Assembly (NCBI RefSeq): GCF_001194135.2
Contig: NC_068998.1
Location: 2,393,548 to 2,457,547, forward strand
From: Octopus bimaculoides
Taxonomy: Eukaryota
Direction of reading: 5' to 3'
DNA length: 64,000 nucleotides
Shown here in pieces: positions 1 to 64,000 of the stretch (within the stretch, counting starts at the first letter, position 1; each line of letters begins with the position of its first letter). The notes beneath the pieces were generated by a model. The model was not told the DNA's origin and searched no databases. It saw nothing but the letters and a program-made list of their open reading frames with translations. The translations under genes were made by a program, and so were the position numbers.

Positions 1-325
1 ATTTGTTAAACTATCATCTCTACTGTGAATGTGTTAAGACTAACTTGGCCATTATTTCCCAAGTATACAGAAACCCATATAAATGTGTGTGTGTGTTTAT
101 ACAGACAAAGGGGAAACCCAGATAGATTTCCCTCATCACCTCATGAATATTGTATACACACTGTGCGCATGCGTGCACACACACACACGCACACACACAC
201 ACATACAGGTATACAGAGACATTTATATACATGTGTATGTATGTATATATAGACACACAACATTTTGCACACTCACATACACCCTCTCATGGTAGCACTC
301 ATATGTGTGTGTATATGTATGTATG

Positions 326-361
<36 letters not shown>

Positions 362-1011
362 CGTGTGTGTGTGTTGATATATATGTGTGTGTGTGTGTGT
401 GTGTATGTGTGTAGATATATATATTTGTATGTATGTATGTATGTATATATATATATATATATATATCCACATCTATCCAAACAACAACCATTCATTCAGT
501 GCTTTTATGAAATAACTTCAACACGCATACACTTACAGATATATACGTACACATATACATTCAAACATGCATACGTTATACATTTAAATGTGTGTGTGTA
601 TGCATGCATACATCTAAAGAAGTATACATACACAGTGATCGTAGAGGCAGTTGCAGTGATGGCGTATGTGTGTGTGTGTGTCTGTAGTAAAACAGCTTCC
701 CATTCATGGAAGGCGTGTATATATGTGTGTGTGTCTGTGCGTCTGTGTTTGTGTTGATACTATCTGACGTAGCATTTATGAATGACAACCTGTTAATTTA
801 ATTACTGATTTCACCAACACACTTCCACACACACACACACACACACACGTACTCATATAATACACGTACACCTACACAGATTTGTGTATAGTTGCATGTC
901 ACGAATGTAAGTAATTTAAGAATTCATGATGTCGCTTGTTTACTATAGTCTCTGTGTATAACAAAACCCACATTCTCTTGTCTTTATGTAAAGACATACA
1001 TATGTGTGTGT

Positions 1012-1055
<44 letters not shown>

Positions 1056-1142
1056 ATATATAATTATTAAAATATAGTTTAGTATGTATTGAGAGGTCTG
1101 TCTTTTTTGTTTTTTGTTTATACACTTCAACATGTATTTTTC

Positions 1143-1181
<39 letters not shown>

Positions 1182-2971
1182 AATAGTTTTTCTATTGTTT
1201 CATTTAGCACAAAGAAAAATCTATAATTAAGTTGTTTTGACATAACATACACTGTTACATTTATTCACAAATATACAGAGGCATTATATAACATACTCAT
1301 ACAGACACACGCACACACACATACACACACACACACACACACACAGATACACGCACATACATCTACAAATGATGGTAATGATGACGATAAAGTACTCATG
1401 ACATGGACTAAAGCATGTCGTCTATTAATCCATGTATAAGCTGTGCTCATCATTAGTTCCCCCACCCTGTTTTTCTTTTTTCCCCCCAGTTAAATTCAAG
1501 TACAAAATAGTACAACTCACACAGAAAGTAAATGCAGTGGTGGTGACAATAATGATGGATGGGGGAGGGGCAGGTGTAGCCATGATGGTGTTGATGATGA
1601 TGATGGTTAAGGTGATAGTTGTTGCGATAGTGATAATGCTGGAGACGATGATGATTGTGGTGGCAATGATGATGATGATGATAAATAAAATTTATCTTGT
1701 ATTCACACTTCAGTCTTTGAAATATTCCTTCATCTTTATCTTCAAAGGAAAGAATACATACATACACATATATCCATATATATATATATATATATATACA
1801 CATACACACACTCACACACACANNNNNNNNNNAGAGAAAATGTCTTGCCAAAACATCTCGCCCCCCTTCCCTTCTCTCACCCCTTCTTCATAATTCTCTC
1901 TCTTTCTCCCCACCCCCCTCACTCATCTCTCCTTCTCTCTCAATAGTTACTTTCTTGAAATATTGACCAATTCCATGCATTGGCACATTTCCATTTCTCG
2001 TCATTATACACAAATTCATATAATATATACACACATGCATACATATATGAGAAAGTGTGTGTGTGTGTGTGTGTGACCAATTCTGAAACCATTTATCTTC
2101 TGCAACTCTTTAAATTGCAGCTGGCACATGAGAAATTATCTTGTGTGTGTGTGTGTGTGTGTGTGTTTATGTATAGAACATGTGTACATGAAATATGTTT
2201 TATAACACAATATACATGTGTTGTGTATGTATTATNNNNNNNNNNNNNNNNNNNNNNNNNNNNNNNNNNNNNNNNNNNNNNNNNNNNNNNNNNNNNNNNN
2301 NNNNNNNNNNNNNNNNNNNNNNNNNNNNNNNNNNNNNNNNNNNNNNNNNNNNNNNNNNNNNNNNNNNNNNNNNNNNNNNNNNNNNNNNNNNNNNNNNNNN
2401 NNNNNNNNNNNNNNNNNNNNNNNNNNNNNNNNNNNNNNNNNNNNNNNNNNNNNNNNNNNNNNNNNNNNNNNNNNNNNNNNNNNNNNNNNNNNNNNNNNNN
2501 NNNNNNNNNNNNNNNNNNNNNNNNNNNNNNNNNNNNNNNNNNNNNNNNNNNNNNNNNNNNNNNNNNNNNNNNNNNNNNNNNNNNNNNNNNNNNNNNNNNN
2601 NNNNNNNNNNNNNNNNNNNNNNNNNNNNNNNNNNNNNNNNNNNNNNNNNNNNNNNNNNNNNNNNNNNNNNNNNNNNNNNNNNNNNNNNNNNNNNNNNNNN
2701 NNNNNNNNNNNNNNNNNNNNNNNNNNNNNNNNNNNNNNNNNNNNNNNNNNNNNNNNNNNNNNNNNNNNNNNNNNNNNNNNNNNNNNNNNNNNNNNNNNNN
2801 NNNNNNNNNNNNNNNNNNNNNNNNNNNNNNNNNNNNNNNNNNNNNNNNNNNNNNNNNNNNNNNNNNNNNNNNNNNNNNNNNNNNNNNNNNNNNNNNNNNN
2901 NNNNNNNNNNNNNNNNNNNNNNNNNNNNNNNNNNNNNNNNNNNNNNNNNNNNNNNNNNCTCTTCTCCCACC

Positions 2972-3017
<46 letters not shown>

Positions 3018-3060
3018 TTGTTTCAATTGACAAATGATGTGATTTTGTTTCTCTCCACAG

Positions 3061-18738
<15,678 letters not shown>

Positions 18739-21700
18739 GAGGGGATAAGATTCTGCTGCTGTAACCACAGCAGCATTGTAACAGATGAAAGGAGTAAATT
18801 ATAAGAATGGGACGGTTTTAAACAGTTAAACCATGGAACTATTTGAATGTGAAATATATGTTGCAACTTTGAAACCTAAATTGACCACCATTTGAAGCAT
18901 GGCGGCATTAGAAACTAATCCAAGAACCAGACAGCTACACTTCAATACACACCAAAAGCACTTCCACAGTATAACAAACTATACTTCAACACTACACAAC
19001 ACCACACTTGTACAGTGGACCATAGTACACTGATACTATATACTACAACCTGTGCTACATTACATTCTCCATGTTCTAGTCTTACAATGTTGTACACTCC
19101 ACTTACACTCTGCTACACTACACTAAAATGCCACTCCATTATCTCAAGGCTGTCACACTGCAATATTTCATCTCTACTCTGCTCCATACAGCTGTTTACA
19201 TCAGCAGCAGCCGTGCGGTCGTCATCCATTTGCAACATCAAAAGACACAGGTACTGCTTTCAGTCGCGACTACCGGCAACAGCCACGCCCATTTCATTCT
19301 GCTCTAGCTGGGCTGACCAAGGTGGTGAGGGGAGAGATGGGTTGCCACACAACATCAACCACCACCACCACCACCACCATCCCACCAGTGTCCCTATTGT
19401 CAATATTTGTAATTAAAGTCACTGAACCAATCACCCACCCTCACCTTCCATGTTACCCAACACCTGTACCAAAATCCTGGGCACCACCCTCTCACCACCA
19501 CCACCACCACCACCACCATCACTGTCAATACCGTCCTTACACCAAACCCTCCACACCACCACCAACATCAGCATCAACACCAGCACCATTACCAACACCA
19601 CTGTCCCTGCCAACCATCACCAGTATCATCATCATCATTGTCACCTCCACCACCACCACCGCCACCACAGTAATTAATNNNNNNNNNNNNNNNNNNNNNN
19701 NNNNNNNNNNNNNNNNNNNNNNNNNNNNNNNNNNNNNNNNNNNNNNNNNNNNNNNNNNNNNNNNNNNNNNNNNNNNNNNNNNNNNNNNNNNNNNNNNNNN
19801 NNNNNNNNNNNNNNNNNNNNNNNNNNNNNNNNNNNNNNNNNNNNNNNNNNNNNNNNNNNNNNNNNNNNNNNNNNNNNNNNNNNNNNNNNNNNNNNNNNNN
19901 NNNNNNNNNNNNNNNNNNNNNNNNNNNNNNNNNNNNNNNNNNNNNNNNNNNNNNNNNNNNNNNNNNNNNNNNNNNNNNNNNNNNNNNNNNNNNNNNNNNN
20001 NNNNNNNNNNNNNNNNNNNNNNNNNNNNNNNNNNNNNNNNNNNNNNNNNNNNNNNNNNNNNNNNNNNNNNNNNNNNNNNNNNNNNNNNNNNNNNNNNNNN
20101 NNNNNNNNNNNNNNNNNNNNNNNNNNNNNNNNNNNNNNCCCCCCCCACCACCACCACCACCATTCACACCAGCCAACAAGTGGAGAAAGGGAGTTGGAGG
20201 TGGGGGGGGGGCGGGTTTAAGTGGTCACTTGACCAGCTAAAAATAACAACCAAATCTCTCAAATTACGCTGTCCTTTTGAGAAGTTGAAGGCCACATTGG
20301 ACAATGTAGCCTTACATTCCCCCAAAAAATTAGCAAGAGGGTCATGGTTGGAATGTCTTTGATCATAATATAGGTCTTTTTGATCAGAGTTGACCTGGGG
20401 TTAAATAACCACCCTCACTGTTTTTCGATTATAAAACTTACTCCTCCTCCCCTCTCTCTCCATCTCTCTCCTGTTCCTTGTTCCAAATACAAAAGTCGAT
20501 ATCTGGACACAAATCTTTCATTTCTTTCTTTCCAGCTTCTCTTGTATTCTTCTTCACTCACCTTCTTCTCTGTTCTCCTTCACTTTGTATATTTATTTAT
20601 CAGTAATAAGAAGGAGAAACATCACTGCATCACCAAAAACACAACACCCCCCCCCTCACACACACACTATGTCAACCTCCTGTTCATCAAAAGTGCAACT
20701 CACTGCTGGTCACCATCCACCTCTGTCTGCCCATCCACCCACACAATATCACAAGGTTCCACCTCTTCCTTTTTTTAATTTTATTTTTAATATTGCAACA
20801 TCTCAAAAATATTTACTAAGCTGCATCTGGCTATCACCTTTCTCCCTGTAAAAATTACTGGTACATATTTTTATATAGACATATTTTTATAGCTGACCTT
20901 AACAAAACGCTGAACTCAGAACCAGGTCTGGTGCTATTTTTTCATCTCTTTCCTTAAATAAATCTGATTAGAAAGACAACAACAAAAAGGAAGAGAAAAA
21001 AAAATCAAATAAAAAAAAGATAGATGAAACAGTTCTTTGGAGTTTGGATTCAAGGCTGTTCTGTGAAAGGTGAATGTAGGATTCTGTGAGGGTGGAAGTA
21101 AAATACTAAAAACAAAAGCAGATAGGGTGGGTGGTGGGGTACAGCACTGCTGCTGGGTGAGTTTGTGTTGTGGCATGGCATGATTGTCTTCAATTCCTCC
21201 TCTTCTTTGTAATGTTTCGCTATTTTGAAAGCAATTTTTGTTTCTCATTCATTGCATTCTTGCTTCTTGTCAGTGATATTTCCATTTCTTTAGAGGTGAA
21301 TGGGGATATGGGTGGGTAGGCACTCTTTTTTTTTTTCTAACTCTACTGATCACATGACATCATATGACCTTACCAATGACGTCAGCCTCTCTCTCATAAA
21401 GAACTCAGTCACTTATTTTTGTGAGTTAGCATGAGGTTTAGAGGAACAGTTATAAGTAGATTAAACATGCTGTAAGATCCAATTAGGGGCATAAAGCACA
21501 CCTAATGACCCAGTGATGGGGAGATTAGGGTTATTACAACGACCAATAACAAATTAATTCACCTATAGGGTCCAGTTAAGGATATGCAAGACCAAACTCA
21601 AAGCCCAGTTTGTGAGACTATTCGCAGACTTGTTTGCAACACACCTACCACAGCTGGAACTGTTCCATGCAAGAACCATCAGTCAACAACCTCTGCAGTT

Positions 21701-22051
21701 TTATGCTATAAAAGTCATATCTTGTGATACAGTTTCCTTGTTATCTTTTTTTGGGTGAGCTCTTGTAAAGGAATCTTCTGACGTAGGTAGAAAGTTTCAG
21801 ATTTAGAAGTAAGGCACTACACTGTGTTTCAATTGTCTTCCGGTGTCCCATTCCTGCACACACATACGTGTGTGTTTGGTGATAGAAACAGGAAAGTAGA
21901 ACTCTAAACATGAGAGTGAATATATATATTTTTTATTTTTCAACAGAAGTTAGTGATTCAAGGGCATTATGTGTGTGTATATATATATGTATATATGTGT
22001 ATATATGCATATATCTATATGTATATATATATATATATATATAGATATATA

Positions 22052-22139
<88 letters not shown>

Positions 22140-24921
22140 ATGTATATGTACACCTACACATTTCCTTAGGCCGAGCTTGAACTCAGAACTTTATTTCTAA
22201 TGTTAGGTTCCAACATTAAAACCTTGAATTAGAAAATGTATCTCTACATCCCACAGTTCAGGCAGCAACTAGTCACTTATCCATAAACATAATTCTACCA
22301 CAATCTTTTAATCAATATTTCATCTTAGTTCAATAATGTCAGCCGCATTGTGCCAAAAATCACATGATGGACTGACTCTTCTTTATAATCATTCCTCTGT
22401 AGACAGTCTTTCAGAGTCTTTATTCTGCTGCTTAGTCTTGTAATAGAAACTTCACACCAGAGTGGGATACAATTCCTGTTCTAAAACCATACACATTCTT
22501 GTATTCCACAGTTTGATGTTTCACTTTTTGATCAAAGATTTTTCGATGTTCTCCAATAATTGGTTCCTAGATTCCAAAATCTATCAGAGAATACAGACAT
22601 TGGGAAAATGATGTAGATAGAAGAAAAATTGGGGTTGGTGGGAGGGTGACAGTCAAATCCGTGTCTACAGCGCCACTCATAAGTCATTTTTGGTTTTTCA
22701 GAGATGTGGGTTGAGTTGCAGTTCTATACCTGCCTAGAGAGATGTATTACTAGTTTCACAAATTGCATTGTGGTCATACTGGAGTTCCAATTTCTATTTT
22801 TAGTACAGCCAATTACATTGCCCCCCACCTCTTATTTCATTAACTTTGTAAAACATGAAAGGCATGGTGGCCTCCAGCAGGATTTAAACTGGGAACATAA
22901 ATGGATCATTACACAAATACCACAACTTAAATTGTTCAATGCTTTACTGATTATGCCCTCTGCCAACTATGTACAGCTGGATTTATTTATATATATATAT
23001 ATATATATCCATCCCCCCAATTTCTCATACAGTCTTGTGTAGCTTCGTGTGTTCTCACCCAAGATAAGTACCAACATTCCCATGTGGCAGGCTTGATAGT
23101 TGTGAAGGGATAATCTGCATGAAACCATTGGTAGTTTTGTTAGCTCACAAATAAAGAACATTTATTCACCAATGAGGTTTTGAACACTCATTCTCACTGT
23201 TCGATACTAGTGTGTGTGTATGTATGTATATACACACATACTGATGATACCAGTAAATGCATATGATGGCAGCAAGAGATGTGTGTGTCTATGCATCAAC
23301 CTGAATATTGTGTCTAAACATCATTTCCACACCAAACATAATGCTATGCTTCGTTGCATTTCTTCCAGTTTATTTTCTGAGTTCAAATTCTGCCGAGGTC
23401 AGTTTTGCTTTTCATCCTTTTGAGGGGGGACAATGAAATAAGTACCAGTTAAGTGCTGAGGGAAGGGGTCAATGTCATTGACTAGGTTCCCCAACAAAAA
23501 AATTTTAGGGCCTTGTGCCTATAATAGAAAGGATTATTATTGTTAGTATTGCTGTCAAAAATGATATCCCTGCAATTCCCTGTCCAATCTCTTCCCCACT
23601 GCCAATGTTCTGGGAACACTAATCGACCAATCGTTAAAGGGGTCATAGGTCAGTTAAATCCCCCACAGCCCCACCACCACTCTTCACCCCTGACCCAGAA
23701 GGACATCATATTGACAGAAGCAAAACACACAACAACAACGTTAATTATCTGCTGTAATTTATTTTTATTTATTATTTTATAGTACTTTTTTGTTTTGTGT
23801 GTGTGTGAAATGGTGTTGGAGTCTGCGGCGGGGGGGGGGGGGAGTTGTGGCCTTCATGCTGCTGAAAGTGAAGGAGGAGGATAAGATCGGTGGTGGAGGG
23901 GTGGGCTCCAGGGCATGCACCGCTCTAAAATCAAAATCAAAAACAAAGACAAAAATTTGTAAATATATATATTTGTGTGGTTGTATATAGATTTAATTTA
24001 AATGAACTACTACTACTATTATTACTACTACTACTACTACTACTACTACTATTACTACCTGCTGAACTGACAATGATGATGATGATGATGATGATGAATT
24101 CGTTTAGAGCGATCTAAAGACTATGATGTAATAACAATGACAATATCATCTCTGGTGAATTTAATGATTTCTGTAATAAAAGAAAAAAAAACATCATTTT
24201 CCATCTGATTCTACAAGAAATGGTTTTCTGTTTTTCTTTTCTTTTTCTGCTGTTTTTGTTTTTGTGTGTATGTTTGTCATATTACTGTTTTATTTGCTGT
24301 TTATTTTTTTTTATATAAATGTGATTTTTATTATATTTTTTGCATTATTATGAAATATTCTCCTGATCATCATCAACATTTTAGCACGTGAAATGCTGAT
24401 GATGATGATGGTGTCAATGAGATGGTGGTCGTGATTTTTAACACCATTTTGTCTTTTATCTCTTCCAATTACTGCAGAGGTAGAGTGAGGTGTTATAGTT
24501 AAGTTTGTGCCCCAGAGGACTGTTGGTGATTTCATCTTAATCAATAAAGAAGGGGGTCAGTGCCTAAGATGGCCCATTGTGCAGTTTAGCACACAACGCA
24601 CATAAAAGAGAACTCTCCGGAGTATTTCGTTTGTCCTCTGTTTTTTTAAGAGAGTAGATTGTGATTTGAAAATTTTACTGCTATTTCTAGCAGATCGAAC
24701 AACCATGTAGAGGCTCTCCATCGTTGCCTTGTCTCCATGTCTGTTGGTTCAAGTCATGGCCATGTTGTAAGTTAGTGACATAGACTATAAATAGCGCACG
24801 GCAGTTGTGCTTCCTATGCTTAGTGTTGGCCATCCTTGGATGTCGAGTTAATGGTTTTGTATGTAAATTGTTCACCAGTTATCTCCCTTACAATGTGTTA
24901 CGTAGAACCGCAACGATTTAA

Positions 24922-25168
24922 CTCTTTCGCATTCAAACTTCGTCAAATGTAATCCTTATTTATCCACGTTGTTTTGAATTAATCCTGTATTATCTCATAG
25001 CTTCAAGATTTCGATGAGGTGGTTGTTTATTGTTAGAATGACATTGTAGGGTAAGTGTGAGAGACCACATGTGGTCGGTTTGAACATAAAAATGGCATAT
25101 TTGGTCAGATGTGGCTTGTTTGAATATGAAATGAGTAGAATATTTTGGCCAGTTTAGATGTAAATGGG
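24922..25168. mobile_element. Degenerate piggyBac-like MITE
   Basis: Flanks TTAA / TCAA; degenerate inverted termini ctctttcgcattcaaact / agtttagatgtaaatggg. Confidence 0.45.
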
Positions 25169-27494
25169 TCAAGCAAACGAGGTCACAAGAGGCAATACAT
25201 TCTTTGTAATTTACTGTGTCTTATTCATTGAACAGTGTATGAATTAATGAAACCACATTTTCCAGCATCTTGTATCAGCTTAGTTAATTTTTTGTATTTA
25301 ATAGCACAAAGAAATATTCTTCTGTTTATATATATATTAAAGCTCCAACATCTGGCGACAGTCTTGATAGACAGCCACAAGGTCATCCACTAATCTTTCC
25401 AGCAACAACCTTGGGCAATTTATTCAATTACATGTATCTAACACTCATGGACATGCTTATAAAATCAAAACACAACACACCACCCATGACTTTCAGAAAC
25501 ATTTTTTCATGCTCAGAATTACTGGTCCGTAGAATAAACTACCTGCACCACTTGTTACCTGTCGAGACACTACATCCTTCAAAACTTCCATGCTTTTTGA
25601 AACGATGATGATGATGATGATAAGAACCTCTTAACTTCTGTGGAAAGGATGCTTAATGCTCTGAGATAAACATCTTGGAAGGACACATTGAATAATGTAG
25701 TCCTTGGTGCATTCATTACAACGTTTTGACCACATGAAAGTTAAGTCTTATCATCGGGGTCTCGCTGATCCTTTCTAACATCAACAGAAAGCATGTAATC
25801 AATGTAAGTATTGTCCTTTAAATTGTTTTTTTCATTGTCACATTCTTTACATAAAAAGCACCCAGTGCCACTCTGTAAAGTGGTTGGTGTTAGGAAGTGT
25901 ATCCAGCTGTAGAACCCCTGCCAAAACAAACCACTGGAGCTTGGTGTAGTCCCTGGCCAAACCAGCTCTTGTCAAACCATCCAACCCATGCCAGAATGGA
26001 AAACGGACATTAAATAATGATGATGATGTTCGATTGGAAATGCTCAGATTGTCAGCACAAAAGAAAAAGAAGTTTCAACTTGGGTTATGGTCTTCTAAGA
26101 CTATTCTTTAAAGTGTCAAAAATAAATCATTTTTGGTTCATAGTTTGAACCAATTCTATGTGGGTTGCTGTTGGTAACGCCTGGAGTTGATTAAAAAATT
26201 TGGATGAATTCAGCACAGACAACCCACCAATTAATTTGGAACAGAGGCAAATAAGTATTTGTCATTTGATTTTTAATAAATTTCATCTCCTCTTTCTGCA
26301 CACTTTATTAAAATAAAGAATCAGAGATGAAGTTCAGGTCTCAGCTCAAACTTGAAAGTCCCATTCCCAATGTTCTTTTAGTATAGAACACAGAGATGCA
26401 GGTGTGGCAAGAAGTTTGCTTCCCAACCACATGGTAATGGTTTCGGTCCCACTGTGTGTCATCTACTTTAGCATTGGGCCAACTAAATCCACTCACAAAG
26501 CTTTGGTCTACATGAGATTATAGTAGAAGTCACTTGCCCAAGGTGCCATGCAGTGGGACTAAACCTGGAAGTATGTGGTTGGAAAGCAAACTTCTTACCA
26601 CACAGCTGACCTGCATCTATATAGTCAAGATTACAAATAAGAAAGATCAGTAAAATAATTGATATCAGATTTGAATCAAATGCAATGAGATAGTTATGAA
26701 ATTAGAGATCACATAAAACGGTAACTGAGATGCCAACAAAGAAGCTAATAAAAGGAAATAAAATGAGACAGTTTGGAAACAAATGATTGAAATATTATTA
26801 AATTGAAGGAATTGGTGAACATTAGGCAAGCAACTTGCACGGTTTGGATTTCAAAAGATCAAGATCAGATTATGGAAGGAAACAATGGGGAAAGGTCCAC
26901 CCCATGATTCAGCCGTCCTGAAAGGGACAGAAAACCTTTAACGAACTTGCAGCGTACCTGTGGCATATCCTGGAAACACAAATGTAATTTGGTAAAGCAA
27001 GTTCTGATAGGAAATTCCTGGACTGGTGGGATCCCGAAAGAGATAGAATTATAAAATAGCAGATGCAAAAAGTATCTAAACAGAAAACTTAACATGCTAT
27101 AATTCTATGCATGCGTGAAACATTAGTAGAGAAAACAATTTAATTTCACTTCTTGTCATAGGGTGGATGGAAAAGGAAGGGGTGTTTATTTTTTTCTTTT
27201 AAATTGAAATTTTACGAATGTTATTTTTTTTTTCAGAATCATAATCTCCGTATTTTTCTACGTATTTCGCCCAACCAAAATTTTTTTTTAAAAAGTGAAA
27301 ATTTTTTTTAATCGATGGGGAGGGGTGGGGGAGGAAAATTAAAATTTTGAATTGCTTTTTTTCTGCAGATTCAGAATCTCCGCCCTCGATATAGTGTGTT
27401 GCTGTACAAAAAAAACAAACCAAAGGGGGTGCGGTCCCTGATCCGCCATGTAGGTATTTGTACATACATATCTATGTGTGTGTGCGCGCGCGCG

Positions 27495-27525
<31 letters not shown>

Positions 27526-27640
27526 TTTTTTTTCTTTTCGTGTTATGTTTGAGATATATAAATAAATATATATAAATATATATATAAATATCCCAAACTT
27601 AACCCGAAAACAAAAAAAATTATATTCTGAAAATATGAAA

Positions 27641-27683
27641 CGGAAGTAATCGACATGTTTTCAGGTCATATTAAGCGGAAGTG
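27641..27683 (+). promoter_or_regulatory. Tandem ETS-type (CGGAAGT) motifs ~90-125 bp upstream of the ADPGK start codon
   Basis: CGGAAGT at 27641-27647 and GCGGAAGTG at 27675-27683 in a locally CpG-rich segment; such motifs are typical of housekeeping promoters. Function not shown. Confidence 0.45.
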
Positions 27684-27766
27684 ACCTTCATCCTCATATG
27701 ACCTTTGATAAGCAATGTTGGAAGCGGCCTGAGAGGTCATCCATCTCATCCGTCCCGTTTGTCAAG

Positions 27767-27987
27767 ATGCGCGGCAAGTTATGTCTCGTCTCCTCTCTTA
27801 TTGTAGTTATAGCTTGTTTGTGCAGCACGTTTCTCGGTTTTCCAAGTGCCTATATTCCTACATCTTTGCTCAGTCTCTTCAATCTTGACAAAACACAAGA
27901 TTCCACCAGCAACGAACAGAGTATTATTACAGCCTGGGACAATTTTATTAAACCTCCCTCTCAGAAATTCAAACGCGTATCTGTCGG
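27767..27987 (+). CDS. ADPGK: ADPGK exon 1
   Basis: aagATGcgc...GG|gtaaga; MRGKLCLVSSLIVVIACLC...AWDNFIKPPSQKFKRVSV. Confidence 0.92.
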
Positions 27988-30900
27988 GTAAGATACTCAT
28001 TATTGTTACCATTATTATTATTATATCTGACACGGTTTCGTTACTAATTAAACAATTTATGTTGTTGTCTAAAGCTGTGTATAGTAATGTGGAAATGTTT
28101 TATTCTAAGTGACGATATTTTCGCTCTGCGACAAACTGTTTCATTTATAACAGCAGTCTACTTTTCTGCTAAATAGTCATAAAAATATACATGTACTCAT
28201 ATTTTGAGTTCTATTTTTACCTGTTTGCATCAACATAACCTATATATGTACTTTATTATTACTGAAGTTGCAAAAACATAAAATACTGCTACTCGGAGGT
28301 TCTCGTTCGTCGGACGGTTTAGACTGAGAATACACACACGCACAACTATTTATATGGTAGAGATGGACTATATGTAATCTGAACCTTTCCCCCCCCTTAT
28401 TTATTAATTTTTTGGCACCGTCATGCTATTAGCTGTCAGAAGTGAAAGTGCTCACTGCTAGTGAAGTATCTGTCTGTTACTGGCCTGTCGATTCTTTGGC
28501 TACTGACAGCTAATACCATGACTGGCCGGAGCGAGCTATATGTCTGTCTGTCTCTCTCTCTCTCTATCTATCTATCTATTACTCGAAAGTTCGCGCGTCC
28601 GCGCTAGCTAGTCGTGAGTAGAAAACACAAATTTAATATAAAAACATATTTCCTGAAATTGCAAATTATTTAAAATATAAAAATATAATTTTCANNNNNN
28701 NNNNNNNNNNNNNNNNNNNNNNNNNNNNNNNNNNNNNNNNNNNNNNNNNNNNNNNNNNNNNNNNNNNNNNNNNNNNNNNNNNNNNNNNNNNNNNNNNNNN
28801 NNNNNNNNNNNNNNNNNNNNNNNNNNNNNNNNNNNNNNNNNNNNNNNNNNNNNNNNNNNNNNNNNNNNNNNNNNNNNNNNNNNNNNNNNNNNNNNNNNNN
28901 NNNNNNNNNNNNNNNNNNNNNNNNNNNNNNNNNNNNNNNNNNNNNNNNNNNNNNNNNNNNNNNNNNNNNNNNNNNNNNNNNNNNNNNNNNNNNNNNNNNN
29001 NNNNNNNNNNNNNNNNNNNNNNNNNNNNNNNNNNNNNNNNNNNNNNNNNNNNNNNNNNNNNNNNNNNNNNNNNNNNNNNNNNNNNNNNNNNNNNNNNNNN
29101 NNNNNNNNNNNNNNNNNNNNNNNNNNNNNNNNNNNNNNNNNNNNNNNNNNNNNNNNNNNNGTATACCCAGATTACATATACTCCATCTCCACCATTTATA
29201 TATATATCGTTTGTAGAAAACATAAATCTGGAGAAGCAGACTCTAAGGTGTAGAGCAGTATGTATTCTCTTCTACTCTAGGCACAAGGTCCCAAATTTCT
29301 GGGAGGGGGGGGCAGTCGATTAGATCGACCTCAGTATGCAACTGGTACTTAATTTACCGACCCCGAAAGGATGACAAGCAAAGTCGACCCCGGCGGAATT
29401 TGAACTCAGAACGTAGCGACAGACGAAATACCGCTCAGCATTTCGCCAGGCGTGCTAACAATTCTGCTCAACTCGCCACCTTAGAGAAGTATATATTAGA
29501 AATGCGGAAGGCCGGTTTATGGGACTACTTTAGGTTTCCCGTCCGTTAAAGGGTTTAGTTTTATGGTGTATCGTCAGACCCCAAAACCTGTTGGCTTATG
29601 ACCTCTTCAAAATATTTATAATTAAGATCTAAACTGTTAATATATAAATGCAAAATAGTTGAATAACTGAAAACCTGCTTTTGGGCCACCCTATACATAT
29701 TGTTTATATTTGGGGATGGTCATCTTTTTTTTACCAAATAAACACACGCAGTCCAGTGACCGAAACAGGTAAACGGATTTTTAGAAAATAAAAAAAAAAG
29801 AAAAACCAAAATATATAACCGAGGTAGGTTATAAAAAAACTTTCAAGAGATTTGGCTGTTATTTCTAGCATGTCGAGAGACCTAGGCTTAACTTTACATT
29901 GGGTTAAAAATCATCTAAAACAATTCTGGGGTCAATACATTCAGCTAAAAATTCTAAAAACGAAGAAAAACCCAAAAAATATAACTGTGGGGCTTTTGTC
30001 TGGATCCCGTATGTAAAAATTTGTCTCTTCTCTAAAATTGCATTCGAAAAAAGACTCATATATATTAGTATTCACCCTTAGACATCAGAAAGATCAGAAA
30101 TGCACCAAAAATTTTAATGAAAGAGGATCTTGGAAAAATGGCAGATGATATGTATAGCCTTAGTTCTGTTGGTGTGATGCAGCCACTCTGTGCTAAGTTC
30201 TTGGGAAACCATTTGGTGTTGACAGCTTTGACTATTGTTTCACAACATGTCTCTTATGCGTATGATTTCATTTTGCACCTATGTGGCTTTTGCTCTGGTA
30301 GTCAGGGCTGACTTGTATACAAACAGGTTCCAACCACCTGCATTTCTGCAAAAATTAATATTGATGGAAACGCAGCAGAGAAATGGTGCACACCAGTCCG
30401 TCCCTGAAGAAATTTCTATCAAGGAACGATATCACAGATAGCATTGTAGGGTGCACACTCACCAATATGGAGGCCCTCTTTATAATCAAATTGAAATCAG
30501 CCATTAACAACAGGTAGGAGCTACACAAAGCAGAGTTGTAAAAGCAACACCAATCTGCGCATGTCACTTTCTTTCCCTTTCTCCTTCCTCATTCTTCCTC
30601 CACATATCTGAGCAATAACTTTTCCCAACAACCGCTTTTTCGAAACGTTCTGAATTAGGGATCATAGCCCTGAACTGCAGAAATATAAGGTAAAACTGCA
30701 ACCATTTTGTTTTCTTTATTTTTTGTTCTGGCTTTACACAACTGATGTGTGTGTGTGTGTGTGTGCACAGAATTTTTAACGTTAGCTTTGAAGGAAATTG
30801 AAATAATAGCAAATACTTATATTTTTAACTCCATTTTCTATTGTCTTGTTGGATGGTATTGTCTTTTCTTTCCTCTGTATTCTCTTAAGCTTGCTTCCCA

Positions 30901-33316
30901 ACCCCACGGCTCCAGGTTCAGTCTTCTACTATAGCCTCAGGCTGACCAAAGCCTTGCGAGTAGATTTGGTAGACGCAAACTGAAAGAAGTCTGTTGTGTG
31001 TGTGTGCGTGCATGCGTGTGTTTGTGTGTGTCTGTTTGTCTGCCCACTATCACTTCTGTCCCCATAACTTAGGAGTTTGGCAAAAGAGACTGATAGAATT
31101 AGTACTAGGTGCACAGAGAATAAGTCCTGGGGTCGATTTCTTTGACTAAGCAACCCTTTAAGGCGGTGCCCCAGCATGGCCGCAGTCAACAATGACTGAA
31201 ACAAGTAAGAGTAACATACAGAGATGTATTTCAATGTGTGCAGGAGAGAGAGGGGAGTGGTGGCACAGCGACAGCCGAGGAAGTGGTTGGGTCTTGCAAG
31301 AGAGGCTTTACCAGATGAAATGAATCGACCGAACAAGACAAGTGTAAAAATGAGTGCAAATGTATGGAGAATTAGTGTTGTTTAGTTACCTTAGTAACTA
31401 AGTAGATACTGCTGGCATGGGTTGGACGGTTCGACTGGGGTCTGGGAAGCCAGGAGGCTGCCCCAGGCTCCAGTCTGATCTGGCAGTGTTTCTACAGCTG
31501 GATGCCCTTCCTAACGCCAGCCACGTTCGGATGGCGCTTTTTATGTGCCACCGGAACGGGTGTGACAACTACAATTTCTATTTGATTTTCATTTTGATGT
31601 TGATGTGCTTGACTCAATAGGTCTCCTCAAGCACAGTAGGTTGCCCTACGATCCAAGGTACTTTTGAATGGGCTGGGGCTGGTTATGCGAAACTGATGTA
31701 GGATACAGCCATGAACTCGATTTATTTGCTGGGTCTTTGCAGTCACAGCATATCTCCAGAGGTCTCAATCTTTCATCATTGCCTTCGTGAAGGCCCAACA
31801 TTCGAAGGTCCTGCTTCACTACCTCATTCCATGTCTTCCTGGGTCTCCTTCTACCCCGGATTCCTTCCACTGTTTGGGAGTGGCACTTCCTCACACAGCT
31901 GTCCTCATCCATACATAACACGACCATACCAGTGCAGTCATCTCTCTTGCATACTACATTTGATGCTTCTTATGCCCAACTTTTCTCTCAGGGCGCTTAC
32001 ACTCTTTTGTGTGTGCACACTGAATTTACACATCCAGTGAATCATACTAGCTTCATTTCTTTCGAGCCTATGCATGTCCTCTGCAGTCACAGCCCATGTT
32101 TCACTGCCGTGAAGCATGGCAGTTTGCTCACATGCACCGTACAATCTACCTTTCACTCTGAGCGAGAGTCCCTTTGTCAGCAGCAGAGGTAAGAGCTCTC
32201 TGAACTTTGCCCAGGCTATTCTTATTCTAGTGGTAACACTCTCTAAGCATCCACCCCCACTAGACTCGGTCACCTAGGTAGCGAAAGCTATCAACTACTT
32301 CTAGTTTCTCCCCCTGGCCCCTGGACTGGCTCATGTGCGGGTGACATGAAATCTTTCGAGCGAGATTGTTGCCAGTGCCCCTGGACTGGCTGTTGTGCGG
32401 GTGACACATGAAATGTTTTGAGCGGGACGGGATCGTTGCCAGTGCCCCTGGACTGGCTCATGTGAGGGCGACACATGAAATCTTTCCGAGCGGGATCATT
32501 GCCGGTGCCCCTGGGCTGGCTCTTGTGCGGGCGACACATGAGGTTTTTCGAACGAGATCATTGCCAGTGCCCCTGGACTGGCTCTTNNNNNNNNNNNNNN
32601 NNNNNNNNNNNNNNNNNNNNNNNNNNNNNNNNNNNNNNNNNNNNNNNNNNNNNNNNNNNNNNNNNNNNNNNNNNNNNNNNNNNNNNNNNNNNNNNNNNNN
32701 NNNNNNNNNNNNNNNNNNNNNNNNNNNNNNNNNNNNNNNNNNNNNNNNNNNNNNNNNNNNNNNNNNNNNNNNNNNNNNNNNNNNNNNNNNNNNNNNNNNN
32801 NNNNNNNNNNNNNNNNNNNNNNNNNNNNNNNNNNNNNNNNNNNNNNNNNNNNNNNNNNNNNNNNNNNNNNNNNNNNNNNNNNNNNNNNNNNNNNNNNNNN
32901 NNNNNNNNNNNNNNNNNNNNNNNNNNNNNNNNNNNNNNNNNNNNNNNNNNNNNNNNNNNNNNNNNNNNNNNNNNNNNNNNNNNNNNNNNNNNNNNNNNNN
33001 NNNNNNNNNNNNNNNNNNNNNNNNNNNNNNNNNNNNNNNNNNNNNNNNNNNNNNNNNNNNNNNNNNNNNNNNNNNNNNNNNNNNNNNNNNNNNNNNNNNN
33101 NNNNNNNNNNNNNNNNNNNNNNNNNNNNNNNNNNNNNNNNNNNNNNNNNNNNNNNNNNNNNNNNNNNNNNNNNNNNNNNNNNNNNNNNNNNNNNNNNNNN
33201 NNNNNNNNNNNNNNNNNNNNNNNNNNNNNNNNNNNNNNNNNNNNNNNNNNNNNNNNNNNNNNNNNNNNNNNNNNNNNNNNNNNNNNNNNNNNNNNNNNNN
33301 NNNNNNNNNNNNNNNN

Positions 33317-33391
<75 letters not shown>

Positions 33392-36300
33392 ATTTATTAG
33401 GTCTTCACTTTAGCCTTATCATTATTATTAGTCTATCATTCTTTCATCCCACATATTATGACCTCTTTAGCAACTTTCTGTTCCTTGTGTGTTCACTTAT
33501 TGCTAGTCTTGTCCTGTCTGTTTTGTTTTACCTTTCTGTTTGTACATGCATTTACGTCTATGTGTGAGTGTATATAGGTTTGTATATCACTGTTTGCACC
33601 TGTCTTTTATTATTTATTCAAAACTTTTTCTTGTTCTGCCTTAGTTGTTGGGTTGCGGGGTGTGCGGAGTGGGACATGGTTATAACTCACTGCAAGTTTT
33701 CTTATGAGACTTGGCCTATTTTCTATCATGTATGTGGCCTCTGTAATCTGAGTGTGGCTTCTGTTTTATGAGACAATAAGATTTTAACATCTGTCATTTA
33801 CTTTTATATCCATGTATTGGATATATGATATCAGGGAAATAAAGTATATACATGACGCATTGCTATTTTTTATTACATGAGACTCAACGCTCTATATCAA
33901 AGGCTCACAGTGAACTGCTATCAATACAGACCTACCAATCGCCCACAGTCAGTCCACTTTTTAGTCACTTGGTGGGTGGTCAGTCGGAATCCTGCCACAA
34001 CATCTACCAAGCACACTTGTTTTAGGTTAGCCTGTTGATATAGCAATGGCAAGCTTTTCTCCTCCTTGAGTCCCCGCCAGTCTTCACTTATCCTCTGTCT
34101 CTACAATGTGCATCCTCTTGTTTCTGCACCACCACCACCACCCCCTCTGTACTCCTTATACTACAGAATGCATTTCTAGTTTTGCAGTTTATCCATGGCC
34201 TTACTCTTTACACTATACAATTCCCATCACTACAGGGGCTTCTTTCAAATGGGTATATTCCAGAGATCAGGGATTTTATGGGAGTTCCTGGTGTTTCTGC
34301 CTGTAAACATTTGACCTTTACTTCTAAAATATTGGCATTGGCCCTCTGGCACCCTCAATTGTATCTTCATGAACTGAGGTATTTCGGATTGCAAGACAGT
34401 GTGTGAGAGAAAATTGTGATGTCACAGGAGACAAATGTGTCCGCATGGATGATGGTGCACTTGATTTTAATGATTCGGAAAAAGAGTCTTGGAGAAGCCA
34501 TTATGAAAGACTGCTGAACGTGGAGAATGAATGGAAGGAGGAGAGCCTGCCAAATGGTGACCCTGTAGACTCTACAGTGTAGAGGGACCAGCTATCCGAA
34601 TAGACAGTATCCTGGTAGATAAAGCAATTAAGGGTATGAAGCCAGGAAAAGCCCCCCAGCCCATCAGGAATCACTGCTGAGATGCTTAAAACATCTGGTG
34701 GTGTGGGTTATGGCCTAATCACCCGCATTCTAAACCAGGTAGCACATAAAAAGCACCCACTACACTCACGGCATGGATGGCGTTAGGAAGGGCATCCAGC
34801 TGTAGAAACACTGCCAGATCAGACTGGAGCCTGGTGCAGCCTCCTGGCTTCCCAGACCCCGGTTGAACCATCCAACCCATGCCAGCATGGAAAACGGACG
34901 TTAAACGCTGATGATGATGATATATATATATATATATATATATTGAGCAGATTGGAGCCTGGGGCAGCCTTCTGGCTTGCCAGCCCTCGGTCAAACTGTC
35001 CAACCCGTGCCAGCATGGAAAGCGGATGTTAAACAACAATGATGATGATGATTGCATGTTAACTGCTCAGGCACTCCATATGTAAATGACGATTAATGTC
35101 TATTGCTGTGTGTGTGTGTGTGTGTGTTTAAGAATGCTGTCTATAGTGTAAGGTGTGCAAAGGGACAGACATAAACAAGAATATCCATCCAGTACAATTG
35201 TTCTCCGCACCATTTGTGGCACTGCATGGAATGGAGAGTGAAAGTGTTTCATATCACTAGTTAACTATAGGCATAGGTGTGGCTGTGTGGTTAGCAAACT
35301 CCCTTTGCAAACACATGGTCTCTGGTTCAGTTCCACTGAGCAGTACTTTGGGAAAATGTCTGCTTCATTGAAGGAATGTGCTCGTGTGTGTGTGTGTGAG
35401 AACATGGGGTTTGTGTGTCTTTGGACTTTTTTCTTTGCTTTTATATTTAAGGTCATATTTTCTTCACTTTGTTGATAGCATTAAAATCTGTTTTCTTTGT
35501 AGGATCAATTCTTGTTTGGACATTATTATTGAAGGAATTCGATTCTTGAAAGATCTCCACATTGAACCTGGGTCTGCCAAGGACCACTCACAACTTGAAA
35601 CATTTGACCAGTTACAGGAGACGTTTACACATTATTTCACAAAAGGCTCTGCTGCCGAAAGAACATTCCAGGATGTGGAAGCTTTCAAGAAAATGGTTTC
35701 TGTGGCACAGTCACAACCTAATGCTCAGGTGAGCAATTCTAACATTGCTTGATTGGAATGGTGGTAGTGGTGGTGTTGCTGTAGTGGCCACATAAGATCA
35801 CTTCCTACTTCGGACAGTTCTGGATATAACAGAGTGGTGGCATAGTGATGACTGTGGTAGTGTTATGGTAGTTGCAATGTTAGGAGATAGTAGAAGTATT
35901 CAGCTGCTAATTTAAGGTAAAACAGGTGTATCTGTTATTAACTCCACTTTTTGCGAAATGATTCTATTTTGGTAAACTATCAAATATTTCTTTAACTCTT
36001 CTTTTTTAAAGCCTCCTTAAGATTCATTTCTTTTTAATTTTCTATTTCCAGAAATATTTAGGTGGAAATGCTTTGTTGATGGCCAACAAAATTGCGTCGA
36101 ATTTTCCTGAGGTCAAGGTATGCTACATTTTCTCTCTTATTCTATCACATGTCACTTCTTTTCTTCCGTTTTCTGGGGTTTTTTTTTTTTTAATATTCCT
36201 GCAAATGTTGACTTGTAATAATTCTAAATGGCGTTAACAACATCCTGCTCATCTTCCTTAGAGGTTCTGCAAAGGCCATGAGCACTACTCCTTCTTCCAA

Positions 36301-39300
36301 ACTCAAAAATTTGTTTTGTATTCTTCTAACCCTTTATCTCTCTCCCCAGGTGCAATATGTTGGTCCCATTGGCCCCATTGTCCGAGAAGCGATGCCTCAA
36401 AACATTGACGTCCCCAAAGAGAGCTTGCTGTCAGAGGATGAGGTTCACCTGATACTGGAATACAAAATAGGTGATGTGTGGGGCAATCACACCAGCATTG
36501 TGGCTAACCGTTTCATTCTCAACAACAACTTAGCCAACCTCAACCAAGCCCTCATGAAATTCTTTTTCAGTTCTTTAGAGATTTATCAGCCAGAGTTGAT
36601 AGTCTTCTCTGGTTTGCACACATTCTCAGCACAAGATCTTGAGGTCAGTCAGAGGAAGGTTAAAGAAATTGCCACACACTTCCAGATGCTCCCTATCTCT
36701 GTTCCTGTACATCTGGAACTGGCTAGCATGACGGAACCAAACTTTGTCATAACGTTGCTCAAAAAGGTCAGTGATATATTCTGTTTTCTACCGCTGATGT
36801 CCTTCGTTGTTCTGAGTTTGGGTCTCAGTTCTGTGAGTCTATGCNNNNNNNNNNNNNNNNNNNNNNNNNNNNTTTTTTTTAAGAATGCAAGGCGGCAGGA
36901 TATTCTTTGAGTCCATTTGTAGTCTGTTAATGAATGTTTTGTAAAACCAAACAATACGAGTCATGTAAAAAGATAAACATTAGATTGTTGTTTATTTCAA
37001 GGAAAGCTATAGTAAAACGGCATTCCAGTTGTGACCACCCCACCTTTATTTCTTTCCCAAGTATAATGTATCTGGGATCACATTATCCTCTGTCATCTAT
37101 TTTGTTACATTAAGACAGTAGGGTGTAGTTTGAGAGAGAGAGAGATTGTTTTGTTGTGGCAAGCGTCATTGACACCCTTGGGGGATTGGAAGAATGGACA
37201 AGCCAAACTCTTATAAAGAGTAGCAGATTCGTTGAGACAAGAGGTGTCGGTAGGAGTTGTTGAGAGGCTGTTTTGGAGACTTGCGAAGTATGCCGTGTGA
37301 ACACATTGATTTTAGCTCTGCTTCATTAAATCATATATCCAACGTTTGTCAAGGATATAAAATATTTCAAGCAGGCTGAACAGCTGTGTAGAAGCTTGTG
37401 TGGACTGTGTGAGGCTGTCTGTGGGGACATGAGCAAGAATTGGGTGAAGTATGATCTATTGAGTCAGGGACTGAGTCTCAAAGAACTTTAATGTTTTTTA
37501 TGGAAGAGAGGTTTCTTTGGAATCTGAATAGTTTCTTGTTATTTTGCAGCTGATTCCACTGGTTTCTTCACTTGGCCTGAATGAAGTGGAACTGGCACAG
37601 TTGTCGTACCTAGGCAAAGGACCTCACACCGAACACGGCCCTTCTCTCACATCAACTGTAAGTAGAGTTCAAAACTGTTGTTTGATTCTGGTTAAGGAAT
37701 TGAATTTTTTTTTTATTATTATTACAGAAAATCTCAAACACAGGATAGCTGTGAAAAAAAAAAGGCTTAGAAGGTTGGGTAAATAGCCTGAGAAGATGGA
37801 GAAAAAATGGCCAAGAAGCTGCTACAGAGAATTGAACCCTGCACATTTCAAATTCAGGCCAAGTGCTCTGTACCATTAAGCTAAGTGACCCCTAACTTAA
37901 GGATACAGACAGCTTGGCTGGGATTTGAAAGGTATAGGGTTCAATTTTCAGTAGTGACTTTCTGGCCACTTCTTTTCTGTTCTCTAAATTTATCACAGCT
38001 AACCTGCGTTCAAAATTTCTTTTACTTCCTGTAAAATGCCAATTTACTTGGTGCTTCTAAGTTGGTTTGTAAAAAATGTTAATTGTCTTTCTTTTTTGAT
38101 CTATAAATATCTAAAAATAGATATTGATCTTGTTATCAAGACAATCATCGTGTAAATATTACCAACGAAAGTAACTATTAATAATTAAATATGCGAAAAT
38201 GCATCAACTATTTCAAATCAGTCACAATTTGCATTTTATTAATCCAAATTAACTACATTTCTTGTCAAGAAAGACGAGAAATGATTCTCACTGTTTTGTT
38301 ACTATAATTCTTCCGTCCAACCCATGGACGGGTTATTTCCCCTGGACCAGAGGATAAATGGGAGCTCGGATCTCTTACATTAAGGTCTCATATTAGCCTA
38401 AGCAGCAAACAAGGATTGATGTGGAGATAGTTTTAAAGGAAAACTAAATTTACATGACATCTAAGATTTAATTAACAAGTATTATAAGAAGTGAATATAG
38501 ACATATATGGTGGGAGTGAGAAGAGAAACAGCTTAGTGGGTAGTATATTGAACGACCAACTTGTAAGTTGGTTGGAGGTATTGTGTTGGATTGCTAGATA
38601 GGACTTGATGTAGTGTTCTAGTTCACTTTGGAGATGGCAAAAGATGGTGTGTGTATGTATGCGCTTGCGTGAGCCTGAGTTTACTAAGAAGACAGAAACT
38701 AGTCAATATAATAATAGTGGAATTATTTGTGATATTATTACTGGTTTTCCATTTAACAAGATTGGTGATAATGATTTTAATGCTATAGAAAACCAGATAC
38801 GAGGACACATTAGGCAATGTTTTAAGGGCCTGGAATTGTAAAAGGAACAAATAACCCTCGTATAATGGCTCTCCTTGGTTTGTCCATTTCACTTTTGTTT
38901 TTTGTTGTTTTTTTTTTGCAGGTGTAGCATGTAAGTGCAGTTCTAATGTGCATGTATTTAAACAGCCAAGTTGTTATTCTGTCATCTCATTGCAGGACAG
39001 TTCTTCAGGTTTTGCTGTCAACCAGCCAGAAATCCATAAAGTCTCCGACATAATCTTGTGGTTATTAAAAACCTTTGGCTACTCCAAAAAGGATTTCCCT
39101 GCATCCCGACTGACTCGCATTCATTTCCACTCCTTGACTTACCACATTGTAGGGGTCGTACCTGAAGCCTGGGAAAACAGCGAGTCAGCAGCGGCTGCTG
39201 GCACTCAGATAGCAGGGCGGCAAGCTTGTAATACCGAGCGGTTGGTGTCTGAGGATGTGAAACTAAAGATTCCGGAAGCATTCCGCCTCCATTCCAATGC

Positions 39301-39478
39301 CAAACCACGCTCTCTTGATGAGAAACGGCCAGTGATCTCATGGGATTTGGAAGGGTATCACTTTGTCTTCAGCCCTGTTCTGGTCTGTCAACATCCCAAG
39401 AGGACTGTCGGTTTAGGTGACGCAATCTCGTCTACGGGACTGATGTACTCAACTTTCAAAACTAAATATCGACTATAA
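27767..39478 (+). CDS. ADPGK: ADP-dependent glucokinase, complete, 6 coding exons, 506 aa, N-terminal hydrophobic signal/anchor
   Basis: Exons 27767-27987, 35503-35728, 36052-36117, 36350-36766, 37550-37657, 38996-39478 (1521 nt, phase-consistent). Motifs: AWD..IKPP..RVSVGINSCLD, KGSAAERTF, GGNALLMA, HLILEY, VHLELASM, SLGLNEVEL, LTRIHFHSL, RTVGLGDAIS. Confidence 0.96.
29270..29481 (-). mobile_element. tRNA-derived SINE (Pol III A/B-box head, conserved core ...catcctttcggggtcggtaaattaagtaccag)
   Basis: Minus strand reads ggtggcgagttgagcagaat...gttctgagttcaaattccgcc; related copies near 23350-23540, 47700-47830, 56030-56240, 61110-61350. Confidence 0.75.
31620..32300 (-). mobile_element. RTE-clade LINE fragment, C-terminal part of the RT ORF, frameshifted
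   Basis: VDSFRYLGD..SGGGC..SVTTRIRIAWAKFRELLPLL...LHGSETW...; then RLHWYG...GRRRPRKTW in a second frame. Confidence 0.9.
32313..32586. repeat. GC-rich minisatellite, ~58-67 bp unit (gccagtgcccctggactggctc.tgtgcgggtgacacatgaaat...), at least 4.4 copies, running into a gap
   Basis: Units start near 32313, 32371, 32438, 32501 and 32563; the array abuts the RTE fragment. Confidence 0.85.
34376..34745 (+). mobile_element. RTE-clade LINE fragment (region preceding RT), frameshifted
   Basis: VFRIARQCVRENCDVTGDKCVRMDDG...WRSHYERLLNVENEW...VDKAIKGMKPGKA-SPSGITAEMLK. Confidence 0.85.
35503..35728 (+). CDS. ADPGK: ADPGK exon 2
   Basis: ctttgtag|G ATC...CAG|gtgagc; INSCLDIIIEG...KGSAAERTFQD. Confidence 0.95.
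36052..36117 (+). CDS. ADPGK: ADPGK exon 3
   Basis: atttccag|AAA...AAG|gtatgc; KYLGGNALLMANKIASNFPEVK. Confidence 0.94.
36350..36766 (+). CDS. ADPGK: ADPGK exon 4
   Basis: ctccccag|GTG...AAG|gtcagt; VQYVGPIGP...EVHLILEY...VPVHLELASM. Confidence 0.95.
37550..37657 (+). CDS. ADPGK: ADPGK exon 5
   Basis: ttttgcag|CTG...ACT|gtaagt; LIPLVSSLGLNEVELAQL. Confidence 0.94.
37817..37892 (-). pseudogene. Degenerate tRNA-like sequence (tRNA pseudogene or SINE head) in ADPGK intron 5
   Basis: Minus strand GGTCACTTAGCTTAATGGTACAGAGCA...GCAGGGTTCAATTCTCTGT has A- and B-box spacing; anticodon and acceptor stems pair poorly. Confidence 0.4.
38996..39478 (+). CDS. ADPGK: ADPGK exon 6 (terminal)
   Basis: cattgcag|GAC...TAA; KVSDIILWLLK...LTRIHFHSL...SPVLVCQHPKRTVGLGDAISSTGL. 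An alternative acceptor at 38965 is possible. Confidence 0.94.
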   Translation, partial: DSSSGFAVNQPEIHKVSDIILWLLKTFGYSKKDFPASRLTRIHFHSLTYHIVGVVPEAWENSESAAAAGTQIAGRQACNTERLVSEDVKLKIPEAFRLHSNAKPRSLDEKRPVISWDLEGYHFVFSPVLVCQHPKRTVGLGDAISSTGLMYSTFKTKYRL

Positions 39479-40006
39479 TAGACTACAAGTTGCTAGAACT
39501 TCTTTAAAAAAAAAGCAAACAAACAAAAAAAGCAACTGTGATTATTTAAAGAAGAAATTTAATATTCTTAAAAAAAAAAAACCCTACCATTTTGTAAATA
39601 TGAGTGTATATATTGTTGGACTAATGTTTGGGCTGAATGAATATTTGTGGTATGACTTGGTGTGGTGTATAAATAACTTTTCTATGTTGGTTAAAATTTT
39701 TATAACAAATGGCATCCTTGAGAAATATGTAAATAAGTCTTCGACGTTTATAGAAAATTTATTCTCATTAATTGTTAGGGATGGAAACAATATTAGGAAT
39801 AGAAGCAGTCTTAATTAATACCAAATGGTAATCGTTGGATCCAAATTAACATGGAAATCTTGTTAGAACATCAAACACTGTCATTAACCATGAGAGATCC
39901 TCTCATGGAGGCAGTTTTTATTGAATGGTGATACTTAGAAGTTTGTATTTGTTGCTTTGCCATGAACGTGTAGTGTTTGAGAGAACTGAGCTACAGAAAC
40001 ACTTTA

Positions 40007-40228
40007 CCCTTTCGTTACCATCCCAGCTGAAACCACCTCTGGCTCTGCACTACAAATGTCTTGTTTTCATAAGCTTTAAATTAAAATCTTCCACCAAACC
40101 TTAGTCGCAATTTATGATTCTAACACTAGCTGAATGATAACCAAGTTATTTTACTAAATTCTTTGTTATATTTAAAATTAATTGAAAGAAGCACAGAGCA
40201 TCTCAACAGAAATATGGTAACGAAAGGG
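40007..40228. mobile_element. piggyBac-like MITE
   Basis: Perfect 14 bp inverted termini CCCTTTCGTTACCA (40007-40020) / TGGTAACGAAAGGG (40215-40228); flanks TTTA / TTAA. Confidence 0.8.
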
Positions 40229-40462
40229 TTAAACAGATCTCCAGAGAACCTTTGTCCCGTCCACTCTGTATACAAAGAAGTTCCATCTTAGCCTCCGTGT
40301 GTTGATATATTCTCTTGTAGTCATATATTGAGCAGATTTAGTTGTCCCCAGAAAGTGGGGTGGAGTAACAAATGTCCAAACACCACACTAAAGGCTTTAC
40401 AATATTCAGTTTCAAACCTCTAGCTTCTAGTTTCAACTCTTCCTTTTTTTCCTTCCTAAGCT

Positions 40463-40468
40463 AATAAA
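40463..40468 (+). terminator. Candidate ADPGK polyadenylation signal
   Basis: AATAAA about 1 kb after the stop codon; no transcript support available. Confidence 0.3.
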
Positions 40469-40484
40469 AGACGTACTTTGATCC

Positions 40485-40611
40485 TGTACCAGTTATATCC
40501 TAGGATCAGCTATATTCTTTACATATGAAGTATGTACCAGTTATATCCCAGGATCAGCTAGCTTCTACTCTACATATGAAATATGTACCAGTTATGTCCC
40601 AGGACCAACTA
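40485..40611. repeat. Tandem repeat, 48-51 bp unit (tgtaccagttatatcc.aggatcagcta...), ~2.5 copies
   Basis: Units start at 40485, 40533 and 40584. Confidence 0.85.
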
Positions 40612-43600
40612 AAGTGTTCTCATTAAAATAATGTGAGGGAATAATTATTAAATGCAGGGAGGTCATGGTGGAGGTTCCCGATTACAGATCTTTCATAGAA
40701 TTTTCATTTTTCATTGATCTCAGTTTCAAAACTTTGACAAAGATGTCTGCCTTCTATTATTGCAGATCTAAGGTGGGGGGGGGGGGTTAATAAGAGTACC
40801 CATAATATGCGTGGGTAGATTGTGTTCATAAAGTTTCTTGATACAACTACATCTGGTCACTTGACTTGGTTAAATTCTGTTCTCATTTTGTCCCCACTTC
40901 CTCCCTGTTTGTCTGGGTAAAATCTTTATTTTTTTTTTTTTTATTTGAATGTCTTCTTCTTGCAAAGGTAAATTGATTTCTAACACCTGGCTACCCTTCC
41001 TCTCACCTGTAGCTTCCAACTATAAAGTAAAGGTTTGAATCTGTTTAGAAGTCTGACAAACTAAGGTGAGGAGAGTGGAGTTACCTGTTTATGTCAGTTC
41101 ATAAACCAATAGCTATAGTAGTAGTATCAGCAGCAGCAGTTGTCAGTGACTTGGGATCATAGGGTGAGTAGGTTCCCAGATGGTTGATCTAGGAATTATC
41201 TAAATGAGGGGAATATTCCACATTTTCCTCTCTCAATAATGATTCCCTCTGATTTGGTGATTCATTGTTAGAAATCTTTAGACTTTTATCTGCAGTAGTT
41301 TACAAGACTTGAGTTTATTGTTTGTGTCACTAGACTACATGACGTGTGGCCGGCTTTTTCTGCACTTAACATTTAACCGAGTTTCTTTCCCCAGAAATGG
41401 TCAGTTGTCCAAGAACTTTACTCCAACTTTGCAGACAGTGTGTGTTCATTATTCATAATCAAAATAAATCCTTGTTTTGCAATGATCTCCAAAAACGCCA
41501 ACATTCCTTTATAATAATTCTACATTATATTTCCTCACTTATGTGGTTTTGTTATGTTTGGACAAATAATATTTTGTTGTAATTAGTTTAATTAGTAAAG
41601 GGTGGAAGTGGGAGGGGAATTGACTCGGTTAAGCTTCTGATTAAATGCCTTGCCTTATTTAGTTTACTTTCCTTTGTTTTGAAGTTTAAAACCTGCCAAG
41701 GTAGACTTTTCCTATCATCCTTCTGATGGTGATAAAATACCAGTCAAATACTGAGATGTAAATCTTTTTTTCTTTTTTGTGAGCGTGTGCCTAGAAAGAG
41801 GAAGAAGGGGGTGGGGGGTGTCTGTGGCTGTCTTCAGGCTCTCCAAGGCAAGTAGGATGGGGTTATCTCCAGACTGAAGGTTCGATCCTGGTGCTTGCAA
41901 GATAGTGTTCTCTGCTGAAGGTGCCAAAGGGCCAGCTCATGGTGATGTTGACTTAAATCAACACCACCACCACCAGAACAGGTACAATCTCCCTGGTTGG
42001 CTTCCACACAGTTTCCTTCTACCAAATTTCACTCACACAGTTTTGGTTAACCTGGGGCTCTGGTAGAAGACACTTTGTCTAATGGCCATGCAGTAGGATT
42101 GAATCCACAACCATGTGGTTGGGAAGTATCTTCTGTCCTCAATGTAATTACAGTGTGTGGAAGTTGGACTCTTTTACTCGTTGAAAGTTAATTAGTTCTA
42201 ATAAATGTGAACCGTGTTTGTTTTAGTCTTTGGGTGGATACAACTTATGACTGTGAATGGCAAGGCCACAGACTGTAGGGCATGGGAATGGTCAGGTTAT
42301 AAGACTGAATGGCATGGCTACAAACCGTGAATGGTAATGCCTCAGATGGTAAATGGTAATGCTTCACAACCCAATGGCTTCGAGTTCAGTCCTAGTGGAT
42401 TTTCTATTAAAACTTTCATGTTTCTTGTGGATGGAATCAGGATGTTAGTCTGTTGAGAAGCTAGTCCTGAGGTGTGTGTAGGGGGTGTTTATATGTTGTG
42501 GCCCTTCAAGCCTCATGATCTAGCAGTGAAATAGGTTTTGGTGTTGAAGAGTGTGCCCCAGCATGGCCACAGTCCATTGACTAAAACCAGTAAAAAAGGA
42601 TATAAATTACTATATTCCTCTTAAAATTAGTGAATTTCTTAAAAATCCTGTAGGACAGTAAGGTGGTGGGGAGGGAGTGATAGTCTTGTGGTATTTGTTC
42701 TTTTTTTTTTTTTCCAAAGTTCAAATCCTGCCAAAATTAAAGGTTTTTCAATCCTTCAGGGAACAATAAAATTCATACCAGTTATGCATTGAGGGTTAGG
42801 GAAACATTTTGATTTGTTTATTTACAGCCTATCTTTGCAACTTGATGGCCTTGTACACTAGGTAGACGTTGCCATTTCCTTTGTTGATATTGGAAATCCA
42901 CTTATTTAGGTCGGTGAGCTCCTGGTGAATTGTTTGACATGATTTCTTATCCCTGTTTTCTGTTCTTCTGCTTCACAAATTAGATCATCTACTGCACAGA
43001 TGTTGTTAATTAACCTTTTTTTTTTTAATACATCAATTATTAAAATTGTAATATAGTGGTGACATTTTTTTTTACACTCCATAAATCTTTGGTTATCTTC
43101 TGTTGTCAACCTCTTCCCTTTTTCTCTTTGGTTTTTGATTCTTGAAGTTAAGATTGAACTGATAAACTTGTTTGTTGAAATAATATTCAAATAACGCTTA
43201 CAAATATAGGACAATTTTGTTAGCAATCTGAATATCTTTACAGTATTTATAATTCATTTGGTTTGCAAAATTTTTTATGTGAACTTGCGTGCTAAAGCAT
43301 CTTGGGAGGTTCATGCCAATAGCAAACACACACTGGTTACATTTCAGTTCATTATTATTTGTTTGTCAATTGGTTAACTATTTAGCCAATTAACTGATAA
43401 AATAGTTAGTTGGTCAAATGATTAACCAATTGACTCATAAATATTGAAGAAGTGAAATAGAACCAGTGTGTTTATTATTAGCATAATGACCTTCCTAAGA
43501 TTCAACAAAATATGTAATTAAATTTCTTTAGAAATATTTAATACCCTTGGTAAGGGCATCAATATCACTAAATCTCAATCTTCCCCATATTTTGTATTTG

Positions 43601-44640
43601 TTTACTAACAGATGGTATTTGTTCCTGAAAATTAACAAACTACTTCAATAAAGAGGTATTCCAATCCAAAACAAGGCAGATTTGTGTATTTTTGTGTGTG
43701 CATGGGCCTCCAACCATTTTTTAGCCAGGGGAGTTAAAAGAAAGACAGACATTAATTTCATTTGTAATAATTTCATGAAAAATTATCCAAAACGAATGAA
43801 ATTTTGGAGTAATGATTGTTTGCCAACATAACCTGGCAGCCTGGTTTAGGACGAATGTTGCTGTAATTTAGCCCCAGGAGACATTGTCTCCAGCTGACTA
43901 TACAACACAATCTGTGTCCTTATATTTTTGAACAAGGGAATCTAGCACCCCCACTCAGCTCAAAACAATATCACGATTTCCAGGTTATTTCCCTTCATCT
44001 GGAAATTGTGATACACAGATATTGTTTTGAGAAACCCAGCGTGGCAGCGATGCCACAATTAAGTCTTTTGTCAACGAAAACAGATGTTCAGTCGAAGGAC
44101 AGGATGAGATGTGTGAGGNNNNNNNNNNNNNNNNNNNNNNNNNNNNNNNNNNNNNNNNNNNNNNNNNNNNNNNNNNNNNNNNNNNNNNNNNNNNNNNNNN
44201 NNNNNNNNNNNNNNNNNNNNNNNNNNNNNNNNNNNNNNNNNNNNNNNNNNNNNNNNNNNNNNNNNNNNNNNNNNNNNNNNNNNNNNNNNNNNNNNNNNNN
44301 NNNNNNNNNNNNNNNNNNNNNNNNNNNNNNNNNNNNNNNNNNNNNNNNNNNNNNNNNNNNNNNNNNNNNNNNNNNNNNNNNNNNNNNNNNNNNNNNNNNN
44401 NNNNNNNNNNNNNNNNNNNNNNNNNNNNNNNNNNNNNNNNNNNNNNNNNNNNNNNNNNNNNNNNNNNNNNNNNNNNNNNNNNNNNNNNNNNNNNNNNNNN
44501 NNNNNNNNNNNNNNNNNNNNNNNNNNNNNNNNNNNNNNNNNNNNNNNNNNNNNNNNNNNNNNNNNNNNNNNNNNNNNNNNNNNNNNNNNNNNNNNNNNNN
44601 NNNNNNNNNNNNNNNNNNNNNNNNNNNNNNNNNNNNNNNN

Positions 44641-45030
44641 AACCAACTGTTTCAGGACCCTGCTCTGGTCATAGGGACAGTTCTTTATAATGTGGCCCAG
44701 TTCCAGGCACAGGTGACCCAACCCAATCAGCCACTGGCAACATTTTTACATTAAGCAGCTTGGATCTGCTGCCATCCAGACCCCGACGGATAATGTCTTC
44801 TATCCACTCAGGTTCCATCCTAGGTGGCAACCCGCAGACCCAAGCTCTTGTCAACTTCTTCCCACGATACGTGGGAAGAAACAAAATCTCTTTGCCCTCT
44901 AAGGGCTGGCTTGCAAATTTGCGAGCCTCCTTAGGGGTGTCAAATAGCAACCACACCGTTGCATACTTGACCCCACTGGAAATAAATTTTATGGTTACTC
45001 AATCCTGGTGTTTATACTATATGGTCCTTG
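44641..45030 (-). mobile_element. Decayed coding fragment resembling a non-LTR retrotransposon ORF1 (RRM-like)
   Basis: VTIKFISSGVKYATVWLLFDTPKEARKF...ILFLPTYRGKKLTRAWVCGLPPRMEPEW; resemblance to LINE ORF1 proteins is from memory only; truncated by a gap. Confidence 0.4.
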
Positions 45031-45033
45031 AAC

Positions 45034-45228
45034 CCTATCTGAAAGTTTTGGTTTTCTTCCAGAATTTTGTTTCAACGAGGAGGTTCTTCCCTCTTTCTCA
45101 AAGGCTGTCATTACTTTTGAGACAGTACTTCTTGATACACCAAACATTTCAGCTGTTTACGTTACGCTAGTGCCTGCCGTACGAGCACCAACGATTTGAC
45201 CTCTTTGAAAGTCTGGTAGATCTGTCAT
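45034..45228 (-). mobile_element. Tc1-family transposase N-terminus (HTH), one in-frame stop, truncated
   Basis: MTDLPDFQRGQIVGARTAGTSVT*TAEMFGVSRSTVSKVMTAFEKEGRTSSLKQNSGRKPKLSDR (GRKPK motif). Confidence 0.9.
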
Positions 45229-46799
45229 TTTTAATGAATTTTAATTACCTTTTTCTGGTAATATCTGAAAAGAAACAGCAAATTTAGCAAAACATATTAA
45301 GCAATACTAATGATAAATAAATAAAAAAATGCAAAAATAAACACGCTTTTGACGGTTTTATAGATATTTCAGAATTATGATGCGTAGCATCTCTTGTGTG
45401 CACCTTACCTCATGTGTGCAGCATACATCAACGTCTCCTTTCAAGCATCTCTACAATCTCACTAGACCTACCTTTCAGTGTGCCTACATTGACTGTGCCA
45501 ATTCTGGAAACTGAGAAAGGAATGTGGGGTGAGGCTTGGGGAGGAGAGATGTTATTCAGTGCCTGAAAAGAAGAGGGAGGTTGTATTCATTTTTTAGGCA
45601 TGCTTCATCTGTTCTCACTTCCGACCTGTCTATAGAAATCCTTTAACAGCATTGTAATGGTTAAAATTTACTCAGGTTAAGAGGGTAAGACAAGGTAGAC
45701 AAACACTAAAAGTAATTTCACAGCATAGACATGATACTGCGGTAGATCACATGCTAAAGTAGCATCGATTATCGTCATTGATAAATGATTAGAGACAGTT
45801 TTAAATACCCGGTGCAGCCTTCGATTTCCAAAAATGTTTTAAAAAATGACTTGCCTATAATTTTTTTTTTTTTTCTTTCGAACATCAGTGTTGTAATATT
45901 TAGCTATGAAAACAAGTTGCTTGCAGGTAAAGAACTTTGTTGGGTTTAGTTTTGACAGCAAATTATTCCAAACATGTGGACTAATCACATTAGAAACGGT
46001 GCATATTTCTTTAGTTCTCATGCATTTCATGTCTTTGGTAGCTTTTGAATCAGGACATACATTAGATAATGAAACTAGGCTGAAACACTAATGGCATGGG
46101 TGTACTCAGCCATGACTCTACTTGATTTTAGCTCAGCTGATGCTTTTTTTGTTGTGTCAAACATTGACCAACTTTAACAAACTAGGTTGCTTTAGCCGAT
46201 TTTCAACTATGACAAAAGTTTCCTTTCATAGGAAGTAGATTTCAATTTATTTTTCTGGGAATTGTCATTTTGTCCCTATTTGAGTAATGTTCTTTCCCAT
46301 GCTTTTATGCAAAAATAAATGTTCAGGTATAGAACAATGGCACTACTGTGACTCACAGCTCCTTGCATTGAACAAAAACGGTAATGAAATAACAATTCTT
46401 CAGTGCAGTATTGAAGATGACTCGCATGCATCATGGCAGGACTGCTTCGTTTTCTCTTTCATTGTATGATAAGAATCATGCCTGTAGTCTGCTGACATTC
46501 TTTATAGCTTAGCTTGATGTGCTTTTTACATACAAGCTGAAAGGGAGGAAATTTTCTCCCAGACAAAATCTGGCAGCAAATGCCTTTCACATTCTTGTGT
46601 ACAAGAACATGTTAAAAAGCAATGTACACATCATTATTTTAATCCTCGTTGCTTTGTGTGCTCATACTAAATTAATTTCATGTAGACAAGTCTCTGCACA
46701 TGTTAAGAAATGTGGTATTTGCTATTTTCTATACAGGAACATAAATTCCGGCCTGGTTTCATGTAGCAAAGAAGCTCAAAACATACCCAGATAGTCTGC

Positions 46800-47058
46800 T
46801 TTGTAGTCATCTGATGTTATGTGGAACTCAGTTTGATGTGTTCTTTATACACAGTCTACAGGGAGAAATATTTCTCCAAGACAAAATCCATCAGCAAATG
46901 CATTTCCATGTTCCTGTGTACAAGAGCATAACTGTAGACAGCTCCATTTCGTTCTGTTTCCATGGAAACATTCTATTATTGTAGGAGATAATGAACAGAG
47001 GTTTTATAATTCTGTGCATAACCTCTCTCTCTATCCAAACATAAAATGCATTTGAATG
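46800..47058. repeat. Direct repeat, left copy (259 bp)
   Basis: tttgtagtcatctgatgttatgtgg...aatgcatttgaatg, near-identical to 49366-49573. Confidence 0.9.
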
Positions 47059-47879
47059 TAATAATCTTGTTCATAATCCAATGTGACTCGATAGCAAAAG
47101 AAGTAATCCTTCTTCTCCCCTACCACTCACCTCGTTTTTTATAATGGAGTAAAGGAACTGCATGAATGGTATCTCCCCTCGTTCAGTCAATGTCTTCTTC
47201 CATTTTATTATTATTGACTCTTGGTTATACAAGAACAGGTTAAAAAGAAAGGTAAACCATTCAGTTTACTTCTATTTTCATGTAAACGTTTAATGAAATG
47301 CAGTTGGGTATTAAAATGCCATTTGCTTTCGCTCTAAAACCACAAATTACTATCAAAACACACGTGGCGAATGCAACAAACATAACAGAAATAGGCTTTA
47401 CCTTGTATGAACTATAGAAGCAAGGGACGTCTATATTCTAGGATTAATTGATCTCACTTTCTGTATGATAAACTTACTCAAAGCTCTTCAGCCAGATTTA
47501 ACGCAAAGCATCCGTTTCTGAAATATTCATCACATTATTCTGTGTATGTTCTTTCAATTGAATGCCCCCGTGACATTCAGATGCAAACATAACGTGAGCC
47601 AGTATATATAAAATTAATTATGTATCATTACCATTATTAATAATACTAATGATGGGAATAAAGTGGCAAGCAAATATATACCTTTAAAGGTATAAAATTG
47701 CTAGCCACTTTATTATTCTTTTCTACTGTAGGCACAAGGCCCAGAATTTTGGGGGAGGGGGCCAGTCGATTAAATTGACCCAGTACACAACTGGTACTTA
47801 ATTTCTCAACCCTGAAAGGATGAAAGTTATGGAAACGTGCACATGCAAAAGAATAACAAGACATTATGACAGTTAAATT

Positions 47880-49340
47880 GTTTTATTTAAGCCTTGCTGC
47901 ATGCAAAACTGGAATAGTACAGAGTTTAGAACATCAAATCTATGAATTGATGCAAATTTGCCAATTTATTAAAGTAGGGGGTTATGAAATTTAAAAGGTT
48001 TGGGGTATGTTGGCAGTTTTGTATAATCCAGAAATGGTTTCTTATGTCGTTGGTGAGGTGTAGTCATAAATCAGGAGTTACTGGGTACCTGGGTAGTGGA
48101 CTCCATTCGGCATCGTTGCTGGTGCTTGATAAATTGTTCCATGTTGCATTCATCAAAGTTGTTACCATGCACGATACAGGCTTGTGTTAGTTGTGATTAG
48201 TTGTATCTGCACGGGGTGACGATTCTAGTCTCTTGATGTGTTCAGTTCTGGCGTTGGCAGGTGATAGTGTCTGCTTCAGTCTGTAACTTCGTTTGGGTTT
48301 ATTGGTAAGTTATGTTTGGAAATATTCATTGCTTACAAATTTCTCTATATATGGTTTCCAAACCGTGAGCCACATGAGTGGTCTGAGCTCCACTTTTCCC
48401 CATTTTCAGTGAGTCTTTTACATGTATAACTACGTTCCATGGTTCTACATTGTTGGTTGAGAGAGAAGGCGTTCTCTTTAGTATGCATTCATTTTGGTGT
48501 TTAATGCTAATGTCTGTTGGAGTGCCTTCCAATATACATTTTGCCTCCTCAATGCTGTTCGTGTTGAACCACACCTCCTCTGTATATATTAGTCTTATCA
48601 ATGCAGATGCCAAATGGGAAATTATTTGATGCTTGGCATCGCATTCGTCCGCAGTTCATTAAGCCATTTCTGATGGAGCGTAGTATGTAAGATTTGCCGT
48701 TGTTTGATGGTCGCGTTATGTGGAGTCTGTTTATTTTTGTGTTTATTTTATGGCATACTTCAAATGACTGTTGATTCAAATCTTCATGTGAAAAATTGTG
48801 GAACTCTATCCAGTCATTGTGAATATCTAGAGATGTTTGCACATCGTGGTATGTATTGTTCATGTTGGCGAAGAGCTCAGTTTTTTGTTGGATTTCTTTC
48901 CGCACTGGTACTTTTGTTTCAACTGCTGCCTGAATGATATTGAATACGTTAGAGGTGTTCAGATGTATGCCGTTCCATTGGTTTTGGGATTTCTCTTTTG
49001 TTGTCGTCTGGCAAAATATTATGTCCCTCACGTCTGTTGAGTTGCACTTTACCATCATTTTTTTGATGAAGGCATATTGGGCACCTCCGCTAGGTGCTAT
49101 TTCCTCCCAAGACAGGCCTGGCACCGTGGTTACAAAGGATGCAAACATTTTATAAATATTCCCACTCGAAAGCATGGTTGTTATAGCTGTGTAGTGTCAC
49201 TATGTATACATATATAAAATACATTTGCCTGTCGTATTTTTCATAATCCAGTGTGACTTGGTTGCATTGACAAGGTCTTGGGTGGCCATGTAAAGTAGTC
49301 TTTGAATGACTCAGTCTTGTACCCGGCCACCCACCCACTT
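47880..49340 (-). pseudogene. Endogenous parvovirus/densovirus-like element: NS1 (SF3 helicase) gene fossil
   Basis: ORFs 49175-48549 and 48613-48326 join across a frameshift near 48590: KINTKINRLHIT-RPSNNGKS (Walker A), NFPFGICIDKT/LIYTEE (Walker B), IEEAKCILEG, ISIKHQ (B'), KRTP..TNN (motif C). AATAAA on the minus strand at 47965-47970 and 47882-47887. Confidence 0.88.
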
Positions 49341-49365
49341 CATTGAGAGTACCAAAACACTTTGG

Positions 49366-49573
49366 TTTGTAGTCATCTGATGTTATGTGGAACTCAGTTT
49401 GATGTGTTCTTTATACACAGTCTACAGGGAGAAATATTTCTCCAAGACAAAATCCATCAGCAAATGCATTTCCATGTTTCCGTGTACAAGNNNNNNNNNN
49501 AGATAATGAACAGAGGTTTTATAATTCTGTGCATAACCTCTCTCTCTATCCAAACATAAAATGCATTTGAATG
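49366..49573. repeat. Direct repeat, right copy (interrupted by a 10-N gap)
   Basis: Matches 46800-46924 and 46986-47058 with ~2 nt difference. Confidence 0.88.
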
Positions 49574-49619
49574 ACAGTCTGTCACACTTGAGATAAATAT
49601 GTCAGCTCTAACCAGATGG

Positions 49620-50270
49620 CAGAGTATGTGATGAGTTTTTTCCTTCTCAGTTTCTCATCTGCCATACAACAACCTAAGCTTTGTTGAACCAACTGTTTTA
49701 AATCTGGGCCTGATGTTTCTCTCCTCCTCATACTTCTTACATTATTTGTCCTCTCTCTTTGGCTTCTGATGTTTCTTCCCTTCTCTACTCCAAGAGCAAC
49801 TGAATCTTGGTTCCACCAAATCCTCTGACACCAGGAACTCATATTGCCTATCTGCCATTGTTTACACACACTTCAACCCACTCACTATATTTTCTATCTT
49901 TCCTCGCGGAAGCATTGTCGATGTTCACTTCCCAGGGAAATGTCAGCTCTGGAATTGCACCACCTTCCTTTTCTTGTATCACAAGACAAGAGCAGGTCTT
50001 CTGGTGACAAAAGTTGGAAGTAATATCCACCCTGAATGTGAACAGGGCCTCCAAACACCCGTCCTATTTGGTAGCATTCTTCTTTCTTATGGTGGCTGGC
50101 TTGCACTGTTCATTTTCTCTGCAAAACTTCATCTTCTTATACACCACTACTTGTGGCCTTTTGCCATTGCTCAGTCACTCTATGCTCTCTGCATCAATCT
50201 GTGCTCCGGGTGATTGGTTATGCCACCCTGCATCACTGTCCTCCACACCGATTGGGCACTTGGAGAAGTT
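49620..50270 (-). mobile_element. 3' fragment of a restriction-like-endonuclease (RLE) non-LTR retrotransposon (R2/NeSL/Hero group)
   Basis: SKCP..GWHNQ (end of CCHC knuckle), FRVDI, ELTFPWEVNIDNASARKDRKYSEWVEVCVNNG, GVRGFGG; compare the RLE consensus ELTVPWE..EA.ERK..KY..L...C...GCRGF; several stops. Confidence 0.8.
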
Positions 50271-50432
50271 TTTTTTCTTTTTTTTAGTTAGAAACAGAAT
50301 GAAAACATATACGATAATAATTCAAGTTTTTTTTAGTAAATCTGCTTGCAGTTGCCGATACTGGATGATACAACCATATTGTATTATCTAATACAAAAAC
50401 TGTCAAGGCTACAAGCAGATATGGAAGGACAT

Positions 50433-50523
<91 letters not shown>

Positions 50524-50959
50524 TATATGTATAACAAAGTAAACTTGCAAGGTTATATATATGACATGTACGTGTGTGTGTATATATATGACATGTATGT
50601 GTAAATGTATATACCCATATAAGGTATGCATATGCAATGCCAGATTTAGATGAAGTATAGACCCAAGGTATTACTCCCCTCCCACCGTCACCACTAGCAA
50701 AAGTATGGAAGATTATCTTAAAACTGAATAAAGCCAATGATTATGGGTGGGTGAAATTCAACACTTCACAATTTGTCCTCTGAATGGCATAAAATGTTTA
50801 AATACTGGAGTGATTGCGAGGGTGGTGGGAACGACTAAATGTTGAAATTAATTTTGTAAATCTTTCACAACAACTGAACTCTGTAAAAACCTTGTGGAAT
50901 AAGCAGGAATTTTTAAGAAAATACTTTTAAAAAATTTTTCCTGTTACACTCTTTAAAGA

Positions 50960-52640
50960 ACTCTTGTGCAGATACATTTTATTTTGTGGGCAGTGTCAGT
51001 AAGATGGTCACAACAAACTGACATTGATTGTATGACACTTTTGAGGTCCTGATATGTGTTGGTAAATGGTTTTAAAATAAACTACAATCAAAAACTAAAA
51101 GTTTTGTTCTTGTTTTTTGTCTTTGACTTTCTTCATAGAAAGAAGTTTCAAAAGTCCGTCAGAATTAGTCACTTTTACTGTGCAGAATACTCCTTGTGGC
51201 CTCAAATTCATTTTTGAGTCATGGATAAGATCTCTCTCCCAAACAGTGACAATTAAACTAAGAATTAGCCACATGAATGCTTCCACATTATGGAGAACCA
51301 TCTGACATCTTTTTTATTGCTCTACGTTGTATGTAATTTGTTAAAAAATATGTTTGAGGCAGAGATTGCTGTAGGTGTACAGCTTTGCCTTTTGTACAAA
51401 GGAACGCACAAACGTTCAGGAGTTATTTTTCAGGTCAACATCTGGATTCTATCGAAACTTCTTGTTGAATCTCTTTCTGAGATGATGTCAGATTAGCAAG
51501 AAAGAAAAACATTTGTGCAACATATCACTGTAAATTTGGTAAACCATTTTCAGATGTTTCCTGAGAGTTGAAGACAACTGATCAATATGTGAAATATCAG
51601 GTATGGAATCTATTGATCAGCGTTTTTCGTGTCTGCAAAAGTTGCATCGTTAACATTTTTGTTCAAGGGTTGATCTATAATCTCCATATTGATTCCTATG
51701 AGCCAGAAAAAAAATCAAAATTTTGCTGCTAGTTTTAAAAGATTAAGCCATGTTCTTCAAGACAATTCTAACAATATTCTAACAGTAAGTCTCTTTATGA
51801 ATGCCATCGCTGCTCCTGTTTTGTCTTTATAGGTTTCTCTAGCTTTGAAGTCAATATTTGCCCTCCCTCCTTTGTTAGCTTGCTCAACATGACATTCCTG
51901 TGTTTTCCTGAGTTTCCATGAATTTAGATAAGACATAAACTTCACCTGTCATCAAAACCCTTCAGAATTTATAGCTGAAGCAGAAGATGCAAAGAATTTA
52001 CAAACAAAGCAACAAACCCAGTCTTTTGAAAGAGAATTACACAAACCATTTGTCTGTGTGGTTCCCCATTGAATTCTGTTGACTAAAAGAGCTTTTATGC
52101 AAAACCTGGCATAATTTTCATGCATTCACTTGGAATTTAAAAATAAACCACAACAATGACAAACTTAAGAAGGGTTCTTCTCTTTTCAATAAGGTACTTT
52201 ATGATGTAATAATCCCATTGGCAAACTAACATCTGTTAAAGTAAGTCTGTATTTAGCATCATCTGATCTGCACCAGGAACACTTTGGACTTGGCCTATCA
52301 TACCAATTGTGAAATGGAAATTCTGATGACCCATGATATCTTCTCGTGGTTCTTTAAATCTCTCCGTATCTGGTAAGTGACTCTTCAGTTCTATATTTTC
52401 AGTTTGAGCCAACATCATGGTTGCCACTTCATAATCAGTTCACTGTTCCACATCCTGTAATTCTGTTTCTGTTTCAGAGAGGTTGTTCTTCTGGTTGAAA
52501 ACTAGTAGATGGCACTGGGTGTCTCCACCAGACCGGCTTCCTTCTGTTAGTATCAATGTCTCTGCTTCACTGCTGGCACTTGTTTCTGTCCTTGGCTGAT
52601 ACAAGAAAACACGGATTGGTCTTGACTTTTCACCATTCTA
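50960..52640 (-). mobile_element. Heavily decayed hAT transposase (TTF-type zinc finger / ZMYM1-like group)
   Basis: SLSKDWVCCFVCKFF...SEGF (~51955-52036), SIDSIPDISHIDQLS (~51574-51616), ILLTLP..VSA near 51000 (dimerisation domain); many stops and frameshifts; boundaries approximate. Confidence 0.75.
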
Positions 52641-54745
52641 CAAGCACCGCCTTAAAATCTTTTAATCTGACAATAATCAGAAAATAAATACAATAATCTC
52701 TTGCTATTTGCACGGCTGTTTTTTCAAAATATTGATCTTTCTGTTTTCCTAGAAGTGTAAGATCAATACAAAAATCAATGCTAGTGTCATTTTATTGGCT
52801 TAAATCAATATTATTCTGAAATGGAGGGCAGGGAAAATGTTTGGAAATTACGGTATATTATGAGAGAATATGTAAGTGGGGACTGTGACATTGTGAACAT
52901 TGATGTACACTTTCGTTAGAGGCCTCTTAGATTTTGTGACCTTCAGTTTCAGCCTGCCAAGCCTATAGGGAAACCAGTCACTGCTACGTGTCTATTCATC
53001 CTTATTTTATACAATTTTAGAAAAGTTGTGACATGTCTTTGACCATTCTGGAGTGTATTGAGCTTATTTTGCATGTGACCTTTNNNNNNNNNNACACACA
53101 TGTAATGACAAGTTTTGACACAGTTTCTCTCTACCAAATTCCACTCCCAGGGTTTGGGGCCAACTGAAAGTTCTGAAAGAAGAGACTTGCACAAGGTTCC
53201 ACGTGATAGTATTGACCCCTAGATCCATGTGGCCTGGACGGGGAAAATACTTCTTGACCACACAGCCATACCTGTTCTATGTAAAGAAACAAAATAAAAT
53301 AAAGAACCGTTTAAGAATCCATTGATTGAAACCAAGAGTAAAGTAAATCAATGAATTCAGAATTAATGAAGTTAATTGTTAAATCAATGGCTGTTTGGGT
53401 TTGGTTTTGTAATGATGCAATAACATATCTGTGAGAATAGAGGCAAGTTATTTCACATCGTAGACTTGGGTAAAAAGAAATGCCATCAATATTTCCCTCC
53501 CTGCCACTTCTTACAACATCTAGGAAGAGGAGGAGTCCCATCAGTTAACAAACTTTGTGGTTTTGAATTCATTCTCACTTGAGGGTTTTGAACATCCCAG
53601 TTCATTAAGCATTTGTCTCCTTGTCCTAGAAAGAGGCTATGGGTGTGTCCGCAAACTCCACGCCTTCTACTCGTTAATTAATGGCAAAGTATAGCTTTTA
53701 TAACAAATGTCAAAAGCTAGAGCAGAGTTTATCGGAAAATGATTAAAAGTGCAAGAGTGTGTGTGTGTGTTAAGTGTTTGTGTATATAAGTTGTAAATAA
53801 ATTTACTTAGGCATGTTGTTAAATAGACGCACATTTAGTCAGGAAGTGTAACTGGATCCATGTACATAGGGTGACTAAGATATATTTACTCAATGTATGT
53901 AAATATATTTACAAGATCTACATGCCCACACATGCATGTGTTTATGAGTGTTTGTGTGTGTCATCATTATCGTTTAACGTCCATTTTCCATGCTAGCATG
54001 GGTTGGACAGTTTGACTGAGGACTGACGAATCAGATGGCTACACCAGGCTCCAATCTGATCTGGCAGTGTTTCTACAGCTGGATGCCCTTCCTAACGCCA
54101 ACCACTCCAAGAGTGTAGTGGGTGATTCTTATGTGCCACCGGCACAGGCCAGAGGAGACTGGCAATGACCAGAGTAAGTTGTGTGTCCACCAGGTGTCAT
54201 CAGTAATACTTTAAATTCATCGTTGGATCAACTTCCAGGAATTCCAGGGTGCACGTAGGGTATATATATATATTAAAGATTAATCCTTAATATATATATA
54301 TATATATATTATATAATAAAACAGTGTGTGTGTGTGCGCATCTTCACACAGTGTAACACAATCCTCACAGGAAATAGTTTTGTTTGTTTTTCTGTGGTAA
54401 AGGTACCATTATCATCATCATTACAAGCCCTGAAAACATCACTGTCACCACCACCACCTTCATTCCCATCACTGCAAACACCACAACTGTGATCACTCAT
54501 TTTCTCACCACCATCACTACCACCACCATCATCATCATCATCACTATTTCTGTTCATAATATCAATAATGATTATTGTAAATTCAATTCTTTCGGCAGGT
54601 CTCTTAAATGACTCTATTGTGCAAAGTTTGTCCCTTGTAAACATAACAAACCTGTTTTTTGATTACAAAATATCATTGTTTTTCTTGCTCTTTTTGTTTC
54701 CCTGAATGATCTACTAATTATACTCCCACCATCACCACAAGGGCT

Positions 54746-54845
54746 TTGAGCTATCTGCACCTGCGTTCAGGTGCATTCAACCAGAAAATAGATTCACTGT
54801 TAAATCTCTCTATTTTAGCTGTCTTAATTGGAAACTGGCATAAAG
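54746..54845 (+). other. Candidate non-coding first exon of the PAN-domain gene (5' boundary unknown)
   Basis: Strong donor AAG|GTGAGT at 54845/54846; the next acceptor ttatctttcag| at 56678 precedes the ATGs; no ATG in the in-frame upstream segment. Confidence 0.35.
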
Positions 54846-56707
54846 GTGAGTTAGATTTCTTTTCTCTCTCTCTCTCTCCCTCTCTCTCTCTCCCCATACA
54901 CACACACACAAATCATTTCATTCCAGCCTTGCAGTAATTTCTTTCCAGTCAGCTTGTTTAAAATCTCTTGGGTGCTTTTCAATCAAATTTCTGGTCAACT
55001 TCACACATTTCTTCTACAACCAAATAACGTCTCTGTTTTTCCCCCACATTTATTTCCACTCAACTTTTCATTAAGAATTAAGTCAATTTCGATGCCAAGA
55101 CTCTTCTCCACCATTCCCAGTGAAACTGCCAATTTATGTTCTTCTCACAGACAGACTTATTCCAAGAATGAAATGTCAACCCCACCTTCTCTCATAATGC
55201 CAACTTTCTTGTGAAGATTTTCTGACCAGTTTGGTTTTTTTTCTGATTTTATTCAAAATTTTTTAATCCGGTTTCCAAAATATTTCCAGCAACTTGAAGT
55301 GGTCACATGCTAATTGCTTTACCAATTTATAGTGACAGGACCAGACAATACGATTTAATCACAAAAATATTTGGATACAATTAATATTAGTTACCATTAT
55401 TTTGTTATCGGAATTGTTATATTTTAAACCAAAAGGTATGGAGATATATATTTAATATGATTTAATATGATTTAACTTTTTTACTGCAGAAATCAGATAA
55501 ATCCACTTAAAATTTCATTACCGTTAATTACAGAAGCAGTTTTATATGTAAATCTATCTTTTCTTGAGGAATATTATGTTTGAAAGTAATTTTTGTTGTG
55601 ATATGTCGAGTTTATTGAGGGGACATGACTTGCAGAAAATACCAATTCTATTTTTTGATGGATATTTAAGATCATATCTGGAATAACCTTGGAATTCAGT
55701 TTCACAGTTAAAGGGTTAACATTATCATTCTTCTTGTTCTTCTTTGTCTTTTCTTTTTTCCCAATATTTAGTTCCATCCACTATGTTCAAGAAAAGCCCT
55801 GTGGCCTAGTGGTTAAGGTGCTGTACTCCTGGCTCCCAGATCACAGTTTCAGTTCCTGGACCAGGGGGTTTGTTGTGGTTTTGAGTAAAACATTTCAGGT
55901 TGGTCCAGTCCAATCAGCCATAAATGACTGACTCCACTACAGACCTGTGCCCCATTCACTTCTGCTCCATGGGAACTGGGTAACTGGCCCTATGAGTTCT
56001 CAGACTTGAGACAGAAATGTCCAGGGGTCAATAATGATGATTTTGTTCAGAGTTCAAATCCCTTGAAATCCATAGGTACCAGACATACACTGGGGCCAAA
56101 TCAGTCAACTAAAGACAGAAATCATCATCATCATCATCATCATCATCAGAGTGCAAAGGAAAATACTTTTATGGTTTATGTTGAGTTCAAATTCTTATTG
56201 TTTCCCTTGAAATTACTGGCCTTGTGCTTATGGTAGAAAGGATTATTATTATAATTATATTTCCTTTGCTCAGCTTCTAACACAGAGGGAGGGGGGTCAC
56301 TATCAGTGTTCATTATCAATGGACTCTGAGGCAACACCCCTTATTTTTCAAGCACCCTCTGGTCAATTTACTTCTCAGATTCTACTTGCTCTGGTGAATT
56401 CCGTAAGAGGGGACAACAACCTGTTTTCAAGGATCTCACAGGGTCTCTTTTCATGATACTTAACATCCGAGCACCAGTTCCAAAATCCTTGCTGTCCCCC
56501 AATAAAGCAGTTTTCTGAGTATGTTCTACCCTCATCTCAATCCCAATTTCTCTAACAAAAATTTCTGAAACTTGCTTGTTTTTCATCATCATCATCCTGA
56601 ATTCTTTATAAAATATGTTATTTACAACTTTTTCGTGTAGACAAAAAGCAGTGACGGATGTTTGCCCTTATCTTTCAGTAATGAAACTTCTAGAGAGACT
56701 CATACAA

Positions 56708-57041
56708 ATGGCTGACCATTTGTTGCAGCTGTTGTTGTTGCTGCATGTTTCTTGCACCATTTGCCAACAGGCTGCAATTTCCCAATCCGACATGGTTCGA
56801 AATGTAACTTACAGAAAGGTTCTCAACCGGAATTTCAGACTCTCCTTTGGCATCAACAGAAGCCATCATCGTCAAGAGAGGAGGATGCGCAGCGTTATTG
56901 AGTGCAGTATATTTTGCATGGCTTCACCAAGTTGCACCTTTTTCACCTTTTGGAGGAAGAAGAAATGTGAGAGATTCAACGATTGGCAAACGATTACCCT
57001 CTCGTCTTCAAAGAAAGATGTTTCCTACATACGGCTTCACG
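56708..57041 (+). CDS. PAN-domain gene exon (signal peptide + PAN/apple)
   Basis: Acceptor at 56678, ATGs at 56681 and 56708, donor G|gtaagg at 57042. Confidence 0.8.
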
Positions 57042-60000
57042 GTAAGGAAACTGATTATGTTGGGGGGAGAGGGAGAGACACACACACACGCATAAAAGAG
57101 AACACACAAACACATATGAAACAGACCTTCACACACACACACACACACTGAGTTTGTCAAATTCTTTTCATGTACCTCAATTTAAGTACCTAATTTAACT
57201 GAATCTTATATATATATAATGAACATTACCAATGTACAAGCAGTGTCCTTTACTTCCAATCTCCCTTAAAAAAAACATATCCTCAATAGGAAAATATTAC
57301 CTCGCTTGGTGACAGGTGAGCGTTAGCAACAGGAAAGGCATCCAGCTGTAGGTAATCAGTATCAATAAATTCTGTCTGACCCATGCAAGCATGGAGAATA
57401 GGACATTAAAACAATTACAAAAATGTGTACACTAAGTAATTTCATCAATTGTATGTTTTTTGGTTTCTTTTCCTTTATTTGTCTCCTTTGAATTTTTTCT
57501 TTCCTTTTCAAGACTCTTCGTGGTATAAAGCCTTCTCATTCAACACCAATTCCATGTCTAACCCTGCTGATGTATTCTTTGGCAAATATAATCAAAGTCG
57601 CCCTAATTCTGAATTCTACCGAAGTTCTCTCCTTGATGTCTGGGACTCTCTTAATATTAACGAGGTAAACCTTTTAAGTCCTCTTTCAAAGGGATTTTTT
57701 TTTTATTTCCCCTCATCCTTCATCTGTTGACTTTTTAGATTTTCAACCCTGTGGTTTTGGGTTCATTCCTTATGTGTGGCACCTTGGGCATCTTCTCCTA
57801 TAACCCTGTTAGCCGCCAAATGCCTTATGATGACTTTGATAGACATAAACTATGTGAAAGCCTATCGTATGTTTGTGTTTGCTTTTCCCATCACCACTCG
57901 ACAGCTGGTGTTGGTTTGTTTTCATCCTTGTCATTTAGTGGTTCGGCAAAAGAGAATGGTATTGTATGCTATTTCTATCAAGTTGAGTGACCCCAAGGAG
58001 GGACACTATAGCCTGTGTGTTTCTTGCAGTGGTTAATATACAATGGCTCAAGGGAAACATTAATGGTGCCACTAATATGGGGCACCTGAGGACCTGTGAA
58101 GGACCATGGGGTACTGACCCTTCCTTGTGAACCAGGGAGTAAAAAAAATAAAACAAAAATAAAACAAAAATAAGAGAGAAACACACAAACAAGGATAAGA
58201 AAAGAGAGTGGGGAGTGAAGAGATAGAGGTACAGTAAAGAAAGAAAGAAAGCAAGAAGGAAATCTATTTTGAATACTCTCCGCCACTGCCACCACGGGTC
58301 TCACCATAACTTTATCATCTCAATTTCTCGCTTTCTCCTCCAAGGTGAAAATAGTTCTAAGAAAAGCTGATAAAGATGTCCTCACCTTGAAGTTTGCAGC
58401 CATCAACACCAACATTGGCAACTGGTTTTCTGGTTCCAACCTAAAATCTACTCCTTGGTCTGATCTACCACCAGACAATACAACATACAAGATGGATATT
58501 GTCTATAAGTGAGTTACAACTGGTTTTCAATCATAGCTTTATGCACACACACACACACACACACACACACGGGTATGGCTCCCCAACCACATACAAGGGG
58601 GTGCTGAAAAGTTCCTGGCTTTGGATAAAAGAAAATACAGGTGGATCAGTTGATTGATTTCATCACTCATTCAGACAACATGGCCTGCTTATATATATAT
58701 ATATATATAATCACCATGTCTCTTTCATTCACTCTGTGAGTTACTTGGTGACTTCAGCAGTGCTGACAGCATGATGAAATGCACCTCGTGCACTCTGTTA
58801 AATGGTTGACGAATTGAGCAGAGGATTCTTTAGTATTGCTGAAGGTAGGGCAACCTCTCCAGTGCTGGTGTCTCAAGAAACTGCCCCCCCAGTTTTGCTC
58901 TGTAATGTGATTGGTGTCAAAACTTTGTAAAGATGATCAGATGCGGCATGGACCTGCAGTTCACCTAAGAGGGCAACAAATGTCTTGGATTATAAACAAC
59001 TGCCCAACCCATACCAATATAGAAACTTGGTGGGAGGAGGGCAGACGATACGACTGGATGGTTTATGTATTGATTTGCTAAGACATGGGATGAGTGTCCA
59101 AGACAACTGTAGGCAAAACACTATATTCGACACCTAAAGTGTTAACAATGATATTCTCCAGCTAATTTGATGATAATGCCATTGGTAATCTGGGGATGAT
59201 ATCCTCGATAATCTGTTATTCATTCCTGCTGCTTCAATCCCATTGCAAAATTCCTCAAAACCATTGCTGATGTTTTGCCCCTCCCCAAGAGAGATCTATG
59301 AAGTCAATAGTGCCATTGCAATTCCATCACGGTTTTGCTACCATTCCACTACAATCCCATTACTGTCCCTGAGTGACACACTTTTAAGTCTTCCTTTTAA
59401 ACCCCAATCTTCTCTCCACCAACCACCCCCTCACTCAAAATGTTCCTTATTTTCATATTGTAGCATAACAAGTGATGTTAATTTACATAACACTAACCAA
59501 GTTGACCATGGTAACAGCACTAACAACATTGACTACAGTAACCAAGGTAACACCACTAGCCAGGGTGACAACAATTATCAAGGCAACTACAGTACCCTGT
59601 GTAACAATACCGAAGTTGACAATAATAGAAATGAACGTAGTTTCCGTTCTTTCAAACAGAGGAAGAGGTGCAATTTGCCAAAACGGTGTGAAGGACGTAA
59701 ATGCTGGAATACATATGATGAGAGTAAAGTCGGGGAGAACGAGGGTAAAGATGAAGCTAAGAAGGTGGACGACGATGATGATGATAAGGACAAAGAGAAA
59801 TGCAAGGGTAACGGGAAGGGTAAGGGCGATTGTAAGGATGAAGAGAAGGACAAAGAGAAATGCAAGGGCGATTGTAAGGATGAAGAGAAGGACAAAGAGA
59901 AATGCAAGGGTAACGGGAAGGGTAAGGGCGATTGTAAGGATGAAGAGAAATGCAAGGGGAAGGGTAAGGGCGATTGTAAGGATGAAGAGAAGGACAAAGA

Positions 60001-61656
60001 GAAATGCAAGGGTAACGGGAAGGGTAAGGGCGATTNNNNNNNNNNNNNNNNNNNNNNNNNNNNNNNNNNNNNNNNNNNNNNNNNNNNNNNNNNNNNNNNN
60101 NNNNNNNNNNNNNNTAAGGACAAAGAGAAATGCAAGGGTAACGGGAAGGGTAAGGGCGATTGTAAGGATGAAGAGAAGGACAAAGAGAAATGCAAGGGGA
60201 AGGGTAAGGGCGATTGTAAGGATGAAGAGAAGGACAAAGAGAAATGCAAGGGTAAGGGCGATTGTAAGGATGAAGATAAGGGCAGTGATGCTGGTAAAGA
60301 TAAGTGCAAAAACCATGGAAAGGGCCAGGATCGGTGCAATGTCGGTGATGGAAGCCTCAACAGTAACCATGGCAATAACAGTAAGCAAGAAAACAACAGT
60401 GACCACAGTAACAACGGTAACCATAGCAACAGCAGCAACGACCTCAATTCTGAAGAGAAACACCGGAGTTCAGAGAAAAACAACCCAAGGTAATGATCAT
60501 TGTTTTTGTTGTTATATTTTAGCCCTAGGTCAATAGATCTATGTGATCAATATATTAAGAAAATCACTGACAGCACGAAACTGGCTCAAATTCTAAATTT
60601 GACCCCAACCATCAAATCTCCTTCATTAATATTGTTCATTAAATTGCTGTTTCGTTTAGACTTGTTGTCTTTTACCGTGGCCATGCTGGAGCAGCACTGC
60701 CTTGAAGGAATCGACCCCAGGATTTTCTTTTCTTTAAAGCCTGGTTCTTATTTTATTGCATCTTTTTACAGGGACATAAACATACCAACACTGGTTGTGA
60801 AGCAGTGGTGGGGGACAAACACAGGCACAAACACACATATACACTCATAGGTGTGTGTGTATATACACACACACACACACACACACATATGATGGGCTTC
60901 TTTCAGTTTTTGTTTAACAAATCCATTCACACGGTGCTGTGCAATGGGACTGAACTGAGAAACATGTGGTTGGGAACCAAACTTCTTACCACCCAGCCAC
61001 ACTTGTACCTAGGACATTCAAACACGCAACAAATGATTTTTAGAATTGTCTCACCTATTTGCCTCATCCTCAGTAATAAACCAGTTCTGGCAATAAATTA
61101 AGGACCAGTCAAATACTGGAGTCAATGTAATCAGCTTTGCCCCTCCCCACAAATTCTGGGCCTTGTGCACATTGGACACAGTGCTTCATCCATCTTTACG
61201 TTCTGAGTTCAAATTCCACTGAGGTCAACTATGCCTTTCATTCTTTCAGGATCAATGAAATAAGTATCAGTCATGTACTGGGGTCAACGTAATTGACTAG
61301 CTCCCTCACCCAAAATTTCAGGCCTTGTGCCAACAGTAAAAGGGATTATCAATATTGTGAAGATTATTATTATTTCTTTTTGCCAGGTGTGCTTTTTGTA
61401 TTTTTGTGGGTGATTCCCGTATTTGGTTAATGGTTTCAAACACCAAGCCAAGCAACTGGACCACACTTTCACAAGACAACCGTCACTCAATCTGGTATTT
61501 AGAAGAAGGCAAAAAAGCTGATGGCAATCCTGAAGGTAAGAACAAAGCTTTAAGCACCTTACAACTTTTATTCCAGACTAAAATGGCAAATAACCCCTTC
61601 AAAGTGTGTGTGTATATATTCATGTGTTTGTATGAGAATGTATCAGTGTATTTAAA

Positions 61657-61687
<31 letters not shown>

Positions 61688-63219
61688 GTATGTATATATG
61701 TAGTGATAGAAAAGGTAAGACAACAAAAGAATGAAAGAGACCTGGATATTATGTAAATAGAGGAATTTATCTGGAAATAATGCGACAATTCTTCTCAAGC
61801 ATGACATAATGCCAACGATCTGGGTCATTGCGTACGAGAGGCTCAACACTCAGAACTCAGCCATTTTGCTTCTGTGAGGCCCAGTGTTCAAAAAGTGCTC
61901 TTTATGTGCCACCAGCATGTGTGCCTGTTGTGTGCCACCAGCATTGCTCATGACTAGGATTTCACTTGGCTTGATGTCTGTCTCTTCTCAAGCACAGCAC
62001 ATAGCCAAAGGTCTCGGTCCCTCGTCATTGGCCCCTGTGAGGCTCAAAGTTCGAAGATCATGCTTCACCACCTCATCCCATGTCTTCCTGGGTCTACCTC
62101 TACCACAGGTTCCCTCCACTGTTAGAGATCAGCACTTCTTCACACAGCTGTCCTCTTCCATATGCATCACATCACCATACCAACGCAGTCGTCTCTCTTG
62201 CATACCACATCTGATGCCTTTTATACCTAACTTTTCTTTCAAGATGCTTACACTCTGTCGTGTATACACACTGACATTGCACATCCAGCAAAGCACACTG
62301 GCTTCATTTCTTTCAAGCCTACACGTCCTCAGCTGTCATAACCCATGTTTCACTGCTGTGTAGCATAGCTGTTCGCACGCAGGCATCATACAATCGTGTT
62401 TGCATGCATATAGACCTGTGTGTGTGTGCATGAGGTATTTGTTTATATTTACATAACATACATATAAATACAAATACGTATAAACATGTATATACACGAA
62501 ACACACAAATGTGTGCACACATGCACAAATCCAAATGCAAGATCATGCACTCCAGCATGCACATGCATGTTTGTGTGCACTTGTAATCACGTCTTCCATC
62601 ATTCGTTTGCATGCACTAGTTCACAAGCTTATGTGTTGTGCACCTTTGCATGTTCTGCTGTGCACTTGAACGCATGTACAAGTTTGCGTACATATTCACG
62701 TGTGTGTGATATTAAAACCAAGTGAAACCGTAGTTGTGGCCAATGCTGGTGTTACGTGACTGGCACCTACATCAGCACATAAAAGGACACCCATTAAACT
62801 CTTGGAGTGGTTGGCATTAGGAAGGGCATCCAGCTGTAGAAACCATACCAAACCAGACTGGAGCCAGGTGCAGCTCTCTGGCTTACCGTCTCTGGTCAAA
62901 CCATCCGACCCATGCCAGCATGGAAAGCAGACGCTAAATGATGATATATATAAAATACCAATTTGAGAGGAATCAAACAGCACAAGTCTTTGATTATATT
63001 GACCTGGTTTAAATAAAGCAAAGGAAACAGTTTACGCAAAAGTTGATAAAAGGTTTTCATGTCATAATGGCTAAAGACACCTTAAACACCTTAAACACCT
63101 GGATTGTTTCCCCTTCAGAAGTGGGTCTGCTGCTCTTTTATGTCTAAACATCAAATATTTGTGTTTCAGATTATTTGGTAAAAGCTGACAGCATGACTAT
63201 CTATGTTCAACTTGAGTGA
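56708..63219 (+). CDS. Secreted protein: signal peptide, PAN/apple domain and an unnamed C-terminal domain; 282 aa, or ~624 aa with the repeat exon
   Basis: Exons 56708(or 56681)-57041, 57513-57664, 58345-58508, [59464-60489], 61387-61535, 63170-63219; all GT-AG and phase-consistent (1,0,2,2,1). MADHLLQLLLLLHVSC signal; SVIECSIFCMASPSCTFFTF..C PAN-like Cys pattern. Confidence 0.8.
57513..57664 (+). CDS. PAN-domain gene exon
   Basis: ttccttttcaag|AC...GAG|gtaaac; SSWYKAFSF...FYRSSLLDVWDSLNINE. Confidence 0.8.
58345..58508 (+). CDS. PAN-domain gene exon
   Basis: ctctcccaag|GTG...AA|gtgagt; VKIVLRKADKDVLTLKFAAINTNIGNWFSGSNLKSTPWSDL. Confidence 0.8.
58592..58680. mobile_element. Mariner-like terminal fragment
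   Basis: TA-CAAGGGGGTGCTGAAAAGTTCCTGGCTT resembles a mariner TIR; no second end found. Confidence 0.45.
59464..60489 (+). CDS. Candidate in-frame low-complexity exon (Asn-rich / KDKEKCKGNGKGKGDCKDEE repeats / Asn-Ser-rich)
   Basis: Acceptor ttccttattttcatattgtag|C, donor AG|gtaatg; phase 2/2 like the intron it sits in; no stop across 1026 nt as assembled (includes a 79-N gap). Confidence 0.65.
59786..60277 (+). repeat. Modular coding minisatellite (21 nt KDKEKCK + 0-18 nt GNGKGK + 21 nt GDCKDEE)
   Basis: Units directly visible on both sides of the gap at 60036-60114. Confidence 0.9.
61387..61535 (+). CDS. PAN-domain gene exon
   Basis: ttctttttgccag|G TGT...G|gtaaga; CAFCIFVGDSRIWLMVSNTKPSNW...IWYLEEG. 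Confidence 0.75.
61960..62397 (-). mobile_element. RTE-clade LINE 3' fragment
   Basis: LYDACVRTAMLHSSETW...; same family as 31620-32300. Confidence 0.85.
63170..63219 (+). CDS. PAN-domain gene terminal exon
   Basis: gtgtttcag|AT TAT...TGA; DYLVKADSMTIYVQLE*. Confidence 0.72.
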
Positions 63220-63714
63220 ACTGGAAATGGTACCTGCAGGAGCTGATGGAATGGCAAATGAAGAAGATATGGAGACCTACCGATTCTGTCCCCCAACATT
63301 GAACATTCTCTCTTTCTCTATCTCTCTATATATAAAAGCATAAATGGGAAGATAGAATTTCATGCATCTGTGTGTGTATATACATATTCATGAAATAAAA
63401 TTATTACATTCTGTGGTCAAATGCATGGAATATGTTTTTCTGATGCGAGCTAACTTCATGACTGAGAATGCCTCAAGTGTCTTGTCTCTGTCTCCGTCTT
63501 TGTCCATCTGTGTACGTACATAAATGACCAGTGTCAAGACAAAACTCTAGAATAAGAAATTACCTTCTTGGATATAGGCATGTGTGTATGTATATATGGA
63601 TATAAACGATGATGATATACAAACACACGTGTGCGCATGCTCATTAGCTGTGCACACATACATACGTACACATGTACACATATATCCAAAAGTATGCATG
63701 CATAAATTGATGTA

Positions 63715-64000
63715 TTACAAATCCATCGGAGCATACTTGCTTCGCTTCTTGCATGCTTACGCATGTCCTCAGCAGTCACGGCCCATGTTTCACTTCCTGG
63801 GCCTACCTCTTCCACGGGTTCCCTCAACTGTTAGGGTGTGGCACTTTTTCACGCAGCTATCCTCCTCCATTCTCACCACATGTCCATACCAGCACAATCG
63901 TCTCTCTTGCACGCCACAACTGATGCTTCTAATGTTCAGCTTTTCTCTCAAGATACTTACACTCTGACGGGTATTCACATTGACATTACACATCCAACGG
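63715..64000 (-). mobile_element. RTE-clade LINE fragment, rearranged, continuing past the window edge
   Basis: LREKLNIRSISCGVQERRLCWYGHVVRM...GRGRPRK followed by SETWAVTAEDM. Confidence 0.85.

What the first reader, a model, noticed from the sequence alone, without database searches (positions are those of the whole stretch)
47880..49340. Endogenous parvovirus/densovirus NS1 fossil in an apparent cephalopod genome
Seen: two minus-strand ORFs (208 aa, 95 aa) that join into a parvoviral-type SF3 helicase: RPSNNGKS (Walker A, Gly>Arg by one substitution, 48690-48713), FPFGIC.DK/LIYTEE (Walker B), IKHQ (B'), TP..TNN (C). Restoring 2 nt (ACTA>ACTCTA) near 48590 fixes the first frameshift. A third frame gives KWGKVELRPLMWLTVWKPYI, and two AATAAA signals follow. 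No capsid gene was found. Known: this motif order is that of Parvoviridae NS1/Rep. Inference: germline integration of NS-only sequence, possibly from an mRNA, recording a mollusc-infecting parvovirus lineage. Long stop-free stretches suggest it is not extremely old.
Basis: partly seen in the sequence, partly recalled or inferred. Interest (0 to 1): 0.88.

Follow-up and report, generated by a model that had tools for sequence, protein, structure and literature searches.

The report
Broken parvovirus NS1 fossil in mollusc DNA
A roughly 1-kb dead fragment of a parvovirus replication (NS1 helicase) gene sits in the DNA of a mollusc; it is a real but ordinary viral fossil, and its relatives elsewhere have an odd capsid-before-replicase gene order.

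Summary
On the minus strand, 48232-49175 carries a parvoviral NS1-derived sequence read in three frames. A full-length NS1 profile built from its relatives matches it at E = 7.8e-73, 7.2e-23 and 4.7e-9, covering profile positions 135-414 of 630. The Walker A, B, B' and C motifs are in the parvoviral order. Intact relatives hit Pfam Parvo_NS1 at about 1e-15. Among solved structures the family profile hits only AAV2 Rep40/68 and a parvoviral NS1, with no E1, large T antigen or D5.

The copy is dead: the HUH nuclease domain is absent, and there are two frameshifts, one in-frame stop and one missense at an invariant P-loop glycine. The window holds no capsid homology. The fossil lies in a gap-free stretch together with host repeats, so contamination is unlikely.

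An mRNA origin lacks a poly(A) tract, and AATAAA occurs at background rate. The host is shown to be molluscan only, not cephalopod. Subfamily placement is unresolved, because the nearest named relatives are unclassified 'Parvoviridae sp.'.

Parvovirus-related sequences in molluscs, including Octopus bimaculoides, were published in 2016, so this is a new member of a known kind. Side observation: genome-length relatives all show VP1 upstream of NS1 on one strand.

The parts
48232..49175 (-). NS1-derived pseudogene, given as one part. It is 5'-truncated and keeps the linker/oligomerisation region, the SF3 helicase and the C-terminal tail. It is read across three frames. Breaks: 2 frameshifts, 1 in-frame stop, 1 missense at an invariant P-loop glycine, plus small in-frame deletions. 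The HUH nuclease domain is absent.
   Evidence: ORFs. tblastn of 23 relatives gives a single locus using 3 frames.
48319..49085 (-). The stretch matched significantly by a full-length NS1 profile, at profile positions 135-414 of 630. It contains Walker A, B, B' and C.
   Evidence: E = 7.8e-73, 7.2e-23, 4.7e-9.
48137..48231 (-). A short stretch just after the NS1 end that is weakly conserved with the post-NS1 sequence of a relative. It is probably the last recognisable virus-derived DNA on the 3' side.
   Evidence: tblastx of the window's downstream segment against L008's, E = 1.3e-4. No similarity to any relative lies further downstream.
47711..47826 (.). A dispersed host repeat inside the same gap-free stretch as the fossil. 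Other copies are at 29263-29374, 61235-61341, 61095-61168 and 23410-23539.
   Evidence: Self-blastn of the window, 70-84% identity.
46784..47058 (+). Copy B of a local repeat of about 320 nt. An older tandem copy A lies just upstream, with the matching core at 46483-46610. Copy B flanks the 2.29-kb segment (47059-49349) that holds the fossil.
49350..49573 (+). Copy C of the same local repeat, 94% and 100% identical to copy B in its two parts. It is interrupted by the 10-N scaffold gap at 49491-49500.

Best explanation
The feature is an endogenous parvoviral element. A fragment from the replicase end of a parvovirus genome was joined into the germline DNA of a mollusc and has since decayed as a pseudogene. 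The fragment carries about 60% of NS1: the linker, the SF3 helicase and the C-terminal tail.

The sequence identity, the truncation, the breaks and the embedding among host repeats are shown directly. Several steps are inferred:
- Insertion was by non-homologous joining of viral DNA at a chromosome break.
- The insertion fell within or next to a small local tandem repeat.
- The copy makes no working protein today.

The copy lacks the nuclease domain, has a damaged P-loop and cannot be read in one frame. The only activity it could plausibly still have is as RNA, for example as a small-RNA source, and that is untested.
For: 1. Homology. There are 23 relatives at 47-85% identity, most carrying Pfam PF01057. 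Intact relatives score Parvo_NS1 at E = 2e-15 and 1.1e-15.
2. Profile match. A full-length NS1 profile matches the window at E = 7.8e-73, 7.2e-23 and 4.7e-9 in three frames, covering positions 135-414 only.
3. Parvoviral rather than another SF3 lineage. PDB hits of P0004 and of the family profile are AAV2 Rep40/Rep68 (2.2e-8 and 2.9e-11) and a parvoviral NS1. Nothing else appears at E <= 10 except a 109-aa protein at 0.89. The ten best full-length library hits all have Parvo_NS1 as their top family.
4. The relatives are true parvovirus genomes. VP1 carries the PLA2 domain (PF08398, E = 3e-7 to 2.6e-14), and NS1 carries HUH-type N-termini.
5. Decay. The copy has 2 frame switches, 1 in-frame stop and an invariant Gly replaced.
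6. Host context. There is no N between 44641 and 49490. A dispersed host repeat and a local repeat flank the fossil. Intron-bearing ADPGK exons lie 9 kb away.
7. It is a single locus, and no VP or nuclease homology occurs anywhere in the window.
Against: - No orthologous or near-identical copy was found. The best nucleotide identity to any fetched locus is about 72%, so germline fixation and age are not shown.
- The exact virus-host junctions cannot be placed. 174 nt upstream and about 1.1 kb downstream, both inside the repeat-flanked segment, are of unknown origin.
- The assembly is gappy, with 15 N runs, and no reads could be inspected.
- The window's two ORFs are weak against Pfam on their own.
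Confidence: 0.85

Rival explanations
1. The copy is a processed, retroposed copy of a viral NS mRNA, inserted by host LINE machinery.
For: The copy is 5'-truncated and runs to the 3' end of NS1. In this lineage NS1 is the 3'-most gene, and that shape fits 5'-truncated retroposition. AATAAA hexamers follow on the same strand.
Against: No poly(A) or A-rich tract occurs anywhere in the 1.1 kb downstream. No short target-site duplication was seen. AATAAA is at background density. The only flanking duplication is 275 nt long, lies 2.3 kb apart, and belongs to a local tandem repeat.
Confidence: 0.1
2. The feature is a contaminant or assembly chimera: exogenous viral DNA in the sample, wrongly joined to host sequence.
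For: The scaffold is a gappy short-read-style assembly, with 15 N runs and a gap 140 nt beyond the upstream repeat boundary. Intact genome-length relatives exist in other samples.
Against: The copy is truncated and broken, unlike a replicating virus. It sits in one gap-free stretch, 44641-49490, with a dispersed host repeat and copies of a local repeat on both sides.
Confidence: 0.03
3. The copy is a co-opted or still functional host gene fragment, for example a helicase-derived protein or a regulatory or defence RNA locus.
For: A 208-aa stop-free stretch is long for this AT-rich window; only 1 of 100 shuffles reached it. Small-RNA-producing viral fossils are known in other invertebrates (general knowledge, not tested here).
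Against: The copy has two frameshifts, a stop, a damaged P-loop and no nuclease domain. No conserved orthologue was found.
Confidence: 0.04
4. The helicase comes from a non-parvoviral element such as a Polinton/adintovirus, a D5-like primase-helicase, a papilloma/polyoma-like virus or a CRESS Rep.
For: Relatives give secondary hits to PPV_E1_C that fall mostly just below its cut-off.
Against: Parvo_NS1 is always the top family, by 10 or more orders of magnitude in the full-length hits. Solved-structure hits are only AAV Rep and a parvoviral NS1. Relatives sit beside PLA2-bearing parvoviral VP1 on contigs of about 4-4.5 kb.
Confidence: 0.02

Closest known systems
Endogenous parvoviral elements (EPVs), including the mollusc parvovirus-related sequences of François et al. 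2016 (PMC5013282) with an Octopus bimaculoides genomic sequence and protein KOF81493
   Same: It is the same kind of object: an NS1-derived, partly disrupted fragment in an invertebrate genome. That paper also found that mollusc sequences looked closer to vertebrate parvoviruses and fell outside the known genera. This agrees with AAV Rep being the best solved-structure hit here.
   Different: The published octopus sequence is only about 24-30% identical to this family, so it belongs to a different lineage. The family here has at least 23 members in public read assemblies, both intact and degraded.
AAV2 Rep40/Rep68 (Dependoparvovirus) SF3 helicase, PDB 1S9H, 1U0J and 7JSE
   Same: The Walker A, B, B' and C motifs occur in the same order and spacing. 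The alignment covers about 110-140 residues, with E = 2.2e-8 for a single sequence and 2.9e-11 for the profile.
   Different: Similarity is low outside the motifs. The window copy is non-functional and lacks the origin-binding nuclease domain.
Unclassified 'Parvoviridae sp.' MAGs from bird faeces (QTE03882.1, QTE03754.1, QTE03847.1, QTZ83199.1), Pot worm parvo-like virus 2 (WPR17604.1) and Mactra antiquata KAL4217968.1
   Same: These are the nearest named NS1 relatives of the family profile, at E of about 1e-25 to 1e-33, and they have the same domain layout.
   Different: They are full-length proteins of 561-728 aa. None is assigned to a genus or subfamily, so they do not place the fossil in Densovirinae, Hamavirinae or any other subfamily.

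Membership tests
Parvoviridae NS1/Rep (Pfam PF01057, SF3 helicase) | Significant match to the Parvo_NS1 profile, stronger than to other SF3 helicase families | tested here: met
   The window's 95-aa ORF scores 20.0 bits, equal to the cut-off. Relatives at 51-61% identity score 38-58 bits, and PPV_E1_C stays below its cut-off for them. For the full-length library hits Parvo_NS1 is always the top family, although PPV_E1_C also passes its cut-off there.
Parvoviridae NS1/Rep (Pfam PF01057, SF3 helicase) | Walker A, Walker B, B' and C motifs in that order | tested here: met
   All four are recognisable and collinear with AAV2 Rep40 through P0004. Walker A carries one missense at a glycine that is invariant in the ten relatives.
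Parvoviridae NS1/Rep (Pfam PF01057, SF3 helicase) | N-terminal HUH/Tyr rolling-hairpin nuclease domain | tested here: not met
   Profile positions 1-134 have no match anywhere in the window. The domain is present in relatives, as an HUH-type 'HFH' motif in L002 and L012. The window therefore holds a truncated derivative, not a complete NS1.
Parvoviridae NS1/Rep (Pfam PF01057, SF3 helicase) | Nearest solved structures are parvoviral replication proteins | tested here: met
   Only AAV2 Rep40/68 and a parvoviral NS1 are hit. No E1, large T antigen, D5 or CRESS Rep appears at E <= 10.
Parvoviridae genome (for the lineage the fossil derives from) | Companion VP gene with jelly-roll capsid, a Gly-rich tract and often a PLA2 domain, on a genome of about 4-6 kb | tested here: met
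   Relatives' contigs of 3.97-4.47 kb carry VP1 with PF08398 (E = 3.1e-7 to 2.6e-14). L012's VP is weakly IHHNV_capsid-like. This is not met in the window itself, which has no VP.
Parvoviridae genome (for the lineage the fossil derives from) | Terminal hairpins or inverted terminal repeats | tested here: inconclusive
   None was seen in the window segment or in the relatives' contigs. Short-read contigs usually lose them.
Endogenous viral element | Virus-derived DNA physically continuous with host DNA | tested here: met
   The stretch 44641-49490 is gap-free and holds the fossil, a dispersed host repeat and local repeat copies on both sides.
Endogenous viral element | Vertical inheritance, meaning an orthologous copy in related species or fixation in the population | not testable with these tools
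   None of the viral-relative loci (L001-L014, L018) shares flanks with the window. No eukaryote genome collection can be searched by DNA here.
Processed (retroposed) mRNA copy | 3' poly(A) tract and short target-site duplications | tested here: not met
   There is no A-tract downstream of NS1. The only flanking duplication is a 275-nt local repeat.
Densovirinae, Hamavirinae or another named subfamily | Helicase-domain phylogenetic placement within the subfamily | not tested
   No classified reference NS1 could be obtained from the tools. The nearest named relatives are unclassified.
Cephalopod host | Host genes closest to cephalopod orthologues | tested here: inconclusive
   The ADPGK exon's best hits, at 93% and 78% identity, are unnamed. 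The nearest named ones are Dreissena polymorpha at 67% and Littorina saxatilis at 56%. The host is molluscan, and its class is not shown.

The most novel reading that the evidence does not exclude
The fossil may mark an undescribed, mollusc-associated clade of Parvoviridae-like viruses whose genomes carry VP1 (with PLA2) upstream of NS1 on the same strand. That is the reverse of every monosense parvovirus arrangement I know of. The clade has repeatedly entered host germlines. Intact genome-length copies and decayed copies co-occur in the same sequencing samples.
Probability: 0.35. Interest if true: 0.6.

Novelty: new member of a known kind. Interest (0 to 1): 0.35.

Why it matters
On its own the locus is one more viral fossil. 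It adds a data point for past parvovirus infection of molluscs and, if an orthologue can be found, a minimum age for that virus lineage. The wider value lies in the family it belongs to: a diverse, largely unnamed NS1/VP1 lineage that is visible only in raw-read assemblies. Its consistent VP-then-NS gene order would, if confirmed at read level, extend the known range of parvovirus genome architectures. It also shows that a bivalve 'hypothetical protein' (KAL4217968.1) is probably a viral fossil annotated as a host gene.

Tried and rejected
- AlphaFold2 model of the intact relative P0004 with a 10-row alignment. The mean pLDDT was 39.6, which is unusable, so no fold search was run.
- Pfam on the window ORFs alone. 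The result was borderline for the 95-aa ORF and empty for the 208-aa ORF.
- Exact-sequence look-up of the 208-aa ORF in public assemblies. It is not on record.
- Search for an orthologous locus. The relatives' contigs match the window only inside the NS1 core at about 68-72% nucleotide identity, with short stretches up to 83% and no shared flanks.
- Terminal hairpins. Only a 58-nt AT-rich palindrome lies next to a host dispersed repeat, and nothing comparable occurs in the relatives.
- Circular or tandem explanation for the relatives' gene order. No end overlaps or direct repeats were found in the contigs.
- Rfam and tRNA scans of the window. Nothing was found.
- Identifying hosts from run accessions in the literature. 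There were no hits.
- Literature on a reversed VP/NS order or on the named relatives. Nothing was found.
- LTR reading of the 275-nt flanking repeats. This was rejected because a third, older copy lies in tandem with copy B and the internal segment has no retroelement genes.

Full report
**What is there**

The window is a gappy eukaryotic scaffold. It has 15 N runs totalling 3356 N, a G+C content of about 36% and many microsatellites.

Aligned with relatives, they fall on Walker A, Walker B, B' and C. Through the intact relative P0004, these are the same columns as in AAV2 Rep40. The third-frame string corresponds to a conserved C-terminal block of the relatives.

**Is it more than chance?**

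Yes, by homology.

- The 208-aa ORF has 23 relatives in the 5.8-billion-protein collection, at E = 1e-52 to 9e-10 and 47-85% identity. All come from Logan read assemblies, and most carry a precomputed PF01057 hit.
- tblastn of all 23 relatives on the whole window finds one locus only. It lies on the minus strand, within about 48232-49088, and uses three reading frames.
- I built a profile from three full-length NS1 proteins of relatives (L012, L013, L014) plus eight family members. I searched it against every stop-to-stop fragment of the six-frame translation. It matches three fragments at E = 7.8e-73, 7.2e-23 and 4.7e-9, covering profile positions 135-414 of 630 and spanning 48319-49085. Nothing else in the window reaches E < 0.8.
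- ORF length alone would not have been convincing, since 1 of 100 shuffles gave an ORF of at least 208 aa.
- The window ORFs alone are weak against Pfam. The 95-aa ORF scores 20.0 bits, exactly the cut-off, and the 208-aa ORF has no hit.

**Is it parvoviral?**

That criterion is not met.

- Intact relatives score Parvo_NS1 at 2e-15 (P0004) and 1.1e-15 (P0010). Papillomavirus E1 stays below its cut-off.
- Against all PDB chains, P0004 hits only AAV2 Rep40/Rep68 (2.2e-8) and a parvoviral NS1. The family profile does the same (2.9e-11), and even at E <= 10 no E1, large T antigen, D5 or CRESS Rep appears.
- An exhaustive HMMER search of 1.84 billion representatives gives 1223 relatives at E <= 1e-3. 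The best full-length ones are 515-681 aa, sit on contigs of about 3-4.4 kb, and all have Parvo_NS1 as their top family.
- The few with names are unclassified:
  - 'Parvoviridae sp.' MAGs from bird faeces;
  - Pot worm parvo-like virus 2;
  - a 'hypothetical protein' on a 27-Mb contig of the bivalve Mactra antiquata.
- Close relatives sit next to a VP1 gene with the parvoviral PLA2 domain (PF08398, E = 3e-7 to 2.6e-14). Their NS1 N-termini carry an HUH-type 'HFH' motif.

The lineage is therefore parvoviral. Subfamily placement could not be tested, because no classified reference NS1 was obtainable from the tools.

**State of the copy**

Relative to intact NS1 proteins of 517-530 aa (L013, L014), the window retains roughly residues 200-513, at 51-61% identity to family members. 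The nuclease domain has no counterpart anywhere in the window. The C-terminal tail is present to within a few residues of its end.

| Type of break | Count |
| --- | --- |
| Frameshifts | 2 |
| In-frame stops | 1 |
| Missense at a P-loop glycine invariant in the ten relatives | 1 |
| Small in-frame deletions | A few |

There is no capsid homology in the window. I tested this with the family's own VP1 proteins and with a VP1 profile.

**Surroundings and junctions**

- Just downstream of the NS1 end, about 95 nt (48137-48231) are weakly similar to the post-NS1 sequence of a relative (tblastx E = 1.3e-4). Beyond that, nothing resembles any relative.
- The fossil lies in a 2.29-kb segment, 47059-49349. 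This segment is bounded by two copies of a local repeat: 46784-47058 and 49350-49573, which are 94% and 100% identical in their two parts.
- A third, older copy of that repeat (about 75% identical) lies in tandem just upstream.
- The same segment holds a dispersed host repeat at 47711-47826, with four other copies in the window.
- There is no N between 44641 and 49490. The fossil is therefore contiguous with host repeats on both sides in the assembly, which argues against contamination.
- The 10-N gap at 49491-49500 falls inside the upstream repeat copy.
- I read the arrangement as an insertion within or beside a small tandem repeat. This is inference, and the origin of the non-homologous parts of the segment is unknown.

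**mRNA origin**

In this lineage NS1 is the 3'-most gene. A 5'-truncated copy ending at the 3' end of NS1 has the shape a retroposed transcript would have. However, there is no A-rich tract in the 1.1 kb downstream and no short target-site duplication. AATAAA is at background density, with 141 in the window, about one per 700-900 nt per strand. I give this sub-hypothesis about 0.1.

**Host**

Two long + strand ORFs, at 36278-36910 and 38948-39478, look like exons of an ADP-dependent glucokinase gene; the second was confirmed (PF04587). Its best hits, at 93% and 78% identity, are unnamed. The nearest named ones are the bivalve Dreissena polymorpha (67%) and the gastropod Littorina saxatilis (56%). 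The host is molluscan. 'Cephalopod' is consistent with the data but was not tested.

**Age**

No orthologue was found. The closest fetched locus is about 72% identical at nucleotide level and shares no flanks. As a rough inference only, three ORF breaks in about 285 codons suggest a few per cent of neutral divergence since inactivation. That estimate assumes about 4-5% of random substitutions make stops and that indels are about a tenth as frequent as substitutions, both of which are general knowledge. 'Not extremely old' is therefore plausible but undated.

**Comparison with what is known**

Endogenous parvoviral elements are a well-known class. François et al. 2016 (PMC5013282) reported parvovirus-related sequences in six molluscs. 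Their list includes an Octopus bimaculoides genomic sequence and the protein KOF81493. They noted that mollusc sequences resembled vertebrate parvoviruses more than densoviruses and fell outside the known genera.

The machine-read KOF81493 alignment row from their supplement is only about 24-30% identical to this family, and it barely touches the window fossil (E = 0.086). The present family is therefore another lineage. Current taxonomy has six subfamilies (PMC13426907). None of them could be assigned here.

**Side observation**

Every genome-length contig of a relative shows VP1 upstream of NS1 on the same strand, with a spacer of about 18-160 nt.

| Locus | Contig length | Note |
| --- | --- | --- |
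| L013 | 4470 nt | Intact copy |
| L014 | 4409 nt | Intact copy |
| L012 | 3974 nt | From an NCBI assembly |
| L018 | 4150 nt | |
| L002, L004-L008 | 3.7-4.3 kb | Degraded copies |

- This holds across NS1 proteins as little as 24-28% identical to each other.
- The contigs show no end overlap, direct repeats or terminal inverted repeats that would suggest circular permutation.
- I know of no parvovirus with this order, and a literature search found none. I cannot exclude that it has been described.
- Intact and degraded copies co-occur in the same samples: ERR14857108 holds both L013 and L008, and ERR3431203 holds L014, L003 and L011.

**Verdict**

The window feature is an ordinary, dead viral fossil, a new member of a known kind. 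Its family deserves a descriptive follow-up.

Noticed in passing
L013:228-3645, L014:251-3867, L012:398-3853, L018:26-3811; also L002 and L004-L008: In all genome-length contigs of relatives, the VP1 gene (with a PLA2 domain where full-length) lies upstream of NS1 on the same strand, with a spacer of about 18-160 nt. I know only NS-then-VP or ambisense arrangements in Parvoviridae. No end overlaps or terminal repeats explain it.
   Followed up: partly
window 46784-47058 and 49350-49573, with an older copy matching at 46483-46610: A local repeat of about 320 nt occurs three times. Two near-identical copies (94-100%) bracket the 2.29-kb segment holding the fossil, and a 75%-identical copy lies in tandem upstream. 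Its role in the insertion is unexplained, and it could also reflect a local duplication.
   Followed up: partly
window 47711-47826 (copies at 29263-29374, 61235-61341, 61095-61168, 23410-23539) and 47657-47714: A dispersed repeat of about 115 nt (70-84% identity between copies) is probably a host SINE- or MITE-like element. A 58-nt AT-rich palindrome lies directly beside the copy near the fossil. There is no Rfam or tRNA match.
   Followed up: partly
window 36278-36910 and 38948-39478 (+): These look like exons of an ADP-dependent glucokinase gene; the second was confirmed as PF04587. The nearest named homologues are molluscan (Dreissena 67%, Littorina 56%). An unnamed 93% hit comes from runs SRR11869391 and SRR11869394.
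   Followed up: partly
L008 and L013 (both ERR14857108); L003, L011 and L014 (all ERR3431203): Intact VP1+NS1 copies and frameshifted or truncated copies of the same family occur in the same sequencing samples. This suggests either many germline copies of different ages or fossils alongside virus present in the sample.
   Followed up: partly
P0077 (KAL4217968.1, Mactra antiquata, on a 27-Mb contig): A 728-aa bivalve 'hypothetical protein' is an NS1 homologue of the family profile (E = 2.4e-25). It is probably an endogenous parvoviral element annotated as a host gene.
   Followed up: no
window 59243-60493 (+): A 416-aa ORF is built of Lys/Asp/Glu/Cys-rich repeats (KDKEKCKGNGKGKGDCKDEE-like units) and is interrupted by an N gap. 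It may be a repetitive host exon or a minisatellite.
   Followed up: no
L014:4294-4400: Two A-runs of 13 nt lie about 430-530 nt after the NS1 stop of this intact relative. They might be a transcript tail if the run is RNA-seq, or simply AT-rich flank.
   Followed up: no

What the first reader, a model, noticed from the sequence alone, without database searches (positions are those of the whole stretch)
59464..60489. Hidden ~340-codon charged Cys/Lys repeat exon splitting the C-terminal domain of a secreted PAN protein
Seen: inside the phase-2 intron 58509-61386 is a stop-free segment with a strong acceptor (ttccttattttcatattgtag|C) and donor (AG|gtaatg), both exactly phase 2. Inclusion gives ...DIVYN-ITSDVNLH...EKNNPR-CAFCIF in frame. 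It encodes an Asn-rich part with N-glycosylation sequons (NST, NTT, NYS, NNT), a basic Cys segment with dibasic sites (QRKR, PKR), D/E/K/G/C repeats and an Asn/Ser tail. Inference: this is a real, possibly alternatively spliced, exon. The architecture (globular domain interrupted by a low-complexity insert) is analogous to molluscan nacrein, whose carbonic anhydrase domain is split by Gly-X-Asn repeats, hinting at a matrix, adhesive or mineral-binding role.
Basis: partly seen in the sequence, partly recalled or inferred. Interest (0 to 1): 0.8.

Follow-up and report, generated by a model that had tools for sequence, protein, structure and literature searches.

The report
Annotated repeat-rich exon in octopus gene
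The "hidden" exon is real sequence with correct splice phases, but all four public Octopus bimaculoides gene models for this secreted PAN-domain protein already include it; it is a lineage-specific tandem-repeat exon that puts a long charged, cysteine-bearing, probably disordered segment into a loop of the C-terminal domain, and its function is unknown.

Summary
Window 59464-60489 is an open, phase 2/2 segment with an AG acceptor and a GT donor. It joins exon 3 (…DIVYN|ITSDV…) to exon 4 (…EKNNPR|CAFCIF…).

It is not hidden. The window is Octopus bimaculoides chromosome CM046618.1. Four public models contain this exon with these exact junctions: UniProt A0A0L8IDZ1, XP_014773361.1, XP_014773369.1 and XP_052830469.1. 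They differ only in how they jump the N gap. No exon-skipping model is in the 15-billion-protein collection.

Both gap flanks carry the same repeat in the same codon register. All unit lengths are multiples of 3, so whole-unit gap content keeps the frame. The gap content itself is unknown.

A family HMM matches both halves of the C-terminal domain separately. In AlphaFold2 models the insertion codon sits in a loop between two beta-strands. A paralogue has a phase-2 intron at the same place and no such exon, so this is a lineage-specific exon gain. Of 92 family and related proteins held, only this gene is split.

I found no evidence for alternative splicing. The nacrein analogy is architectural only. 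The matrix or mineral role is untested. Transcript support could not be checked here. Interest is low to moderate.

The parts
56681..57041 (+). Exon 1: ATG, signal peptide (MADHLLQLLLLLHVSCTICQ) and PAN/Apple domain. The following intron is phase 1.
   Evidence: Sequence read. Pfam PAN_1 E=1.3e-4, 22.1 bits against a cutoff of 21.4. Foldseek matches PAN modules at probability 1.0. A1 profile matches MIC4 and HGF N domains in the PDB. Identical to P0001 residues 1-120.
57513..57664 (+). Exon 2: start of the C-terminal domain (DSSWYK...LNINE).
58345..58508 (+). Exon 3: VKIVLRK...YKMDIVY plus AA of the split codon. Donor taa|GTGAGT, phase 2.
59464..59626 (+). Candidate exon, part 1: Asn-rich segment with 5 N-glycosylation sequons (NIT, NST, NTT, NYS, NNT). 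Acceptor ttccttattttcatattgtag|C.
59627..59785 (+). Candidate exon, part 2: basic Cys segment (RSFKQRKRCNLPKRCEGRKC, pI 10.9) followed by an acidic segment ending in DDDDDD.
59786..60035 (+). Candidate exon, part 3: tandem coding repeats left of the gap. Units KDKEKCKGNGKGKGDCKDEE and shorter in-frame variants (60, 42, 60, 42 and 45+ nt).
   Evidence: TRF periods 42 and 102. Codon-level dissection. Repeat family D1.
60036..60114 (.). Assembly gap of 79 N inside the repeat array. True length and content are unknown.
   Evidence: The same gap is present in GCA_001194135.2. Public models jump it in three different ways.
60116..60277 (+). Candidate exon, part 4: tandem repeats right of the gap (60, 54 and 48 nt), in the same codon register as the left side.
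60278..60489 (+). Candidate exon, part 5: a degenerate repeat copy (KDKCKNHGKGQDRC keeps the C-x9-C spacing), then an Asn/Ser/His tail with 4 sequons. Donor AAG|gtaatg, phase 2.
61387..61535 (+). Exon 4 of the skipping numbering: second half of the C-terminal domain (CAFCIFVGDSRIWLMV...GNPE).
   Evidence: HMM match to model positions 181-266, E=4.4e-9.
63170..63219 (+). Last exon: DYLVKADSMTIYVQLE and the TGA stop.
   Evidence: Gene span in L001 10001-16539 equals window 56681-63219.

Best explanation
Window 59464-60489 is a genuine internal coding exon of a secreted Octopus bimaculoides protein. That protein has a signal peptide, a PAN/Apple domain and a roughly 170-residue beta-rich C-terminal domain belonging to an uncharacterised metazoan extracellular family. 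The exon is already annotated.

Shown:
- The exon lies inside an intron whose position and phase (2) are shared with a paralogue that lacks the exon.
- It is phase-symmetric (2/2).
- Its core is a young coding minisatellite of 42-60-nt units that are almost identical at the DNA level. This explains why the short-read assembly broke there.
- The insertion point falls in a loop between two beta-strands of the C-terminal domain.
- Both domain halves still match the family profile.

Inferred:
- The exon arose in this lineage by exonisation of, or insertion into, the ancestral intron, and then grew by in-frame repeat slippage.
- Its purine-rich (GAR-type) sequence probably acts as a dense exonic splicing enhancer. 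That would help a >1-kb internal exon be included despite splice sites that are only moderately strong.
- The product is a long, hydrophilic, probably disordered and N-glycosylated segment. It carries both charges at high density, has a cysteine about every 10 residues, and extrudes from the folded domain.
- The most likely role is as a spacer or cross-linking arm, through intermolecular disulfides and charge interactions, on a lectin-like secreted protein. The dibasic RKR/KR sites may allow convertase cleavage.

The confidence given (0.75) is for the structural statement: a real, included, lineage-specific coding exon in a loop of the domain. The proposed cross-linking role alone deserves about 0.3.
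For: Public annotation:
- Four public models use exactly these junctions.
- The window is identical to the annotated assembly over 17.3 kb.
- Neither skipping product is in the collection.

Sequence:
- Both junctions are phase 2 and the frame is open.
- The unique 5' part of the exon is open in frame in only 0.05-0.3% of shuffles.
- Repeat-unit length differences are all multiples of 6 nt, and both gap flanks share one codon register.
- A degenerate copy keeps the C-x9-C spacing.

Domain structure:
- The family HMM hits both halves with complementary model coordinates. Only this gene is split among the 92 proteins held.
- AlphaFold2 models have pLDDT 85.8 and 90.8. The insertion codon K226 lies between strands 218-222 and 227-233.

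Origin:
- Paralogue LOC106873068 has a phase-2 intron at the homologous site, 3.2 kb long, with no homologous exon.
- The exon is unique within the window.

Composition of the insert.
Against: - No RNA-seq, cDNA or peptide evidence could be examined. I do not know how far the public models rest on transcript evidence.
- The ORF is also open in other frames, so ab initio predictors could have been drawn to it.
- By my crude PWM the splice sites are weaker than most of the gene's other sites. Seven stronger donor-like sites (AAGG|GTAAGG) lie inside the repeats.
- The gap content is unknown.
- Orthologues in other cephalopods could not be retrieved, so conservation is untested.
- The second half of the domain has lost the family's near-invariant Cys pair, which could mean relaxed constraint.
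- The proposed function rests on composition only.
Confidence: 0.75

Rival explanations
1. The exon is real but is a regulated cassette. Both an including form (>600 aa) and a skipping form (291 aa) are made in different tissues.
For: - The exon is phase-symmetric, and skipping gives an intact domain (...DIVYK-CAFCIF...).
- AlphaFold2 folds the skipping form confidently.
- By my crude PWM the candidate's acceptor and donor score below those flanking the whole intron.
- The exon is young and lineage-specific. From general knowledge, young exons are often alternative.
Against: - No public model skips it. The exact 291-aa and 313-aa skipping products are absent from the collection.
- The two 2015 RefSeq isoforms differ only at the N-terminus and both include the exon.
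- The purine-rich content favours inclusion (inference).
Confidence: 0.2
2. Annotation artefact. An intronic minisatellite that happens to be open and flanked by AG and GT was pulled into gene models by predictors, while the true mRNA joins 58508 to 61387.
For: - The region is open in several frames, because it is T-poor and 3n-periodic.
- The internal exon is more than 1 kb, against 149-164 nt for its neighbours.
- No other family member has an insert.
- No transcript evidence was seen here.
- The three ways of jumping the gap show that the models are partly improvised.
Against: - The same boundaries appear in all four models, which by their accessions come from at least three annotation sets.
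- Both junction phases match, and the two gap flanks read the same peptide register although each frame is fixed by a different neighbouring exon.
- All repeat-length variants are in frame.
- Cys spacing is kept in a diverged copy.
- The unique 5' part of the exon is open at P of about 0.0005-0.003.
Confidence: 0.12
3. Nacrein-like biomineral or matrix protein: the charged repeat binds calcium or mineral.
For: - The architecture, a globular domain split by a low-complexity repeat, parallels nacrein-like proteins, whose CA-like domains carry inserted Gly-X-Asn repeats (PMC4066178, found).
- The insert is rich in Asp and Glu.
Against: - There is no carbonic anhydrase domain and no Pfam hit of any kind in the insert.
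- The repeat has near-balanced charges (50 K+R against 43 D+E, pI 8.6), not the strongly acidic character expected of a mineral binder.
- From general knowledge, octopuses lack a mineralised shell.
- No literature link was found.
Confidence: 0.05

Closest known systems
Public O. bimaculoides gene models XP_052830469.1, XP_014773361.1, XP_014773369.1 and UniProt A0A0L8IDZ1
   Same: They describe the same gene, the same exon and the same junction peptides. They are 99-100% identical to the window translation outside the gap.
   Different: - Each jumps the gap differently. A0A0L8IDZ1 uses the GT at 60024 and the AG at 60124-60125. XP_052830469.1 uses a 96-nt GC...AG pseudo-intron, 60030-60125. 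The 2015 models drop 76 residue positions (27 gap codons plus 49 read residues) at a junction for which I found no in-frame GT-AG option.
- Their names ('serine/threonine-protein kinase clkA', 'GATA zinc finger domain-containing protein 14-like') probably reflect similarity of the Asn-rich low-complexity segment, not homology. Pfam finds only PAN_1.
Octopod PAN + C-terminal-domain paralogues (e.g. LOC106873068, LOC106884519, O. sinensis LOC118764338, Argonauta hians Ahia01_001134500)
   Same: - Signal peptide, PAN domain and the same roughly 170-residue C-terminal domain.
- A phase-2 intron at the same position, shown for LOC106873068.
   Different: - They are 240-300 aa and have only a short loop at the insertion site.
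- They keep the family's conserved Cys pair. The window protein has V and S at those two positions.
Coding minisatellite (VNTR) exons of secreted glycoproteins such as mucins (own knowledge)
   Same: One large exon is built from near-identical tandem units whose length is a multiple of 3. It encodes a glycosylated, probably disordered segment and is hard to assemble.
   Different: It is not Pro/Thr/Ser-rich. It is Lys/Asp/Glu/Gly/Cys-rich, with N- rather than O-glycosylation signals. It sits inside a folded domain rather than between domains.
Nacrein and nacrein-like proteins (PMC4066178)
   Same: A globular domain interrupted by a low-complexity repeat.
   Different: The host domain is different (no carbonic anhydrase). 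The repeat chemistry is different (no Gly-X-Asn array). There is no mineralisation context and no sequence relationship.
Fibrinogen-related domains (angiopoietin-like, ficolin, FGL1)
   Same: They are the best, but weak, structural matches to the C-terminal domain model.
   Different: Foldseek E is 0.02 or weaker for the domain alone, with TM 0.3-0.4 and rmsd 7-12 A. There is no Pfam Fibrinogen_C hit and no profile hit in the PDB.

Membership tests
PAN/Apple domain proteins | Match to the Pfam PAN_1 model above its gathering score | tested here: met
   E=1.3e-4, 22.1 bits against a cutoff of 21.4, residues 85-138 of the exon-1 ORF. This is marginal, but the family profile also hits MIC4 and HGF PAN modules.
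PAN/Apple domain proteins | PAN fold | tested here: met
   Foldseek probability 1.0, rmsd 2.2-3.4 A over about 80 columns to 1hky, 1gmo, 4dur and 2ll3.
Uncharacterised metazoan C-terminal domain family (octopod LOC106873068-like; also in amphioxus, hemichordate, sea star, octocoral and bivalve) | Profile match over the whole domain | tested here: met
   73 relatives at E<=1e-3. The HMM built from A3 matches positions 12-189 (E=3.5e-40) and 181-266 (E=4.4e-9) on either side of the insert. Taxonomic spread.
Uncharacterised metazoan C-terminal domain family | Near-invariant Cys pair (GC...C.WE) | tested here: not met
   37 of 38 aligned sequences have Cys at both columns. The window protein has V and S.
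Fibrinogen-related domain | Pfam Fibrinogen_C match, or a clear fold match | tested here: inconclusive
   No Pfam hit. Foldseek best E is 2.4e-3 for the whole protein and 0.018 for the domain alone, with TM 0.3-0.4.
Nacrein-like proteins | Alpha-carbonic anhydrase domain | tested here: not met
   No CA hit in Pfam for any exon or in the PDB profile search.
Nacrein-like proteins | Gly-X-Asn repeat insert | tested here: not met
   The repeat unit is KDKEKCKGNGKGKGDCKDEE, which has only one GNG per long unit.
Coding minisatellite (VNTR) exon | Tandem, near-identical units with length a multiple of 3, in frame | tested here: met
   TRF finds 85-100% matches at periods 42, 54 and 102. Units are 60, 54, 48 and 42 nt with identical codons.
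Coding minisatellite (VNTR) exon | Copy-number polymorphism between individuals | not testable with these tools
   Only one assembly is available, and its gap lies in the array.
Alternatively spliced cassette exon | Symmetric phase, so that skipping keeps the frame | tested here: met
   Phase 2 at both ends. Skipping gives AA|G = K.
Alternatively spliced cassette exon | Evidence of both isoforms | tested here: not met
   Neither skipping product is in the collection. All four models include the exon.

The most novel reading that the evidence does not exclude
The exon is a newborn, octopus-lineage-specific coding minisatellite. It converted one copy of a lectin-like PAN plus beta-domain secreted protein into a long, disulfide-cross-linkable structural or adhesive protein carrying both charges at high density, for example in mucus, sucker lining or egg cement. 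Repeat number would still be evolving and polymorphic. This would be a datable case of a new material protein arising by exon birth inside a conserved intron.
Probability: 0.15. Interest if true: 0.5.

Novelty: already known. Interest (0 to 1): 0.2.

Why it matters
As a discovery it matters little, because the exon is already in RefSeq and UniProt models.

The residual value is threefold:
- The public product names ('kinase clkA', 'GATA zinc finger 14-like') are probably low-complexity artefacts. The protein is better described as a PAN/Apple-domain protein with a split C-terminal domain.
- The true repeat length is unknown, because the assembly gap lies in the array and each model improvises across it.
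- The locus is a clean example of lineage-specific exon gain inside a conserved phase-2 intron that coincides with a loop of the domain. It could be used to study how coding minisatellites are born and tolerated.

Tried and rejected
- A word-index protein search with the two flanking exons found nothing. The index is evidently sparse, since the exhaustive HMMER search then found the gene's own model.
- A search with the full 601-aa model was swamped by low-complexity candidates and returned only itself.
- A search with the family alignment returned only oyster and Logan relatives. Orthologues in O. sinensis, O. vulgaris or other cephalopods could therefore not be retrieved, and cross-species conservation of the exon stays untested.
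- Pfam found nothing for the insert or the C-terminal domain. The weak DUF7922 hit in an amphioxus relative was not pursued.
- The profile search of PDB sequences hit only PAN modules.
- An alignment headed by the full-length protein (A2) misaligned the homologues' second half onto the insert. I therefore did not fold the including isoform and folded the C-terminal domain alone instead.
- Searches for another copy of the exon found none, either in the window or in the paralogue's locus, including its intron.
- Literature searches by accession, product name, 'Apple domain' plus octopus, and the supplements of an octopus mucus proteome were all empty.
- I considered a standalone nested gene and rejected it. 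The ORF upstream of the acceptor has no ATG followed by a signal-like start, and all four models splice the segment in.
- I considered a transposable-element origin and did not pursue it. The exon is unique in the window, but genome-wide copy number could not be checked.
Full report
**What is there.** The window is eukaryotic, AT-rich and full of assembly gaps. It is identical over 17.3 kb to Octopus bimaculoides assembly GCA_001194135.2, chromosome CM046618.1, around 2.44 Mb, with the same 79-N gap.

Reading the + strand gives this gene:
- Exon 1, 56681-57041: ATG, signal peptide and PAN domain.
- Exon 2, 57513-57664.
- Exon 3, 58345-58508.
- The candidate exon, 59464-60489.
- An exon at 61387-61535.
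- A last exon at 63170-63219, ending in TGA.

The acceptor is ...cttattttcatattgtag|C at 59464 and the donor is AAG|gtaatg after 60489. Both are phase 2. They give ...DIVYN-ITSDV... and ...EKNNPR-CAFCIF....

**Is it more than chance?** Being stop-free is weak evidence by itself. The repeat part is T-poor (12% T) and is also open in a second + frame and in all three minus frames.

The non-repeat 5' part (321 nt) is more telling. It has 0, 1 and 29 stops in the three + frames, and the reading frame is open in only 0.05-0.3% of shuffles.

I scored splice sites with a crude PWM of my own, using generic human-like frequencies written from memory. The acceptor (4.2) and donor (6.3) fall in the top 2.7% and 3.5% of AG and GT sites in the window. 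Three of the gene's four other acceptors (7.7-8.4) and all four other donors (6.7-10.3) score higher; only the last-exon acceptor (-2.6) scores lower.

**The gap.** The frame left of the gap is fixed by exon 3. The frame right of the gap is fixed by the downstream exon. In those independently fixed frames, both flanks read the same repeat with the same codons: AAG GAC AAA GAG AAA TGC AAG GGT AAC GGG AAG GGT AAG GGC GAT TGT AAG GAT GAA GAG.

The visible units are 60, 42, 60, 42 and 45+ nt on the left and 60, 54 and 48 nt on the right. They are essentially identical at the DNA level, and every length difference is a multiple of 6.

An in-frame closure needs a gap length of 1 mod 3, which 79 satisfies. 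Any whole number of units keeps the frame. What cannot be excluded is a stop or frameshift in the unread bases. The real array may also be much longer than 79 nt suggests.

**It is already annotated.** An exhaustive HMMER search with the exon-skipping protein found a 601-aa protein at 99% identity matched in two stretches. This is XP_052830469.1. Its 90% cluster also holds UniProt A0A0L8IDZ1 (615 aa), XP_014773361.1 (579 aa) and XP_014773369.1 (557 aa).

All four contain the candidate exon with identical junction peptides. They differ only in how they cross the gap:
- A0A0L8IDZ1 uses the GT at 60024 and the AG at 60124-60125.
- XP_052830469.1 removes 60030-60125 (GC...AG).
- The 2015 RefSeq models drop 76 residue positions: the 27 gap codons plus 49 read residues.

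The two 2015 isoforms differ only at the N-terminus. The exact skipping products (291 aa and 313 aa) are not in the 15-billion-sequence collection.

So 'hidden' does not hold. Nothing I could examine supports alternative splicing, although the symmetric phase would allow it. I could not inspect the evidence behind the public models. Whether RNA-seq supports them remains to be checked.

**The host protein.**
- Exon 1 passes Pfam PAN_1 marginally.
- The AlphaFold2 model built with 31 homologues (pLDDT 85.8) superposes on PAN modules at Foldseek probability 1.0.
- The rest is a roughly 170-residue beta-rich domain with no Pfam model and no PDB sequence relative.
- Modelled alone, that domain is confident (pLDDT 90.8, pTM 0.88). 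It resembles fibrinogen-like domains only weakly (E 0.02 or weaker, TM 0.3-0.4).
- The domain occurs in uncharacterised secreted or mosaic proteins of octopods, bivalves, amphioxus, a hemichordate, a sea star and an octocoral.

**Does the exon split the domain?** Yes.
- A family HMM matches model positions 12-189 before the insert (E=3.5e-40) and 181-266 after it (E=4.4e-9). Among the 92 proteins held, only this gene is split.
- In homologues the site is a loop of 2-8 residues between the 'FSI.G' and 'RRFFI' strands.
- In both models the split codon (K226) lies between strands 218-222 and 227-233.

**Origin.** Paralogue LOC106873068 lies on another chromosome (locus L002). It has an intron at the homologous position, also phase 2 (GT|GTAGGT ... 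cag|A), 3.2 kb long. Nothing in its locus is similar to the exon, although there is a gap in that intron.

The exon is therefore a gain in this gene's lineage inside a pre-existing intron that coincides with a loop of the domain. The near-identity of the units points to recent in-frame expansion. A diverged copy downstream (KDKCKNHGKGQDRC) keeps the C-x9-C spacing, which suggests the array has been read as protein for some time.

**What it probably does.** This part is inference. The visible insert is 316 residues:
- K 21%, D 13%, N 13%, G 13%, E 10%, C 6.6% (21 Cys, mostly 10 residues apart).
- GRAVY -2.1.
- 9 N-glycosylation sequons.
- A basic Cys-rich stretch with RKR and KR sites.
- A repeat core with near-balanced charges (50 K+R against 43 D+E).

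That is the composition of a disordered, glycosylated segment with regularly spaced free or cross-linking cysteines. My best guess is a spacer or cross-linking arm projecting from a lectin-like secreted protein.

The purine-rich repeats also look like GAR-type splicing enhancers (general knowledge). That would help such a large internal exon be included.

The second half of the domain has lost the family's near-invariant Cys pair (V and S instead). This may reflect altered constraint after the insertion.

[quoted passage not shown] The resemblance here is only architectural. There is no CA domain, the repeat chemistry is different, and there is no mineral context. A closer known kind is the coding minisatellite exon of secreted glycoproteins, though this one is not Pro/Thr/Ser-rich and sits inside a domain.

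**Verdict.** The exon is real as far as annotation and sequence logic go, but it is already known. Alternative splicing and a matrix or mineral role are unsupported. Interest is low to moderate, mainly as an example of exon birth and as a correction to misleading product names.

Noticed in passing
window 59820, 59922, 59964, 60024, 60150, 60204, 60252: Each long repeat unit contains AAGG|GTAAGG. My crude PWM scores this donor-like site at 9.8, higher than the exon's real donor (6.3). These sites are in phase 1, so splicing from them to 61387 would shift the frame and, by my reading of the sequence, reach a TAA after about 14 codons. The UniProt/JGI-type model uses the one at 60024 to jump the gap.
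   Followed up: partly
public models of this gene (P0001, P0075, P0076): The RefSeq product names 'probable serine/threonine-protein kinase clkA' and 'GATA zinc finger domain-containing protein 14-like' have no domain support. Pfam finds only PAN_1. The names probably come from similarity of the Asn-rich low-complexity segment.
   Followed up: partly
window 61387-61535 (protein residues 233 and 248 of the skipping form): The two near-invariant cysteines of the C-terminal domain family (37 of 38 aligned sequences) are V and S in this protein, and the 'P.ILYS' motif is also gone. Two other cysteines (CAFC) sit right after the insertion site.
   Followed up: partly
window 62084-62287 and 63793-63996: Two 204-nt direct copies, 80% identical. 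On the minus strand, ORFs across these copies include GRGRPRKTWDEVVKHDL-like peptides, so they look like fragments of an interspersed (retro)element. The UniProt model A0A0L8IDZ1 takes its divergent C-terminus (DAYTLSCIHTDIAHPAK...) from the first copy instead of the 63170 exon.
   Followed up: partly
window 61110-61170 and 61270-61345; also 60660-60720: The intron downstream of the exon carries two similar short segments (...ggagtcaatgtaatcagc.../...ggggtcaacgtaattgac... followed by ...ttctgggccttgtgc.../...ttcaggccttgtgcc...). These look like SINE-type repeat fragments. The exon is embedded in repeat-rich intron sequence.
   Followed up: no
window 56615-56680: An in-frame upstream ATG (MLFTTFSCRQKAVTDVCPYLSV) extends the ORF. 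RefSeq isoform X1 uses it. The signal-peptide-like segment begins only at MADHLL, so the downstream starts look more plausible for a secreted protein.
   Followed up: no
L001 24170-26539 (beyond the window's 3' end, about 7.6 kb downstream, minus strand): The neighbouring gene is a 1267-aa DEAH-box helicase-like protein (S1, Helicase_C, HA2, OB_NTP_bind), tail to tail with this gene. A 5.5-kb N gap separates them.
   Followed up: no
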